NCBI GenBank assembly: GCA_027622665.1 | Contig: JAQBYT010000007.1 | Location: 1-64,000, forward strand | From: Verrucomicrobiota bacterium | Lineage (GTDB): Bacteria; Verrucomicrobiota; Verrucomicrobiia; Opitutales; Seribacteraceae | Direction of reading: 5' to 3' | Length of the DNA: 64,000 nt | Shown here: positions 1 through 64,000 of the stretch, piece by piece | Layout of the letters: each line of letters begins with the position of its first letter | How positions within the stretch are numbered: position 1 is the stretch's first letter | Position numbers and translations under genes: made by a program | The notes under the pieces: generated by a model | What the model was told of the DNA's origin: nothing | The model's input: only the letters and a program-made list of their open reading frames with translations | The model's database searches: none

Positions 1-710
1 GGAGGACACGACGATCCCTGCGATCACCTTGTCCGGCTCATCCGCGGTTACGCATGAGGCTGCCACGGCTTATTCTGACGCAGGCGCCACTTGGACGGAT
101 ACTTTGGATGGAAACGGCACCATCTCGGCAAACGGATCCGTGAACGTGAACGTGAACGTACCCGGCGTCTATACCTTGACCTATTCCAAGAGCGATGCCG
201 CCGGCAACGCCGCCACCCAAGTTACCCGAACGGTGACCGTGGAGGACACGACGATCCCCGTGATCACCCTGTCCGGATCATCCGCCGTTACGCACGAGGC
301 GGCAACGGCCTATTCGGACGCCGGTGCTACCTGGACGGATACCTTGGATGGAAACGGCACCATCTCGGCAAACGGATCCGTGAACGTGAACGTACCCGGC
401 GTCTATACCTTGACCTATTCCAACAGCGATGCCGCCGGCAACGCCGCCACTCAAGTTACTCGTACTGTGACCGTGCAGGACACGACTCCTCCCGTGATAG
501 CCTTGAACGGTGAATCGAATGCCTCGCACGAGGCCGGGGCTCCTTACTTGGAGCTCGGGGCCGTTTGGACGGATGCCTTGGACGGGAATGGATCCGCATC
601 CGTTTCTAGGACGGTGGACGTCAATTTTACCGGCGTCTATATCCTGAACTATTCTCACACGGATGCCGCGGGCAATCCCGCCGTGGAAGTGACCCGCTCG
701 GTGACGGTGT
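1..710 (+). repeat. Intragenic tandem repeat, ~234-240 bp unit; two near-identical copies plus one diverged copy
   Basis: 1-240 and 241-474 both begin GGAGGACACGACGATCCC and are nearly identical; a third diverged unit follows to ~710. Confidence 0.9.
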
Positions 711-1672
711 TCAACCTGAGCCCTCTCGGGGTGGTGCTTTCAGGGCTATCTTTGGAGGAGGGGCTTTCTTCCGCGACCGCGATCGGTTCTTTTTCCGTGG
801 CTGTGAACCCGGATTCAAATGTCTCTAAAAGTCATACCTTCGCTTTGGTCGAGGGATTCGGTTCGGAGGGGAATTCAAACTTCTCGATTGATGAAGCGGG
901 AAGGCTTCTCAGCGGGGTGTCCTTCGATTACGAATCCCAAGTTTCCTTTTCCATTCGTGTGCGAGCCACGGATCAGTTCGGGGGCGAGGCCGAAGAAACC
1001 TTCACGATTTCGGTGGTCGATGCTTTCGAACCCATAGTCGACACCCAACCTGCCGACGGCGTGGACGCCGGGGCTCCCACCTTGCGAGGAGTAGTGGCCG
1101 ACCTAGGTCATTCCGGAGGCATTGTCGGTCATGGCTTTCTTTTAGGGACCACGCCTGATTTGAAACTTGGCAATCCCGACGTCTCCAATCTTTCCGCTAC
1201 CTCGGATGGAACTTCCTTTTCCGTCGCCGCATCGGAACTTATTGCGGGGAAGACTTATTACTACAAGGCCTACGCCACCAACGTCGAGGGCACGGGATAC
1301 GGCTCCCAAGAGCGCTTTACGGCGGCTGAGCAGGCGAGCGGACCATCCTGGGCGGGAGCAGTGGCTTCCCCGGACGCCGCCGACTGGTGGACTAGCCCGT
1401 GGTTCGGCAGTTTCTTCCTTTCCTCGAATGGCTGGCTGCGGCACGAGAAGCTCGGCTGGTTGTTCGCCATCGACGAAGGCGCCGGCGGGGTTTGGCTTTG
1501 GCAGGAAAACCTAGGTTGGCTCTGGACGGGCGAGGGGATCTATCCCCATCTGTTTCTGAATGCCGAAAATGGCTGGGGTTTCCTTTTGGGCGACAGTGAA
1601 AATCGCTTTTTCCTCTATCGGTTCTCGGATTCCACCTGGTTGGATGTGGCGGAGGGAGTGGAGCAACAATGA
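1..1672 (+). CDS. Surface protein, 5'-truncated by the window: Ig-like DUF5011-type repeats, cadherin-like domain, FN3-like domain, Trp-rich C-terminal module
   Basis: Frame open from position 2 (EDTTIPAITLSG...). Repeated 'DTTxPVITLxG...Y.DAGATWTD..DG...PGVYTLTYS.SDAAGN.A..VTRTVTV' units; cadherin-like 'FDYESQVSFSIRVRATD'; FN3-like 'GKTYYYKAYATNVEGTGYG'. Confidence 0.85.
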   Translation, partial: EDTTIPAITLSGSSAVTHEAATAYSDAGATWTDTLDGNGTISANGSVNVNVNVPGVYTLTYSKSDAAGNAATQVTRTVTVEDTTIPVITLSGSSAVTHEAATAYSDAGATWTDTLDGNGTISANGSVNVNVPGVYTLTYSNSDAAGNAATQVTRTVTVQDTTPPVIALNGESNASHEAGAPYLELGAVWTDALDGNGSASVSRTVDVNFTGVYILNYSHTDAAGNPAVEVTRSVTVFNLSPLGVVLSGLSLEEGLSSATAIGSFSVAVNPDSNVSKSHTFALVEGFGSEGNSNFSIDEAGRLLSGVSFDYESQVSFSIRVRATDQFGGEAEETFTISVVDAFEPIVDTQPADGVDAGAPTLRGVVADLGHSGGIVGHGFLLGTTPDLKLGNPDVSNLSATSDGTSFSVAASELIAGKTYYYKAYATNVEGTGYGSQERFTAAEQASGPSWAGAVASPDAADWWTSPWFGSFFLSSNGWLRHEKLGWLFAIDEGAGGVWLWQENLGWLWTGEGIYPHLFLNAENGWGFLLGDSENRFFLYRFSDSTWLDVAEGVEQQ

Positions 1673-3978
1673 AAATCTTTTCAACAGCCTGTCTTCTTGC
1701 GTTCGGATTCGCCTTCTCGATGCTTTCCCTTTCGGGTCAATTTCCCGCAGATGGAACGGGGAAGGGTGCGCTCATTATCGTTTCCAAGGATGGTCCCACT
1801 CGCTTCCTTGATCTTCAAGGAAGCCCCCTGCCTGCCGGCAAGACGACTGTAGGCGCCGCCTTGAGCGAGGGTTACGTAGCCCAAGCCGGGGTCGGTGGTA
1901 AGATCGTACTTTTGCTTTCCAACGGCACGGTCATCACCTTGGAGTCGCAGACGAAGTTGATGATCCGCGAGTTTTCCCAGGAACCATTCGACGCCGCCGG
2001 CAGAAAAGTGTCTGATTTGGCGGAAGAGCCGAGCAAGTCCAACGTAAAGCTCGACTTGGACTGGGGTTCAATCGTGGTGGCGACCAAGAAGCTCGACAAG
2101 GGCTCTAGGCTTAACATTCATTCCCCGACGGGTACTGCGGGTATTCGAGGGACTCAGTTTCAGATGTCGCAGAATCCCGGGATCGGGGTGAAGCTGGATG
2201 TTTCGGAATCCACCGTGGCTTTCACTTCTCCCGGAGCGGCTCAGCCTGTGGCTGTAGGCGCCGGCCAAGGACTCGACGTTTCTGCAGCGGGCGTGGTTAC
2301 TCCCAGACCAATCAGTCCGTCCGCCGCACAAAACATTACCGTAACCAACACTGCGGCTGCTCAGGCTACGGGCGAGGTCTCGTTGAGCGATGTGAGTGAT
2401 TCCATGACCCAAGCGACGACGGAGGCAGGCGAACCCGATTCAGGTGGAGACTCTGCTCCCGCCGAGGAGGGTGGAACCGATGGCGGAGCTGAGGAAAGTG
2501 GTGGTTCCGGCGAACCAGTTGGAGAAACTTCTGCCGAGTCTACGACCGATTCGGCGATGACCGAATCTTCCGTTCCATCGGAAACGTCTGCTCCCAACGT
2601 CGATACCAGTCAAGTGCTTGAGAACAACACAGAAGCCACCCAATCCCGCAAGACGGGGAAGGTAAACCCTCTTTCAAAAATCGTGAGCCAATTCGGCCTG
2701 ACAGATCGCCAGGCGGAAATTTTCTATTCGTTCGGCGCTTCCGTTCAAGGTTCCTTGGTTTCGTCGGGCGCCGAGGTCACTAAGCGTTTGATCGACATGA
2801 CCGACAAAGGGGTGCTGGAGGTCCATCTTCAAGCTTTCTATGCTTATTCAGAGGAAATCCGAGCTAAGATGTTGGGGTTGACCGATGAAGGCGGTTTGTC
2901 GAATCTTCTGCTGAAGCAATACGAGGAGTCGTGGTTGACTGGAATGCTTACGGATCAAAGCCTTCTTGCCCTGAACACTGAGAATCCGCCGGATTCCACT
3001 TCCGTTACCACGCGCACGGATTCTTTTCTTGCCTTGGCGGATAAGCTCAGGGAGTCGGGGAACTCCGACGTTATGGAGGATTTGCTTGAACTTGGTGGTG
3101 GCTTCTTGACCGACGAGTTGTTGCTCGAGGGGGAGGTCGCCAACCGCTTGCTGGGAGATTTTACGACTTCGGGGTCTCTGGCTGCCGCGATGATCGTGGA
3201 CGGGACAGACGCTTTGGCCAACCGCCTGTATCAAGACGTGTCAGTGCTCTACAGGGCTTTGGCAAATGATCTCTTGGTCGCGGGCGCAGCCTCCTTCATC
3301 GGGGCTCGCTCGATGACGCTTGGAGGCGGTGAATACTCTCTAGACAACTTGGTTCCGAGTGGTTCGGATTCACTTGTTTTCGGCGCAGTGGACAAACTGA
3401 CCCTGCAAGGGGAGATCAGTTTTTCGGGTGACGCAGGGTCAGGCAAGCGGATCGTATTGATGAGTGGCAACGAGCTTCAAGGCTCGAACGACCTGACCTT
3501 GGACGCGGCGACTAACGACTTGGTGCTTTCGGTGGCCGGAGATGTCGCTCTGGAAGGTGCCACGGCGGAACTGCCCATATTCCTGCGGGGGGCTCGTGAG
3601 GTAACCATCCATTCAATGAGGAACGCTCACCTGCAGAATACGGAGGTAAGCGCTTCTCAACAGGCTACGATCAAGGCGGCCAAGGAATTGTACGTCGACA
3701 ATATGCGCTTCAACGCGGAGTTGCCCAAGATCGTGATGGAGGCGACTACCATTCGGCTTTCGAACGTCACTTTCCCCGCCGGCGCAGCAGTACGGTTGAA
3801 CAGCCTCAAGGGAGCCATCGACGGTCGCTATCCGAATTTCGGTACCAATGTTTCCGCAGCCCAACAGCTGGGGCGGGTAAACTTCCTGCAGAACGTCAAG
3901 TCGGGCGGCAATCTCCTGCACGATCGCCCGAGCTTCGACTCATTCGGCGGGAATATTAACATTGGCAAGCTGAGGTAG
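1669..3978 (+). CDS. Secreted FecR-domain protein with acidic low-complexity linker
   Basis: Signal peptide; FecR-like motifs 'LLLSNGTVITLESQTKL' and 'IHSPTGTAGIRGTQF'; ATGA overlap with the upstream gene. Confidence 0.75.
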   Translation: MKIFSTACLLAFGFAFSMLSLSGQFPADGTGKGALIIVSKDGPTRFLDLQGSPLPAGKTTVGAALSEGYVAQAGVGGKIVLLLSNGTVITLESQTKLMIREFSQEPFDAAGRKVSDLAEEPSKSNVKLDLDWGSIVVATKKLDKGSRLNIHSPTGTAGIRGTQFQMSQNPGIGVKLDVSESTVAFTSPGAAQPVAVGAGQGLDVSAAGVVTPRPISPSAAQNITVTNTAAAQATGEVSLSDVSDSMTQATTEAGEPDSGGDSAPAEEGGTDGGAEESGGSGEPVGETSAESTTDSAMTESSVPSETSAPNVDTSQVLENNTEATQSRKTGKVNPLSKIVSQFGLTDRQAEIFYSFGASVQGSLVSSGAEVTKRLIDMTDKGVLEVHLQAFYAYSEEIRAKMLGLTDEGGLSNLLLKQYEESWLTGMLTDQSLLALNTENPPDSTSVTTRTDSFLALADKLRESGNSDVMEDLLELGGGFLTDELLLEGEVANRLLGDFTTSGSLAAAMIVDGTDALANRLYQDVSVLYRALANDLLVAGAASFIGARSMTLGGGEYSLDNLVPSGSDSLVFGAVDKLTLQGEISFSGDAGSGKRIVLMSGNELQGSNDLTLDAATNDLVLSVAGDVALEGATAELPIFLRGAREVTIHSMRNAHLQNTEVSASQQATIKAAKELYVDNMRFNAELPKIVMEATTIRLSNVTFPAGAAVRLNSLKGAIDGRYPNFGTNVSAAQQLGRVNFLQNVKSGGNLLHDRPSFDSFGGNINIGKLR

Positions 3979-4171
3979 GGATCACCCTTTTGGGTTGTGG
4001 CTTATTCGCCCCGAATGAATTTCGGTATTTGTTCCTACCTTTCTTGAAATCCCTTCGGGAAAACAGGGAAAGCCAGCAAGGGTTTTCTTTCTAACCTCCT
4101 CAGTCAAAGGGTCGCGCTAGTTTGAATCCGGCTTTTGATTGAGTGATGCGGCGAAAGCGCGAGCGGAAAGT

Positions 4172-4549
4172 TTACTCCACCTTACTCGTGGCGTAGTTGT
4201 AGAAGCGGGCTGGGCCATCCTTCCGTTTCAGGAAGTAGAGCCAATGGCTGGCGTCGGCTTGGTACAGGTAGCGATAGCTGTTCGGGTTCGTCCATAGCCA
4301 TCCTTGGCTTTCGTGCCAGAGCCAAACGCCTCCGTGACCGTCGTCTTGGGCATAGATCCGGCCCAGTTCCTCATGATAAAGCCACGGTGTGCTTGTTTTG
4401 TAAAAGGAACCGAACCACGATGAATTTCTCCAACCGGCGTTGGCTTCTTCCGAACCGGCAAGCCATGAAGCGACTGGCGCGAGATTCCCCGAAAGGCTTA
4501 CCCGTTTCACGACCTCGATCGGATTGCCACGCCCATGCGGGCTTGCCAT
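4172..4549 (-). pseudogene. Orphan Trp-rich C-terminal module, probably a gene remnant
   Basis: Encodes only the W..S.WFG...WLYH..LG...GVWLW...GWLWT module; no signal peptide or cargo domain; start codon lies inside a palindromic repeat. Confidence 0.55.
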
Positions 4550-4779
4550 GACAAGAGTGTGGGATATGTCCCTAAACTGTGACGAACCATAACGCCCATT
4601 CCCGTCCTACCTTTGTCATTGCGAGGAGTGTGGAGACGCGGCAATCCAGCGGACGCGTATGGTATCCCGCATTACGACCTCGACTGGATTGCCACGCCAG
4701 TTCTCTTCGAGACCTTTCTTGCAATGACAAAAAGTGAGAAGACTGGATTGCTATGCCCATACGGGCCCGCAATGACAAG
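4509..4779. repeat. Cluster of REP/RPE-like palindromic elements
   Basis: TTGTCATTGC (4613-4622) is the reverse complement of GCAATGACAA (4721-4730); GGCAATCCAG (4640-4649) of CTGGATTGCC (4684-4693). Extra half-units GGATTGC...ATGACAA at 4521-4554 and 4745-4778. Confidence 0.8.
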
Positions 4780-4811
4780 GGTGGCGTTGCCTTGCCTTCG
4801 GCCTCTCGGCC

Positions 4812-7283
4812 TCAGGGTCGCCCCAGTTCCCAACCGGTGCGGCCGCCGTGGGCGCGGATGTAGGCGGCGGCGTCGGTATCCTCGTTGGCTACGTCCACGG
4901 GGGTGATGCCGTCGGGCCCGTAGCGGGCGTTGATCTCTATTCCAAGGAAAAGAGCTTTGCGAATAAGGGACTTCTTGCCAGAGAAGGCGGCTCCGTGCAT
5001 GAAGGAATAACCGTCCTTGGCCGGCAGGGTGGGGTCCGCCTTTCGTTCGAGAAGGAAATCGACCATGTCCTCGCGGCCGGCGACGGCGGCGAGGATGAGC
5101 GGGGTGGCCCCGAACCCGTCGCGGGCGTTTACGTCCTCGCCCTTGTCGAGGAATTCCTTGACGGTTTTGAAGTCGCCAAGGCCGGCGGCGACGTGGAGGG
5201 GGTGTTCCACCTTCACTCCGATCTCCAAAAGCATGTCGAAAATTGGTTTGTGACCGCCTGCGGCCGCGAGCTCGGCGAGGCTGGTACCGTGCTCGTCCTT
5301 GGCATGGGGATCGGCGGAGAGTGCCAGCAGGATTTCGAGGGTTTCCTTTTCGCCACGCAGGGAGGCGGTCATGCCGGGGGTTTCGCCCTCGTCGGTTCGG
5401 GCGTTTACGTCAGCTCCGTTTTCGAGAAGGACCTCGAGGACTTGCCGGTTTCTCCCCCATGCTGCACTGTGGAGGGGCGTGGAGTCGTGGCGACCTCGGG
5501 CATTGGGGTCGCCGCCTTTATTTATAAGGTATTCCACGATGGCGGGGTTACCCTTGTAGGCGGCGTAATGCATGGGCGAGTGGCCGAAGCGGTCGGGGGC
5601 GTTGATGAGGGCGCCTTCGTTGATGGCGGATACTACGGCAGATGGGGTATTGCGGCCGATGGCGAGGAAAAGCTTGTCGTTGAAGCGGTCGATGATTTCC
5701 TGAGCCAAGTGACGCCCGAGGATTTGCCATCCGTTGCCCTTTTTGTCGCGAAGCTGGATAACTGCCTTCAAGTTGTCCCAGTTGCCGGTGACCGCTATGC
5801 GTTCACCCTCGTCGGTCAAATCGAGGGTTTTCAGCAGGTCGAAGTTAAGCGGGCCGGCGTCTCGGATCGATCGGGAGAGTGAACGGAGATTCACTTCGGC
5901 GGCCACGGGATGTTTGGCGAAGAGCTCGCGTCGATTCTTGTTTAGGCGATTGAGCGGACGTCCCAAGGTAGCCTCCCTCAGATACTCTGGAGTGCTGAGC
6001 CAGAGGGCGTCTTTCTTACGTGTGAGTCCCGGACCGTTGTAGGCGAGAAGTGAATCGAGAATGCCCCCGATGTTGGCTTGGGCAAGGAACTGCCCGAGGG
6101 AAAAGTCCGATTCGATGCCTATGCCCAGGAGCATGCCGGGACTGGGCAAAGCAGGAGGGCTTTCGGGTGATCGAGATGGCTGCCCCTTGCGGAAGGATCC
6201 GAGTGCAAGGGCGAAGTGACCGGAGGGGGAGGCGAGGAGGTCATCAACGGAATCTTGGAGAGCGGACATGGCGGCTCCTTTCGAATCCTCTCCTTCTTTC
6301 TTTTCGGGCACAGCTCCTAACAGTTGTGTGAGTATGGCGGCTAGGGTGGAACGCATGTCTTCGGGGTCGATTGACAGTCCCGCCACGACGGGAGCGTCTC
6401 CTGGCAGGAGATCGACTAGGTGCGCGGGGAGACCGTTGGCCTCTTTTCCCTTTTTCGCCGGTTTGGCTTCGGGGTCTTCGATTTCAAGGATGAAGCGGCC
6501 GGGGTGCGATTTGATGCGTGCGGCCAGTTTGCGTTCCAAAATGGGTCCGATGGCGGGGAGCATCCCTTTCCACTGATCGGCTGGCCAGAAAAGGTGCGCG
6601 AGTTTGGCGAGTCCCTCCCCATTTACGTATAGATCGACGTCTCCTGATTTTCCGAGGTGCTTGGCAAGCGACTTGGGCAAACTATCTGTCGGCTTTTCCA
6701 AAAGGGATCTTGCGACTTCCTCCACGCGGTCCGACGGATCAATCGGGTTTCCGGGAGATGGAGCTACGCCGACGAAGGCGATGACTTGGCCCTTCATTGC
6801 CAGACCGATTGACTTCCCCGTGCCGACGTAGGCGACGAACCCTTTGTCCCTGCGCATCCGCAAATTGGCCTTCTTCGCGATGGAGGCGAGACTGGAAGCG
6901 ACCTTTTCCTTGTCCTTGGCGAAAAATAATGCGCCGAACGCAAGGGCGTCGTCCTTGGCATGCCCGCCGCGTAGAAAAAGGCGAACGGGCACTTTTAGGT
7001 TTAGGCCGGTGGCATTGGCGTCTTCGAGGATGGGGGCGATCTCGGGCAGGACTTTTTCGACCCATTTCAGGATGGGTTTCCATTCGGCGGTGTTTGCGTA
7101 ATCCGACTTTTCGAGGATGTTCCCCAGACGGACGGAGGCCACGACGTAGGCGTCCTCGGGAATCCACTTGGCCGTGCCTTGCAGGGCGGCGACTGCGTGC
7201 GAGGAGGAGAAAACCAAGGCGAGGGCCACCCACAAAGGCTTGATTTTGAATGTTTGGAATCGGACGTCGTGTTTTTTGTGCAT
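4812..7283 (-). CDS. Secreted ankyrin-repeat protein with large N-terminal domain of unknown function
   Basis: C-terminal ankyrin motifs (GHSPMHYAAYKG, STPLHSAAWG, PLHVAAGLG, GATPLILAA); N-terminal signal peptide ending HAVA. Confidence 0.85.
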   Translation of the reverse strand: MHKKHDVRFQTFKIKPLWVALALVFSSSHAVAALQGTAKWIPEDAYVVASVRLGNILEKSDYANTAEWKPILKWVEKVLPEIAPILEDANATGLNLKVPVRLFLRGGHAKDDALAFGALFFAKDKEKVASSLASIAKKANLRMRRDKGFVAYVGTGKSIGLAMKGQVIAFVGVAPSPGNPIDPSDRVEEVARSLLEKPTDSLPKSLAKHLGKSGDVDLYVNGEGLAKLAHLFWPADQWKGMLPAIGPILERKLAARIKSHPGRFILEIEDPEAKPAKKGKEANGLPAHLVDLLPGDAPVVAGLSIDPEDMRSTLAAILTQLLGAVPEKKEGEDSKGAAMSALQDSVDDLLASPSGHFALALGSFRKGQPSRSPESPPALPSPGMLLGIGIESDFSLGQFLAQANIGGILDSLLAYNGPGLTRKKDALWLSTPEYLREATLGRPLNRLNKNRRELFAKHPVAAEVNLRSLSRSIRDAGPLNFDLLKTLDLTDEGERIAVTGNWDNLKAVIQLRDKKGNGWQILGRHLAQEIIDRFNDKLFLAIGRNTPSAVVSAINEGALINAPDRFGHSPMHYAAYKGNPAIVEYLINKGGDPNARGRHDSTPLHSAAWGRNRQVLEVLLENGADVNARTDEGETPGMTASLRGEKETLEILLALSADPHAKDEHGTSLAELAAAGGHKPIFDMLLEIGVKVEHPLHVAAGLGDFKTVKEFLDKGEDVNARDGFGATPLILAAVAGREDMVDFLLERKADPTLPAKDGYSFMHGAAFSGKKSLIRKALFLGIEINARYGPDGITPVDVANEDTDAAAYIRAHGGRTGWELGRP

Positions 7284-7376
7284 GAGATTTCTAACCCTTT
7301 AAGTTAACAGGCGTTGCGGTGGGGTCAAATTTTCTTTCGAGGTTGCGTTTTCGTTTTGGGAGGAAAAGAACGAAGG

Positions 7377-7973
7377 ATGTTCACTGGTATCGTCGAAAAC
7401 ATGGGTGTTGTTGCTTGCTTGACCGAGGAAGAGGAAGCTTGGCGTCTCGTGCTTCAATTACCCTTTGTCGATGGTGGCGGATTGAAGCCCGGCGATAGCT
7501 TGGCGATAGACGGTTGCTGCCTAACGGTGACGGAGTTGAGCGGACAGAACGCTTCCTTCGATCTACTTGAAGAGACCCTTTTGCGAACCACTTTCGGTAG
7601 CCTTGCCGCAGGCGACAAGGTCAACTTGGAGCGTTCTTTGGCTGCGGATGGGCGACTGGGCGGGCATTTCGTGACCGGGCACGTCGACGCCACGGGCGAG
7701 GTGATCGTCTTTGAGGAGAGAGGAAAGAACATTTACCTTCAGGTTCGGGTACCCGAGGCATTTTCGCACTACTTGGCGGACAAGGGAAGCGTCGCGGTGG
7801 ACGGATGTTCGCTTACGGTGTGCGACGTACAGCAAGACCTGTTTGCCGTTTGGCTGATACCGCACACGCTTTCGCTGACTTCCCTTGAGTCGCTCAAGGC
7901 GGCTGATCTCGTGAACTTGGAGTTCGATCTCTTGGCCAAGTACGTGGAGCGTATTTCGAGCCGAGGTCAATAG
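7377..7973 (+). CDS. ribE: Riboflavin synthase (alpha chain)
   Basis: MFTGIVE N-terminus (ATG 7377); GDSLAIDGCCLTV; VNLERSL...RLGGHFVTGHVD. Confidence 0.97.
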   Translation: MFTGIVENMGVVACLTEEEEAWRLVLQLPFVDGGGLKPGDSLAIDGCCLTVTELSGQNASFDLLEETLLRTTFGSLAAGDKVNLERSLAADGRLGGHFVTGHVDATGEVIVFEERGKNIYLQVRVPEAFSHYLADKGSVAVDGCSLTVCDVQQDLFAVWLIPHTLSLTSLESLKAADLVNLEFDLLAKYVERISSRGQ

Positions 7974-7976
7974 TTA

Positions 7977-8969
7977 GTGGCTGGGAGCGCGATGACAATG
8001 GACTTGGAGGATGGAGCGAGAGCGGTGTTGGAAGAGTTGAAGCGCCAACGGCAAGAAGGCGTGGACGCAGTCTACTTGGAGCAAGAAACGATAGACGGTC
8101 TGCGGACGGCTTTGGGGTCGATGGAGACAAAAGTTTCTTCCGCCGTAGTTCCGGAAGCGAAGCCGGAACCCAAGCCAGAACCGAAACCTACTCCGCAACC
8201 TGCTCCTGTAGAGCTGGTTGCGAGTAGTTCTGCTCCTCCCGTTGAAGTGGCTGAAGTGAAACCGAAGCCAATTACAAAACCCGTTCGGAAAGCGGAGCCC
8301 GCGGGACCTTCCGTGTTGCCGCCTCCACCCGATGTGAACTTGCCGGATGGCGATCCGGAGAGTCGCATGTCCTGGCTTCGCGACTTGGTGGTGGCTTGCC
8401 CCACCTGCAACGCCAACCTTAATCCCGGCTCCAAAGTTGTGTTCGGGGTAGGCAATCCGTCCGCCGATGTCTTTTTTTGCGGGGAAGCTCCCGGCAACGA
8501 CGAGGAGATAAAAGGAGAACCCTTTGTCGGTGCTGCGGGCCAATTGCTGGACAAGATAATTTCCGCGACGGGCTTGACCCGCGAAGGCGTCTACATCGGA
8601 AACGTCATGAATTGGCGCCCCCAACATGATCAAGCCTTTGGAAATCGGCCGCCCACGGAAGAGGAAATGAATTTCTGCCTCCCTTACCTGAAGGCCCAGT
8701 TGGAAGTGGTGCAACCAAAGGTAATCGTGGTCCTTGGTCGAACCGCCGCCAATGCCTTGGTTCAACCCGACCCGAGTGCCAAGATGGGAGACGTTCGAGG
8801 CCGATGGTGGGAATTCGAGGGTGTGCCCCTGATGGTCACCTATCATCCATCCTATCTCCTCCACAATCCCAGCATGCTGGGTAAACGCCGGGTGTGGGAG
8901 GACGTCTTGCTGGTGATGGAGCGCTTGGAAATGCCCATTTCCGATAAGCAACGAGGTTTTTTCCAGTAA
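7977..8969 (+). CDS. Uracil-DNA glycosylase, family 4, with Pro/Glu/Lys-rich N-terminal linker
   Basis: GEAPGNDE...PFVGAAGQLL, NRPPT..E...C.PYL, TYHPSYLL; Fe-S Cys CPTC. Confidence 0.93.
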   Translation: MAGSAMTMDLEDGARAVLEELKRQRQEGVDAVYLEQETIDGLRTALGSMETKVSSAVVPEAKPEPKPEPKPTPQPAPVELVASSSAPPVEVAEVKPKPITKPVRKAEPAGPSVLPPPPDVNLPDGDPESRMSWLRDLVVACPTCNANLNPGSKVVFGVGNPSADVFFCGEAPGNDEEIKGEPFVGAAGQLLDKIISATGLTREGVYIGNVMNWRPQHDQAFGNRPPTEEEMNFCLPYLKAQLEVVQPKVIVVLGRTAANALVQPDPSAKMGDVRGRWWEFEGVPLMVTYHPSYLLHNPSMLGKRRVWEDVLLVMERLEMPISDKQRGFFQ

Positions 8970-8984
8970 GAAGGCATTGGCGGG

Positions 8985-9611
8985 ATGAAGGTTCTACTCG
9001 TTTTGGCAGGCGAACCGCCCGATGAATCTCTTCTTGCTTGGCGAGCTGAGGACGCCGACTTCGTTATTGCCGTCGACGGCGGGATGAACGTCTTAATCCA
9101 TGCTGGGATTCAGCCCGATTTGCTTGTGGGGGATTTCGATTCCTTCGATCCGTCGACCTCGGGTTCCGTTTCCTGCGAAGTCGTCCGCGAGGAAGATCAG
9201 GATTCGACGGATCTGGAGAAAGCCCTTCGCCACTTGCCCGGAGATGAAGCACCCGATGAAATCGTTCTTCTTGGTGCCACGGGGGGGCGTTCCGACCATT
9301 TCTTGACCAACCTATTGGTGGTGTCCACCTTGCCCGAGGGAACCAAGATCGCCCTCGACGCGACCGATGAAATTATTCGTCGAGCAACTCCGGTTTGTTC
9401 GGTTTCACTGATTGGGATGAGTGGCCAAACGGTCAGCCTCTTGCCTCTTTCCCGATGCGATGGGGTCACTACCAAAGGGTTGCGCTGGGAACTTGCGGAT
9501 GCCGCGATGGGGCAGGGCGTCCTTCTCGGACAAAGCAACCAAGCGGTTTCCGAAGATGTCTCCGTCAGCTTGCGGTCGGGGAACTTGTTCGTGATTACAC
9601 CAAAGAGGTAG
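8985..9611 (+). CDS. thiN: Thiamine pyrophosphokinase
   Basis: IAVDGG, PDLLVGDFDS, DSTDLEKAL, GATGGRSDHFLTNL, GLRWEL. Confidence 0.93.
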   Translation: MKVLLVLAGEPPDESLLAWRAEDADFVIAVDGGMNVLIHAGIQPDLLVGDFDSFDPSTSGSVSCEVVREEDQDSTDLEKALRHLPGDEAPDEIVLLGATGGRSDHFLTNLLVVSTLPEGTKIALDATDEIIRRATPVCSVSLIGMSGQTVSLLPLSRCDGVTTKGLRWELADAAMGQGVLLGQSNQAVSEDVSVSLRSGNLFVITPKR

Positions 9612-9641
9612 CCGAGTCGATAGTCGGACTGATGACCTGCC

Positions 9642-11036
9642 TCACTCTGGCTCGGCCACTCGGTAGAGGGATTTCCTGCCCCGTAGAATGAGCGAGTCGC
9701 CTACGATTGCCGTTGAGGCGTTGAAGGAGTCTTCGAGCTGGTTGAGGGCTAGGGTCTCGGGGGTTTCATCGGCGGACAGGACGAGGGTGGCGCCTTGCTG
9801 GTCAGTCAGGTAGATGCGACCTGCCGCGGCTACGGGCGATGCGTACAGGTTCAGGATTCCGGGTAGCCGAAAGGGCCCGCTCGGCTCGTCTCCCGTTTTA
9901 CCTTCGAGACGAGTTAGAATCGCTTGGTAGTGGCGAAGGAAGTACAAATGCTTTTGATAATAGAGAGGGGAGGGTACGTAAGGCGTGCGGCGGCGAAGGT
10001 TCCAGAGCACGTGGTCGGTGCCTGCGAGATCGCCTTTGGCTCCTTTCAGGCTGAGGGCGAGCATGGATTGGATTTCGTAGCTGCTCCCGGCGTAGAGGAC
10101 GCCTTCCGCATAAACGGGGGTGGCCACGACGTTGTTGGACAATCCGCTGCAATGCCAGACGACTTTTCCCGTGGCCAAGTCGTAACCGCGAATGGCGGAG
10201 GTTCCGCTGACGATGGCTTGGGGTTTGCCATTCACCTTCGCGATGATAGGGGAGGCCCATGAGGTGGGTTCGTCACGAGCTTGCCGCCATCTTTCCTTGC
10301 CCGTGCGCTTGTCCAGCGCGACAACGAAGGAATCGCCCTCGTGGTCCCAGTTTACGATTAGGATGTCGCCGAAAAGGGCGGGGGAGGCGCCTTCTCCGTG
10401 ACCGTGTTTGACAAGCATGTCTCCCAAATCCTTTTCCCAAAGAACGGTGCCGTTGTAGTCGAGAGCATAGAGACCGCTTGAACCGAAAAACGCATAGACG
10501 CTCTCTCCGTCGGTGACGGGCGAGTGGGAGGCCCAGGTGGCGGATTCGTGAGTACTCTGATGAGGCTGGGCGTCTCGCACGGTTTTCTGCCAAAGGACGG
10601 AACCGTCCTGCAAGTCGAGACAAACGACGAGAAATCGCAGTTTCCGCTTGGGATCCAGATTGTTGTGGGCGCCTTTGGGTTGCTCGGGGACGGGAAGCGC
10701 TTTCCCGTGGGCCGAGGTTCCCGTGAGGAATATTCGATCCCCCCATATCACGGGTGTCGAGTGACCCTCGCAGGGCAGGGGTATCTTCCAGCGAATGTTT
10801 TTTGTTTCGTTCCAGTCTATCGGTGGATTTCCTCTGGGAGCTTCACCCGTGGCGAGGGGACCACGCCATTGTGGCCAATGGGAAAGGTCGGTGGCACTGA
10901 GCTTCTCGACTTCGTCTTCAACAGTGCTTTGATCACCCGAAGCAAAATCTTTGAGATCGCGGGGGGAATCCTTGGGTTTGTCGCATGCGGCGCAGGTCAA
11001 AAAAGAAGCGAGCAGGATGCCGAAGGTAAACTTCAT
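9642..11036 (-). CDS. PQQ-like/BamB-like beta-propeller repeat protein, likely lipoprotein
   Basis: WPQWRGP, GHSTPVIWGDRIF, ASPALFGD repeats. True start MKFTFG at 11036 overlaps the upstream stop; the track's longer start is antisense/overlap extension. Confidence 0.85.
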   Translation of the reverse strand: MKFTFGILLASFLTCAACDKPKDSPRDLKDFASGDQSTVEDEVEKLSATDLSHWPQWRGPLATGEAPRGNPPIDWNETKNIRWKIPLPCEGHSTPVIWGDRIFLTGTSAHGKALPVPEQPKGAHNNLDPKRKLRFLVVCLDLQDGSVLWQKTVRDAQPHQSTHESATWASHSPVTDGESVYAFFGSSGLYALDYNGTVLWEKDLGDMLVKHGHGEGASPALFGDILIVNWDHEGDSFVVALDKRTGKERWRQARDEPTSWASPIIAKVNGKPQAIVSGTSAIRGYDLATGKVVWHCSGLSNNVVATPVYAEGVLYAGSSYEIQSMLALSLKGAKGDLAGTDHVLWNLRRRTPYVPSPLYYQKHLYFLRHYQAILTRLEGKTGDEPSGPFRLPGILNLYASPVAAAGRIYLTDQQGATLVLSADETPETLALNQLEDSFNASTAIVGDSLILRGRKSLYRVAEPE

Positions 11037-12238
11037 CGTCGAAGGTCTAGGCATACGAGGTCGCCCCGAGAATTGCGAACGTACAGGTAGCCGTTGGCTA
11101 AGACGGGACTCGTCCAGCAGCGCCCACCGATGACCTGTTCGCGAATGATCGGCTTGAACCCTTTGGGTGAGACCGGAGCGATAGCCAGTTCGCCGCGTTG
11201 CCCGAGAGCGATGATTCGGTTGCCCGCCACTATGAGGGAACCCACCTGCAGGTTGCTTCGGTCGCGCCATTGCTCCTCGCCGGTGGAGAATGTTATGCAG
11301 ACCAAGTCCTTGGATCCGGCCATGTGGACGTTGCCATCGAAACCGTAGAGGTAGTCGCCTACGGGGATGACGTTGTTCATGTGGGTGGAAAGGGTTTTCT
11401 TTTCGTATATCTTGGTCAGTGCGCTCCCTTGAAATTGAAACAAGACGCAACCTCGACGGTAGCCCGTGGAGATGAAGATTTTGTCTCCACGGACAAGAGG
11501 TGTAGTCGAGTTGGTGCGGTAACTCGTTTCCCATTTTTCGAAGGCGACGGTGGTGCCGTCCTTGGCATCGAGTATGGCGAGTCCGTCGGTCTTGAGAGTG
11601 GCGATCCGGGTCTTGCCCGCGTGAGGGAAAGCTACCGGACTACCGTAGGCATGACGATACTTCTTGCTCCTCCACACTTCTTTTCCCGAATCCTTTTTCA
11701 AGGCGAAGGTGTAGTCGGCCTCGATGATGAGAAGGTCGTCGAGCACATAGGGAGATCCCGCAAAACCCCACTCCGGTGGTTTTTTCATGCCGGCTGCAGT
11801 CATCATGTTCTTGCTCCAAAGAAGGGTGCCCTTGGCGGCGAGGTATGCGTTGAGGCGCCCGTCTTTGCTGATTGCGTAAACCGTTTCTCCGTCCACCGTG
11901 GGTGTGGCGCAGGGTCCGCCTTCGTGAAGGTAGTCAACAAGTTGAGCCTCGTAGGAGTGGCTCCATAGCTCTTTGCCGGTGACTGCATCCAGGCACCAAA
12001 CGGTTTCCTTGCCGCCTTGCTTGATCCCGTCGTGTCCCATTGTGAAAAGGCGACCATCCGCCACCGATACCGCCGAGAAGCCGAGACCGACTTTCGCCTT
12101 CCATGCAACCTTTTCGAGGTTGGCCTGCCAGTCTGTCTCGTTCGAAACGCCCGTACCGTCAGGACCGAGCCAACGCGGCCAGTCGTCCGCGGAGAGGAAG
12201 GAAATCGAGAGGGAGAGGAGTAAAAGAAGTTTTTTCAA
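11033..12238 (-). CDS. PQQ-like beta-propeller repeat protein
   Basis: Signal peptide, DDWPRWLGP, GPCATPTVDG, CWTSPVLANGYLYVRN...LVCLDL. Confidence 0.88.
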   Translation of the reverse strand: MKKLLLLLSLSISFLSADDWPRWLGPDGTGVSNETDWQANLEKVAWKAKVGLGFSAVSVADGRLFTMGHDGIKQGGKETVWCLDAVTGKELWSHSYEAQLVDYLHEGGPCATPTVDGETVYAISKDGRLNAYLAAKGTLLWSKNMMTAAGMKKPPEWGFAGSPYVLDDLLIIEADYTFALKKDSGKEVWRSKKYRHAYGSPVAFPHAGKTRIATLKTDGLAILDAKDGTTVAFEKWETSYRTNSTTPLVRGDKIFISTGYRRGCVLFQFQGSALTKIYEKKTLSTHMNNVIPVGDYLYGFDGNVHMAGSKDLVCITFSTGEEQWRDRSNLQVGSLIVAGNRIIALGQRGELAIAPVSPKGFKPIIREQVIGGRCWTSPVLANGYLYVRNSRGDLVCLDLRR

Positions 12239-12416
12239 GAGATTAGTGGTCTAGGAAAGTTCTGTGTGTTTTCGGAAGGAATGGCGAAATCCTATGGATA
12301 AATCAATTCCTACCGCGAGAAAAGGTTTGAAGATGTAGCCGATCTTGAGGAGGGCAAGAGAAAGAATCCTCTTTTCTTTGTGGTCATTGATGAGGATGGG
12401 AGATAATTGAAAGTGG

Positions 12417-14474
12417 ATGATTCGTTTTCTGGACGATGCCGAGGGATCGGCTTTAGCACCCGAGGGTTGGGACTTGGAGGCGTTGGCGGCCGAGGTTTTC
12501 GGCCCGAGCGGGGTGTTGGCGGTTGGCATGGATATGGAACATCGCCCGGAACAGGCAGCCATGGCGTTGGCTGTGGGGCGTGCTTTTGGTGAAGGTGAGA
12601 GTTTGCTTTTCGAGGCAGGTACGGGTGTGGGCAAGAGCTTGGCCTACTTGGCTCCGGGTGTCGTTCATGCGGTGACGACTAATCGCCCGTTCGTGGTGGC
12701 TACCAATACCATCAGTTTGCAGGAGCAATTGCTGAACAACGACATACCAATGTTGCGCAAGGTTTTTGAGGAATCTCCACGGTTGGCGGAGTTTGCCGAT
12801 TTTCGATCCGCTTTACTTGTAGGTAAGGCGAACTATCTTTGCGACAACCGGTTGGAGGCGGCGATGAGGGGGCAGGCGGATTTATTCGAGACCTCTCAGA
12901 GGGCCGAACTGGAACGGATTCGAGAATGGGCTTCCGATGGGCCCAAGGAGGGTATTCGTCAGGAATTGTCGCCATCTCCGAAGATTGACGTTTGGGATGC
13001 CGTGAACGCGGATTCCTCCGTATGTTCGAACAAGCGATGCTCTCCCGATACGTGCTGCTACCGACGGGCTCGGTCACGAGTGGACAAAGCCCACTTGCTA
13101 GTGGTCAACCACAGTTTGCTCTTTGCCTTGGTCGGAGCGGGCGCCGCTCCCGGCGGGGATGTTCCCGGTGTTTTGTTCCCCAACGATTTCGTCGTTTTAG
13201 ACGAGGGACATGAGGCTCCTGCGGTGGCGAGCGACCACTTGGGCTTGGGGATCAGTTCTTGGGCGATGTCGATGGTCTTGAGGAGGCTCTACAACCCCGC
13301 GAAGAGGAAAGGTTTGTTAAGCAGAATCGGCGAGAAGAACGACTTTGAACTGGTGGAGAACGCTAAATTGGCCTGTGAAGATTTCTTCAACCACGTGCAC
13401 GTCAGCCTTCTGCAGACGCGAGATGTTCGTCGATTGGTGGAGCCGGGAACCTTGCCCACGGATTTGTTTCCTCACTTGAGCCGTCTCTTGTATCGATTGA
13501 AGGCTCTGGCGGAGGAGGCGGAGGATGAAGTCCTTCGAACCGACCTGAAGGACAACGACAAACGCCTTCGCGGGTATCTGGACGGCATTTCCCAGATCGT
13601 CGATTTAAAGGATTCCGAGAGCGTCTATTGGGTGGCGCGTTCGGGAAAGAAGCGCCCCATCATCCACTTGCGAAGCGCTCCCCTCGACGTGGCCAAAGCT
13701 TTGCGGGAAGCCTTGTTTGAGCGTGGGACCTCGGTGGTGATGACCAGTGCCACCTTGACCCGCGGCGGCAAGGCGGATCACTTTCGGAGATCCGTTGGGG
13801 CGGATCACGCCATGGAAGGAATCGTAGCTTCCCCCTTCGACTATGAGAAGAACGTTACCATTCGCATTGCCGTCGATTGCCCCGAACCTATGGGGAAGGA
13901 CCGTCTGCCCTACCTGAATTACCTAGTCGAGTCCATCCACGCCTCCGCCGCTCAAATCCAAGGAGGCACTCTTTCGCTGTTCACAAACTATGCCGACTTG
14001 CGCCACTGCTATGACATGCTACGTCCTCGTTGGCAAAAGTTGGGACGTTCTATTTACGCTCAGGGTGAGGGCTTTTCGCGTTCCGAATTGCGAGAGCGCA
14101 TGCTGGACGAGGGCGACGTCCTACTCCTCGGGGCGGAGAGTTTTTGGAAAGGCTTCGACGCACCCGGCCCCGCTCTTTCGCAAATTATTTTAACGCGATT
14201 ACCTTTTGAAAACCCCGGTCATCCCATTCTCGAAGCAAAAGCCGAGTTCTTGGAGAAAGAGGGGAGAAGCCCATTTCTCGAAATGACCTTGCCTACTGCG
14301 ATAATCCGATTTCGTCAGGGTTTGGGTCGCCTCGTTCGCAGACACGATGACCATGGCGAGATATTGATTCTTGATTCTCGGATTGTCCGTAAGGGCTACG
14401 GAAAGGAATTTTTGGCCGAGATGCCCAAGAGCGATTACGAGGTTTTTCGCCTTTCGGAGCACGGTCAAGATTAG
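12417..14474 (+). CDS. DinG/YoaA-family ATP-dependent DNA helicase
   Basis: EAGTGVGKSLAYL, GKANYLC, Cys cluster, VVNHSLL, VLDEGHE, TSATL, RQGLGRLVR. Confidence 0.93.
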   Translation: MIRFLDDAEGSALAPEGWDLEALAAEVFGPSGVLAVGMDMEHRPEQAAMALAVGRAFGEGESLLFEAGTGVGKSLAYLAPGVVHAVTTNRPFVVATNTISLQEQLLNNDIPMLRKVFEESPRLAEFADFRSALLVGKANYLCDNRLEAAMRGQADLFETSQRAELERIREWASDGPKEGIRQELSPSPKIDVWDAVNADSSVCSNKRCSPDTCCYRRARSRVDKAHLLVVNHSLLFALVGAGAAPGGDVPGVLFPNDFVVLDEGHEAPAVASDHLGLGISSWAMSMVLRRLYNPAKRKGLLSRIGEKNDFELVENAKLACEDFFNHVHVSLLQTRDVRRLVEPGTLPTDLFPHLSRLLYRLKALAEEAEDEVLRTDLKDNDKRLRGYLDGISQIVDLKDSESVYWVARSGKKRPIIHLRSAPLDVAKALREALFERGTSVVMTSATLTRGGKADHFRRSVGADHAMEGIVASPFDYEKNVTIRIAVDCPEPMGKDRLPYLNYLVESIHASAAQIQGGTLSLFTNYADLRHCYDMLRPRWQKLGRSIYAQGEGFSRSELRERMLDEGDVLLLGAESFWKGFDAPGPALSQIILTRLPFENPGHPILEAKAEFLEKEGRSPFLEMTLPTAIIRFRQGLGRLVRRHDDHGEILILDSRIVRKGYGKEFLAEMPKSDYEVFRLSEHGQD

Positions 14475-14600
14475 TATCTAATATGTCTAAGTTTCTTATT
14501 TTTTGGAAAGTTTCTATTTTTCTTTGAGATTTGACAACTGCACCCGACTGGTTTGATTTAACCCTTTGGCAAAGCCCCTTTCCATTTTTAGCTTTATAAG

Positions 14601-15314
14601 ATGAATATTGTATCTTTCGGCCATTCTGACGTAGGATTTGTTCGTGAATCGAACGAGGACTCTTTCCTCCTCGACGACGAATGCGGGCTCTATGTGGTTG
14701 CCGATGGGGTTGGCGGGTTGCCTCATGGTGCCCTTGCGAGTAGATTGGCCGTGCAATTCTTTCGAGCGATGATTCGGGACCACCAAGACTGTACTACTGA
14801 GGAAGAACTGCGCGAAATCGTTCACGTGGTACATCGCAACATTATCGAAAGCGGAGGGCTCGTTGGCGGAGACAACGGAATAGGCACAACTTTTTCAGCT
14901 GTCCGGATATTGCCTGACAAATTCATGCTGGCACATGTCGGCGATTCTTCGGTCTACCACAAAAATGGGCAAGGGTTTGAGCACATATCCACTAGCCATA
15001 CCTTGGGCAATGAATTGATCGAGAAACATGGACCAGAGGCGATGAACGACATGCCCGATCACTACATGCACACCCTCACTCGTTGTATGGGGCAAGATAT
15101 TGACTTTTCTGTCGACGTGTCCACTTATTCGATCAAGGCGGGGGATGGCGTTCTTATTTGTTCGGATGGCGTTACTAACATGGTTGACGAGGATATTATT
15201 GAATCCGTGATGAAAGAGCATGAACCAAAGGATTATGTCCCTGCCCTCATCGATTTGGCCAACCAAAATGGTGGCGTGGATAATTCGACCATCGTTTCCT
15301 TTCTCGTTAACTGA
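14601..15314 (+). CDS. PP2C-family Ser/Thr protein phosphatase
   Basis: RESNEDS, VADGVGG, AHVGDS, ICSDGV, GGVDNST. Confidence 0.93.
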   Translation: MNIVSFGHSDVGFVRESNEDSFLLDDECGLYVVADGVGGLPHGALASRLAVQFFRAMIRDHQDCTTEEELREIVHVVHRNIIESGGLVGGDNGIGTTFSAVRILPDKFMLAHVGDSSVYHKNGQGFEHISTSHTLGNELIEKHGPEAMNDMPDHYMHTLTRCMGQDIDFSVDVSTYSIKAGDGVLICSDGVTNMVDEDIIESVMKEHEPKDYVPALIDLANQNGGVDNSTIVSFLVN

Positions 15315-15332
15315 CTAAGTTTTAGGTGAGTC

Positions 15333-15653
15333 ATGGGTGAGCGAGTGGACGCTTTTCGCCGCAAATTGGAAGAGAATGCTGAGAATCTTCTCTTTCGTTT
15401 TAGTCTTGGGCAAGCTCTCTTTGAAGAGGGAGAATTTTCCGATGCTGAAGAAACCTTTCGTCTCTGCCTTGAAGAAAAGCAGGACTGGATGCTAGCTCTT
15501 CTGTTTCGTGGTCGCTGTCTTATCGAATTGAAACGTTCAGACGATGCGATCGATGCCTTGCGCCTTACGGTGAAGGCTGCAGTGGAGCAACATCACGAAG
15601 ATCCTGAAAGAGAAGCCCGTGCGCTTCTGGAGCAACTTGAGGCTAGGGTCTGA
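15333..15653 (+). CDS. Small TPR-repeat protein
   Basis: TPR-like helices 'FSLGQALFEEGEFSDAEETFR' and 'GRCLIELKRSDDAIDAL'. Confidence 0.75.
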   Translation: MGERVDAFRRKLEENAENLLFRFSLGQALFEEGEFSDAEETFRLCLEEKQDWMLALLFRGRCLIELKRSDDAIDALRLTVKAAVEQHHEDPEREARALLEQLEARV

Positions 15654-15805
15654 AATCTGATTCTTTTATTTTAGACCGAATATGGCACGCCTGCCGGAAC
15701 GAGAAAAAACTTATCTTACAGATTATTTGTCCTGAGATTGGTGGGGATTGGCATGCTTAATTCGTGTGGCGGCAATCGTGTAACCTGGATAGGGATGCTT
15801 CCGAA

Positions 15806-17383
15806 ATGACCGGTATTCTTGGAAACATCTCCCTAGTCAGCGGATTTACGATTCTGTCTCGTGTGCTTGGACTTATTCGGGATATGTTGTTTTTTGCCTG
15901 CTTCGGTGGTTCGTATGTTGGCGGTGCTTTTGTATTGGCATTCACTTTGCCGAACCTCTTTCGTCGCATGCTGGGGGAGGGCTCCCTTTCCTCGGCTTTT
16001 ATTCCCGTTTTTGCTGAAACGATTGAAACCAAATCCCTCGCCGAAGGGCTATCCTTACTGAACAAGGTATTGACGCGACTAGCACTTGGATTGGTCGCCA
16101 TTTTATTCCTAGGATTGAGCTTTGTTTTCTTGGTCCAGAGCATTGATCTGTCAATTTCGCCCAAGTGGCGTTTAGGTGCGGAATTATGTTCGGTTACTTT
16201 GCCCTACGTTTTGGCTATTTGCCTTTCCGCTCTGATCGTTGGAGCCTTGAATGCGCGCAAGAAATTTTCTCCGGGGGCCTCTTCTCCGATTATCTTGAAT
16301 TTTGCGATGATCGCCACACTTGGCGTGGGGGGTATCGTTTATGGCTTAGGTGGAGAAGACTTGGCCCTCGCATTGTGCGTCTCCGTTTTGATCGGTGGAG
16401 TGTTGCAGCTTCTTGCTCCCGCCTTTTCTCTGCATCGGTTAGAGGGTTGGAAGTACAAGCCCGACTTTGGTCGGTCCGATGAACTATCTCGCGTCCGAGA
16501 GCTCTTCGTAGTTGGTGCCTTTGGGGCAGCAGTGGGGCAAGTGAATGTTCTTATCTCCCGTTTCTTAGGTTATTCACTGCCCGAAGATGGAGCTGTCTCC
16601 ATACTCTTTTTGACATCTCGACTCACGGAACTTCCGCTGGGTGTTTTCGCCATTGCTATCGCTACCGTGGTTTTCCCCGAAATGGCGAGATTGCTAGGGC
16701 AGAAGAACGAATCGGAATTCCGAAGAGCCTTTACCAAGGGGTTGAGACTTACTCTGGTCATAACTTTACCTGCGGCAATGGGCTTGGTTTTGCTTGCGGA
16801 ACCGATCCTCGTAACTTTGTTCCAATGGGGCAACTTTACTACCACAGAGGTTGCCCAAACGGTTCCGGTTCTCATGATTGCCTCCTTCGGATTACCCTTT
16901 TACGCGGTAGCCGCGTTTTACATACGCGGTTTTCACGCCCGAAAGGATATGAAAACACCATTGCTGGCCGCTTTTTTGAGCCTTGTGGCTAATGTGATTT
17001 TTAGCCTAGTTCTTATGCAATATTGGGGGGTGCTTGGCCTTGCTTCCGCCAACTCTTTGGCTGCTGTCTTTCAAACCTTTTATCTGGTCTTTCGGTGGCG
17101 GAGAGAAAGCGATTCGATCGACTTGGAGGATGCGGAGTCCTCTTATCTCTTTCCTTCCATTGTCTCAACAGTTGCTATGTGTATCGTGGTGGCCTTCGGT
17201 CACTCGGGGATTCAGCGTTTTCCGGATTTGACGGGTAAGGCGAGCGCGGCCATTTCGCTGGTAGTTCTCATCCCTCTTGCTTTGGCGGTTCATTTCGTTT
17301 GCCTTTGGGTCTTTTCATTCCCAGAGGTAAAGGCGATCTCGGAATCGATGAAACGACGCTTTCGCCCTCCTGAAGAAAATTAA
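15806..17383 (+). CDS. murJ: Lipid II flippase MurJ (MviN)
   Basis: SRVLGLIRD, AFTLPNLFRRMLGEGSLS, RLTELPLGVF; many TM helices. Confidence 0.95.
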   Translation: MTGILGNISLVSGFTILSRVLGLIRDMLFFACFGGSYVGGAFVLAFTLPNLFRRMLGEGSLSSAFIPVFAETIETKSLAEGLSLLNKVLTRLALGLVAILFLGLSFVFLVQSIDLSISPKWRLGAELCSVTLPYVLAICLSALIVGALNARKKFSPGASSPIILNFAMIATLGVGGIVYGLGGEDLALALCVSVLIGGVLQLLAPAFSLHRLEGWKYKPDFGRSDELSRVRELFVVGAFGAAVGQVNVLISRFLGYSLPEDGAVSILFLTSRLTELPLGVFAIAIATVVFPEMARLLGQKNESEFRRAFTKGLRLTLVITLPAAMGLVLLAEPILVTLFQWGNFTTTEVAQTVPVLMIASFGLPFYAVAAFYIRGFHARKDMKTPLLAAFLSLVANVIFSLVLMQYWGVLGLASANSLAAVFQTFYLVFRWRRESDSIDLEDAESSYLFPSIVSTVAMCIVVAFGHSGIQRFPDLTGKASAAISLVVLIPLALAVHFVCLWVFSFPEVKAISESMKRRFRPPEEN

Positions 17384-17552
17384 TGTTTTCACACAAGGTT
17401 GACCCTTCGCCCTCCCTCCGGCAAGTTGGCCTAAAGTCATTTCCGTGAGTTATCACTGTATAAAGCCCGATTACCCTAACCACGATGCGCAGCTTCCCAA
17501 GGAAGCGGCGCAGAAATTAGAGTACAAGTGCTTCCTCTGTCAATCAGAGTTG

Positions 17553-18434
17553 ATGCCGCCGCCTGTTCCCCTTGAAAAGATCGTCGACTTTGTGGAAGAC
17601 CTTCCCGCGGCTATCCAAATCATGCCAAAGCTGCAGGTTCTGTTGAGTGACGCCAATTCGAGCATCTCCGATATCATTGGACTGATAAAGACCGACCCAT
17701 CTCTGGTTTCCCGTATTGTCAAGGCTAGTAATGCCGCCTATTTCGCAGGATCCTTCTACTGCTCGACAATTGAGGATGCCATGAGCCGGATAGGATTTAC
17801 CGAGGCCTATAACATCATCGGTTACGTGGCTGCCAGTCAACTCTTTCAACAGGACTTGCCCCTTTACGGACTTACTTCCGACGAACTTTGGTCTTCCTCG
17901 GTTCGAGGAGCTTCGAGTATGCAGCTTATTGGCTCCCGGTTGCGGCTTGTCAAACCCTATGTCTTGCCCAACAGCGGGGTCGCCTATACTGTTGGATTGC
18001 TCCGTTCGGTGGGGAAAATGCTAATAAACTTTTTTCACGCAACGCACGGGATACCTGCTCTATCCTCCTTAGAGCACCCACTCACTGTGGAAAAGGAAAA
18101 GAGTCTCCTTGGCTTTGACAACCGAGAAGCTGCCGCGGTCCTTTTACGGAAGTGGAATTTTCAAGAAGAAGTCGTCTCCCCCATTTTATTTCAAGACACT
18201 CCTTTTGAATGCAAAGAAGTCCGTCCGCTTGCATGCCTTCTCCATGTAACTGCCACAGGGATACGCGATATTCCCTCCGATAAGCTTGTCGACGAGCCAA
18301 AGTTCCTGCGTTCATCTTTCAATACAGACGGTGGGGTTTTGTCTGCCATCAATCTTTCCCAAAAAGCCTTGTTTGATGGCTTGGTCGAGTCGATGATCGA
18401 TTTTCAAGCTTTCTCCAAGGATTTACGGGTCTAG
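17553..18434 (+). CDS. Stand-alone HDOD-domain protein
   Basis: 'IKTDPSLVSRIVKASNAAYF...TIEDAMSRIG', 'AYTVGLLRSVGK', 'LLRKWNF'. Start chosen at ATG 17553. Confidence 0.85.
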   Translation: MPPPVPLEKIVDFVEDLPAAIQIMPKLQVLLSDANSSISDIIGLIKTDPSLVSRIVKASNAAYFAGSFYCSTIEDAMSRIGFTEAYNIIGYVAASQLFQQDLPLYGLTSDELWSSSVRGASSMQLIGSRLRLVKPYVLPNSGVAYTVGLLRSVGKMLINFFHATHGIPALSSLEHPLTVEKEKSLLGFDNREAAAVLLRKWNFQEEVVSPILFQDTPFECKEVRPLACLLHVTATGIRDIPSDKLVDEPKFLRSSFNTDGGVLSAINLSQKALFDGLVESMIDFQAFSKDLRV

Positions 18435-18501
18435 TCGGACATAATGAAAGCGTTGACTTGATAGCTACTTTGGCGATAGTAGTAATTTAGTATTTTCTCG
18501 T

Positions 18502-19134
18502 ATGGGAACGAATCAACCATCCACCTTTGCGAATCCCAGATCATCAGGGTTCACTCTGATCGAGTTACTGATCGTTCTAGCTATAATCGGAGTACTTATC
18601 GGAATCACTTTTTCTGGGGCAAGCTATTTGTTTCAAGCACAGCAAGAGAAGAAAGCCTTGTCTGACGTCGAAGCTCTCAAATTGGCTTTGGAAGAGTTTA
18701 AAAGCGAGAATGGGGATTATCCTCGAACGGACGACTTGTCCGGCAATATGCAAACGCTTCCTTTTCTGACTGGGCAGCGACTTTTTCAAGCACTCTCTTC
18801 ATATGTGGATGCAGCCGGTAATCCCTATGGTTCTCTAAATCGTCCCAAGAGTTTTTTGAAGAGCGAGGTCCTGAACTTGGGAGAGCAGCTAGGCAATCAA
18901 ATTCAGGCGGTCACTATCGATTTCACTAATGCGAGTACTGTGCCCCTTTATTTTGCCATTGATCCATGGGATGTACCTTATGTTTATGACTATCCACGTC
19001 GGGATGGAAATCTTGGTTATCTTCTTTTTTCGAAAGGATCCGATAGCGAATCCTCTGATTTCACCAAAGAACTAATCTCTCCCGAGAGCATTGATCTGGA
19101 CAACCTACCGGTACACGAACCAGGTAATTGGTAG
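18502..19134 (+). CDS. Prepilin-type (GspG-like) pseudopilin
   Basis: G|FTLIELLIVLAIIG cleavage/methylation motif; IDPWDVPYVY. Confidence 0.9.
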   Translation: MGTNQPSTFANPRSSGFTLIELLIVLAIIGVLIGITFSGASYLFQAQQEKKALSDVEALKLALEEFKSENGDYPRTDDLSGNMQTLPFLTGQRLFQALSSYVDAAGNPYGSLNRPKSFLKSEVLNLGEQLGNQIQAVTIDFTNASTVPLYFAIDPWDVPYVYDYPRRDGNLGYLLFSKGSDSESSDFTKELISPESIDLDNLPVHEPGNW

Positions 19135-19167
19135 GTATCGAACGCAAAATTCAAAATCTAATTTAAA

Positions 19168-19851
19168 ATGGCTAATTCTAAACGATTCACAGCTAAACGG
19201 CGTTCGGGTTTTACTCTTATCGAATTACTCGTTGTCATCACCATAATCGGCATACTTGCGGGGATAATGTTCAATAGCGGACTATTTTCCTTTCTAAAGT
19301 CTGCCGAGGTAAAGAAAACAAAATCTATCTTCCGCGCTTGGGTTACCCAGATCTATCAGTACAAGGAAACCTACAAGCATTTCCCCCCAGTGCTGCTACA
19401 GAAGAAAGAGGGAGAACCCTTGGAGATCGGTCAAGGATATCAGGAAGATCATGATCGGTTTCTTGCCGCACTCAAGGGCAGGGAATGGGATCGTACTAAT
19501 AATTCATGGATTGCCTTGGATCAATACAGGGACGAGAATAAGCGTTCTCGTGAGTTTCATTCTTTCGGCGAAGATGAATTTGGTAAAAATGGTTTTCTAG
19601 TGGATGCTTGGGGGGGGGATCGGATATTCATCGTGGTTGATCGCGATGGTGATGGACTCATTGAGCTTGAAGCGACCGCATTTACTGATTTAAAGAATGC
19701 TCTCATTAGGGAGTATGATTCTCAGGTCGTAGAGGATGCGGGAGATAAGTTGAAGTTCATCCATGAAAAAGTCGGAATTTACATCTTGAACGACGGTGGT
19801 GATAGCCAGAATGTGTTCTCTTGGAATATCGAAAAATACCTAGAGGAATGA
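19168..19851 (+). CDS. Prepilin-type pseudopilin
   Basis: G|FTLIELLVVITIIG; LVDAWG. Confidence 0.9.
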   Translation: MANSKRFTAKRRSGFTLIELLVVITIIGILAGIMFNSGLFSFLKSAEVKKTKSIFRAWVTQIYQYKETYKHFPPVLLQKKEGEPLEIGQGYQEDHDRFLAALKGREWDRTNNSWIALDQYRDENKRSREFHSFGEDEFGKNGFLVDAWGGDRIFIVVDRDGDGLIELEATAFTDLKNALIREYDSQVVEDAGDKLKFIHEKVGIYILNDGGDSQNVFSWNIEKYLEE

Positions 19852-20594
19852 TTCCCTCTTCTAAATACTTGACTTCTCTCAACGGACATAGGTCGGGCTT
19901 CACTCTGCTCGAGTTACTTGTCGTTATCTCCGTAATGGCTTTAATGATGGGCTTTATTGGATTCAGTTTGCTTGGAGGAGGAGGGGCCTCACTGGATGCC
20001 GCTCAGCGAGAAATGGTTAGTCTTGTCCAGCAGACTCGCATGCAAGCCACTCTTTCCGGGCGAGAAACCCGCCTCATCGTTCATGACGATCCGGCAGTCC
20101 CGGAGAAATTTCATCGTTACCTTGAGATCGTCGTCGAAGACGCTAATGTTACTGGTGCTTGGAGACCGCTTGGCCAAGGGACACTTCTTCCCGAGGGGGC
20201 TTATATCGTTCCTAATGAGGAAGGCTTCGGCGTTAGTATTGAAATATCATCGAATGTAACTTGGCCTAGCGAAGCTTATACCATCTGGAGTGGTGATGCC
20301 GCCGAGAATTTTCTCCTCGGTTCGATACGAAAGGGAGTGCGCACTGAAAATGGTCCCAATGCCTTGAATTTCCGTTATTTGGCATTTGATGGTGAAGGGA
20401 AGGTTAATTGTTCTACCGCCGCCGGTCCTGCCGGTACCTCCCCGCCGCCAATGATTGTGCTTGCCATCGGAAGTCCCAATCCACCCAACACGGGAAAGGC
20501 AATTCGCTTCGATAATCCAAATGATATTTCGGGCGTACTCCTGCGCCGATATGGCGGATTTGCTGTTTTGAATTACGATGATATCGCAAATTGA
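19848..20594 (+). CDS. Prepilin-type (GspH/FimT-like) minor pseudopilin
   Basis: G|FTLLELLVVISVMAL; ATGA overlap with the previous gene. Confidence 0.88.
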   Translation: MIPSSKYLTSLNGHRSGFTLLELLVVISVMALMMGFIGFSLLGGGGASLDAAQREMVSLVQQTRMQATLSGRETRLIVHDDPAVPEKFHRYLEIVVEDANVTGAWRPLGQGTLLPEGAYIVPNEEGFGVSIEISSNVTWPSEAYTIWSGDAAENFLLGSIRKGVRTENGPNALNFRYLAFDGEGKVNCSTAAGPAGTSPPPMIVLAIGSPNPPNTGKAIRFDNPNDISGVLLRRYGGFAVLNYDDIAN

Positions 20595-21157
20595 TCGTGA
20601 ACGACTTACCTAGCCAAAATCCGGGCAACCGAAGCAACTGTGGTTTCACTTTGCTGGAAGTGATCATTGCCTTGTCGGTATTTGGCTTTCTCATCGGCGG
20701 ACTTTTGGCCTTACTTCCATGGGGCGTAGAGGGCGCGGGCAATGTGCGTGACCGGAATATGGCCTATGGAATGACCGATGCGATCCAAGTGGAACTGGAG
20801 CTGATGGGATTCGGCTTGGTCGAGTCGCTCTCCGATGAAGATCAAGTTATAGATCTTGTCGCTCCTGCGGATGGAGGTGCGGTCCGCTGGGAACCTAACG
20901 CCAAGCAAACTTCCGAATTTTCCATAGCTAGATCTCAATTGGACGAAATGGATAAGGAGCTGCCGGCCGGTCAGCGTTATTTCCTCATTCGGTGTAGCCA
21001 GTTTCCTGAGGGCAATAGGCATGAGCACGATAAAAGCAACGGATATCTCGGTTTACAGGTCGACGTTCAGTGGCCTTACAAGACGCTTGATGCCGAAGAT
21101 GGAGTCGAGGAACGTATTCGTTCTCATTTCCATTTCCCCATGGCCATCACTCGTTGA
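20591..21157 (+). CDS. Prepilin-type (GspI/PilV-like) minor pseudopilin
   Basis: G|FTLLEVIIALSVFG; 4-nt overlap with the previous gene. Confidence 0.85.
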   Translation: MIVNDLPSQNPGNRSNCGFTLLEVIIALSVFGFLIGGLLALLPWGVEGAGNVRDRNMAYGMTDAIQVELELMGFGLVESLSDEDQVIDLVAPADGGAVRWEPNAKQTSEFSIARSQLDEMDKELPAGQRYFLIRCSQFPEGNRHEHDKSNGYLGLQVDVQWPYKTLDAEDGVEERIRSHFHFPMAITR

Positions 21158-21160
21158 CAG

Positions 21161-22048
21161 ATGTGTGATTGGTCGAAGGTGGCCGCATGGGTGTCGGCCT
21201 CGCGGCCTCGTACTTTAGTTGCTTCTTTGAGTCCGGTTTGCATCGGAACTAGTCTTGCCTTACGCGAAGTCGACGAGATTTCCTGGATCTTGGTCGGTCT
21301 TTGCTTGGCTTTCGCCATTTTCATGCAAGTGGGTGCCAATTTCGCCAACGACTATTATGATTTCGTCAAAGGCGCCGATGACGAACGCCGATTGGGACCG
21401 GCTCGATCGGTTGCTTCGGGACTCGTGTCTCCATCCGTCATGCGGATAGCTGCGTTTGGTACTCTTGCCTTGGGGTTTGCTCTCGGCTTGTTCCTTATGG
21501 TGTTTTCAGGTGCGGGGTGGCCTCTCCTTTTAGTTGGAGTGGCTAGTGTCTTTTGCGCCTTGGCTTATACCGCCGGTCCTTGGCCATTGGCTTATCTTGG
21601 ATTGGGTGACGCGTTCGTGGTGCTTTTCTTTGGTCTGGTTGCTACGGGAGTTACTCACTACGTACTGCTTCACCAGGCTGGGCTTGATTGGATCCCCGTA
21701 TGGTGGGCCGGCCTTGCCGTGGGATTGATTATCAATAATCTGTTGGTGGTAAACAATCATCGTGACGCCGATGAAGATGCCGCTTGTGGAAAGCGAACTC
21801 TGGTAGCTCGATTCGGTCGAAAGTTTGGCGTCCTACTCTACTTGGTCGGGTCTTGTGTGGCTTTGGGCCTTTGCCCTTGGTACGAACGAGGTTTGCTTTG
21901 GACCGCTTGTTTGTTGCCTGTCGCCCTGTTTCTTGGACTGCTTCTCAGCAAGGCGAAAAGCCAAAAAGATTACGCTACCCTATTAGGCCGATCCGCCGCT
22001 TTGGTCGTCGTTCACGGTATCCTGGCTGTCGGCGGATTACTGATATAG
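21161..22048 (+). CDS. menA: 1,4-dihydroxy-2-naphthoate polyprenyltransferase
   Basis: RPRTL, NFANDYYDFVKGAD, LAYLGLGD, LVVNNHRD...GKRTLVARFG. Confidence 0.92.
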   Translation: MCDWSKVAAWVSASRPRTLVASLSPVCIGTSLALREVDEISWILVGLCLAFAIFMQVGANFANDYYDFVKGADDERRLGPARSVASGLVSPSVMRIAAFGTLALGFALGLFLMVFSGAGWPLLLVGVASVFCALAYTAGPWPLAYLGLGDAFVVLFFGLVATGVTHYVLLHQAGLDWIPVWWAGLAVGLIINNLLVVNNHRDADEDAACGKRTLVARFGRKFGVLLYLVGSCVALGLCPWYERGLLWTACLLPVALFLGLLLSKAKSQKDYATLLGRSAALVVVHGILAVGGLLI

Positions 22049-22092
22049 TCGACTCATTTAAAAGTCGCTAGATCAGGGATATAGAAAAGATT

Positions 22093-22410
22093 CTAAGCCT
22101 GAACGATTTTCACCAACTCGTCTTTGCTCTTTAGACCAACGATGGTTTCCGAGAGTTTTCCACCTTTGAAGACCAAGAGCGTAGGAATGGACTGAACCCC
22201 GTGTTCTTGGGCGAGTTCGGTATTTTCATCCACGTTCACCTTGTATATATTCACGGCGTCGCCCACTTCGTTGGCCACTTCTTCGAGCACGGGGGCCAAG
22301 GCTTTGCAAGGTCCGCACCAAGGTGCCCAGAAGTCGACTACAACTGTGTTTTCCGCATCTGCGGTGGCATTGGCAAACGTTTCCTTATTTAGACTAGTGA
22401 TGTCGGACAT
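22093..22410 (-). CDS. trxA: Thioredoxin
   Basis: DFWAPWCGPCK; SIPTLLVFKGG. Confidence 0.96.
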   Translation of the reverse strand: MSDITSLNKETFANATADAENTVVVDFWAPWCGPCKALAPVLEEVANEVGDAVNIYKVNVDENTELAQEHGVQSIPTLLVFKGGKLSETIVGLKSKDELVKIVQA

Positions 22411-22453
22411 AATTCTTTTGTAGCTCGTTGTTATTGAATTAAAGAAAGAAAAA

Positions 22454-23269
22454 TCAAGAGTATTGCAGGAAAAGCAATATGGCTAAAGTTAAGGCTCCTC
22501 CGAATACGAGGAAGTCCAGTACCATGAAAAAAATGTTGGGTCCTGCTTTCTGTTCGTGTGAACCTCCGGACGCAAGCACTGTGGTGCCACCCGGTGGGAC
22601 ACCCATTGGTCCTAGAGTGCCAGCAGGTCCACCCGTGGGTGCTCCGGGTGCGAGACCGCCCATTGGCGATGGTCCGCCAGGTGGAGGTGGAGGGAATCCG
22701 GGTCCACCCGGAGCACCCTTTGGTGCTTCCAATGCCGGTTTCGGTCCGCCTGGGAAGGCGGGGCCGGGAGTTGTTCCGCCAAGCGCTGGTCCGCCAGTAG
22801 GCAATTTTGGGGCTTCGAGAGCGGGGGCAGGTCCAGCGGCGACCAGAGAGATTCCGGGGACGGGTGTTGATGGGAGGACGGGGCTTGGTGTCGGCCCGGC
22901 GGGAGCAGTGGCACCCGGAATGGGCGGCAACGGAGGAGCAGCAGTAGGTGCTGGAGTTGTTGGAACACTCGGTGCAGGAACCGGAGCGGGGCCGCGGGGA
23001 GTGATGGCACCCGGAATGGGCGGCAATCCGAATGCTGCTGCAGGAACGGGACCAGCGACGGGTGCCGGAGTTGGAACGTTTGGAGTAGGAGCAGGTGCCA
23101 GACCGCCGGGAGCGGGAGTTACGCCTCCTGCCAGTTGAATCTTTGGAGCGAAAGGTGACTTGGTGACGCGAAACTTTGGTGCCCCTCCGGGTTTTGGAGG
23201 GGTGCCCGCCTTAGGTGTCAATTTCAAGGAAGGTTTCGGTGGTTCTGTCGATTGTCCTTCGTCGGTCAT
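22454..23269 (-). CDS. Pro/Gly/Ala-rich protein with single C-terminal transmembrane helix
   Basis: Low-complexity ORF ending NIFFMVLDFLVFGGALTLAILLFLQYS; co-oriented with its neighbours. Confidence 0.7.
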   Translation of the reverse strand: MTDEGQSTEPPKPSLKLTPKAGTPPKPGGAPKFRVTKSPFAPKIQLAGGVTPAPGGLAPAPTPNVPTPAPVAGPVPAAAFGLPPIPGAITPRGPAPVPAPSVPTTPAPTAAPPLPPIPGATAPAGPTPSPVLPSTPVPGISLVAAGPAPALEAPKLPTGGPALGGTTPGPAFPGGPKPALEAPKGAPGGPGFPPPPPGGPSPMGGLAPGAPTGGPAGTLGPMGVPPGGTTVLASGGSHEQKAGPNIFFMVLDFLVFGGALTLAILLFLQYS

Positions 23270-23328
23270 GATTCTGTGGGTTTGGTATTTTGAGTCTCTC
23301 TAAAACTTCTAGTTCTGCTTTAAGGCGA

Positions 23329-23604
23329 TTATTTTTCGGGTGAATTCTTTTCTAAAAGGTCTGCCAGTTCCTGAGGTTCCACATCATCTAACCTTTTTTT
23401 GCGTTGTTGCAAGTTCTCGAAGGTTTTGCAAACGGTTTCGGTCATGTTGTCGTGAGTTTCCTCGGATCCACCGAGGATTGAGAATTCTTCGGCCTTGGTT
23501 ATGCGGACATGCCCATCGTCGCAGTCTAGTCCTAGTCCAAGCAAATGGGATTGGCTTTGTTTTGTGGGCTTTATTTGTCTTTCGCTCATGCCGTTTCTTT
23601 TCAA
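23329..23604 (-). CDS. Small conserved-looking hypothetical protein
   Basis: Fills the gap in a minus-strand run; 'LLGLGLDCDDGHVRIT...GGSEETH' resembles a small PVC-type family (from memory). Confidence 0.65.
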   Translation of the reverse strand: MKRNGMSERQIKPTKQSQSHLLGLGLDCDDGHVRITKAEEFSILGGSEETHDNMTETVCKTFENLQQRKKRLDDVEPQELADLLEKNSPEK

Positions 23605-23673
23605 GATGAAAGCATAAAAAGGTAACCCCTCCGAGTCCTCCGAGTCAATACTCGATGGATATGGGAATCGAGC

Positions 23674-25812
23674 TCAAAAGGAGTATAGGCGAAGGCTAAC
23701 ATCGAATTCTAGGTCGTCTTCCTTGAGAGCTCCTCTAAAATGTGTAACGGAGTACAGTAGATCCCACGAATCGCCCAGCCGTCGTTGCATGCCTAGAAAG
23801 AGATGCGTGAAGCGGTCTCCCTCAGCATCATAACGAGCTCCTCCGTATATTGTTTGACGCTCAGTTAGTCGGTGGGTTCCCGTAACTTGGTACTGGTTTG
23901 AGAAATCTTGGTAGTCGAAAAGAGCGAAATCGAGTTCGCCAAAGTCACCATCGGTCAATCGGGTAGACAGGGCTAGGCGTTCAACTTGTCCCGTTGCCGA
24001 GTCCAGTTTTGCCTGAAAGCCCAATGCCAGCCAATCCGCTGGAGACAGGAGCAGATCGGCGTAAAAGTCATCGAATGCATTCTCGCCGAGTTTTCTGTCG
24101 GGTAACAGGTCTTGGTAGATCAGTAGGTGCCCCAAGAGGTGGGGAAGCCCGTCTTCTCCACGCGTGTATACTCGGTTCTCCAAGCCGATGCGGAAGAGGT
24201 GGCTTTCACCGATGGAATCGGTCTGACGTCGGTCGAACAGGTCGAGTGGTCGCAGGTTCGGATCTTGGAATTCATGGTCTATTGGAGGAATCAGGCCTAG
24301 ATCATTAGAGTCGAGTTCATTTACTTTTCGGTGGCTTAGAACCACGGCGATTTCGTGCCTGAGGCCGTTTATTTCCCATGTGTCGTTTTGTAGGTCGAAG
24401 TCCCCGTGGAGGCTCGCCCTCAGGTCGGCTCCGATTTCTCCCAGATGTCGGGTCGGGTCGGCACCGTCCACATCGTAATCGACAAGTCTATACGAGGCAA
24501 GAGGAGTAAGGGACAGCCATCGAGTGAGACGAAAAGGTCGCCTGACACCATAGGCGAGATCGATCCGGTCGGATTCGATATCCGGGGAAATCAAAGGGTC
24601 CGCCTTGCGAAGGCTTGCGAGAGCGATGGAAAAACTGTGGTAGAGTTCGGGGGCTAGGAATTCATAAGGAGCCAGATCTAGAGATAATTCCGGTCGTCGT
24701 TCCACAACGGTTTCGTATTCATTGGCGTGAAAGCGCGAAAAGAGTGAGAGAGTAAGGTTTTCTCCCTCATAGCCAATTTCCGCGTGTGAGTCGTTCCATT
24801 GGCGTTCGGTAAAGAGTTCTCGACGAAAGTCTCGTATCGTCTCCGAATCGTTTTGCCACTCCAGTTGCAGGGCCAGTCGGAAATTTTCATGTACCCTTTG
24901 CAGGTGGTTCAGATCGGCGAATCCGCGACTGGTTTCCACTAAGTCTCCTCGAATATCCACCCCGCGGTTGTCGCCTCCGTCGTTTATAAAACCTCCAAGG
25001 AGCCGACCTTTTGCGTAACCTCCCTCATAATGGTGCAGATAATTCGCCTCGGGAGAAAACAGAACCCCGCGTTTGGTGAAACCCGTTACGCTGCCTCCCA
25101 TTTCCATCGAGGGCGAGATGCTGTACAAGGATCCCACTTCCAGATACCATCCTAGACGGTCTTCTTTCCCCGCCGACAAGCTTAGGTCGAATATGGATTT
25201 TCGATCTTTGATCTTGAGCCAAGGCAATTTGCCAATCGTAAAGTCACCCACTCGAAAACTTATCCCTCGGCCAGTGAAAGTGCTTTCGTTCGAATCGATT
25301 TCCAGTTCCCTCAATCGTAGGTTCGGTTCCCACGGTCGTTTTTCTCGAATGTACAAGTTTACGTCTTTCGACTGGAATATGCCGTCCACTTGCTCTGCTT
25401 TTGAACCCTCCGTCACTATCGGATCGATCCCCATGCGGAAATTAACGGCGGTCATGTCACCGGAATCCAAATGCAGGGTTATGGAGTCGGCCAGGGCTCG
25501 AAAGTTCTTCATCGTAAGGATGACGTTTCCTTTGGCCGTGGCTATGCTTGCATTGCGATCCAGTTCAATCCTGTCCGCCAGCAGCAGCATGGGGCCGTTT
25601 TTCAGGCGTGCATTCCCCGATGCGATAAATTGATTGGTCGCTCCTTCGAAAACGATGGGGTCATCGGCGGTCAGGCTGGCTGTGGTCGCATCTTCTTGAG
25701 CAAACAGTAAGATGTTACCAAGGCAAAGAAGGAGATAAGTGCGAAGGAAAGTTTTGGAAATCACCCCGACAAGATGAAACCCTTGGCCAGCAAAACAAGA
25801 AAGAAATGTCAT
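23674..25812 (-). CDS. lptD: LPS-assembly protein LptD-like outer-membrane beta-barrel
   Basis: OstA-like N-terminal domain (IASGNARLK...LADRIELD...TAKGNV), amphipathic strands, C-terminal LYSF. Start uncertain (~25764-25821). Confidence 0.7.
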   Translation of the reverse strand: MTFLSCFAGQGFHLVGVISKTFLRTYLLLCLGNILLFAQEDATTASLTADDPIVFEGATNQFIASGNARLKNGPMLLLADRIELDRNASIATAKGNVILTMKNFRALADSITLHLDSGDMTAVNFRMGIDPIVTEGSKAEQVDGIFQSKDVNLYIREKRPWEPNLRLRELEIDSNESTFTGRGISFRVGDFTIGKLPWLKIKDRKSIFDLSLSAGKEDRLGWYLEVGSLYSISPSMEMGGSVTGFTKRGVLFSPEANYLHHYEGGYAKGRLLGGFINDGGDNRGVDIRGDLVETSRGFADLNHLQRVHENFRLALQLEWQNDSETIRDFRRELFTERQWNDSHAEIGYEGENLTLSLFSRFHANEYETVVERRPELSLDLAPYEFLAPELYHSFSIALASLRKADPLISPDIESDRIDLAYGVRRPFRLTRWLSLTPLASYRLVDYDVDGADPTRHLGEIGADLRASLHGDFDLQNDTWEINGLRHEIAVVLSHRKVNELDSNDLGLIPPIDHEFQDPNLRPLDLFDRRQTDSIGESHLFRIGLENRVYTRGEDGLPHLLGHLLIYQDLLPDRKLGENAFDDFYADLLLSPADWLALGFQAKLDSATGQVERLALSTRLTDGDFGELDFALFDYQDFSNQYQVTGTHRLTERQTIYGGARYDAEGDRFTHLFLGMQRRLGDSWDLLYSVTHFRGALKEDDLEFDVSLRLYSF

Positions 25813-25874
25813 TAATATCATTTTGAGCCTGTTTCGAGGTTGCGGGAATGCTTCAACGAATATGGGTTTTAAGC

Positions 25875-28061
25875 ATGATGATTTCCGAACGAAAGCTCGA
25901 TGGGTTTTTCTCAGGTGAGCTAGGGGACCCACACTCAGCGCTTGGAGCTCACCCTGCCGAGAAGGGGGACGCGGTGGTGGTTCGGGTGTTTCTGCCAAAG
26001 GCTGAACGGGTCGAGGTTTTCGACCAACAGTCCGCCCGTACCTTTCCTCTGAAGAAAATCGATGACCGAGGCTTCTTCGAGGGTGCAATCCCCAAAGAGG
26101 GAGAGGCCTTCAATTATCTCCTTCGAAGCTTTGGACCTGCCGGAGACCGCGAGTTTCTCGATCCTTATTCTTTTTTGCCCACCACCACAAACGAGCATCT
26201 CGCAGGCTTTAACAAAGGAACCGAGTCCCAACCCCAGCGAATACTAGGATCAATTTGCCGTGAGTTTTCAGGACAGACCGGCGTCTCCTTCGTGATCTGG
26301 GCACCCTACGCGAAACGTGTTTTTCTTGTAGGTGAATTCAACGATTGGAGCACAAGCTCTCTTCCCATGAGACCTCTTGGCCCTTCCGGTTGCTGGGAAC
26401 TTTTTGTTCCTTATGCCTTTGCGGGTCAGCAGTACAAGTTTCATCTCCTCGGAGCGGATGGCGTATGGGTGACAAAGGCCGATCCTTTCGCCGCTTATTC
26501 TGAATCGCCTCCGGGCAATGCCTCCCTCATTTTCGATTCTTCCGTTTTGCCGGCGGTTGACATTGCTCGCAACGCTTCGCAAGATGTTTACGTGAAACCT
26601 CTTTCCGTATACGAGGTTCATCTCGGGTCATGGCGGCAAACCGACAGTGGTGATCGACCCATGTCCTATCTCGAATTGACCGAGACCTTGCCCGCTTACG
26701 TCCGCGACCTCGGTTTCTCTCACATCGAGTTTTTACCTCCCGCTCAACATCCTTACGGTGGATCTTGGGGCTATCAGGTAACGGGCTTTTACGCCCCGGT
26801 TTCACGGCTCGGCTCACCGGAGGAATTCTCGGGTTTGGTGGCTGCTTGCCATGCGGCGGGTATCGGGGTCATCCTCGATTGGGTGCCGGGTCATTTTCCG
26901 ACCGATGATTTCGGCCTTGCTCGTTTCGACGGCAGTTGCCTCTTTGAGCACGAGGACCCTCGCAAGGGTTTTCATGCAGACTGGGGCACCTTGGCCTTCA
27001 ATTATGGCCGTCCCGAAGTCAGAAGCTTCCTGTTGGGCAGTGCCTTTTCTTGGATTGAGCGATATGGGGTGGACGGGTTTCGCGTGGATGCCGTGGCCTC
27101 GATGCTCTATTTGGATTATTCCCGTGATAAAGGCGAATGGTTGCCGAACGAGAAAGGCGGTCGTGAAAACTTGGAGGCGATTGATTTCATTCGCCAATTC
27201 CACGAGATTCTCCGCAACGAGTATCCTGGAGTTGTCTCCATTGCGGAGGAATCCACAGCATTTCCAAGAATCTCCGAGCCTACTTCGCAAGGCGGTCTGG
27301 GCTTTGACTTCAAGTGGAACATGGGATGGATGCACGATGTTCTTGCCTACTTGGGGGCTTCTCAAAAGGAGCGCCCCGCGTTTCACGATAAACTCACTTT
27401 CGGTTCCACTTACCAGTTTTCGGAGAAATTCGTCCAAGTTTTTTCCCACGACGAGGTGGTCCACGGTAAGGGATCTCTGGCAAACAAAATGAAGGCGCCC
27501 AGCCGGACCGAGCAAATCTCACAGCTTCGGGCTCTCTATGCATTCCTCTGGACTTGGCCGGGAAAAAAGACCCTTTTCATGGGAGGCGAGTTCGCCCAAT
27601 GGAAGGAATGGGACTGCGACGCCGAACTCGATTGGTCTCTTCGCGACTTTCCTCTGCACGAGGGCGTTCGCAACTTGGTTCGGGAGCTAAACAGCTTGTA
27701 TCGGGAGCATCCTTCATGGGCTGTCTGCGACCACCTGCGGGACAAGTTTCAATGGATTTCTTGCGACGACGCCCAAAGTCGCTCCATTTCCTTTCTTCGC
27801 TTCGGAGAAAGGCCCGCCGATACTCTGCTCGTTGCCTGCAACTTTTCCGATGAGGCAAAAAGTCTCCGGTTAGGTTGTCCGTCTTCCGGGAACTGGAGAG
27901 TAATCCTCAACAGCGCCGACATCCGTTACGGTGGGGAAGAGAATGATGAGATCGACGAGCTCTTCGCCGCGGAATCTAAGGAATGCAACAGCTTTCCGCT
28001 CTCCCTTCGGCTCAATATACCCGCCTACTCAGTACTTGTTTTGACACCCGAGTCAGCTTGA
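25875..28061 (+). CDS. glgB: 1,4-alpha-glucan branching enzyme
   Basis: YEVHLGSW, GSWGYQVTG, DWVPGHFP, GFRVDAVASMLY, AEEST, KWNMGWMHD, SHDEVVHGK. Confidence 0.97.
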   Translation: MMISERKLDGFFSGELGDPHSALGAHPAEKGDAVVVRVFLPKAERVEVFDQQSARTFPLKKIDDRGFFEGAIPKEGEAFNYLLRSFGPAGDREFLDPYSFLPTTTNEHLAGFNKGTESQPQRILGSICREFSGQTGVSFVIWAPYAKRVFLVGEFNDWSTSSLPMRPLGPSGCWELFVPYAFAGQQYKFHLLGADGVWVTKADPFAAYSESPPGNASLIFDSSVLPAVDIARNASQDVYVKPLSVYEVHLGSWRQTDSGDRPMSYLELTETLPAYVRDLGFSHIEFLPPAQHPYGGSWGYQVTGFYAPVSRLGSPEEFSGLVAACHAAGIGVILDWVPGHFPTDDFGLARFDGSCLFEHEDPRKGFHADWGTLAFNYGRPEVRSFLLGSAFSWIERYGVDGFRVDAVASMLYLDYSRDKGEWLPNEKGGRENLEAIDFIRQFHEILRNEYPGVVSIAEESTAFPRISEPTSQGGLGFDFKWNMGWMHDVLAYLGASQKERPAFHDKLTFGSTYQFSEKFVQVFSHDEVVHGKGSLANKMKAPSRTEQISQLRALYAFLWTWPGKKTLFMGGEFAQWKEWDCDAELDWSLRDFPLHEGVRNLVRELNSLYREHPSWAVCDHLRDKFQWISCDDAQSRSISFLRFGERPADTLLVACNFSDEAKSLRLGCPSSGNWRVILNSADIRYGGEENDEIDELFAAESKECNSFPLSLRLNIPAYSVLVLTPESA

Positions 28062-28100
28062 ATGCTTCTCTTGGTTATTTGCCTATAGGGGCTTCGATTT

Positions 28101-28565
28101 TCAATCCACCACCGCTTCGCGAGCGGGTCGATCCAGTTCGATCCGGATCTGATCGAGTATGCCGTTGAGAAATTTGCGGGAGTTTTCGGTGGAAAACGTT
28201 TTGGCCAATTCGAGAGCTTCGTTGATCGCCACGACCGGTGGGACGTCGGGTCGATACAACAGTTCGTAGGCGGCCAATCGAAGCAAGGCCAAGTCGGTCT
28301 TGGCAATGCGTTTGAGTTCCCAGTTCTTTGCCAGTGCCCGAATACGCTCGTCCAAGCCCTCCACTTGAGCCACGACTCCATCCACGACTGCAGTGGCGTA
28401 GGCAAAAAACTCGGGTGTTTCTCCTAAGCGGACGTATAGCTCTTCCAGGTCGCGGCCGAGGTCTTCCGGTCGATTCAATTCCCACTGGAACAAATACCGA
28501 AACGCAGCTGCTCGGTTTTTTCGCCGTCGACTCCAGTTTTCGTTTATTTCTAGTTCTTCGTCCAT
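28101..28565 (-). CDS. nusB: Transcription antitermination factor NusB
   Basis: NWELKRIAKTDLALLRL, VAINEALELAK, KFLNGILD; ATG at 28565. Confidence 0.95.
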   Translation of the reverse strand: MDEELEINENWSRRRKNRAAAFRYLFQWELNRPEDLGRDLEELYVRLGETPEFFAYATAVVDGVVAQVEGLDERIRALAKNWELKRIAKTDLALLRLAAYELLYRPDVPPVVAINEALELAKTFSTENSRKFLNGILDQIRIELDRPAREAVVD

Positions 28566-29023
28566 TTTCGCTTCAATTCGGCCATGTGGAGTGCTGCTTC
28601 TCCAAATTCTCGTCCTCGATCCAAAGATCCGGTAACCCGTTCTTCGGCGTCTTCGATGGAATCCGTTACGATGATTCCGTTGATTATCGGGGTGGAACAT
28701 TCCACGGCCAGCTGCTGCATGGCCTGTCCTGCGCTTTCCGCTACCAAGTGGTGGTGCGCAGTGCTTCCCTTGATGACGACTCCCAACCCCACCAAGCAAC
28801 CGAAACTTTCCGCCCCGAGCATCAGGGACATGGCGACGGGTATCTCGTGAGAACCCGGCACACGTTCCACAACCAGCCGTTCGGGTTCGCCCGCATCCTT
28901 GATGATAGCCGTGACCTTGGCCAGCAAGGCGTCGGTCAGCACCTCGTTGTATCGAGCGCAAACGATCCCCAAACGAAATCCGGCGGAAGACCATTTGCCA
29001 CCTTGCGGGGGATCCAGACTCAT
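28550..29023 (-). CDS. ribH: 6,7-dimethyl-8-ribityllumazine synthase
   Basis: IVCARYN, VPGSHEIP, LGVVIKGSTAH; ribH-nusB synteny. Confidence 0.95.
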   Translation of the reverse strand: MSLDPPQGGKWSSAGFRLGIVCARYNEVLTDALLAKVTAIIKDAGEPERLVVERVPGSHEIPVAMSLMLGAESFGCLVGLGVVIKGSTAHHHLVAESAGQAMQQLAVECSTPIINGIIVTDSIEDAEERVTGSLDRGREFGEAALHMAELKRKWTKN

Positions 29024-29036
29024 CGTGTCATCTCCT

Positions 29037-30149
29037 TCATCGAAGCAGTATTCTCTCTGCAATTTCCAGACCGTAACCTTCGAGACCGATCACCTTGCGG
29101 TTGTCGCGAGTGAGCAGTCTCAGCTTGCGCAACCCGAGAGCCACCAGAATTTGGGCGCCTATCCCATAGTCACGAAAATCCATTCCCGAGGAAGAGGAAG
29201 AAGAAAGAGGAGAGTCCTTGTCCTTCTTCCTGTCTAAGTCTTTGCGGCGAGGTTCCAGATACAGCAAGGCTCCGCGTCCTTCCTGTGCAATGTGGGTGAG
29301 GGACTTCTCGATGCTCTCGGCTCCTTGCGGGCCATCCTTCATGCGAAATACGTCGCTCAAAATATTTGCCGACTGTACTCGAGCTAAAGTTGGACCTCTT
29401 GTCAATTTCCCCATGGTCAGGGCATAATGTCGACGTTCGTCGAGCACACTCCGGAATTCGTGTAAGCGGAAATTGCCGAATTGGCATGAAAAATCCGTTT
29501 CCGACACTTTCTCGATCAGCTTTTCGCGTAGGTGCCTATATTCGATCAGGGAGGCGATGGAAATAAGCTTCAGCTTGTGCTTCTTTTTAAACCGTACGAG
29601 TTCGGGCAATCGAGCCATGGATCCGTTCTCGTTCAGGATCTCGCAAATGATCCCGCTCGGGTGGAGTCCCGCAAGGGAGGCGAGGTCCACTGCGGCCTCG
29701 GTATGCCCTGCGCGCTCGAGAACCCCGCCAGGCCTCGCCCGCAAAGGAAAGACGTGACCGGGTTGCACCAGTTCGTCGGGACGGGCGCGAGGGTTGGCCA
29801 GAATGCTGATGGTTGTGGCTCGGTCATAGGCGCTGATCCCGGTCGTTATACCCTCGGCTGCGTCCACGGAAACGGTAAAGTCAGTCTTTTGGGCTTCTCG
29901 GTTGATTGTCACCATGCTGTTGATGCCGAGATGGCTCAACTGGTTGTTTACAAGCGGCACGCAAATGAGGCCGCGACCATGAAGCAGCATCTGGTTTACG
30001 CTCTGGGGAGTCACTTTGGACGCGGCCATCACGAGATCGCCCTCGTTTTCTCTGGAGGCATCGTCAGTGACCACCACCATTTTGCCCTTCGCTATGTCGG
30101 CGATGGCTTCATCGACTGTGTCGAAGACATTCTTGGTGGTTTTACCCAT
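29037..30149 (-). CDS. ribB: DHBP synthase fused to a degenerate GTP cyclohydrolase II-like domain (RibBX type)
   Basis: RENEGDL, TDFTVSVDA, GITTGISAYDR, RAGHTEAAVDL; C-terminal domain has RDYGIGAQIL but lacks the Zn-binding cysteines. Confidence 0.9.
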   Translation of the reverse strand: MGKTTKNVFDTVDEAIADIAKGKMVVVTDDASRENEGDLVMAASKVTPQSVNQMLLHGRGLICVPLVNNQLSHLGINSMVTINREAQKTDFTVSVDAAEGITTGISAYDRATTISILANPRARPDELVQPGHVFPLRARPGGVLERAGHTEAAVDLASLAGLHPSGIICEILNENGSMARLPELVRFKKKHKLKLISIASLIEYRHLREKLIEKVSETDFSCQFGNFRLHEFRSVLDERRHYALTMGKLTRGPTLARVQSANILSDVFRMKDGPQGAESIEKSLTHIAQEGRGALLYLEPRRKDLDRKKDKDSPLSSSSSSGMDFRDYGIGAQILVALGLRKLRLLTRDNRKVIGLEGYGLEIAERILLR

Positions 30150-30275
30150 GGTGCAAAATCTTATTCAGGGCTCGTTTGAAAAGGAAATATGTTAACGCAA
30201 ACGGGTTTGTTCTCAACGCTATTCGCGTAATCGTTCAATTGGTCTTCCCTCGTTTCGGAGAGGGGCATCCTCGCG

Positions 30276-31118
30276 TCAGTCCAGACGGAGGGTCACCGGC
30301 ATGTATTTTTTCCCTTTCGACCCCTGCCATCCTGCCGGATGATATAAAAGCCCTTTCACTTCCTCCAGTTTTTCCGGAGCGTAATCAGCGAGGGGGAGGG
30401 TGACGATTAACTCATCGCCCTTCACCTTGAATCGTTGCTTCTTGAGCGTCGTGAAATGGTTCAATTCCGAATAGAAGCAAATTTCCTGATCATCCTCTAC
30501 CGGTACGCCGGCAATGTTTCGGACAGTCAAGATGACCTTTTCGCCATCCCGCTTGGCGCTCTGCTTCCATCCCTGGATAGGTTCCGGAAGCTTCTTTCTC
30601 GCTTTTGCAATGCGAGCTCGCCACTCGTCGTTCCACTTCGGCGTATCGCCGGTCTTTAGTGAAAGAGAGAGATCCTGGAATCCCAAGTTGCAGCACTGCT
30701 TGGCTTCGGGGCCGCAGGCCATCCAGACGGCTTTAGCCTTCAATACCACGGACTCCTTCGGCAACTTCTCCGGGGCCTTCACGTCCACCAAGAGCATGGC
30801 ATCGCTGTTATAGCCGTATGCATCGTAAATCACCATTTTCACTTTTTCGGGAACTTGCCAACGAATAGCGCTCGCCTCAAAGCCTTCGGGCAGGGTCCAT
30901 TTCAGGGAGGTGGCCAACCCCACGGTGCCGGGGTTCATCCAATAGGTGTGAAAGCTTTCGTTGTGGTCTAGAAAGAGCGCCACTGTAAAAGTCTGTCCGG
31001 GAGCGATGGATTCGACCTCCGAGAGCAGGGAATGCCTGACCCCTACGGATTTGGACACCGCGCCAGTCACGGTGGCAACCGCCAGAAAAACCAAAACCGA
31101 AGGTAAGCAAGACTTCAT
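30276..31118 (-). CDS. Secreted DsbD N-terminal-like (protein-disulfide reductase) domain protein
   Basis: HTYWMNPGTVG, WTLPEGF, WMAC...CC; signal peptide. Confidence 0.75.
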   Translation of the reverse strand: MKSCLPSVLVFLAVATVTGAVSKSVGVRHSLLSEVESIAPGQTFTVALFLDHNESFHTYWMNPGTVGLATSLKWTLPEGFEASAIRWQVPEKVKMVIYDAYGYNSDAMLLVDVKAPEKLPKESVVLKAKAVWMACGPEAKQCCNLGFQDLSLSLKTGDTPKWNDEWRARIAKARKKLPEPIQGWKQSAKRDGEKVILTVRNIAGVPVEDDQEICFYSELNHFTTLKKQRFKVKGDELIVTLPLADYAPEKLEEVKGLLYHPAGWQGSKGKKYMPVTLRLD

Positions 31119-31493
31119 GAATGGAAGGTCAACAATCCGAAAAATGATTAGCAGGGTGAGATTATTAGGATTTATAACCTAACCAACCTCGGGTTCCTTC
31201 TCAACGCTTTTCGCTCCCTTCAATAAAGATTCTCCCTTGGGCAGACCTATTTGCACTCGGTGGGCACTTGCGCAAGCCAAGTCACTGGGTGCATTAGTTC
31301 CGTTCCCGCTTGCTTGCGGATTGGGCTTTTTTTACCTTTTGAAGTCCGTGATTGTTGATTAATAATTGTCCCAATGGTGATTTGGTGAACCCGTCAGTGC
31401 GTGGCAATCTCGTCGGTGTCGCCGAAGGTTCGGCTTGATCCCATGGCGAAAGGGCCCTTCTCGCGATGAACATGAGGGGCTGGTGCTCGCCCT

Positions 31494-32563
31494 TTACTCG
31501 AGGGACATCCAAGAGCCAGTGGCGTAGTCGTAGCGCATCGCTTTGCCCTCGATGATTTTGTAGTAGCGCCATCCCGAAGTGACGGTGTCGTAGAGAAAGG
31601 GGTAAACGTCATGTTTCGTCCACATCCAGCCATGATTTGGGAAGTAGAGCCAAATAGAATCCGTTTTCGAGCTTACCTTGTGGAGCCAGCCCAAGTCTGC
31701 ATGGTAAATCCAACCTCCAGCGGTCCTGTAGTAATACCCGAACCAATCGAAACTCTTCCACCCGGAACCATGATTCTCGGCGAGATTCCAGGAGTGTTGC
31801 GAACTCTCGCCCACGTCGAACTCCTGCTTGTCGAAATAGGCGATTCGGTTGGCGATGGTTTTGGAAATGACATCGGCAAGGGACTTCGTTAACCGGTCGG
31901 AACGATAACGGAATGCGAAATAGGGGAGAAAGCTCTCGGCGATGTCCTCGCGGTAAGGGTTGTTCCGAGCGTAGGTGGATATGAACTCGCCATCCGCGTC
32001 TTGCGCGGCAAGCCATTCGGAGGCATTTGCGTGGGTGGCGTCCAGGGAGGTGTGAGCTGCCTCGTGGACGAGGGTTTCCTCGAGTATCCCGTCTGCCGAG
32101 TACTGCTCGGCTTGCCCGGTGTGTATCAATAGGTTTTCGTTACCCCCACCGAAGGGGTTGTTGCCCAAGTGAATCCAGACGGTCTCGACGTCCTTTCGCA
32201 AGCACTTGGGCAAGCGGCCGATGACGGGCGCGTACTTCAAGGCTTCCGCCCGGGCCGTGTGGACATCGCCGAACTCCGGGTTCACTTGTATTTCTATGTC
32301 CGGTCCGTCGCTGAAACTTGCATTGAACAAGAAAGCGTTCAAGTCCACCCAGTCCGCTCTGCGGTCGTACATACTTCGTTGGCCTCGACCGGCATCGGTA
32401 AGCTTTTGGTAAGCGGTCGGATCGGACTCGGTGATTACGTCCGGATCGAGAAAAATCGTGCCTCCGAACGGTGGGGTTCCCTGATCATTGAAACGATGAA
32501 GGTTTCTGCAACGAGAATTAATGAAATGACGGCCAATAGTCTCTTTCCCTTGTCGTTCTTCAC
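31494..32563 (-). pseudogene. HExxH zincin-like secreted protein with Trp-rich C-terminal module; frameshift between signal peptide and mature domain
   Basis: ETLVHEAAH and EDIAESF. The catalytic frame extends upstream of 32372 (PPFGGTIFLDPDVITESDPT) with no start codon; a GTG at 32563 with a signal-like peptide is in another frame. Confidence 0.6.
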
Positions 32564-32632
32564 TTTAAAAAGACTAGAGTAATTTTGTTTCTAAGGCAAA
32601 GACAGGAGTAATATAGGGTTGGTGGCCGGTAG

Positions 32633-33619
32633 TCACTGTGCAAGTGCCATGACTGCCCAGCAGGTGGCGCTGATCGAGATGAACTGGTCTTTCCCGTGGG
32701 GAAACGAGCTCTCGAAATACTTTTGGATGGGTTTGCTACGGGTTTTTACGCGCCAGGAACCATCGGGTTCTTGGTGGCCGAGCAGCCATTTTACGCCGGA
32801 TTTGTATTGGGGAGAATGGGCAGGCAGGGCACCGCTTCGCATCAAGGCCGAAAGGGCTAGCCCGGTGGCGTAGGCGTCGCTGTTCATGTCGGGCGTTTGG
32901 GACCAACCTCCGTCCGAGGATTGTAGGTCGAGGAGGGACTTGGCCGCTGTCTGCTTTTCGTCAGCTCTCTCGTCGCCCCAATGAAGGCCGAAAACCTTGA
33001 AGGCGTGGTCCTCGGTCGATTTCAGCTCCGTTTTCTTCAGCCATGCCAAGGCCCGCTTGATGGGTTCGGCTTTCTCGGTGGGTTCAGCGAATTCGGCGAT
33101 ACCTTTGATCGCCAATGCGGTGGCCGTGAAGTGGCTGTCCTCGAGGGGAGGTCTATGGGTGCGGATGCGCCAACCGCCGTCCTCGTGCTCGGTTTTCAAT
33201 AAGTATTGGACGAGTGCTTTCGTGACCTCGCTCGGCGGAGTTCCCGCCGCAGCCAATCCCGTTAGGGCGTAGCCCGCATTATAGGCCCCGCCGGGCACGC
33301 CTTCTCCTTTTAATAGACGTTTTCGTCGATCTCCGAAGTATTCCAAGGCGAACTGCACCTGCACGGAGAGGGAATCGGGCTGAAGTTCGATGCCCGAGAG
33401 CTCGGCCCGGCTCATCGCCATCATGGTGAGTGCCTGATGATGGCAGGAAAAGCATTCCCGCTTGTCGACGTAAGTGGCGGAGCTTTTCTCGATCAGTGAG
33501 ACGGCTAGCTCCACGGTGGCCCGAAGAGGGACGTCTTTGACCTGACTCGACGGTGGGAGCGCGGAGGCAGCCGTGAGGATGATGACGGTGAAGGCCAAAG
33601 TTGCCCGAATGGCGTTCAT
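32633..33619 (-). CDS. Prenyltransferase/squalene-cyclase-like repeat protein, secreted
   Basis: QW-like repeats (LQSSDGGW, HQEPDGSW), SDAYATG, DQFISISATCWA; CFSCHH motif. Confidence 0.8.
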   Translation of the reverse strand: MNAIRATLAFTVIILTAASALPPSSQVKDVPLRATVELAVSLIEKSSATYVDKRECFSCHHQALTMMAMSRAELSGIELQPDSLSVQVQFALEYFGDRRKRLLKGEGVPGGAYNAGYALTGLAAAGTPPSEVTKALVQYLLKTEHEDGGWRIRTHRPPLEDSHFTATALAIKGIAEFAEPTEKAEPIKRALAWLKKTELKSTEDHAFKVFGLHWGDERADEKQTAAKSLLDLQSSDGGWSQTPDMNSDAYATGLALSALMRSGALPAHSPQYKSGVKWLLGHQEPDGSWRVKTRSKPIQKYFESSFPHGKDQFISISATCWAVMALAQ

Positions 33620-33797
33620 CCCGTGAGCATAGAGTTGTCGGACACGCCGTCAACCTCGAGCTGACTCCTAGCGGTGGTTTTGGGATTGTGGAGTTTGGTT
33701 TAGAGCACGGAAGAGGTGAGACGACTTGACGGTGGTGATTTCGTTATCTAATGATTTTAAAACTTGCTTCCGCAAACCTCATCACAAATAACTAGTT

Positions 33798-34721
33798 ATG
33801 AATAAATCATTATGGATGACCTCTCTCGCTGTGTTTCTTCCGCTTGCTTCGATTGTTGCCAAGCCACTGAACTTGGAGCAGGTGGCTGATGACGCGAACT
33901 GGTTGATGCACGTAGATTTCGACACGGCCAGAGCTTCGAGCATCGGTTCCTTCATCATGGATGAAATCGAAAGCAAATCGGAAGCCGTTGAACGGATGGC
34001 CGAGGTGCGGGCATCTTACGGCGTAGACCCCAAGGGGTTCTCGGGCCTGACGATGTTTGGTAACGGTGAGCATAAAAAAGGCATAGCGATCATGTCCGGA
34101 GGCGTAGACCCCGCGAAGATGACAGCCTTTGCCCGTAAGAACGATACTTTTGAGACGATCAGGTCGGGGAAAGATGAAATCCATTCCCTGAATCAGGACA
34201 AGAGGCACCCGATGGCCTTCTCCACGCTGAAGAACGACGTCATCGTGGGCGGACCCGATGCCGATTACGTTAGACAGGGAATCAAGTTGGCCAAGGGAAA
34301 GGGAGCGTCAAGAGGTCCGATCGCCCTGTTGGGAGAACTTTGTCAAATCATAGATAATCCCGGGTTCATCGCCTACGTCGACTTGGCCAAGGCATCGGCC
34401 CACCATGATCTCGACAGACGCGGGATGGGCATGGCGAAGAAGATGAAATCCATGGGGATGGTGGTCGGGGAAGCCGACGGTTTGCTTAAAATGGTGGCGA
34501 TCGTGGTGGCTGAAGACGAGGAGACCGCCGCCCAAATGGAAGGCATGGCCAATGGCATGATGGCGATGGCCGCCTTGGGCAAGGACTCTACACATCGTCT
34601 GGCTAATCTGTTGAAAAGCCAGTCGGTGACTCGAACCGGCAATACGGTTACCTTACAGGTCGGGTTGGCCATCGATGTGATCGAGGATCACATCGAGAAG
34701 GAAATGCGGAAGCGCATTTAA
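33798..34721 (+). CDS. Secreted hypothetical protein
   Basis: 307-aa ORF with signal peptide; no recognised catalytic motif. Confidence 0.75.
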   Translation: MNKSLWMTSLAVFLPLASIVAKPLNLEQVADDANWLMHVDFDTARASSIGSFIMDEIESKSEAVERMAEVRASYGVDPKGFSGLTMFGNGEHKKGIAIMSGGVDPAKMTAFARKNDTFETIRSGKDEIHSLNQDKRHPMAFSTLKNDVIVGGPDADYVRQGIKLAKGKGASRGPIALLGELCQIIDNPGFIAYVDLAKASAHHDLDRRGMGMAKKMKSMGMVVGEADGLLKMVAIVVAEDEETAAQMEGMANGMMAMAALGKDSTHRLANLLKSQSVTRTGNTVTLQVGLAIDVIEDHIEKEMRKRI

Positions 34722-34859
34722 GGCGATTGCCCCGGATCTGTAAGATTTTCTTGGGCGACGTTATCGCCATAGAGTGTGAGGAGGACATTTTCCTCTTTTC
34801 TTTAATATTCTCCATTCCTCGTTTGACTTAAACACATTGGAAATATTTCCTCTGTTACC

Positions 34860-35840
34860 TTGAATAATTCATTTGATGCGAGTTTGCCGGAATTCCTGAG
34901 AGGTGGAAGAATCCTTTGGGTCGTAGCCGGAATATTAGTAATAGCGGGATTGGGATCCTCCATCTATACGGTGGAACCCGAATCCGAAGGGGTTGTCCTG
35001 CGGTTCGGCAAGCACCTCGACACCGTTCCTGCGGGCCTTCATTGGAAATTGCCGTTCGGTATCGACGACGTGTACGTGCTTCCGGTTAAGCGGCAACTGA
35101 AGCAGGAATTCGGTTTTGGGTCGGAGGGTGCAACCAATGACTCACAGGTTTCTTCCAGAAGGGAGCAAGACCAAGAACGCAGCATGGTCACGGGGGACCT
35201 GAACACCGCAGTCGTCGAATGGGTGGTGCAGTACCGAATCGTGCAACCCGATAAGTTTCTATTCAAGGTGCAGAACCCGGAAGATACCCTCCGAAACGTT
35301 TCGCAGGCTGTTATGCGGACTATGGTGGGTGATCGTACAGTGGACGAGGTGATTACAATCGGACGACAGGAAATCGAGGAACAAGCTCGTATAATGCTGG
35401 CGGAACAGGTGAACAATTATGAGCTCGGCATTCAGATAGACCTTATCCAGCTCCTCAACGTCAAGCCTCCTCCCCTCGTCGAACCTTCTTTCAACGAGGT
35501 GAATCAGGCGAAACAAGAGAAGAAGCGTATGATCAACGTTGCCGAGGGCAAGAAAGAGGAGGTCCGCAAGGCCGAGGGAGAAGCCCAGCAAAAGATTCAA
35601 GCGGCTGAAGGCTATGCGGAAAAGAGGGTAAATGAAGCCGAAGGAGACGTGTCTAGATTCAATGCGGTTTTCGATGAATACCTTAAGGCGCCGCAAGTGA
35701 CCAAGCAGCGTCTTTACCTAGAAACGATGAAAGAGGTCTTGCCTCAACTCGGGCGTAAGATCATTTTGGATCAAGAGCTCTCCCGAGTTCTTCCTCTTCT
35801 TCAACTGGAAACGGCGCTGGATGGAAGGAGTTCACGATGA
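34860..35840 (+). CDS. hflK: FtsH protease modulator HflK
   Basis: SPFH domain: GVVLRFGK, GLHWKLPFGID, MVTGDLN, VTKQRLYLETM. Confidence 0.93.
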   Translation: MNNSFDASLPEFLRGGRILWVVAGILVIAGLGSSIYTVEPESEGVVLRFGKHLDTVPAGLHWKLPFGIDDVYVLPVKRQLKQEFGFGSEGATNDSQVSSRREQDQERSMVTGDLNTAVVEWVVQYRIVQPDKFLFKVQNPEDTLRNVSQAVMRTMVGDRTVDEVITIGRQEIEEQARIMLAEQVNNYELGIQIDLIQLLNVKPPPLVEPSFNEVNQAKQEKKRMINVAEGKKEEVRKAEGEAQQKIQAAEGYAEKRVNEAEGDVSRFNAVFDEYLKAPQVTKQRLYLETMKEVLPQLGRKIILDQELSRVLPLLQLETALDGRSSR

Positions 35841-36832
35841 AGAAAATGAACGCATTCTTTTTCCCTATTCTGTTCCTTGTGCCGATGGCGATATTCACTC
35901 TTTTTATGAGTGCCTATGTCGTACACGAGACAGAGCAGGTGATCATCACCCAGTTTGGCGAAATCGAGGGTGACCCCGTGACTGAACCAGGTTTGCATTT
36001 CAAGCTCCCCTTCGTGCAGAAGGTGAATCGGATCGAAAAGCGTTTTCTTCCTTGGGACGGACCCGCGAATGAAATGTCCACCAAGAAAAAGGACTACCTG
36101 ATCGTCGATACCTTTGCCCGTTGGAAAATAAGCGACCCCAAGCTGTATTTCACAAACCTTCGCGATGAACGCAGTGCGCTTTCTCGCCTGAACGATATCC
36201 TCGGCAGCGAAACCCGCAATGCCGTGGCGAAGCATGAAATCATCGAAATCATTCGCAGCAACAAGAATCGTGTGCCCGCCCGCGATGAAACCCTGTACGA
36301 GCTTAACGAGCGCAATGGAAGCGTATTCACTGATCTCAGTTTCGGGAGAGAAGACGTGGAGGCGCAGATTTTCGAAACCGCCGGCCCAAAGCTGAAAAAC
36401 CTCGGCATTGAATTGCTCGACATACGTTTCAAGCGCATAAACTACAATGAGACCGTGCGTCGGGAAATTTACGCCAGCATGATCAGTGAACGACAGGAAA
36501 TTGCGGCGCGATATCGTTTCGAGGGAGACGGAGAAGCGGCAAGAATAGAAGGCGAGAAGGAACGACGATTAGCAGTAGTTGCCTCCGAAGCTTACAGAAC
36601 CGTGGAGGAAATTCGCGGCAAGGCGGATGCCAGTGCCACCGCCATTTATGCCAAGGCTTACAACAAGACGCCCGAGGCGGCTAAGTTTTATGCCTTTCTA
36701 CAGACCTTGGAAACCTACAAGGTGATACTCGATCGTCAGTCTTCCTTAATACTCACGACCGATAGCCCCTTGTTCAATCTCTTCAAGAGCCTAAATGTTG
36801 AAGTTGAGGAAGTTGAAGAGCTTGCTCCCTAA
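35837..36832 (+). CDS. hflC: FtsH protease modulator HflC
   Basis: EQVIITQFG, PGLHFKLPFVQ, MISERQEIAARYR, FYAFLQTLETY; overlaps hflK. Confidence 0.93.
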   Translation: MKKMNAFFFPILFLVPMAIFTLFMSAYVVHETEQVIITQFGEIEGDPVTEPGLHFKLPFVQKVNRIEKRFLPWDGPANEMSTKKKDYLIVDTFARWKISDPKLYFTNLRDERSALSRLNDILGSETRNAVAKHEIIEIIRSNKNRVPARDETLYELNERNGSVFTDLSFGREDVEAQIFETAGPKLKNLGIELLDIRFKRINYNETVRREIYASMISERQEIAARYRFEGDGEAARIEGEKERRLAVVASEAYRTVEEIRGKADASATAIYAKAYNKTPEAAKFYAFLQTLETYKVILDRQSSLILTTDSPLFNLFKSLNVEVEEVEELAP

Positions 36833-36855
36833 CCGGGTTTCCGTTTTGTTTGCCA

Positions 36856-37974
36856 CTAATCCGTTGGCGGGGTTCGAGCTTCTCCGGGCTTGACCGATTG
36901 CCCGGTCTCGGCGCTTTGAAGGGCGGCGAAGCAAAGCTCCAGTGATTGCAGGTTGTTTCTTGCGCTGTGGGAGGGTTCCCGGTTCTCCTCTATTGCGCAT
37001 AGCAGTTCGCCCATGGTTCCTTGAAAGCCCGACTCGAACCAGCTGCCGGTCAACGGAACCTGGACAAATCCTTCCTCAAGGTAAACTGCTATTTCGGTTT
37101 GGTCGTTGAGACCGGGTCCGCGTGATCGAAGAGTACCTTTAGTGCCGACGACGGTGGTGACGTCTTCCTCGCCTAGCTTTGTGTGGGCGTTGAAGCCCAT
37201 GCGAACCTGAGCCTCCGGATACTCGATGATTACCGAACCAAGGGCGGGTGGGCGATAGACCTGCTCGGAGTAACCGACGGCGGACGCGAATACCTTGCTC
37301 GGCGTTTGCCCAGTCATCAGGCAGCTAGTTATGTCGAACCAGTGAACGGCGAAATCGAACAGCACCATGTGCCCGATCCTTTCGAATCCCGGAATGCCCT
37401 TAATCCAAGTTTGGTCCCATTGCAGGGAGAAATCCACGGAGGTCACACGCCCGATCAGGCCCGATGCGATTGCCTTGCGAAGGTAACTGAAGTGGGGTGC
37501 CCATCGACCGTTTTGGTTGACGGCTATTTTTAGGTTTTTCTCTTCCGCCAAGGCGACGAGCTTTTCGCCTTCGTCGAGGTCGAGTACGAAAGGTTTTTGA
37601 CTGAGCACGTGCTTCCCCGCATCCAAGGACTCACGAAGGATGGGAAAGCGATCGGCGGGGTGGGGTGTCACGTCGACGACTTCGATATCCTCGACCTCGA
37701 GCAATTCTCGGTAATCCTCGAAGACGAGCGCGTCGGGGTAAAACTGATCCCGTTTTTCTTCGGCCTTTGATCGTGTGCGGTTGGCGATTGCCGTGACTTC
37801 GAATCCGCACGCCTTGTAGTTCTTGAGATGGAACTCGCTGATACCCCCGGCTCCGATCAAGCCGATCTTCGGGTTGTAGCTTTTCGGTTTCTTGGGAAGG
37901 TAGTCGACCGGCGGTGGATCGATCGTCTTTTCTACCTTTTCGGGACTCAGCCCATAGTCGTCGTCTTCCGACAT
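36856..37974 (-). CDS. Gfo/Idh/MocA-family oxidoreductase
   Basis: IGLIGAGGIS, GKHVLSQKP, VNQNGRWAP, FAVHWFD. Confidence 0.9.
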   Translation of the reverse strand: MSEDDDYGLSPEKVEKTIDPPPVDYLPKKPKSYNPKIGLIGAGGISEFHLKNYKACGFEVTAIANRTRSKAEEKRDQFYPDALVFEDYRELLEVEDIEVVDVTPHPADRFPILRESLDAGKHVLSQKPFVLDLDEGEKLVALAEEKNLKIAVNQNGRWAPHFSYLRKAIASGLIGRVTSVDFSLQWDQTWIKGIPGFERIGHMVLFDFAVHWFDITSCLMTGQTPSKVFASAVGYSEQVYRPPALGSVIIEYPEAQVRMGFNAHTKLGEEDVTTVVGTKGTLRSRGPGLNDQTEIAVYLEEGFVQVPLTGSWFESGFQGTMGELLCAIEENREPSHSARNNLQSLELCFAALQSAETGQSVKPGEARTPPTD

Positions 37975-37986
37975 GTCGCGTTTCTT

Positions 37987-38812
37987 TTAGCTGCGAAGAC
38001 CTACCAGCTCCATCATTTCGGCTGTTGAGCGGTAGGCTTCCTCCACCCACTCGACGATCTTCGACGGATCCGGGGAGTACTCCAGTTCGAGTGAGATCGA
38101 ACCATCGAAATCGAGATCCTTGATGGCTTGCAGGTAAGGCGAGAACTTTACTACTCCTCTGCCGGGAGGAAGATCTCCGTGCACCTTGCCGTCGCAATCG
38201 CTAATGTGTACGTGGGTTGCCTTTCCCTTGAGGCTAGTCAACTCGGCCGGCGATACGTCGGCGAGGACGAGGTGGCTGACGTCGATGTTGGCCTTCACTC
38301 CGGGGTGGGCGCAGTCGTCGATGAACCTGACCATCTCCTTTACGTTGTTTAGCAAGCTCAGCCTGAATGGCTCGAGCTCGAGGGCAATTTCGATACCGCT
38401 CTGGCCCGCGTAGTCGGCAATTTTGCGGGTGTTCTCAATTGCCCATTGCCATTGCATCTCGGGAGGGATCACTTCGCGCTGCCAAATGTATTCGCCCAGT
38501 ACGAGAAGGAGGTTGTCGGACTTGAAACGAGCGGCGAGGTCCACGAATTTCTTGGCCCGTTCTACGTGAAAGAAAGTCGCGGACGGGGTCATTGAAGTCT
38601 ATCAACCCTGCTGCGACGACGACGACGGAAACGATGGGCAGGTTATTCTCGCCGCAGGTTGATTCAATGAGCTGAATCTCGTCTTCCCGTATGGTCATTG
38701 CCTCGGTGAAAACGTCGACCGAGTCGAAGGCGATGCGGGCTATGTGTTCCAAGCCGGTTTTAGTGTCTACACCGGCTTGATCGAAAGCGCTGTTGATGAT
38801 TCCAAGTTTCAT
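37987..38812 (-). pseudogene. Sugar phosphate isomerase/epimerase (xylose-isomerase-like TIM barrel), frameshifted
   Basis: N-half (MKLGIINS...DFNDPVRDF) and C-half (HVERAK...LELEP...NIDVSH...HVHISD...LELE) are in different frames, joined at a CTTT duplication (38568-38576). Confidence 0.8.
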
Positions 38813-38825
38813 AATATTGAAAGGA

Positions 38826-39665
38826 TTAAACGTTTAATTCTTCGAGGCTTTGGGCACTCTCGTCTTCCACCTTCAGGTCCGAGAACGAGACTTCCGAGCC
38901 TTTAGTATGCGCGTAACCGACTTCCAGCACCTTTTCGTCTTCCACTTTGTGAAGCTTGGTGTAGCGGGGGTGATGCGAGTCCTTATAGGGGTCGTTCGCG
39001 GCGGCGTTGTAACAACAGATCATGGCCCAGCGAGAATTTTCCGAATTATTGGCTGCCGAGCAGTGGAGCAAGTTCGGATGAAAGAACAAGGAGTCGCCGG
39101 GATCCAACACGACGTGCACGAGGTCGAGACGCTTTTTCGCTTCTTCGACCCGTTCCGAGTCGGCTCCCGCTTGATCGCCGGACAAGATGTGATTCACTCT
39201 GCCCATCTTGTGGGAATTCTTGAGAACTTGCAGGCAACCGTTTTCCTGGGTTGCGGCATCCACGGCGATCATGACGCTGCACAAGTCGGGAAAAAGAACT
39301 CCGTTCTGGTACCAATAACCGTAGTCCTGATGCCAAGCCCAAGCCCCTCCGATCTTTGCGTCCTTCAAGATCATTTTGGAATGGTAGTGGTATGCTTCGC
39401 CACCGAGCAATTGCTCGACCGATTCCACCACCCGTTTGCAGCGTGCGAACATACCGTAGATCCCATCACCGGGATGGTTCCACAAGGCGAGTCGCACCTC
39501 ATTGCCTTTGCCGTCGTCCATGGAGGAGGAAGCCTTGTCCATGGCGTTGTCGTGATCAGCCGTTGAGCGTAACACCTTTGTCTCTTCTTTGGAAAAAAGT
39601 CCTCGGACGATTACATAGCCGTCTTCCTCGTAGGAGGATATCTGTTCTGGTGTGAGTAGTGACAT
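38826..39665 (-). CDS. Phytanoyl-CoA dioxygenase (PhyH)-family Fe(II)/2-oxoglutarate dioxygenase
   Basis: YEEDGYVIVR, WHQDYGYW, ENGCLQV, FFHPNLLHCS. Confidence 0.9.
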   Translation of the reverse strand: MSLLTPEQISSYEEDGYVIVRGLFSKEETKVLRSTADHDNAMDKASSSMDDGKGNEVRLALWNHPGDGIYGMFARCKRVVESVEQLLGGEAYHYHSKMILKDAKIGGAWAWHQDYGYWYQNGVLFPDLCSVMIAVDAATQENGCLQVLKNSHKMGRVNHILSGDQAGADSERVEEAKKRLDLVHVVLDPGDSLFFHPNLLHCSAANNSENSRWAMICCYNAAANDPYKDSHHPRYTKLHKVEDEKVLEVGYAHTKGSEVSFSDLKVEDESAQSLEELNV

Positions 39666-39830
39666 GGAAGGAGGGAGTTTAAGATTTATTGTTTGTTCGA
39701 TGCATCCGTCAAAGCCGAATTTTCGGTTGTCCGATAAATTTCCTCATCACCAAGCTAGGTTCGAAATCGGAGGAGTCAAATGGATTTTGTTCGTTGCTCC
39801 TCCGTCCTTAACCCTTAAAAGAATTAAGAC

Positions 39831-40898
39831 ATGAGGTTTAGTAACCCTAAATTAATCGTCACTCTAATTGCATTTGCCTTTTCTTGTGTAGGAGACGCGA
39901 GGACGAGAGCCGATCTCGTGCCCGAAGACACTTTGTTGATCGATCTTGTTACGGGCAGGGTAGTGATCGAAATGTTTCCCGCCGTCGCTCCCGGGCACGT
40001 TGCCCGCATTCGAGAACTTGCTCGGTCAGGTCTTTACGACGGGGTTGCTTTTCATCGGGTGATCGATGGTTTTATGGCGCAGACGGGAGATGTGAAATAC
40101 GGAAACGTAAAAAGTAACTACAACCCATCCCTCGTCGGCACGGGAAACTCCGACTTAGCCGATCTGGCCGCCGAGTTCAATGAGCTCAAGCATTTTCGAG
40201 GAACGGCATCGATGGCGAGGTCTCAAGATCCCAACAGTGCGAACAGTCAGTTCTTCATTTGTTTTTCCGATGCCACTTTTCTTGACGGACAATACACCGT
40301 TTGGGGGCAGGTGGTGGAGGGGATGGAGCATGTGGATAAGATTGAGCGAGGAGTTACCGGCAGCGGTGCCGTGGGGAATCCCGATTCGATGGTCAAGGTG
40401 ACGGTCGCCTCGGATACTGTTTTACGGATCGACGATAATGCTTCGGCAGGTGGCGACGGTACTTCGTGGTCCAAGGCGTTTACCACTTTGTCCGACGCAT
40501 TGGACGCGGCGGGCACCGGATTTGAGCTTTGGGTTGCAGAAGGAGAGTACCGTTTGACGGGATCTCTCGAGTCGCGTTTGAAGAACGAAGTAAAGTCTTT
40601 CGGAGGTTTCAAAGGGACTGAGCTGATTCGAACTCCCCTAGGCGAAGCCAATGCCACCCGGTTGGTGGATGCCCTGCCCATCCAGCCGGTGGATAGTAAC
40701 GCCTCACCTCATACTTACGGATGGTACTTCCAACCTGAGTGGGGCTGGATCTGGACCAGTGAGAAGACCTTCCCTTACGTTTATTTGGCGGGGGGCAATG
40801 GTCAGGGAGCCGGTTGGTTGATGTTTCGCGAAGGTTCGGCTGCCCCCGTTTACTTTTATAGTTTTGCCGAGAAAAAATGGGTGACTCTAGGAGAATAG
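39831..40898 (+). CDS. Secreted cyclophilin-type peptidyl-prolyl isomerase with C-terminal extension and short Trp-rich tail
   Basis: FHRVIDGFMAQTGD, SMARSQDPNSANSQFFI, LDGQYTVWGQV; then GDGTSWSKAF...LWVAEGEY and WGWIWT. Confidence 0.9.
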   Translation: MRFSNPKLIVTLIAFAFSCVGDARTRADLVPEDTLLIDLVTGRVVIEMFPAVAPGHVARIRELARSGLYDGVAFHRVIDGFMAQTGDVKYGNVKSNYNPSLVGTGNSDLADLAAEFNELKHFRGTASMARSQDPNSANSQFFICFSDATFLDGQYTVWGQVVEGMEHVDKIERGVTGSGAVGNPDSMVKVTVASDTVLRIDDNASAGGDGTSWSKAFTTLSDALDAAGTGFELWVAEGEYRLTGSLESRLKNEVKSFGGFKGTELIRTPLGEANATRLVDALPIQPVDSNASPHTYGWYFQPEWGWIWTSEKTFPYVYLAGGNGQGAGWLMFREGSAAPVYFYSFAEKKWVTLGE

Positions 40899-41093
40899 AA
40901 AGCCGAGTTTAATCGAGCGAGTCGCAAGCTCCAGAGGTGTAGAGGATTCAGCGAGAATTATAGATATTCATACTTGGAAATCCTACGAATATCCAAGGTA
41001 TGCAGGTTGACATTCAGGATTTACGCGCCCATCTCTTGGAGTAATTGGCAGGTTTACTCTCGCCACCATTCTCAACTTCCAAACATACGAATT

Positions 41094-41930
41094 ATGACTC
41101 GAAACCTATCAAGACCTATTTTAGGGTTCCTTACTATTGCTTTGTTTTTGAGCTCTCTCGCGGGTGCCACCAAGGTTCTTTACGTTACGCACGAACCTGG
41201 CAGGTGGCACAAGTACACCGCGCAAAAGAAAATTTTCGCCCAAATTGCCGAAAAGGCCGGCTGGGAACTGACCGTCATGACGGGCGAGCACGAACCGCAG
41301 ATTGCCAAACTGCGCACCCCCGACTTCGGCAAGGGATACGACGCCATTGTCTACAACTTCTGTTTCGCAAAGAGCAGGGATATTGAAGCTCAGGCCAATT
41401 TAGTTGCTCAGACTAGAGAACACGGAGTCCCCGCCATGCTCATCCACTGCGCCATGCACAGCTGGTGGCCCACTTACAGGGACGGCAAGCCGGGAGCAAT
41501 CGGCCCCGCTTACAAAGGGAATGCAAAGGCCGATCCCGCTCTTGTCGCCGAATGGAAAAAAAAGCATGGCGACAAGCCGTTTCCCGCATGGGGCGACTTT
41601 ACAGGTGTGGCTAGCGGCCGTCACGGTCCTCACCAGCCCATCAAGATGATCAAGGTGGGCAACCATGCTGCGACCAAGAGCTTTCCCCAGGAGTTCACCA
41701 CCGGTAAAACCGAGCTCTATAACAACATTTACAAGTTAGATGCAGTGGTTCCTCTCATCGAGGGCGTCCAAGGAAAAACCAAGGCCACCGTTATGTGGCT
41801 CTGTCCTCAAGGGAAGTCTCAAGTCATGGGACTGACCGTAGGGCACGACATGGGCGATTGGGCCACCAACGAGTATCGGGGGCTGATCACCGATGGCGTA
41901 AACTATCTGGTTCAGCACCCGAAACCATAA
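41094..41930 (+). CDS. ThuA-like (class I glutamine-amidotransferase-fold) secreted protein
   Basis: Signal peptide; YDAIVYNFC, LIHCAMHS, TELYN, LTVGHD. Confidence 0.7.
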   Translation: MTRNLSRPILGFLTIALFLSSLAGATKVLYVTHEPGRWHKYTAQKKIFAQIAEKAGWELTVMTGEHEPQIAKLRTPDFGKGYDAIVYNFCFAKSRDIEAQANLVAQTREHGVPAMLIHCAMHSWWPTYRDGKPGAIGPAYKGNAKADPALVAEWKKKHGDKPFPAWGDFTGVASGRHGPHQPIKMIKVGNHAATKSFPQEFTTGKTELYNNIYKLDAVVPLIEGVQGKTKATVMWLCPQGKSQVMGLTVGHDMGDWATNEYRGLITDGVNYLVQHPKP

Positions 41931-42020
41931 CTGGGTTGCGTCCTCTTGGACAACCCCTCCGCTGTTCTTCGGGGTTTACTCCAGCTTTTCTACTTATTCT
42001 AAACTCCTGCAATCATCCTC

Positions 42021-43325
42021 ATGAAAGATAACGAAACGCAGAAAACGAATCGTCTTCATTCATCAAGGCTTCAAGTACGGCCGTGGCCGCCAGTGGACTT
42101 GCCTTTCCCAGTGTGACTTTCGGCAAGCCGGATAGCCGTAAACTGAAGATCGGGTACATCGGGTGCGGTGGGCGTGGCACGGGAGCCGCCACGCAGGCGA
42201 TGAATGCCGACAGCAACGTCGAGCTATGGGCGATGGGCGATGTTTCACAGTCTCGTCTGGATAGCAGCTTTAAATCAGTCAAGGGCAGTCATGGCGACAA
42301 GGTGAACGTCGACCCAAAACGTCAATTCGTTGGTCTCGACGCCTAGAGCAAAGTGCTCGATAGCGGAATCGACTTGGCAATATTGACCACCCCGCCCGGC
42401 TTTCGCCCTCAGCATTTCAAGGCGGCAGTGAATGCGGGAATGCACGTCTTTCTCGAGAAGCCCATGGCGACCGATGCCCCCGGTTTGCGTTCGGTCATGG
42501 AATCCGCCGAGCTTGCAAAGAAAAAGGGGCTATCGGTGGTAGCCGGCTTTTGCTGGCGTTACCATGAGGCTCGCCGGGAGTTCTACAAACGTATTCATGC
42601 CGGAGAGATCGGCGACTTGCTTTCCGTTTACGGCACCTACTATACGGGGCCCGTCAAGCCTATGCCCGAGGACTCTTCTCGAAAGGAAGATTGGAGCGAC
42701 ATCGAATGGCAGGTGCGCAACTGGTATAACTTCGCTTGGTGTGGTGGCGATGGATTGATCGAGCAGGCCGTGCACAGTGTAGACAAATTAGGCTGGGCTA
42801 TGAAGGACAAGCCACCTGTCAGTTGTGTAGCCGTGGGCGGTCGGCAGATTCCCAACAATTCAGGAAATATATTCGATCACTTCGAGATCAATTATCTCAA
42901 CGACGAAGGTGTTCGGAGTTATCTAGGTTGTCGCCAGCAACGAGGTTGCCACAACGAGAACAACGACTACCAGCTCGGAACCGAGGGTAGGGCAGAGATC
43001 GCAGGTGGACGTTGTGTCATTCACCATCAGAAGGGTCGCTGGGATTACCGGGGACCTCAGCCGAACATGTATCAAGTGGAGCACGACGAGATGTACCTCG
43101 CGATTCGCAGAGGTGAGCCGATCAATGACGGCCAGCGCATGTGCACCAGTACCCATGATGGCTCTCATGGGAAGAATGGCTGCTTATACCGGCCGTCAGG
43201 TTAGTTGGGATATGGCCATGAATTCCCAAGAGGATCGTTTCCCAAAGGATTTGAACTGGAATACGGGCAAGCACGAGGTTCCGCCTCTGGCTACCCCTGG
43301 AATCAGTCAAACTAAGTGGGGCTGA
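42021..43325 (+). pseudogene. Tat-exported Gfo/Idh/MocA oxidoreductase with three lesions
   Basis: GYIGCGGRGTGA, TTPPGFRP, HVFLEKP, EQAVHSVD. 1-bp deletion at ~42054, in-frame TAG at 42344-42346, 1-bp insertion at ~43152-43154. Confidence 0.85.
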
Positions 43326-43465
43326 GCCCTCGAACTGCTTTTCAGGCTACGCTCTAGGTCGCCGCGGAGTGACCCGAATGAGCCTGAATTGTAATTTTAG
43401 GCAAAAGGCTAAATACTCTTTTACCCACTTGCCAATTGTGGGTTTGAGAGTTATATAAGGATGGC

Positions 43466-45307
43466 ATGTCAGATAGCTCCATCACCTCGGATCGCATCCG
43501 AAATATTGCCATCATAGCGCATGTCGATCACGGCAAGACTACTCTCGTCGACCAAATGCTGAAGCATTCCGGAGCCTTCCGGGAAAATCAGGTATTGGAG
43601 GATCGAGCCATGGATTCGATGGACCAGGAGCGTGAGCGAGGCATTACCATCAAGGCAAAAAATACATCGGTGAGGTGGAAGGACCACCTCGTTAACATCG
43701 TAGATACTCCTGGTCATGCCGATTTCGGAGGAGAGGTGGAGCGTGTTATGAAGATGGTCGATGGCGTCATGCTAGTGGTCGACGCCTATGAAGGTCCGCA
43801 GGCTCAAACTCGATTTGTTTTGAAAAAAGCCTTGGCCGCTGGCCTTACCCCGATCGTCTTCGTAAACAAGATCGATCGACCCAACGCTCAACCGATCGAA
43901 GTACAGGATAAAGTTCTCGAGCTCTTTCTCGATCTTGATGCCAGCGATGAGCAATTTAATGCACCTTTTCTCTACGGCAGCGCCAGGGACGGTTTTACAG
44001 TCAAGCACCCGGATGATTCTCCCGAAGGTATGACGCTTCTTTTCGAGACCATTCTATCCACTATTCCCGCCCCCGCGATCGAAGAGGGTGGGGCATTCAA
44101 GATGCTTGTGTCGAATATCGATTGGTCCGACTACGTGGGCCGTATCGCAATTGGTAAGATCCTCTCCGGATCAGCTGTTATTGGTGATGCCGTTTGGCGT
44201 TTGCACTCTGACAGGGCTCCTCAGCGAGGAAAGATTTCAAAAGTATTCGAATACACTGCCCTTTCCTCTCAGGAAACATCCGAAGGCGTTGCGGGGAACA
44301 TCGTAGGAATTTCCGGTTTCGAAGACGTCGACATCGGTGAAACGATTGGAGGGAACGAGGAGATTGAACCCATACCTTTCGTCGAGATCGATCCTCCCAC
44401 GGTGATGATGTCCTTTTCGGTGAACGATGGTCCCTTCGCCGGATTGGAGGGTGCTCGCGTCACCTCACGTGAAATTCGCGAACGTTTAGTACGCGAAGCT
44501 CGCACAAACATTTCCATTAAGTTGGAAGACACCGACAATGCCGTAGAGTTCAAGGTCAGCGCGCGTGGGGCTATGCAGGTCGCGGTCGTTGTTGAAGAGA
44601 TGCGCAGGGAAGGTTTCGAGCTACTGGTCTCTCGTCCCACCGTCATCAAGAAGCAGATCAACGGCAAATGGCACGAACCTTTTGAAACCGTCTACTTGGA
44701 AGTCCCCGACGAAGCCGTCGGGGGATGCATGCAGGCACTGGCCAACCGTAAGGGGTTGGTTGAGAACATGTCTTCCAAGAATGACCGCACATCTCTTGAG
44801 GCGACGATTCCCACCCGCGGCTTGATTGGTTTCGAATTTGAACTGCTCAACCTCACCAGTGGAGAGGGAATCATGTCCCACTTGTTCAAGGAGTATCGCC
44901 CCGACAGCGGTGACATCCGTACTCGTCGCACAGGCACTTTGGTTTCCTTGGAGAAAGGCGAGTGCATGACGTACTCTTTGCACAACATGGAAACTCGCGG
45001 CAAACTTTTCATAGGCCCCGGCGACCAGGTGTACCCCGGCATGGTAGTGGGAGAAAATCCTCGCACCGAAGATCTTCCCGTCAATCCGACCAAAGCCAAG
45101 CACGTTACCAACCATCGGGCTGCAGGCAGCGACAACACCGTTACCCTTACGCCTCCCATCCGATTTTCCTTGGAACGCGCCATCGAGTACATCGCCCCCG
45201 ACGAACTGGTGGAAGTCACTCCCAAAAGTATTCGTCTTCGCAAACACCTTCTCGACTTCAACGAACGGAAAAGAGCCACCAAGCGAGCCGCTCTTGCGAC
45301 TGTTTGA
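43466..45307 (+). CDS. typA: Translational GTPase TypA/BipA
   Basis: [59 protein letters not shown]. Confidence 0.98.
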
Positions 45308-45462
45308 CTTGATGAACTGACTTCGTCTGTCAAGGGACCTCAAGTCCCACTCGACAGCCGTAAAGATATCTTCATTCTACCACCCTTCTCCTTTATCGAA
45401 TTCGCAGCCATATCGAATTTCCTATTTGTATTCTCCGTCTTTCGATATTTGATTTGGACAAA

Positions 45463-45502
45463 CCGAGCCCGTGAATGTTCATCTTCAGCGGGCACGGCTT
45501 TT
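45463..45502 (+). terminator. Possible intrinsic terminator or attenuator hairpin
   Basis: CCGAGCCCGTGAA / TTCAGCGGGCACGG imperfect stem followed by CTTTT. Confidence 0.3.
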
Positions 45503-45538
45503 AGTCAGTAGTAATAATTCAAATTAGGAGGATCGAAT

Positions 45539-45889
45539 ATGGCTTGGTATGCATTGAAGACATTATTGACTGCAGGGATCGTCGTACTGGTTTCGGAAGT
45601 GGCTAAGCAAAAGGCGATCTTGGGCAGCTTGATTGCATCGTTACCCTTGGTTTCCGTTCTTGGAATGCTTTGGCTTTATGGTGAAACACAGGATTCGGAA
45701 AGGTTGATCAAGCATTCAGAGGGCACTTTCTGGTATGTTATTCCGTCCTTGCCGATGTTTCTGTTCCTTCCGTGGCTAATGCGGAAGGGAGTAGGGTTTT
45801 ACGGAGCCCTTGGGGCCGGTTTGGTTCTGACGCTGGCCCTTTATCTTTTGACGGCCAAGCTCATGTCCAAGTTCGGGATGAACCTGTGA
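45539..45889 (+). CDS. Small membrane protein (DUF3147-like)
   Basis: Strong SD (TAGGAGG); 'VSEVAK...GSLIASLPLVSVL...FWYVIPSLPMF'. Confidence 0.75.
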   Translation: MAWYALKTLLTAGIVVLVSEVAKQKAILGSLIASLPLVSVLGMLWLYGETQDSERLIKHSEGTFWYVIPSLPMFLFLPWLMRKGVGFYGALGAGLVLTLALYLLTAKLMSKFGMNL

Positions 45890-46243
45890 TCAATCATCGA
45901 ACCATTCGTCTTCTTCGTCGAAGGCGGGTACAGGAACGTTTATGATCTTCAGCTTGCCCACTGCTCGGTGTCGGCATCCCGGCTTTATGAGGACAGCCGA
46001 TCCGGGGCTTACGGGAACGGACTCGCCGTCTAGCTCGAAGTTTCCTTCGCCCTCCAGCACATAGTATATTTCAGTCATTTTCTTGTGGTAGTGAACGCGA
46101 CTATTCTGGGAAATCTCCACGACGTGCATAGAGGCTACGGAATTATCGGGTGCGACGAATGCTCGTTTGGAAGTGCCGCAAGGGCAGGGCGTACCTTTGA
46201 TCGAAGCGAAGTCGGCAAGCTGGTAATTCTTTTCTTTGCTCAT
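45890..46243 (-). CDS. Cupin-domain protein
   Basis: HYHKKMTEIYYVLEGEG, IKPGCRHRA; CPCG. Confidence 0.88.
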   Translation of the reverse strand: MSKEKNYQLADFASIKGTPCPCGTSKRAFVAPDNSVASMHVVEISQNSRVHYHKKMTEIYYVLEGEGNFELDGESVPVSPGSAVLIKPGCRHRAVGKLKIINVPVPAFDEEDEWFDD

Positions 46244-46333
46244 GAATGGTATTTCTTCTCTTAGCTCCTTCTCGGCGAGACTTTTATTGCTTTTGACTTC
46301 AGGTCTTCGCGTGAAGAGGCTAGTCTTGCCTTT

Positions 46334-46735
46334 ATGAAATATTTGTTCTTTGCGGCTGGATTATTGGGAGCTTCGGGTGTGCTTTTGGGAGCTCTTGCCG
46401 CTCATGGGTTGCGTGAGGTGTTCGAGGTCGACCCCAGAAAGGGAGAAGCTTTTGGGACTGCCGTGGATTATCACTTGCTGCATGCGGTGGGACTGTTAGC
46501 GCTTTCCGTTGCCGTCGGAAGTAAAAACGAAGTTTTTGCCAGACGGAGCAGAAAGGCGGGGTGGATCATGGTGATCGGAACCTGCCTGTTTTGCGGTACT
46601 ATCTACGCATGGGCTTTGGGCGGACCGAAGTGGTTGGTGCATGTTACGCCTTTGGGTGGAGTAACCTTGGTGGTATCATGGATAATGGTGGCTTGGGCGG
46701 GACTCGCATTGACTAGGGGAGGGAACTCTGTTTAA
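46334..46735 (+). CDS. DUF423 (YgdD/TMEM256) family membrane protein
   Basis: LGALAAHGL, TAVDYHLLH, LFCGTIY, VTPLGG. Confidence 0.85.
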   Translation: MKYLFFAAGLLGASGVLLGALAAHGLREVFEVDPRKGEAFGTAVDYHLLHAVGLLALSVAVGSKNEVFARRSRKAGWIMVIGTCLFCGTIYAWALGGPKWLVHVTPLGGVTLVVSWIMVAWAGLALTRGGNSV

Positions 46736-46743
46736 ATCATCTT

Positions 46744-48063
46744 ATGTCTAACAAAATTCTGATTACCTCGATATGGGCAGCCAGCGTGGCTCTCGCCTAT
46801 TGGCTAGGACTTGAAGGTGGAAGCGAGTTCCCTGCCTCCAATGAGAAGTCGAAGGGTGGCGGAGAGATTGCCAGTGGGCCTCTTTCAACTGTGAAAAACA
46901 CACCCAAGTCGCCCTCTCCGACAGGCTTGAATGCTAGTACGATTGGCTCTCGACAGGAAGAAGTCTCCAAGGCACTGGCTTCAAGCCTTGTGACGGTCGA
47001 CGAACGCCTTGAGGTCGAGTCGAAGCAAAAGTCTTTGCTCAAGCGTCTCCGGTCTGGCAATCCCGTGGAGCGCCTAGCTGCATTCACCGAGGTTCTCAAC
47101 GATCCGACATCGGCCAATCTGTCGTCTGCAATAGACGCCTATAAAGCTTTGCCTGAAGGTCATACTCGTTTCAGTGAACTGCGCTTGCTCACTTATGCGT
47201 GGTCTCAAGTGGATCCTGCCGGAGCCTTGGAGTGGGTCGGGCAGTTGGAGCGTTTTGAAAAGCATATTGGTTCCAGTTCGGTTCTTGATGCTTGGTCCCG
47301 AAATGATCCCAATGCGGCCATCGAATGGGCGAAGAGCAATTACGAAGGAGACGACAACCCTTACTTTCCCGGTATTATTAGTGGAATGGCTGAAAAGGAT
47401 TTTGCCGGAGCAACTCAATTGATGGAGTCCATGCCCTATGGTCGAAATCGCGGAAGAGCCGCATCCATGATGTTGGAAAAAGTCTGGAACAAGGGAGAAG
47501 ATGCGGCCGTCAACTGGGCGAACGAACTGGAATCCGATAGCTTGAAGGAGTTTGCCGTCGGACGATTGGCCGAAAAGATTGCTCGCGAGGATCTGGATCG
47601 CGCCGCGGGTTGGGCAGGCCGGATGGAGGAGGGCGAAATAAAGCGTCGTGCAGTGGAGTCCGTCGCTGATCATTGGGCGGAAAAAGATCCTGTGGCTGCA
47701 GCTGAGTGGGTGGACGGATTACCTAAAGGTGCCAGTCGTTCGGAAGGGATGCAGGAAGTTGTTCGCGAATGGGCTCGCAAGGACCCCGCCGCTACCGCCG
47801 AGTGGTTGAACAAGTACCCGGCCGGTGTTGAGATGGATAAGCCAGTGGAGGCCTTTGTACGATCCGTGGCTCAGAAAGATCCTCAGAATGCCCTTACCTG
47901 GGCGGAGTCCATTTCGGATGAAAAAAGGCGCGAGGAGGTGGTCAAAGACGTGAATCGCGTGATTGAACGCCAGCAGGCTGCTGCTGCCGCAGGAGAAGCA
48001 CCTCGCTCCGACAACCGTGGGCGTGGCGGACGTGGCGGGCCTTCTTTCGGTTCTCCTCGCTGA
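46744..48063 (+). CDS. Membrane-anchored helical-repeat protein
   Basis: Repeated W...DP.AA.EW units; N-terminal hydrophobic segment. Confidence 0.75.
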   Translation: MSNKILITSIWAASVALAYWLGLEGGSEFPASNEKSKGGGEIASGPLSTVKNTPKSPSPTGLNASTIGSRQEEVSKALASSLVTVDERLEVESKQKSLLKRLRSGNPVERLAAFTEVLNDPTSANLSSAIDAYKALPEGHTRFSELRLLTYAWSQVDPAGALEWVGQLERFEKHIGSSSVLDAWSRNDPNAAIEWAKSNYEGDDNPYFPGIISGMAEKDFAGATQLMESMPYGRNRGRAASMMLEKVWNKGEDAAVNWANELESDSLKEFAVGRLAEKIAREDLDRAAGWAGRMEEGEIKRRAVESVADHWAEKDPVAAAEWVDGLPKGASRSEGMQEVVREWARKDPAATAEWLNKYPAGVEMDKPVEAFVRSVAQKDPQNALTWAESISDEKRREEVVKDVNRVIERQQAAAAAGEAPRSDNRGRGGRGGPSFGSPR

Positions 48064-48177
48064 GTAATCCCTTCGGACGAAGCCCGTTCTGGTTTCGGCG
48101 TTGCAAATACGCCTGATACCGGCATTTCACATCCTTCACGTTCGTAGGCGAAAACCTGTTTTGAAATTGTCGCATAG

Positions 48178-48651
48178 ATGAAGTTCGAATTTACGCAGAA
48201 AGAGTACCGCACCCTGGTGGATATCCTCACGTTGTCGGGTATGATTTTAGATGCATATGGCCGGGGTGAAGATAGCTCCAGAAAAGGCTGCTTCGAGCTG
48301 GAGCAAAAGATTTACTCATATTTCGAGGACGTGGGATCTCGGGATTTGATTATGCGTGACCCGTCGACCGGTCAGTACGTTCGGAAATGGTCTAGTGATC
48401 GCAGTGAAACCATAGTGAAGATCCTCGACGAATACGTGGATGCTTCCTTTTGGGAAGAACTTATTGTTCGCATGGCGGAAAGAGATATGTTGGCCGACCT
48501 TGAACTCCAGGGCAAAGATCAATCCAAACTGACACTTGAAGAGCGTGAAACCTTGCTGCGGAAATACGGGGATCGTTACGATAGGGAGTTCCGGTCCAAT
48601 GGGCTGAAAAGCATAATTTCACGAAGCGAGTCTTCGGAAGGCACCAATTAA
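48178..48651 (+). CDS. Hypothetical protein
   Basis: 157-aa ORF in a co-oriented run; 'EYVDASFWEELIVRMAERD'. Confidence 0.7.
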   Translation: MKFEFTQKEYRTLVDILTLSGMILDAYGRGEDSSRKGCFELEQKIYSYFEDVGSRDLIMRDPSTGQYVRKWSSDRSETIVKILDEYVDASFWEELIVRMAERDMLADLELQGKDQSKLTLEERETLLRKYGDRYDREFRSNGLKSIISRSESSEGTN

Positions 48652-48665
48652 TCAACCTTCCTCTA

Positions 48666-49457
48666 ATGAATGCTTCGAACAAGGTTCTGCTCGGTGCTAG
48701 CGGTCTTTCGGTGGAGCGAGACAGTTTGATCCTCCGCGACGTCGATTGGACGGTTCGGAAAGGAGAACACTGGGTTATCCTGGGCGCGAATGGATCCGGC
48801 AAGAGCACACTACTGAATGTCTTCAACGCTTTCATGGCTCCAACAACGGGCCGGCTTTTCGCCTTTGGCCGCGAGTACGGCGAGGACGACTGGAACGAGG
48901 TCAAGACGGGCATCGGATACGTAGGAAGTGAAATCAACCGCATGATCGAGCACGGGGAGTCAGCTCTCGACGTCATCGTCAGCGGAGCTCGGGCAATGAT
49001 CAATTTCTGGGGAGAAGTCGACCCCAAGGAGCAACGAGCGGCCTCTCACATTCTTCGCCAAATCGGTTGCGGTCATCTTCGTGAACGGCACTGGCAACAG
49101 TTTTCTCAAGGCGAACGCCAAAAACTTCTTTTCGGTCGCGCTCTCATGGCCAAGCCAAAGGCGCTCTTTCTCGATGAACCTTGCGCCGGACTCGATCCGG
49201 TCGCTCGCGCAAGCTACCTTGCCTTCATGGAAACTAACATGGCAAAGCCTAAAGGCCCTGCTCTTATTCTCGTGACCCATCACATCGAGGAGATCACTCC
49301 TGGCTTCACTCACGCCTTGCTCTTGCGCGAAGGGTCTGTCGTGGCTTCCGGTCCGAAAGGAGAAATCCTCACTTCCGCCAACCTTTCCGCAACCTTCGAC
49401 ACCTCTGTTCGTTTGCGCCGAAAGAACGATCGCTATTCGATGACTCTCGCAAAGTAG
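48666..49457 (+). CDS. ABC transporter ATP-binding protein (ModF/YlmA-like), no adjacent permease
   Basis: GANGSGKST, FSQGERQK, LFLDEP, LVTHH. Confidence 0.9.
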   Translation: MNASNKVLLGASGLSVERDSLILRDVDWTVRKGEHWVILGANGSGKSTLLNVFNAFMAPTTGRLFAFGREYGEDDWNEVKTGIGYVGSEINRMIEHGESALDVIVSGARAMINFWGEVDPKEQRAASHILRQIGCGHLRERHWQQFSQGERQKLLFGRALMAKPKALFLDEPCAGLDPVARASYLAFMETNMAKPKGPALILVTHHIEEITPGFTHALLLREGSVVASGPKGEILTSANLSATFDTSVRLRRKNDRYSMTLAK

Positions 49458-49558
49458 CGCTTTTTTGAAAGGTGATTCATCTAGTGTAGAGTCATGATTA
49501 TGATACCTGTTTTCTTTTCCATTGGACTCATTTTCTAGTATTCTTAGGATATTTCATC

Positions 49559-52500
49559 GTGTTTCCTTTTTGTTTTAGAAAGCTCTTTTTGATATCTGGC
49601 CTTGCCGCCACCGTTTATGGCGTGGATTTCAATCGTGAGGTTCGCCCTATCCTGTCGGAGCATTGCTTCCAGTGCCACGGGTTGGACCAACAAAAGAGCA
49701 AGCTGCGGCTTGACTTCGAGGAATTTGCCCACAAAGGCGGCAAGTCCGGCCTAGCGGCGGTGGCTCCCGGCAAGCCCGATCACAGCGAAATTATTCACCG
49801 CGTGACTGATCGAGACGAGGACCGAATGCCGCCGAAGGGGAAGGGTTTGTCCCAAGGACAGGTCGAGGTCTTGCGTCGCTGGATAGGGGAGGGCGGAAAG
49901 TACGACAAGCACTGGGCCTATGTTTTCCCAAAACGTTCGGTCTTGCCCACGGTCAAGGCCAAAGAGCGTGTTGCCAATGCCATCGATAATTTCACTTTGC
50001 GTCGTCTTGAGGAGCACGGCCTGACTTTTTCCGCACCTGCCGACAAGGCCCGCTGGCTTCGCCGCGCAAGCTTGGATCTGCTTGGATTGCCCCCCACGGT
50101 GGAACAATTAGACGCTTTCTTGGGCGACGATTCGGAAAACGCTCGCGAAAAGGTGGTGGATGCCTTGCAGCAGTCGCCTCGCTACGGTGAGCATTGGGCC
50201 AGACAATGGCTCGACCTGGCGCGCTACGCTGACTCCAACGGCTTTCAAGCCGATCAATTACGGGATAGCTGGGCCTTTCGCGACTGGGTGATCGATGCAA
50301 TGAACGACGACATGCCGTTCGACCAGTTCACTATCGAGCAAATCGCCGGCGACCTCCTGCCTAAGGCGACTTTTTCCCAAAAGGTGGCGACTGGGTTTCA
50401 CCGCACGCCTACCTGTAACGTGGAGGCAGGGGTGCATCCCGAGGAAAACCGCGTCAACCAAGTGGTCGACCGGGTTAACGCCACCGGCACCACTTGGCTG
50501 GGAACCACCATGGAGTGCGCCCAGTGCCACAGTCACAAGTACGATCCCGTTTCCCAGAAAGAGTATTACCAGCTCTTCGCCTTCTTCAACAACACGCCGC
50601 TCGAGGTGAAGGGCGGAGGGGTCAGCTTCGATTTTTGGGGTCCCACCATGGACTTGCCCTCCGACATGGTCCGCAACGGGAAAAAAAAGACCGCAGAGGC
50701 TGCACTGAAAGCCAAGAAAAAGGAACTGGTTGCCGCTAAAAAGGCTGCCGAGGCGAAATTCGAGGACTGGCTCGTTTCCCAACGCAAGAAACTGGGCAAG
50801 GAGAAGGGCTCATCCATTTGGGCGGTGCTCAAGCCGACCAAATGGAAGTCGAGCGGCAAGGAAACCTTCACCTTGCAGGACGACGACAGTTTGCTGGCTG
50901 GTGGCACATCCGGTGACAAGTCGATTTACGAGATCGAGACTGAGGCCCCTAAAGGTCGGTTGGCCTCCCTCCGCTTCGAAACCTTGCTCCATGACAGTTT
51001 GCCGAGTAAGGGCCCGGGCCGCAACCGGACCAATTCTAATCCCAACTTCGTGCTCAACGAGTTGACCGTTTCCCTGCTCGAGCCGGGCAAGAAACCCATG
51101 CCCCTCAAGCTGACCCGAGCCAAGGTCGACTTTTCCCAAGGCAACTTTTCGGCCAACGGCCTGATCGACGGCAAACGCGACCTCAGCAGCGCCTGGGCCA
51201 TTTCTCCCGAGTTCGGCAAGGCCCATTGGGCGACCATGGATCTGGCGAAGCCGGTTGAGCCGGCCCTCGGTTCCAAGCTGATCTTCAAGCTGGAGCACCT
51301 CTATGGGGGCGGTCGCAACGTGGGTCGGCCTCGTTTCTCCGCCTCCCCGGAACCCGCTCGGCAACCCGCTTTGCCCAAGGAGATCGCGGACCTCCTGCGG
51401 AAGCCCAAGCCGACCGACAGGGAAACAAAGAAACTGCTGGGCCGCTACCTCAAGAGCGACGACGAATTGGCCGAGCTGGAAAAAGTGCTGGCTGCGGCCA
51501 AGAAGAAGGTCGACGCGATCAAGCCGGCCACCACCTTGGTCATGGTAGAGATGGACAAGTCGCGCGAAACACGCGTCATGTCGCGAGGCAACTACCTAGA
51601 TCCCAAGCAAAAGGTGGCTCCGGGCACACCCGCCGCACTCCACCCGTGGAAGAAGGAATGGCCCGCCAACCGGCTTGGGTTCGCTCAATGGTTGGTGGAT
51701 CCCGCCAACCCGCTTGTGGCCCGCGTGACGGTGAATCGATGGTGGGGACAGTTCTTCGGGAGCGGCATCGTCTCGACCGAGGAAGATTTCGGTTCCCAAT
51801 GCGAACCACCAACGCACCCCGATTTGCTCGACTGGCTGGCGGTGGAGTTCATGGAGAACGGCTGGTCGATGAAGAAGCTGCACAAGACAATCGTTCTCAG
51901 CGCTACCTACGGACAGAGCTCGCGGGTCACTCCCAAGCTGTTGGAAAAAGACCCGAACAATTTGTGGTTCGCTCGCGGGCCGCGCTTCCGCCTGACCGCC
52001 GAAATGATTCGCGATAACGCCCTTCGTATTTCAGGCCTCTTGAGCGAAAAGATGGGTGGCTCCCCCATTTACCCCCCGCAACCCGACGGTCTTTGGCGGC
52101 AGACGGGGCGCAACGAGCCGAAATACGTCGCCGCCACAAACCAGGACCGCTTTCGTCGCGGCATATACGTCATTTGGAGGCGCGCCGCGCCTTATCCTAG
52201 TTTCGTCAATTTCGACGGACCCGACCGCTCTGCCTGTCATCCCAAGCGCAGTCGTACCAACACCCCCTTGCAGGCTCTCACCTTGCTTAACGACGAGGCT
52301 TACGTCGAGATGGCCTTGGGCCTCGCCGTTCGTGTATTGGAGGACAAGCCGAAGACGGACCTCGATGAACGCCTCCGCTACGCTTTCCGCCGTACCCTTG
52401 CCCGCGAGCCTGATGCCCGCGAGCTGGCCGTTTTGAGAGAACTGCACGCGGGCGAACTGTCACGTTTGAGCGAGGACAAGGTAGCGGCCAAGAAGTTGCT

Positions 52501-52615
52501 CGACGGGATAAAGGTGATCAAGTTCTCCGCCAAGCTCGATCCGAACCAGTTGGCGGCTTGGTTCTTCGTGGCGAACGCCTTGTTGAATCTAGACGAAACC
52601 GTGACTAAGGGATAA
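49559..52615 (+). CDS. Planctomycete cytochrome c / DUF1549 / DUF1553 (PSD1) domain protein
   Basis: [70 protein letters not shown]. Confidence 0.93.
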
Positions 52616-52625
52616 AGGAGCTTTC

Positions 52626-54044
52626 ATGCACCCAATCGACACTTGGCAGCGCAACCTGACGCGGCGGCAATTGTTCCAGCGCGTGGGGATGGGCGTGGGC
52701 GGTTTGGCATTGGCCGACCTAATGGCCCACGACCTCGGAGCCTCGCCCGCCACCAACCAGGTTAGCCACTTTGCTCCGAAAGCCAAGAGCGTGATCTATT
52801 TTCACTTGGTGGGCGCTCCTTCGCACCTCGACCTCTTCGATTACAAACCGGAGCTGCAGAAGCGCAGCGGCGAGCTTTGCCCCGCCGAGATGTTCGAGGG
52901 CAAGCAACTGGCCTTCATCCGCAAGCGTCCGACCTTGCTCGGCACGAGCAAGGACTCCAAGTTCAAGTTTCGCCGCTGCGGGCAATCCGGCATCATGATG
53001 TCGAACCTTCTCCCTCACTTGCAGACCTGTGCCGACGAGATGTGCTTCGTCCGCTCCCTGCGTACCGATCATTTCAACCATGCCCCCGCCCAAATGTTCA
53101 TGCAGACGGGATTCGAGCGCTTTGGCCGTCCTAGCCTCGGGGCATGGGCCAATTACGGTCTCGGCACCCCAAATTCCGACTTGCCCGGCTTCGTGGTGAT
53201 GGTCACGGGGCAATACCCGGGAGCCGGCAACAGTGCCTTCGGCAGCGGTTTCCTTCCCTCCGTCTACCAAGGGGTCGAGTTTCGCGGATCCGGGGATCCC
53301 GTGCTCTTTCTTTCCAATCCCAAGGGCGTCGGTCCAAAGGAACGTCGTCGGGTAGTCGAAGCGGTCAACAAGTTGAACCAACGCCAACTGGCCGACGTCG
53401 GCGATCCCGAGATAGCCACCCGTATCAGCCAGTACGAAATGGCATACCGCATGCAGACCAGCGTGCCCGAGCTGAAGGACCTTTCACGAGAGCCCAAGCG
53501 CGTCCTCGAGTCCTACGGGGCCAAGGTGGGCGGCTCCGGGTTCGCCAACAATTGCCTGCTCGCCCGCCGCATGGTGGAGCGTGGCGTGCGATTCGTTCAA
53601 CTCTTCGATCAAGGTTGGGATCACCACGGAGGGGTTTTCAACAGCCTGCCAGGCAAGGCAAAGCAGGTAGATCAGCCTATCGCCGCCCTCATCAAGGACC
53701 TCAAGGAGCGTGGCCTATTGGACGAGACCTTGGTGGTTTGGAGCGCCGAGTTCGGGCGCACCCCCATGGCCCAGGGCGACCGCAAAAGCATCGGGCGAGA
53801 CCACCACAAGGAAGGATTCACCGTCTGGATGGCCGGCGGTGGTGTAAAGGGAGGCCATGACTTCGGATCGACCGACGAACTAGGTTATGCCCCCGCCGAG
53901 AATCCTGTCCACGTACATGACTTCAACGCCACTATTCTGCACCTCCTCGGCATCGACCACGAGCAACTGACTTACCGTTTCCAGGGGCGCAAGTTTCGCC
54001 TCACCGATGTCCACGGTCATGTCATCCGCGACCTGTTGACTTGA
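52626..54044 (+). CDS. DUF1501-domain protein, Tat-exported
   Basis: TRRQLF Tat motif, [38 protein letters not shown]. Confidence 0.93.
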
Positions 54045-54074
54045 GCGATAAGCTTGCAACTAATCTTCCTTCAA

Positions 54075-55334
54075 TCATTCTTTTCGGAGGGGGTGCCCGA
54101 TGGCGTGTTCTAGGGCGAGGTGAGCGGATTGAAATTGGTATCTGGCCTCGAGGAGTTTGCGACGGACTTCGAAGAGTCCGATGCGAAGCTGGTTTCGTGA
54201 GACAGGATCGATGCCTTGCCCATTGGGGCTTTCCTCGAGGGCAGGAGCAAGCTCGCTTTCGAGGTTTACAGAGGAGATTTCGTGCTCGGCGAGTTGCCGC
54301 GATGCGGCTCGGTAATCACGTAGAGCGCTGGCGAGTGTCAGTCGGAGGTCACGGCGAGCAAGGCGTTGGATAGCGAGATTTTCGTGTAATTCGGCGGTGG
54401 CGGCTTGAATGTCGGCCCGATGTCCCCACATGGGAATCTCTATACCGAGGAGGACGCCCCATTGGTCGGAGTCGGATGAGATGCGCCGATCATGTTCGAT
54501 ATTACCTTGAAAGAAGGAGAACCAAGGGATACGGCGAGCCTCGGCTTGTTGGATACGGGCTCGGGCGGCTTCACCTTCATGTTCGAGTGAGATTAGCTCG
54601 GGGCGTCCCAGAGTGGCAGTTGGAAATAGGTTATTTAGGGTGAGATTGGAGGTGTTTTCATCTGGTTTGGAGAAAGAGGTTACTAGATTTACGGGTGTGC
54701 CTTCGGGTTGGGCGAGGAGTGCGAGTAAGGTGGAAGAAACGCTTTCGTAGGTTCGATCAGCTTTGGAAGCCACGGCGAAAGTTTTGTAGGTCTCTAGTCG
54801 ACTTTCAAGAGCTTTTGGGAGGGTGAGTTGGCCTGCGGCGACAAGGATGTCGTGGGCTGTACGGATGGCCGCTTGGGTTTCGGCGATTTCGTGGGCGAGG
54901 AGTGCGTCTTTTTTTCGATAAAGAGTTTCAAAGTAAAGCCGCTTGACCTCGTAGGAAAGGATGTTTTCAGTCAGCTTGAGTTCTATGCGTGCGACTTCGA
55001 TTCGGGCTTGGCCTTCTTCCACCAGAGCCTTTGTTTCCCATGGGTTGTTCAGTCGAAAGCGTAGGGCATATTCTTGGCTGGATTCACCTGCGAGACGACC
55101 CTCGTCGTGGCTAAGCCGAAGCTCGGGGGCAGGCATGGCGCCGATGGCGCGAAGGCGGGCGCGGACGGATGCTATGCGGGTGCGAGGAGCATCAAGATTT
55201 TCGGTGTTATTCCTCGCCAGTTCGAGGGCTTGTTCAAGTGAAAGATTCCGAGATGCGTTGGCATCTTGGGCGTGACCGAGTGGTGCGGAAAAAATGAAGA
55301 ATGCGAAGATTGCTGCGTGTACGAGACCTTTCAT
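54075..55334 (-). CDS. TolC-family outer-membrane efflux protein
   Basis: Signal peptide, LSLEQALELAR, GRPEL, GIEIPMW, LEHAIG; ATG at 55334. Confidence 0.82.
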   Translation of the reverse strand: MKGLVHAAIFAFFIFSAPLGHAQDANASRNLSLEQALELARNNTENLDAPRTRIASVRARLRAIGAMPAPELRLSHDEGRLAGESSQEYALRFRLNNPWETKALVEEGQARIEVARIELKLTENILSYEVKRLYFETLYRKKDALLAHEIAETQAAIRTAHDILVAAGQLTLPKALESRLETYKTFAVASKADRTYESVSSTLLALLAQPEGTPVNLVTSFSKPDENTSNLTLNNLFPTATLGRPELISLEHEGEAARARIQQAEARRIPWFSFFQGNIEHDRRISSDSDQWGVLLGIEIPMWGHRADIQAATAELHENLAIQRLARRDLRLTLASALRDYRAASRQLAEHEISSVNLESELAPALEESPNGQGIDPVSRNQLRIGLFEVRRKLLEARYQFQSAHLALEHAIGHPLRKE

Positions 55335-55342
55335 CAAAAGAT

Positions 55343-56461
55343 TCAGGAACCCCGGAGGAAGCCGAAAAAACCTATCGAGGTGGTTTCGATGACGACCCAT
55401 TCGCCGGGGACGAAGGCATCGTGATCTTGGCCCGTGATGGAGCGGAGTTGGATGTTGCGTCCGCGAGCCATGCGATTGGGGGCGTTGCGGACGCGCCCGG
55501 GGAAGTTGAGTATGTGAGGGGTAACGGAGACGACCTCCATTCGGATTTGGGCAGAAGGGTTGGTTTCCGAGTATACGACTAGTTCGTCGCCAACGGTGGG
55601 TTGAAGGTGGGCGAAACGTTCGGGTTGAAAGCCCATTACGCGTTTCACTTCCTTACCGTTGGCAGGATCGTACTCCTTAATAATAAGGCGGGCGATTGGT
55701 TCTCCGGCGGGCACGTTTTCGCCTCTTTGGAAGGAGAGTTCGGCTACTACGCCGTCGTTGGCGGCTTTGAGAAAGCAGTGCTCACGACGTTGCTCTAGGA
55801 GAGCGAGGCGGTTGTTGCCGGGTCGTTCGATTGTGTGTACTTCAGCGAGGCGTGCGATGGAATCTTCCAGGTCTGCCTTTACTTTAGAGATGAGCGAGGG
55901 ATGCATATCCCCTCGCTTTGCTAGGACGGCGATCTTGGCCTCGAGTTCACTCACGATTTCTCGGTCCACTAATCCTCGCTCAAGCAATCCTTTCAGCCGT
56001 TCGAGTTGACGGGATAATATGGCTATTTCGGCGGAATCGGAGGCTTGGTCCATGAGAAGTTCGCTAACATCTACGCGAGTGCTTTGGACGGCCGAGGTGA
56101 AGCGACGATCGCGATCGAGACGGTCGAGCTCTAGTTCTTCCTTGATTGAGGCGATTTGTTTATCGATAAGGCTTGTGTCGAGGACGATGAGGAGATCTCC
56201 GCGAGTTATCTTCTGGCCGATTGCGACCTTTATGTCCTCGATGCGTCCCACTTCGCGACTAGAAATGGACTCGAAGTCAAATTCTACGGTTCCGTTTAGT
56301 TCATAATATCCGCCCCCAAATTCGTAAAGGGCGAAGAGTGCGGGAATGAATAGAAGCCAAACGAAAAGAGGCCACTTCCTGCCGATGCGTCCGAGGCTAC
56401 TGCCGCGGTGACGTTTCGGGGCAGGTTTTAGAGATACTGAAGCCGTTCGTTCGTCAGGCAT
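55343..56461 (-). CDS. HlyD-family membrane fusion (periplasmic adaptor) protein
   Basis: N-terminal TM helix, lipoyl half-motifs (GRIEDIKVAIGQKITRGD; KAANDGVVAEL...GENVPAGEPI), long coiled coil. Confidence 0.85.
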   Translation of the reverse strand: MPDERTASVSLKPAPKRHRGSSLGRIGRKWPLFVWLLFIPALFALYEFGGGYYELNGTVEFDFESISSREVGRIEDIKVAIGQKITRGDLLIVLDTSLIDKQIASIKEELELDRLDRDRRFTSAVQSTRVDVSELLMDQASDSAEIAILSRQLERLKGLLERGLVDREIVSELEAKIAVLAKRGDMHPSLISKVKADLEDSIARLAEVHTIERPGNNRLALLEQRREHCFLKAANDGVVAELSFQRGENVPAGEPIARLIIKEYDPANGKEVKRVMGFQPERFAHLQPTVGDELVVYSETNPSAQIRMEVVSVTPHILNFPGRVRNAPNRMARGRNIQLRSITGQDHDAFVPGEWVVIETTSIGFFGFLRGS

Positions 56462-56464
56462 GGC

Positions 56465-57148
56465 TCAAATTTCCACGGTGGAGCGTTGCATGACCATGCT
56501 CACATCCTCGATTCCCTCGATGGCTTCGAGATCGACGATTAGGTCGGGTTTTCCGGACGGATCCAGCAGGCGAACATGGTAGGAGTACTCAACAGCCTCT
56601 CCCTGAATGGCTTCCCGCATGGCGACCATGTTGACGGACGAAGTGTGGCGTTCAAAGACCTCGCGGGTGAGTGCTTCACCAGATTCTCCCTTGGGCAAGA
56701 TGAAGCGAAGCAGACCCTCGAAAGAACGGCGAGAGGCAAAGGGTGAGTAGTGCAGAAAGAGGACGGCGAAACAGAAGAAGAGCGACCCTATTATGGCGAC
56801 GTCAACAACTTGAGCCCCAGCGGCGATGCCCGTGGCGAGACTTGCGAAGAGGAAAATAATGTCGCGAGGATCGCGGATGGGGGTGCGAAAGCGAATGAGG
56901 GCTAGGGCGCCGAGAATGCCGAGCCCGCGAGCTAGGTTGTTGCCTATTGCTATGATCATTATGCAGGCTACGATAGCGGCGAGGGCAATGGTTTGCACGA
57001 AAGTCCGAGAGTAGGAATACCCCGTGTGCGTACGCTGATAGACTGCGGCTAACAACAGCGACATGACAAAACTGAGCAGGAGGGAGAAGAGAATCTGCAG
57101 CGGACTGAACGCCCGAGCGGGTCCCAATGCGTTAAAAATCGCTTCCAT
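56465..57148 (-). CDS. DUF4956-family membrane protein
   Basis: IGNNLARGLGILGALALIRFRTPIRDPRDIIFLF; TM helices plus a C-terminal soluble domain. Confidence 0.88.
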   Translation of the reverse strand: MEAIFNALGPARAFSPLQILFSLLLSFVMSLLLAAVYQRTHTGYSYSRTFVQTIALAAIVACIMIIAIGNNLARGLGILGALALIRFRTPIRDPRDIIFLFASLATGIAAGAQVVDVAIIGSLFFCFAVLFLHYSPFASRRSFEGLLRFILPKGESGEALTREVFERHTSSVNMVAMREAIQGEAVEYSYHVRLLDPSGKPDLIVDLEAIEGIEDVSMVMQRSTVEI

Positions 57149-57980
57149 TTTCGTATGAACAGTTTTCCGAGACATCAGAATAAGTACTGCCTCGAAATAG
57201 GGATTCCAATCTCATAGCAGCTGAATACTTGCAAAATCCGGTGTTCACGAGATCAAAACGTTCAACCATCTCTGCCATCCATTCGGGGAATTCGGTTTCG
57301 GCCTTCAGTTCTAGAATCTGGCCAGGGTATTCGCGGCACAAGGATGTTTGGGTGTCCATCGAGTACCAACGAGCGGATTGGCATGGAAATGTCCAAGAAC
57401 CTCGAGCGGGTCTATAGCGAAGGCGGCGATCAATGGTTACACGGGCATAGCGTTCGCTAATACCCTTGTAGGATTCCCTGACGTAGTTGATGTAGACAAA
57501 TGGTCTTGCGCCTATCTCCCGCACGAGCCGAACGAACTCAAGATAATTCATGTTCTCGGCTTCGTTCACAAAAGGGATAATACTTGTGGGATGCAAAATG
57601 TTTTCCTTTGAATAGTCTTTAGGTTGCAACACTGCACGACTCTTCAGAATCATGATATTAATCTTTCGCTTGATCTCTAGAAAGTAGGGGCATTCGTTGC
57701 CCGTTCCGTATGTGCGTATCCGTAATTTAAAACGGTTTCTAGCCTTGCGTTCTTTTGCGAAATGGAGGGTGGCGTTTGAGGCATCTAGTTGAAGAGTGGT
57801 GACAAGGTATTCGGGGATATCCCCGACAGTGTGCTCATCCTCGTACACGAATGGGCGAATAAACCGTCGGATTTCCGGAACTTGCTTTGGAACGACCACG
57901 TATTTGTACTCGTAGCGATCGATTTGTCGGTCGCTTATTGGGAGAGATGCCTGTAGAGTGCTGATAGTAGGAGTTTTGTG
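57132..57980 (-). CDS. VTC-domain (polyphosphate polymerase, CYTH/TTM fold) protein; start codon unresolved
   Basis: RYEYKY, RFKLRIRTY, FLEIKRK, YVRESY, RVTID, ILELK, FCKY. Frame is open to 57980 but the first canonical start (GTG 57899) lies downstream of RYEYKY. Confidence 0.85.
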   Translation of the reverse strand, partial: HKTPTISTLQASLPISDRQIDRYEYKYVVVPKQVPEIRRFIRPFVYEDEHTVGDIPEYLVTTLQLDASNATLHFAKERKARNRFKLRIRTYGTGNECPYFLEIKRKINIMILKSRAVLQPKDYSKENILHPTSIIPFVNEAENMNYLEFVRLVREIGARPFVYINYVRESYKGISERYARVTIDRRLRYRPARGSWTFPCQSARWYSMDTQTSLCREYPGQILELKAETEFPEWMAEMVERFDLVNTGFCKYSAAMRLESLFRGSTYSDVSENCSYENGSDF

Positions 57981-58173
57981 CTAAAGTTGTAGATTTCAAA
58001 CGAGTAACCAGGGATTGCCAAATTTCTCTCAAGGTCACAAACTAATTTCCAAAAATGATATTACATGGAAACATATGAGGTTTCTCAAGCAAATCGCTTG
58101 TTTTATTCAAAGTCTGTGCCTATAACTTCATGCGAGTCTACCAAATCACGAACCAGTCTATCGTCTATCCCTC

Positions 58174-61100
58174 TTGAATAAAACATCAAATAGTTGGATT
58201 CGAAGGCTAATAGTCGTTCTGGCATGTGCGTCTACGCTGATTCCCCGTTTGTCCTTCGGCGAGGCGATGCTGCAATACTTCAACACCAGTTGGGCGGAGA
58301 TCACTAACCGGATGCCCGAATTGGCGGAAGCGGGGTACTCTTCGCTTTGGCTACCTCCGCCGACGAAGGGAAGCGGGCGACTCTCGGTCGGTTACGACCT
58401 GTGGGACCCGTTCGACCTCGGGGGACGGGAGCAACGAGGCACTTTCCAGACGCGATATGGTACTGAGGCGGAACTGCATCGCTTGATAGAGATGGCCCAC
58501 AGGTTCGGCATTCGTGTCTATTTCGACAATATCATGAATCACCGTGCTTTCGACGTTCCCGGTTACAACGAGCACGCTCCCGAAGACTTATACCCGGGAA
58601 TGCGTCCCGAGGATTTTCACATTAGACGAACCTCTGACGGGCTTTACCGCAAATGGGATAATGTTCGCGAGTGGTGGAGCGAGTGGCAGGTACAAAATCT
58701 CGGACTTTCCGATCTTATAGATATTGCAGCAGAACCTGGAACAACCAACCGAAACTTCGGCGACCGGGAAGGTGCCACGGCGGAGAAGATTAAGTTCCTT
58801 CGACACCCCGACAATCCGGAATTCTATTGTTACGATGCAAACGGCAGCTACGTCGGATTTGGGCAGGACAACGGGCTCACGGTTGAATACCTCGCGCAAA
58901 ACGAGGCCTTTTACTCCGAATACGTTGAGGTTTATCTAAATCGAGCGGCGCGTTGGCTTCTAGACCGTACAAAGGCCGATGGTTTGCGATTGGATGCCGT
59001 AAAGCATATCCCGGCCGATTTTTTCGGCGCCACCTTTGGCGCAGATAGAGATCGTAGCAATTACGGTTACCTCGGGCAGGCTCAGGAGCAATTCAACCTT
59101 ACGCGAGGTTTTTCGGATTGGGACAACCATCGCGATACCGTCTTCGATACCGAGCGTCCGAGAGATGACGCCATGATGTTCGGCGAACACCTGGGGTCAC
59201 CGCCGGCGGTCGATGATTACATCAATGCAGGCATGCGTCTTCTTGATAATGACCTTCGCCATCACCTAAATAGCCAACTTGGTAATCCATTCGGCACCTT
59301 AGCCGGAATGGATGCATCTGGTAGCCATGGCTTTGCTCCCGGTTCTTCAGTTATGCATGCCCAAAGCCACGATAGCGATTATGCTGCCCGACGTGAGTTG
59401 CAACATGCTCTCTACCTGACTCGTGGAGGAATCGGAATAATTTATTCGGACGGCAACCATAAGGCGGGAATTCTCAAAGAGAGCGGAGGAGCTTTTCCAC
59501 GCCATGCAAACACCAATTTCCTTGGTCAATTCGGGGACAATCGCATTCCTAACCTGCTATATTTTCACGAACACTTTGTGAGGGGGTTCCAAGTGGGTCG
59601 CTGGAGCGACGGCGACGTAGTGGTTTACGAACGAGTGGACAAGCGAGACAACCCCGGCATGTCCGATGCGGCAGGTACGGTCGGACTCGTTATGATTAAC
59701 GACAATTACTCGAGTGGTCAGGCACGTGGATTTACCACAGGATTTCTCGCTGAAGGCGGAACGGACAATGACGTTTACCTCTATAATTATTCATCCTATG
59801 GCGGAGGTTTTTTCAAGTATGCCAGCCAGTTAAACCAGGTGGTGATTCCTGCAGGAGGCTATTTCCTGTTTTCATGGAGGAGCCCGGAGCCCTCGGACCT
59901 GTGGGGATTGGCGGGAGGGCATCCTTTGAGCATTTTACAAGATGGGGAAGAGGTGGAAACCATCTCGGTGAGGAGAACTGACGGGCCTGATGGCGATCCA
60001 GCTTTCAATCCTTATGGCGTATCCGATGCCAACCAAACGGACTTTTCTTATTTATGGAAAATCCCAAGGGTAACTAGTGGGAAGAACTTGAAGTTCGTCG
60101 TTCGTGCCGATGGTTCGGCTGAGAACATGTTGCTCAATATCGACGGAGGTATAGATGTTAATGGCAACGGTAAACGGGACAATCCGCCTGCATTTTCCTC
60201 CGATGTTTACCTTGGGTTCGAGCAAATGGATTTCGTCGGAAGGCAAGGGCCGGAGAAATTCGCCGCCGGCGACACAAGTCGCAATATGATAGGATCCGCA
60301 GGGGCAGAAACTTATTGGTGGTCTGCCGATAACGGTTCCTTCTTCACCGTGAACGGTGGTTCCGGAGATGATTCCTATGAAGATGAGACCGCCCACTGGG
60401 CGTATCACGCTCCAGAGCAAAACAATGACCAAGGGGAAAAGCAGTTCAAGGTTGCGGAAAGCTCGGCGACTGTCTGGGTGAAAGTAGGCTACAACCTTGA
60501 GGTGAATCAAGCTCGGCTTTACCATGTGATCGACGGCAGTAATCCCGAAGGGGCGGGGGGGGGCGGTATCGGCACGACGCAAGTTACCTCGTTTGCCTTT
60601 TCCCACTCCGATGGACAAGAGCCCACCGTCGATTGGTGGAAAGCCACCGTTCCTTTGCCGGACTCAGGAATCTTCAAATACAAGATCGGTGTGTATCGCA
60701 ACGAATTGAACGGTGCTTCACTGGCCAGCGTTTTTCCGAAAAACGAGTCCGCTGTGGCTCTCAAAAAGAAGATGCTAACCAGCTTCGAAATAGACGGTTT
60801 CGATGCCGAAGCCATTGAGTATTATCCGCACCGCGACTACGGCGACAAGGTAACTGGTCTGAAGGAGGGTTTCCACTTTGTGAAGGCACGGGCTTTCCTG
60901 AGCCGATTAGGCGAAGCTTCCATCTACAATACCTTTTCGCGTACCTTGTACTACGATACCAAGCGTCCCGAGGGTACGGTCAACTTTCCCGGAAGAGATG
61001 GCGAGGAATTGTTTGGTTCCGAATACGGGTTCGTTGTCCGCACCGATTCCAGCGTGACCGAGGTGCTTTTCCACATTGATGATGACGACCCGACTAACGA

Positions 61101-64000
61101 TGATGGTCAGATTGGCGCCCTCAACGGCAACGGGGAAACCGGCGACGGAAATTCAAGTGCTTGGGCATCCGCCGTGGAAATCACCTCGCGACAAAACCTA
61201 GGAGTCGGTTTTCCGAAGGAATGGCGGTTCAGTTACCGTAATGTGCCCTCGGGCGGGGGTGAGGCCACCGTGCGCATCGCTTTGCGGGAGGCTTCCTCGT
61301 CAACCGACCTGACGCTCAACGAAGAGGAGGGTCACTTCCGCATCCTAGACCGAAAGGTGAAGACTAGCGGTCCCAGTCATCGACTCTTCGTGACTTGGCC
61401 ACAACAGGACGGTGAGAAGGTCGGGCAGGATTACCTCATGAAAACCTACCTCAGTTCAGGACTCGTCGACGGGCGGAGCGATGCGGAGGTAATCGCCAAC
61501 TTAACCGTCAGCATCGACGACTCCGTAACCCAAGAGGCTCCCTATGCTCCCGCCGTAGCCCAAGACATTTCGAGCGCATGGGTGGAGCGAAACGTGACTC
61601 CTGGTTTGGCAGCCCTCGCCTACAAACTTCCCATTTTGCGGAATCCTGCCGGGGCTCCGGACGATTTCAGGCAGACCATTATCGTGGACTACCAGGATTC
61701 CGTGGCGGGCGTCGATCTGCGCACCATCCGCACCGTCGCCACGGATTTCGTAAGTCACGGATCAGCCAACCCCATCCTCACGGTCAACGGGGTTCCCGCC
61801 GACTACACCACGACCAACTTTTTCGTGGATGAGGTTAAGGGAGACGAGGAAACCTTGGAGATTGTTCTCGAGGCTCCCCATGTAATAGTGGCGGAAGTCT
61901 ACACCAACCTGAACAACCGTGATCTCGCTACGGGTGACTCGAACGAAGACGGCATCGAGGACGGTATTCAGCCACCGAACCGCAATTCAGTTTCTCTGGA
62001 TAATAACGCCGGTTACTATAAAGTCCATGCCATGACCCTCGATCCCGCTCGCGGTGAGGCTGGCGCTTGGGTTTGCCAATTGAAGGCCCGCAAGACGGGA
62101 GCCTACCGTTTGACCGCCCGCTTCAAGCTGAAGGACGATGCCGATGTCTGGCACTGGTACACGAGTGAAGGGCGTCGCGATCATGCGGTCGTTGTTACTC
62201 CGAAGGCGGCCCGCGAGGCCATCATGTACGAACTGAACCCTCTCTCTGTCGATGCGACAGGAGACACCTTCGCGACCCGAAGCACCTTCGAGGACCTGCA
62301 CGACGAGAATCGATGGAACCTCGAATACCTGAAGGGAATTGGCGCAAATTGGCTCTGGTTCCAGCCCATCCACCCCCGTGGGATTGACGGACGTGAAATC
62401 GTGAACGGTCAACCCTATGACCCCGGCAGTCCCTACGCGGTAAAGAACTTCTTCGAGGTGATGCCACAACTGAGCGAGGCAAACACTAGACCCGCCGCCA
62501 TGCAGGCCTTTCAGGATTTCGTGATGGCGGCCGACTCCGAGGGAATCGGTGTCATGGTTGATGCTCCCTTCAATCATGTTGCGTGGGATGCGGAACTGGA
62601 TGAAGAGGGTGTAGCAATCTTCGAAACGGGCGTCCCGGACGACGAAATCCGCAAGACGCTTCCTGGATTCTTTTCCCGTAAAGACGACTATGGCCTACCC
62701 GCACGCGACGAAAACGAAATCGCCACGGCTCCCGACCGCGACGACTTCGGTAAGTGGGAGGACGTCAAGGATGTCTACTTTGGTAACTACTCGGCCCTCG
62801 TCCGGGGTAATGACCCCGCCGAACGTAACCCCCATCAGAATGAGGAGGATGTCTTCGACTACGCCGGCGAAGGCTGGAACGACCAGACCCGGAGGACTTG
62901 GAGGTACTTCGCCTCCTATGTTCCCTACTGGTTGGAGAAGACGGGCCTGCCCGCAGGACAGCCAGCCAGCGTTCAAGCCCAAACGGGTATCGATGGCCTG
63001 CGGGCTGACTTCGGTCAAGGCCTTCCTCCCCAGCTCTGGGAGTACGTTATCAATGTGGCTCGCTCCCGCAAGTGGAGCTTCGTCTTCATGTCGGAGGCGC
63101 TGGACGGCGGGGCAGTCACCTACCGCTCGAGTCGGCATTTCGACGTATTGAACGAAAATCTTGTCTTTGCTCAGCAGTCTTTGACAACGCCGGATGGCTA
63201 TCGCTCGGCTTTCGAAAACAGGCGTTCGGCCTATGGACAGAGCCTCCTGTTGCTCAATAATGTTTCTCACGACGAGGAAAACTACCAAGACCCGTGGCAG
63301 GCTTTCATCCGCTACGCCTCTTCCAGTGTCAACGATGGTGTCCCTATGCTTTTTATGGGTCAGGAATTGGGCATCTCTCGGACTTACGGTTTTACCCACT
63401 ACGAAACCAATATGGGCAAGCAGATACCCCACTTCAAGATTCATAACTCGATGCAACCCATCTGGGACAACGGGGACTTTGGGTTAGACCAACTTTACAA
63501 AGCTTACGCGAGTATAGGGCGTGCGCGTTCGGCTAGTCCCGCCCTGAGCTCCTCTTATCGCTATTTCCTTAACGAAATAATCACCAATGCGCCGCACGAT
63601 AAAATCAACGCAACTGCTAAGTGGGAGAACTCCGTTTCCTCGCCCAGTACGTCCGACCTCGTCCTTGCCTTCGTTAATCTGGACCGCGACAATCAGCAGT
63701 CGGGTGCCTTCGACTTAAGTCCGAGTGGAGACGAGGCGCTCCTCGGTCTCGAGAAGGACCACCTTTACAATGTCTCCAATCTCGCCGCCTTTCAGACCGA
63801 GGCAAAGGATGTGTTCCTCTGGCCGCAGGCTCGTTCCGGACATGACTTGCTGGAGAACGGCATCTTCGTTCTCTTAAACCCGGTGCCCCCGGATGCAGGG
63901 GGTTGGACAAATGCTCCCTACGAGGCCCAGTTCCTGAAGGTGCACGACCTTTCCGTTCCCCTGCTTGAAATGAACGCTAGTACAGGAGGGAGCACCAAAG
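58174..64000 (+). CDS. Giant secreted alpha-amylase-family protein with two GH13 catalytic domains, 3'-truncated by the window
   Basis: Translated by hand; absent from the track. TTG 58174 with signal peptide. Domain 1: YFDNIMNH, GLRLDAVKH, FGEH, QSHD. Domain 2: DAPFNH, GLRADFGQG, MSEALD, VSHDE. All sampled segments are in one frame. Confidence 0.9.
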   Translation, partial: MNKTSNSWIRRLIVVLACASTLIPRLSFGEAMLQYFNTSWAEITNRMPELAEAGYSSLWLPPPTKGSGRLSVGYDLWDPFDLGGREQRGTFQTRYGTEAELHRLIEMAHRFGIRVYFDNIMNHRAFDVPGYNEHAPEDLYPGMRPEDFHIRRTSDGLYRKWDNVREWWSEWQVQNLGLSDLIDIAAEPGTTNRNFGDREGATAEKIKFLRHPDNPEFYCYDANGSYVGFGQDNGLTVEYLAQNEAFYSEYVEVYLNRAARWLLDRTKADGLRLDAVKHIPADFFGATFGADRDRSNYGYLGQAQEQFNLTRGFSDWDNHRDTVFDTERPRDDAMMFGEHLGSPPAVDDYINAGMRLLDNDLRHHLNSQLGNPFGTLAGMDASGSHGFAPGSSVMHAQSHDSDYAARRELQHALYLTRGGIGIIYSDGNHKAGILKESGGAFPRHANTNFLGQFGDNRIPNLLYFHEHFVRGFQVGRWSDGDVVVYERVDKRDNPGMSDAAGTVGLVMINDNYSSGQARGFTTGFLAEGGTDNDVYLYNYSSYGGGFFKYASQLNQVVIPAGGYFLFSWRSPEPSDLWGLAGGHPLSILQDGEEVETISVRRTDGPDGDPAFNPYGVSDANQTDFSYLWKIPRVTSGKNLKFVVRADGSAENMLLNIDGGIDVNGNGKRDNPPAFSSDVYLGFEQMDFVGRQGPEKFAAGDTSRNMIGSAGAETYWWSADNGSFFTVNGGSGDDSYEDETAHWAYHAPEQNNDQGEKQFKVAESSATVWVKVGYNLEVNQARLYHVIDGSNPEGAGGGGIGTTQVTSFAFSHSDGQEPTVDWWKATVPLPDSGIFKYKIGVYRNELNGASLASVFPKNESAVALKKKMLTSFEIDGFDAEAIEYYPHRDYGDKVTGLKEGFHFVKARAFLSRLGEASIYNTFSRTLYYDTKRPEGTVNFPGRDGEELFGSEYGFVVRTDSSVTEVLFHIDDDDPTNDDGQIGALNGNGETGDGNSSAWASAVEITSRQNLGVGFPKEWRFSYRNVPSGGGEATVRIALREASSSTDLTLNEEEGHFRILDRKVKTSGPSHRLFVTWPQQDGEKVGQDYLMKTYLSSGLVDGRSDAEVIANLTVSIDDSVTQEAPYAPAVAQDISSAWVERNVTPGLAALAYKLPILRNPAGAPDDFRQTIIVDYQDSVAGVDLRTIRTVATDFVSHGSANPILTVNGVPADYTTTNFFVDEVKGDEETLEIVLEAPHVIVAEVYTNLNNRDLATGDSNEDGIEDGIQPPNRNSVSLDNNAGYYKVHAMTLDPARGEAGAWVCQLKARKTGAYRLTARFKLKDDADVWHWYTSEGRRDHAVVVTPKAAREAIMYELNPLSVDATGDTFATRSTFEDLHDENRWNLEYLKGIGANWLWFQPIHPRGIDGREIVNGQPYDPGSPYAVKNFFEVMPQLSEANTRPAAMQAFQDFVMAADSEGIGVMVDAPFNHVAWDAELDEEGVAIFETGVPDDEIRKTLPGFFSRKDDYGLPARDENEIATAPDRDDFGKWEDVKDVYFGNYSALVRGNDPAERNPHQNEEDVFDYAGEGWNDQTRRTWRYFASYVPYWLEKTGLPAGQPASVQAQTGIDGLRADFGQGLPPQLWEYVINVARSRKWSFVFMSEALDGGAVTYRSSRHFDVLNENLVFAQQSLTTPDGYRSAFENRRSAYGQSLLLLNNVSHDEENYQDPWQAFIRYASSSVNDGVPMLFMGQELGISRTYGFTHYETNMGKQIPHFKIHNSMQPIWDNGDFGLDQLYKAYASIGRARSASPALSSSYRYFLNEIITNAPHDKINATAKWENSVSSPSTSDLVLAFVNLDRDNQQSGAFDLSPSGDEALLGLEKDHLYNVSNLAAFQTEAKDVFLWPQARSGHDLLENGIFVLLNPVPPDAGGWTNAPYEAQFLKVHDLSVPLLEMNASTGGSTK

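Follow-up and report, generated by a model that had tools for sequence, protein, structure and literature searches.

Layout of the locus

The window, the whole stretch of 64,000 nucleotides that we analyzed, comes from a marine host and contains a unit of four closely spaced minus-strand genes encoding a VTC-domain protein, a DUF4956 protein, an EmrA-like adaptor and a TolC-like duct (Table 1). An earlier note on this DNA had described four co-oriented genes with a 17-nt overlap followed by 3- and 8-nt gaps, and the ATG starts of the DUF4956 (57148), adaptor (56461) and TolC (55334) genes confirm that spacing. The boundaries it gave, a convergent gene on one side and a divergent region on the other, also hold: a convergent DUF1501 gene ends at 54044, the divergent gene starts near 58174 and, as claimed, no pump gene lies within the four-gene unit.

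Table 1. Features of the locus (positions in the window)
Feature	Position	Strand	Description
VTC-domain protein	57132..57965	-	~277 aa, Vtc4-like triphosphate tunnel enzyme; PF09359 E 1.4e-29; frame open to 57980
DUF4956 inner-membrane protein	56465..57148	-	227 aa; PF16316 3.3e-12; weak MgtC
EmrA/HlyD-type periplasmic adaptor	55343..56461	-	372 aa; TIGR00998 1e-12, under its cut-off
TolC-family outer-membrane duct	54075..55334	-	~419 aa; OEP/TolC PF02321 E 4.6e-20
Intergenic stretch, A+T-rich	57966..58173	.	separates operon from divergent giant gene
5' part of giant secreted protein gene	58174..64000	+	continues to G000:C22:73152

We infer that the intergenic stretch is a promoter region common to the operon and the giant gene. 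No consensus promoter was found in it; the promoter scan gave 1 site versus 2.9 expected, and the terminator scan 6 versus 4.7. In two metatranscriptome libraries, each of the four genes and the intergenic stretch are partly covered by contigs, a kind of coverage that cannot demonstrate transcription. The flanks hold DUF1501/DUF1549 genes and the GH13-CotH giant, with pel genes absent, and a plasmid search returned just 3 weak, unannotated matches.

The VTC protein resembles Vtc4

The basic tunnel motifs reported earlier for the VTC protein (RYEYKY, KLRIR, LEIK, ILELK and KY) are all present in its sequence. The frame has no ATG, GTG or TTG 5' of RYEYKY, and the likely start is an ATC at 57965 that is kept in four genomes. 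The gene looks intact because two other DNA assemblies have no indel near the start and its dN/dS is 0.08-0.14; together with the conserved ATC, these observations led us to reject a pseudogene or a frameshift at the start.

The protein consists of the tunnel domain alone, with no SPX domain and no membrane helix. Its profile matches only Vtc proteins in the PDB (E 4e-24), Vtc4 being the best, and in Foldseek the model matches Vtc4 at 2e-13 versus 2e-7 for hydrolase TTMs. R73, R75, E210 and K237 align with R264, R266, E426 and K458 of Vtc4 (Vtc4 numbering taken by hand from the profile alignment) and are invariant in 54/54 sequences; K237 is the equivalent of the catalytic Lys458. E10 is also invariant; the corresponding residue is Thr in Vtc4 and a second-metal ligand in hydrolases. 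With the TTM tripolyphosphatases (AtTTM3, E. coli YgiF) the protein thus has in common the tunnel fold, the first metal-site Glu and one Glu of the four-glutamate acidic patch, but the fold match is weaker than that to Vtc4 and the patch positions are mostly basic: E10 alone is kept, and R8, K99/R101 and K212 are basic as in Vtc4, in a mapping inferred from spacing rather than superposition. Sequence and model together suggest an enzyme that is more Vtc4-like than triphosphatase-like. The earlier proposal of a polyphosphate (polyP) polymerase, not a mere triphosphatase, is therefore favored by residues and fold and weakened by the hydrolase-type E10. AtTTM3 has a tunnel like that of Vtc4, yet makes no polyP. 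Our literature search turned up no bacterial VTC protein whose activity had been assayed; the portions of PMC10657179 and PMC13318637 that we consulted contain nothing on bacterial VTC, and PMC6514570 was discarded as a source, the portion consulted concerning a different "VTC".

DUF4956 and the adaptor-TolC duct

The DUF4956 model (pLDDT 82) has five predicted membrane helices followed by a C-terminal ACT-like domain, and its R86-F87-R88 motif is invariant (54/54). The ACT fold matches include MgtC C-domains (Z 9.3, rmsd 3.1, 89 aligned). The MgtC family PF02308 matches below its cut-off, though the architecture, an N-terminal membrane part plus a C-terminal ACT-like domain, agrees; sequence and model are thus compatible with an MgtC-like build and possibly a regulatory one. 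Among the listed matches, which the ACT domain dominated, none was to the Vtc1/Vtc4 membrane domains. Searching by fold and by sequence brought up no solved structure related to the membrane part, and an Atlas search gave unnamed matches only, all under 0.8. Complex prediction for three DUF4956 copies plus VTC scored 0.14 and 0.04 (mark 0.32). No DUF4956-adaptor fusion occurred among 10 longer proteins, a weak search. Single proteins fuse VTC to DUF4956 (P0012) and DUF4956 to CotH (P0018, P0019); each is one sequence and may be a gene-calling artifact. DUF4956 genes without a nearby VTC also exist, some adjoining calcineurin-like phosphoesterases, and in Bacteroides DUF4956 adjoins DUF2490.

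The adaptor has a basic N-terminal tail followed by a single membrane anchor (aa 32-50), finds its best PDB match in EmrA (4tko, E 1e-27) and belongs to a clade tied to VTC-bearing genomes. The N-terminus of the duct, with its start read from the sequence, is signal-peptide-like. The locus thus resembles EmrAB-TolC (PDB 4tko, 8zar) in having an adaptor nearest EmrA, its N-terminal membrane anchor and a TolC-family duct, but the operon has no EmrB, the 93.5% complete genome gave no TIGR00711 hit above cut-off, and the 227-aa DUF4956, which has no known energy coupling, sits in the inner-membrane slot. A HlyB/PrtD-type ABC transporter was found neither in the operon nor as a recurring neighbor. 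In G212 the adaptor is gone from the VTC-DUF4956 pair, with an adaptor and TolC retained elsewhere in the genome, and second adaptor copies occur without VTC-DUF4956 (L159, L160).

The divergent gene encodes a giant CotH protein

The divergent gene spans 5,008 codons stop to stop, running past the window end, for a product of ~4,990 aa. After a likely TTG start the protein carries a Sec-type signal peptide (read by eye), and its domains comprise two GH13 amylase-like regions, lamin-tail, LamG, Fn3/chitobiase, a CotH kinase and Ig-like repeats. The earlier statement that the operon lacks CotH is correct for the operon itself but misleading, since the CotH domain of this divergent gene (C22:65848-66903, just outside the window; PF08757 over 2-320 of 322) is the only one in the genome. 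VTC, DUF4956 and CotH thus each have their sole genome copy at this locus. D2775 and D2807 are candidate CotH aspartates, conserved in six aligned rows that did not include an alignment to Bacillus CotH; the catalytic aspartates of B. subtilis CotH are D228 and D251. A phmmer search of the PDB gave no match for the CotH domain or for a porin. We rejected type I secretion as the main reading for the giant protein because of its Sec-type signal; the operon has no ABC transporter and the protein has no RTX family match. A divergent CotH- or GH13-bearing gene is also found in G001, G002, G004, G005, G008 and G013. A specific tie of the GH13 region to the VTC module was discarded: the region occurs in 39/301 genomes, many without VTC, and is therefore treated as a frequent neighbor only.

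Conservation of the module

In 80 GTDB loci chosen by DUF4956 alone, VTC lies before DUF4956 (78/78) and the adaptor directly after it (79/79), and we found neither an RND nor a MacB pump. TolC follows the adaptor in 46/70 loci and is missing in 24/70. The expected recurrence of the four genes without a pump is therefore borne out for VTC-DUF4956-adaptor, which is fixed across Verrucomicrobiota, but not for TolC. CotH or lamin-tail genes lie inside the fetched flank at only 20/80 loci. Among 51 VTC loci in 47 genomes of the phylum, DUF4956 is followed by the adaptor in 26 and by Porin_O_P in 4, and an adjacent CotH occurs in 18; further VTC-DUF4956 loci have another order, with a porin next in 11/14. 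In sister VTC-DUF4956 lineages a phosphate-porin-family gene or CotH occupies the slot of the adaptor. Phosphatase or Pst genes did not recur among the neighbors scanned.

Adaptor-type VTC/DUF4956 proteins sit on one or two branches, so the gene-order counts represent inheritance rather than repeated evidence; the conserved unit reflects one or two ancient origins. At the genome level, VTC was found in 48/301 sampled Verrucomicrobiota-level genomes, and CotH is present in 47 of the 48 VTC-positive versus 20 of the 253 VTC-negative ones (13/14 versus 0/47 among closer relatives). CotH is thus the most constant genome-level partner of the VTC module. The group sampled is common in seawater.

A possible polymerase-driven exporter and its alternatives

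Yeast Vtc4 makes polyP from ATP. The earlier note proposed DUF4956 as the inner-membrane channel, with polymerization driving export through the adaptor and TolC, and our results support this proposal in part. On this model, the VTC protein would synthesize polyP from ATP in the cytoplasm, and an oligomer of DUF4956, whose invariant arginines lie where a membrane helix meets the cytoplasm, would accept the chain; polymerization, perhaps together with the membrane potential, would take the place of a pump. The EmrA-like adaptor, held by its own membrane helix, would bridge to TolC such that the product bypasses the periplasm. Where the TolC gene is missing another TolC could be used, and in sister lineages a phosphate-porin-family barrel. 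Based on gene order and homology, we consider this route, taken jointly from synthesis to exit, a serious candidate that falls somewhat short of an even chance; the PPK1 and PPK2 that the host also encodes for cytosolic polyP count in its favor, as do the VTC-DUF4956 and DUF4956-CotH fusions and the arrangement in G212. The hydrolase-type E10, the MgtC-like DUF4956, the loci without TolC or a nearby CotH, and the DUF4956 and adaptor genes that occur apart from VTC weigh against it. The exported product could then feed the CotH kinase domains that giant surface proteins carry out of the cell by Sec, and for which no other phosphoryl donor is obvious there. We judge this last step about half as likely as the export route. 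The combined claim of a fourth class of tripartite exporter, with a polymerase as inner-membrane engine and surface polyP as phosphoryl donor for CotH, is unlikely. In such a polymerase-driven exporter, CotH within the giant amylase would possibly phosphorylate glucan or surface proteins.

There are several other ways to read the locus. The same trans-envelope machine could perform another chemistry. Its VTC protein would then be a phosphotransferase or a short-chain triphosphatase, and CotH would use a cargo of ATP, PPPi, PPi, or a phosphorylated small molecule or glycan unit. This fits the invariant E10 and the fact that tunnel residues do not reveal TTM activity; moreover, the characterized CotH of Bacillus is an ATP-dependent kinase, which also counts against polyP as donor, and the triad adjoins Pel polysaccharide genes in Gram-positives and GH13 giants here. 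We nevertheless regard it as somewhat unlikely, given that three of the four hydrolase acidic-patch positions are apparently basic as in Vtc4 (by spacing), the Lys458 equivalent is invariant and the nearest fold is Vtc4. It is distinctly unlikely that the adaptor and TolC serve a pump encoded elsewhere, or type I export of the CotH protein, with VTC and DUF4956 as co-regulated helpers. TolC is optional, two ABC_membrane genes exceed the cut-off in the genome, and a few loci do have transporters nearby (L032, adaptor then a MacAB-type set; L129, TolC then an ABC ATPase; L155, TolC then an MFS gene). However, the adaptor is immediately 3' of DUF4956 at every locus scored, the L032 pump possesses its own adaptor, the RND and MacB genes of the host genome (G000) adjoin their own adaptor and/or TolC genes, and the lack of an EmrB match over cut-off and the Sec-signaled, non-RTX giant protein also argue against it.

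Two further readings dispense with export. External polyP or phosphate could enter via the porin or duct and DUF4956, with VTC running in reverse or hydrolyzing it to nourish the cell. Porin_O_P channels are known for uptake, and their presence in the third slot, the marine habitat and the phosphoesterases beside some VTC-less DUF4956 genes would suit scavenging. Adaptor-TolC ducts, however, serve as exit routes, the neighbors scanned show no recurring phosphatase or Pst gene, and scavenging fails to account for the tight link to secreted CotH kinases; we consider uptake improbable. Alternatively, DUF4956 could be an MgtC-like sensor whose ACT domain tunes VTC, with polyP staying cytoplasmic and nothing translocated. 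The ACT fold and weak MgtC match are in line with this, and bioRxiv 10.1101/2024.04.20.589940 gives a similar interpretation. It appears quite improbable to us, as it leaves unexplained both the two unrelated outer-membrane conduits in the next gene slot of two-membrane bacteria and the DUF4956-DUF2490 adjacency in Bacteroides.

Significance and relation to known systems

The locus bears on the routes by which bacteria release polyP and on the fueling of CotH kinases in non-sporulating bacteria. A 2026 preprint (PMC13484657) describes extracellular polyP that is independent of PPK and has no known route; the four-gene operon is a compact, testable candidate that names an enzyme, a membrane step and an exit duct. 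If the export reading is true, it would provide a dedicated bacterial polyP secretion route, explain how secreted kinases are fueled, add to the TolC exporters a class that works without a pump, and give the eukaryotic VTC machine a bacterial equivalent.

As in the eukaryotic VTC complex (yeast Vtc4/Vtc3/Vtc1; PDB 3g3q, 7ytj, 8i6v), the tunnel enzyme belongs to the VTC family and has the Vtc4 catalytic residues, its gene accompanies that of a small membrane protein with several helices and conserved arginines, and coupling of synthesis to transit is proposed here too. Unlike its eukaryotic counterpart, the bacterial enzyme is a separate soluble protein that is SPX-less and retains one hydrolase-type Glu, its membrane partner combines an MgtC-like build with an ACT domain and showed no resemblance to Vtc1 among the matches listed, and the locus adds an adaptor-TolC duct.

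The VTC-DUF4956-CotH triad is already published, without an assigned function; its adaptor-TolC form did not turn up in our literature searches. In Gram-positive pel loci (bioRxiv 10.1101/768473; 10.1101/2024.04.20.589940), cotH, a polyphosphate polymerase and DUF4956 of the same families as here are adjacent, and deletions did not abolish Pel. The locus described here differs in its two-membrane host, the added adaptor and TolC, flanks without pel genes, and a CotH domain embedded in a divergent 5,000-aa GH13 protein. With its queries, the latter preprint (10.1101/2024.04.20.589940) recovered the triad only in pel operons; in the genomes that we surveyed, it is common elsewhere.

A conserved four-gene operon with a probable ATC start for VTC

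The earlier note had described four minus-strand genes with a 17-nt overlap and gaps of 3 and 8 nt. Profile matches, below cut-off for the adaptor, bear out their identities as VTC, DUF4956, adaptor and TolC-family genes (see table), and the spacings hold on the sequence.

Features of the operon and its surroundings
Feature	Position	Strand	Match or extent
VTC		minus	PF09359, E 1.4e-29
DUF4956		minus	PF16316, E 3.3e-12
EmrA/HlyD-type adaptor		minus	family profile match
OEP/TolC protein		minus	family profile match
Divergent giant gene	likely TTG 58174, past window end, to C22:73152	+	5,008 codons, stop to stop
Ordinary DUF1549/DUF1553 cytochrome-c and DUF1501 gene pair	49559-54044		

Upstream of its RYEYKY motif, the VTC frame has no ATG, GTG or TTG. 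The same holds for three relatives (G002, G004 and G005), all of which retain the ATC matching position 57965; G001 and G013 have ATG in its place, and a usual start codon is present in 69 of 72 further VTC genes. Two independent DNA assemblies contain no indel at the VTC start, and comparison with three relatives gives a dN/dS of 0.08-0.14; we therefore take the gene to be intact, with ATC as its probable start. Neither the VTC gene nor the divergent giant gene starts with ATG (likely ATC 57965 and TTG 58174). The sequencing runs containing the stretch are marine and estuarine. The DUF1549/DUF1553-DUF1501 pair differs between close relatives and is therefore not part of the module.

The same four-gene order occurs in G001, G002, G004, G005, G011, G013, G041 and G042. 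In a GTDB scan by DUF4956 alone, of which the best 80 of 262 relatives were kept, VTC lies immediately upstream of DUF4956 in 78/78 loci with enough sequence and the adaptor immediately downstream in 79/79, and custom profiles (RND built from two sequences, MacB from one) matched in 0/80 loci; the pump-less set proposed earlier recurs to this extent, while TolC follows the adaptor in only 46/70. CotH was seen in 13 of these 80 loci; with lamin-tail genes counted as well, the figure is 20. Sixty selected neighbour proteins fell into varied Pfam families; TolC is followed by an ABC ATPase in L129 and by an MFS gene in L155.

A second sample of 301 phylum genomes overlaps this survey, so the two sets of counts are not additive. 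VTC is present in 48 of the 301. Among 51 VTC loci (47 genomes besides the source genome, G000), DUF4956 is followed by this type of adaptor in 26 (25 of them with sequence beyond it, of which 15 continue with TolC); the others have a Porin_O_P gene (4), an adjacent CotH (18) or none of these (3), as typed by scanning 84 proteins out of ~470 unlabelled genes. Locus L032 has a MacAB-type set downstream, with its own adaptor. In the taxonomic order of genome G138, DUF4956 occurs in 96/251 genomes; VTC is upstream in 14 of 30 listed loci, and a porin comes next in 11 of those 14. In the remaining three (L180, L183, L187), a prepilin-type N-methylation protein directly follows VTC-DUF4956, replacing adaptor, porin and CotH. 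Eleven of the 30 (L168-L178) have a longer DUF4956 ORF and no VTC within 1.5 kb; five checked are N-terminal PepSY-like fusions, and three of the 11 adjoin a calcineurin-like phosphoesterase gene.

Trees of 54 DUF4956 and 54 VTC proteins, the latter from a quick search, gather the adaptor type into one or two branches that neighbour the porin type, and for this reason we read the high linkage counts as the outcome of one or two origins and a long period of retention. Judged from sequence, the operon is a real, conserved module. It is a new form, in a two-membrane host, of a gene set already known but not explained, and it stands a fair chance of being a novel kind of exporter that works with no pump. 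Some relatives also have another VTC type, arranged in the order VTC-CotH-DUF4956, at L197, L198 and L200 (G002:C69, G013:C46, G010:C3).

The VTC protein resembles Vtc4

A PDB search with the VTC profile matched Vtc2/3/4 only (best E 4e-24). The predicted structure (pLDDT 91) has Vtc4 as its nearest fold (E 2e-13, TM 0.6-0.69); the hydrolase TTMs match with E 2e-7. In an alignment to Vtc4 interpreted by hand, R73, R75, E210 and K237 correspond to Vtc4 R264, R266, E426 and K458, and they are invariant in 54/54 VTC proteins; equivalents of K200, K281, Y359, R361 and K428, which we take to line the Vtc4 tunnel, are also retained. A Vtc4 R264/R266/E426 triple mutant is inactive (PMC9911596), K458 is catalytic, and hydrolase activity is linked to a four-glutamate patch that Vtc4 lacks (PMC4641920). 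The patch positions, mapped by spacing, are basic here (R8, K99/R101, K212) except for E10, an invariant Glu. Since PMC4641920 also describes a tunnel resembling that of Vtc4 but without polyP synthesis, we grade polymerase activity no higher than likely.

CotH at the locus and across genomes

The giant protein, about 4,990 aa long and predicted to be secreted, has a signal-peptide-like N-terminus after TTG 58174, as judged by eye. Besides a CotH kinase domain it contains two amylase-like GH13 regions together with lamin-tail, LamG, Fn3 and Ig-like domains. The single VTC, DUF4956 and CotH matches of G000 (93.5% complete) all lie here, so the locus is the known VTC-DUF4956-CotH triad plus adaptor and duct; the earlier remark that the operon has no CotH gene is correct but misleading for the locus. 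Kinase and amylase in one protein are reminiscent of plant starch breakdown via glucan phosphorylation. The GH13 N-terminal region occurs in 39/301 phylum genomes, mostly within ~2,800-aa proteins, and in other families (L057, L072, L075, L021) double-GH13 giant genes adjoin VTC loci, distinct from the CotH gene.

CotH is present in 47/48 VTC-positive versus 20/253 VTC-negative phylum genomes (Fisher p 9e-38, an overstatement because the genomes are related by descent). In a set of 61 closer relatives the figures are 13/14 and 0/47, and the lone exception has no more than a short fragment of VTC. VTC, CotH and adaptor are all absent from G003 and G007, two near-complete genomes of the same genus. 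G041 combines 27 CotH matches with just one VTC operon, as would suit a supply system shared by many kinases. The adaptor clade (>=148 bits, most members having been in the training alignment) comprises 28 genomes, all VTC-positive; the top score among VTC-negative genomes, 132 bits, belongs to an ABC-linked adaptor. Strict coupling is weakened by second adaptor copies, with TolC and a two-component system, in G120 and G355 (L159, L160), where the fetched region lacks VTC-DUF4956. In G212, VTC-DUF4956 falls inside the adaptor type in the trees and has no adaptor beside it; adaptor plus TolC lie at a separate locus.

Possible functions of the module

The VTC protein would synthesise a phosphate polymer that crosses DUF4956 and then the adaptor-TolC duct, and CotH would take the exported polymer as phosphoryl donor. 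We hold synthesis with such passage tentatively, at less than even confidence, and the donor step at about half that. The strongest argument for this reading is that the same gene slot is filled by either of two kinds of outer-membrane conduit with no relation to each other, one of which belongs to a phosphate-porin family. DUF2490 is presumably an outer-membrane barrel. Its listing next to DUF4956 in Bacteroides (PMC10434189) is counted within that argument. G000 also encodes PPK1 and PPK2.

A different cargo or different chemistry, in line with the use of ATP by CotH of Bacillus subtilis (PMC7821199), is rather unlikely. An ordinary pump acting in trans, or protein secretion, is improbable: the RND and MacB genes of G000 adjoin their own adaptor and/or TolC genes, and EmrB gave nothing above cut-off in this 93.5% complete genome. 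Uptake ranks just behind, and signalling alone is the least probable of these alternatives.

The literature describes the triad as a set of accessory genes of pel loci in Gram-positive bacteria (bioRxiv 10.1101/768473; bioRxiv 10.1101/2024.04.20.589940), where deletions did not abolish Pel production and polyP is presumed cytoplasmic (the latter), and it is listed within a Clostridium perfringens locus (PMC2879425). Bacillus cereus is reported to have extracellular polyP independent of PPK (PMC13484657); as it is stated there to have no VTC4 homologue, it illustrates the open question and not this system. We found no report of the adaptor-TolC form or of an assayed bacterial VTC protein among the papers listed by searches of the open-access literature.

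DUF4956 is modelled as an ACT-like domain plus five membrane-region helices, and Vtc1 was not among its listed matches. Its RFR motif is invariant, and the charge pattern suggests a cytoplasmic-face position (topology inferred). The adaptor is nearest to EmrA (E 1e-27) and has a single membrane anchor, which could contact DUF4956 inside the membrane because DUF4956 has almost no periplasmic loops. Fused proteins, one sequence each, join VTC to DUF4956 (P0012) and DUF4956 to CotH (P0018, P0019). Four further clusters (P0014-P0017) join DUF4956 to a PF06439 domain, and P0011 joins it to LamG.
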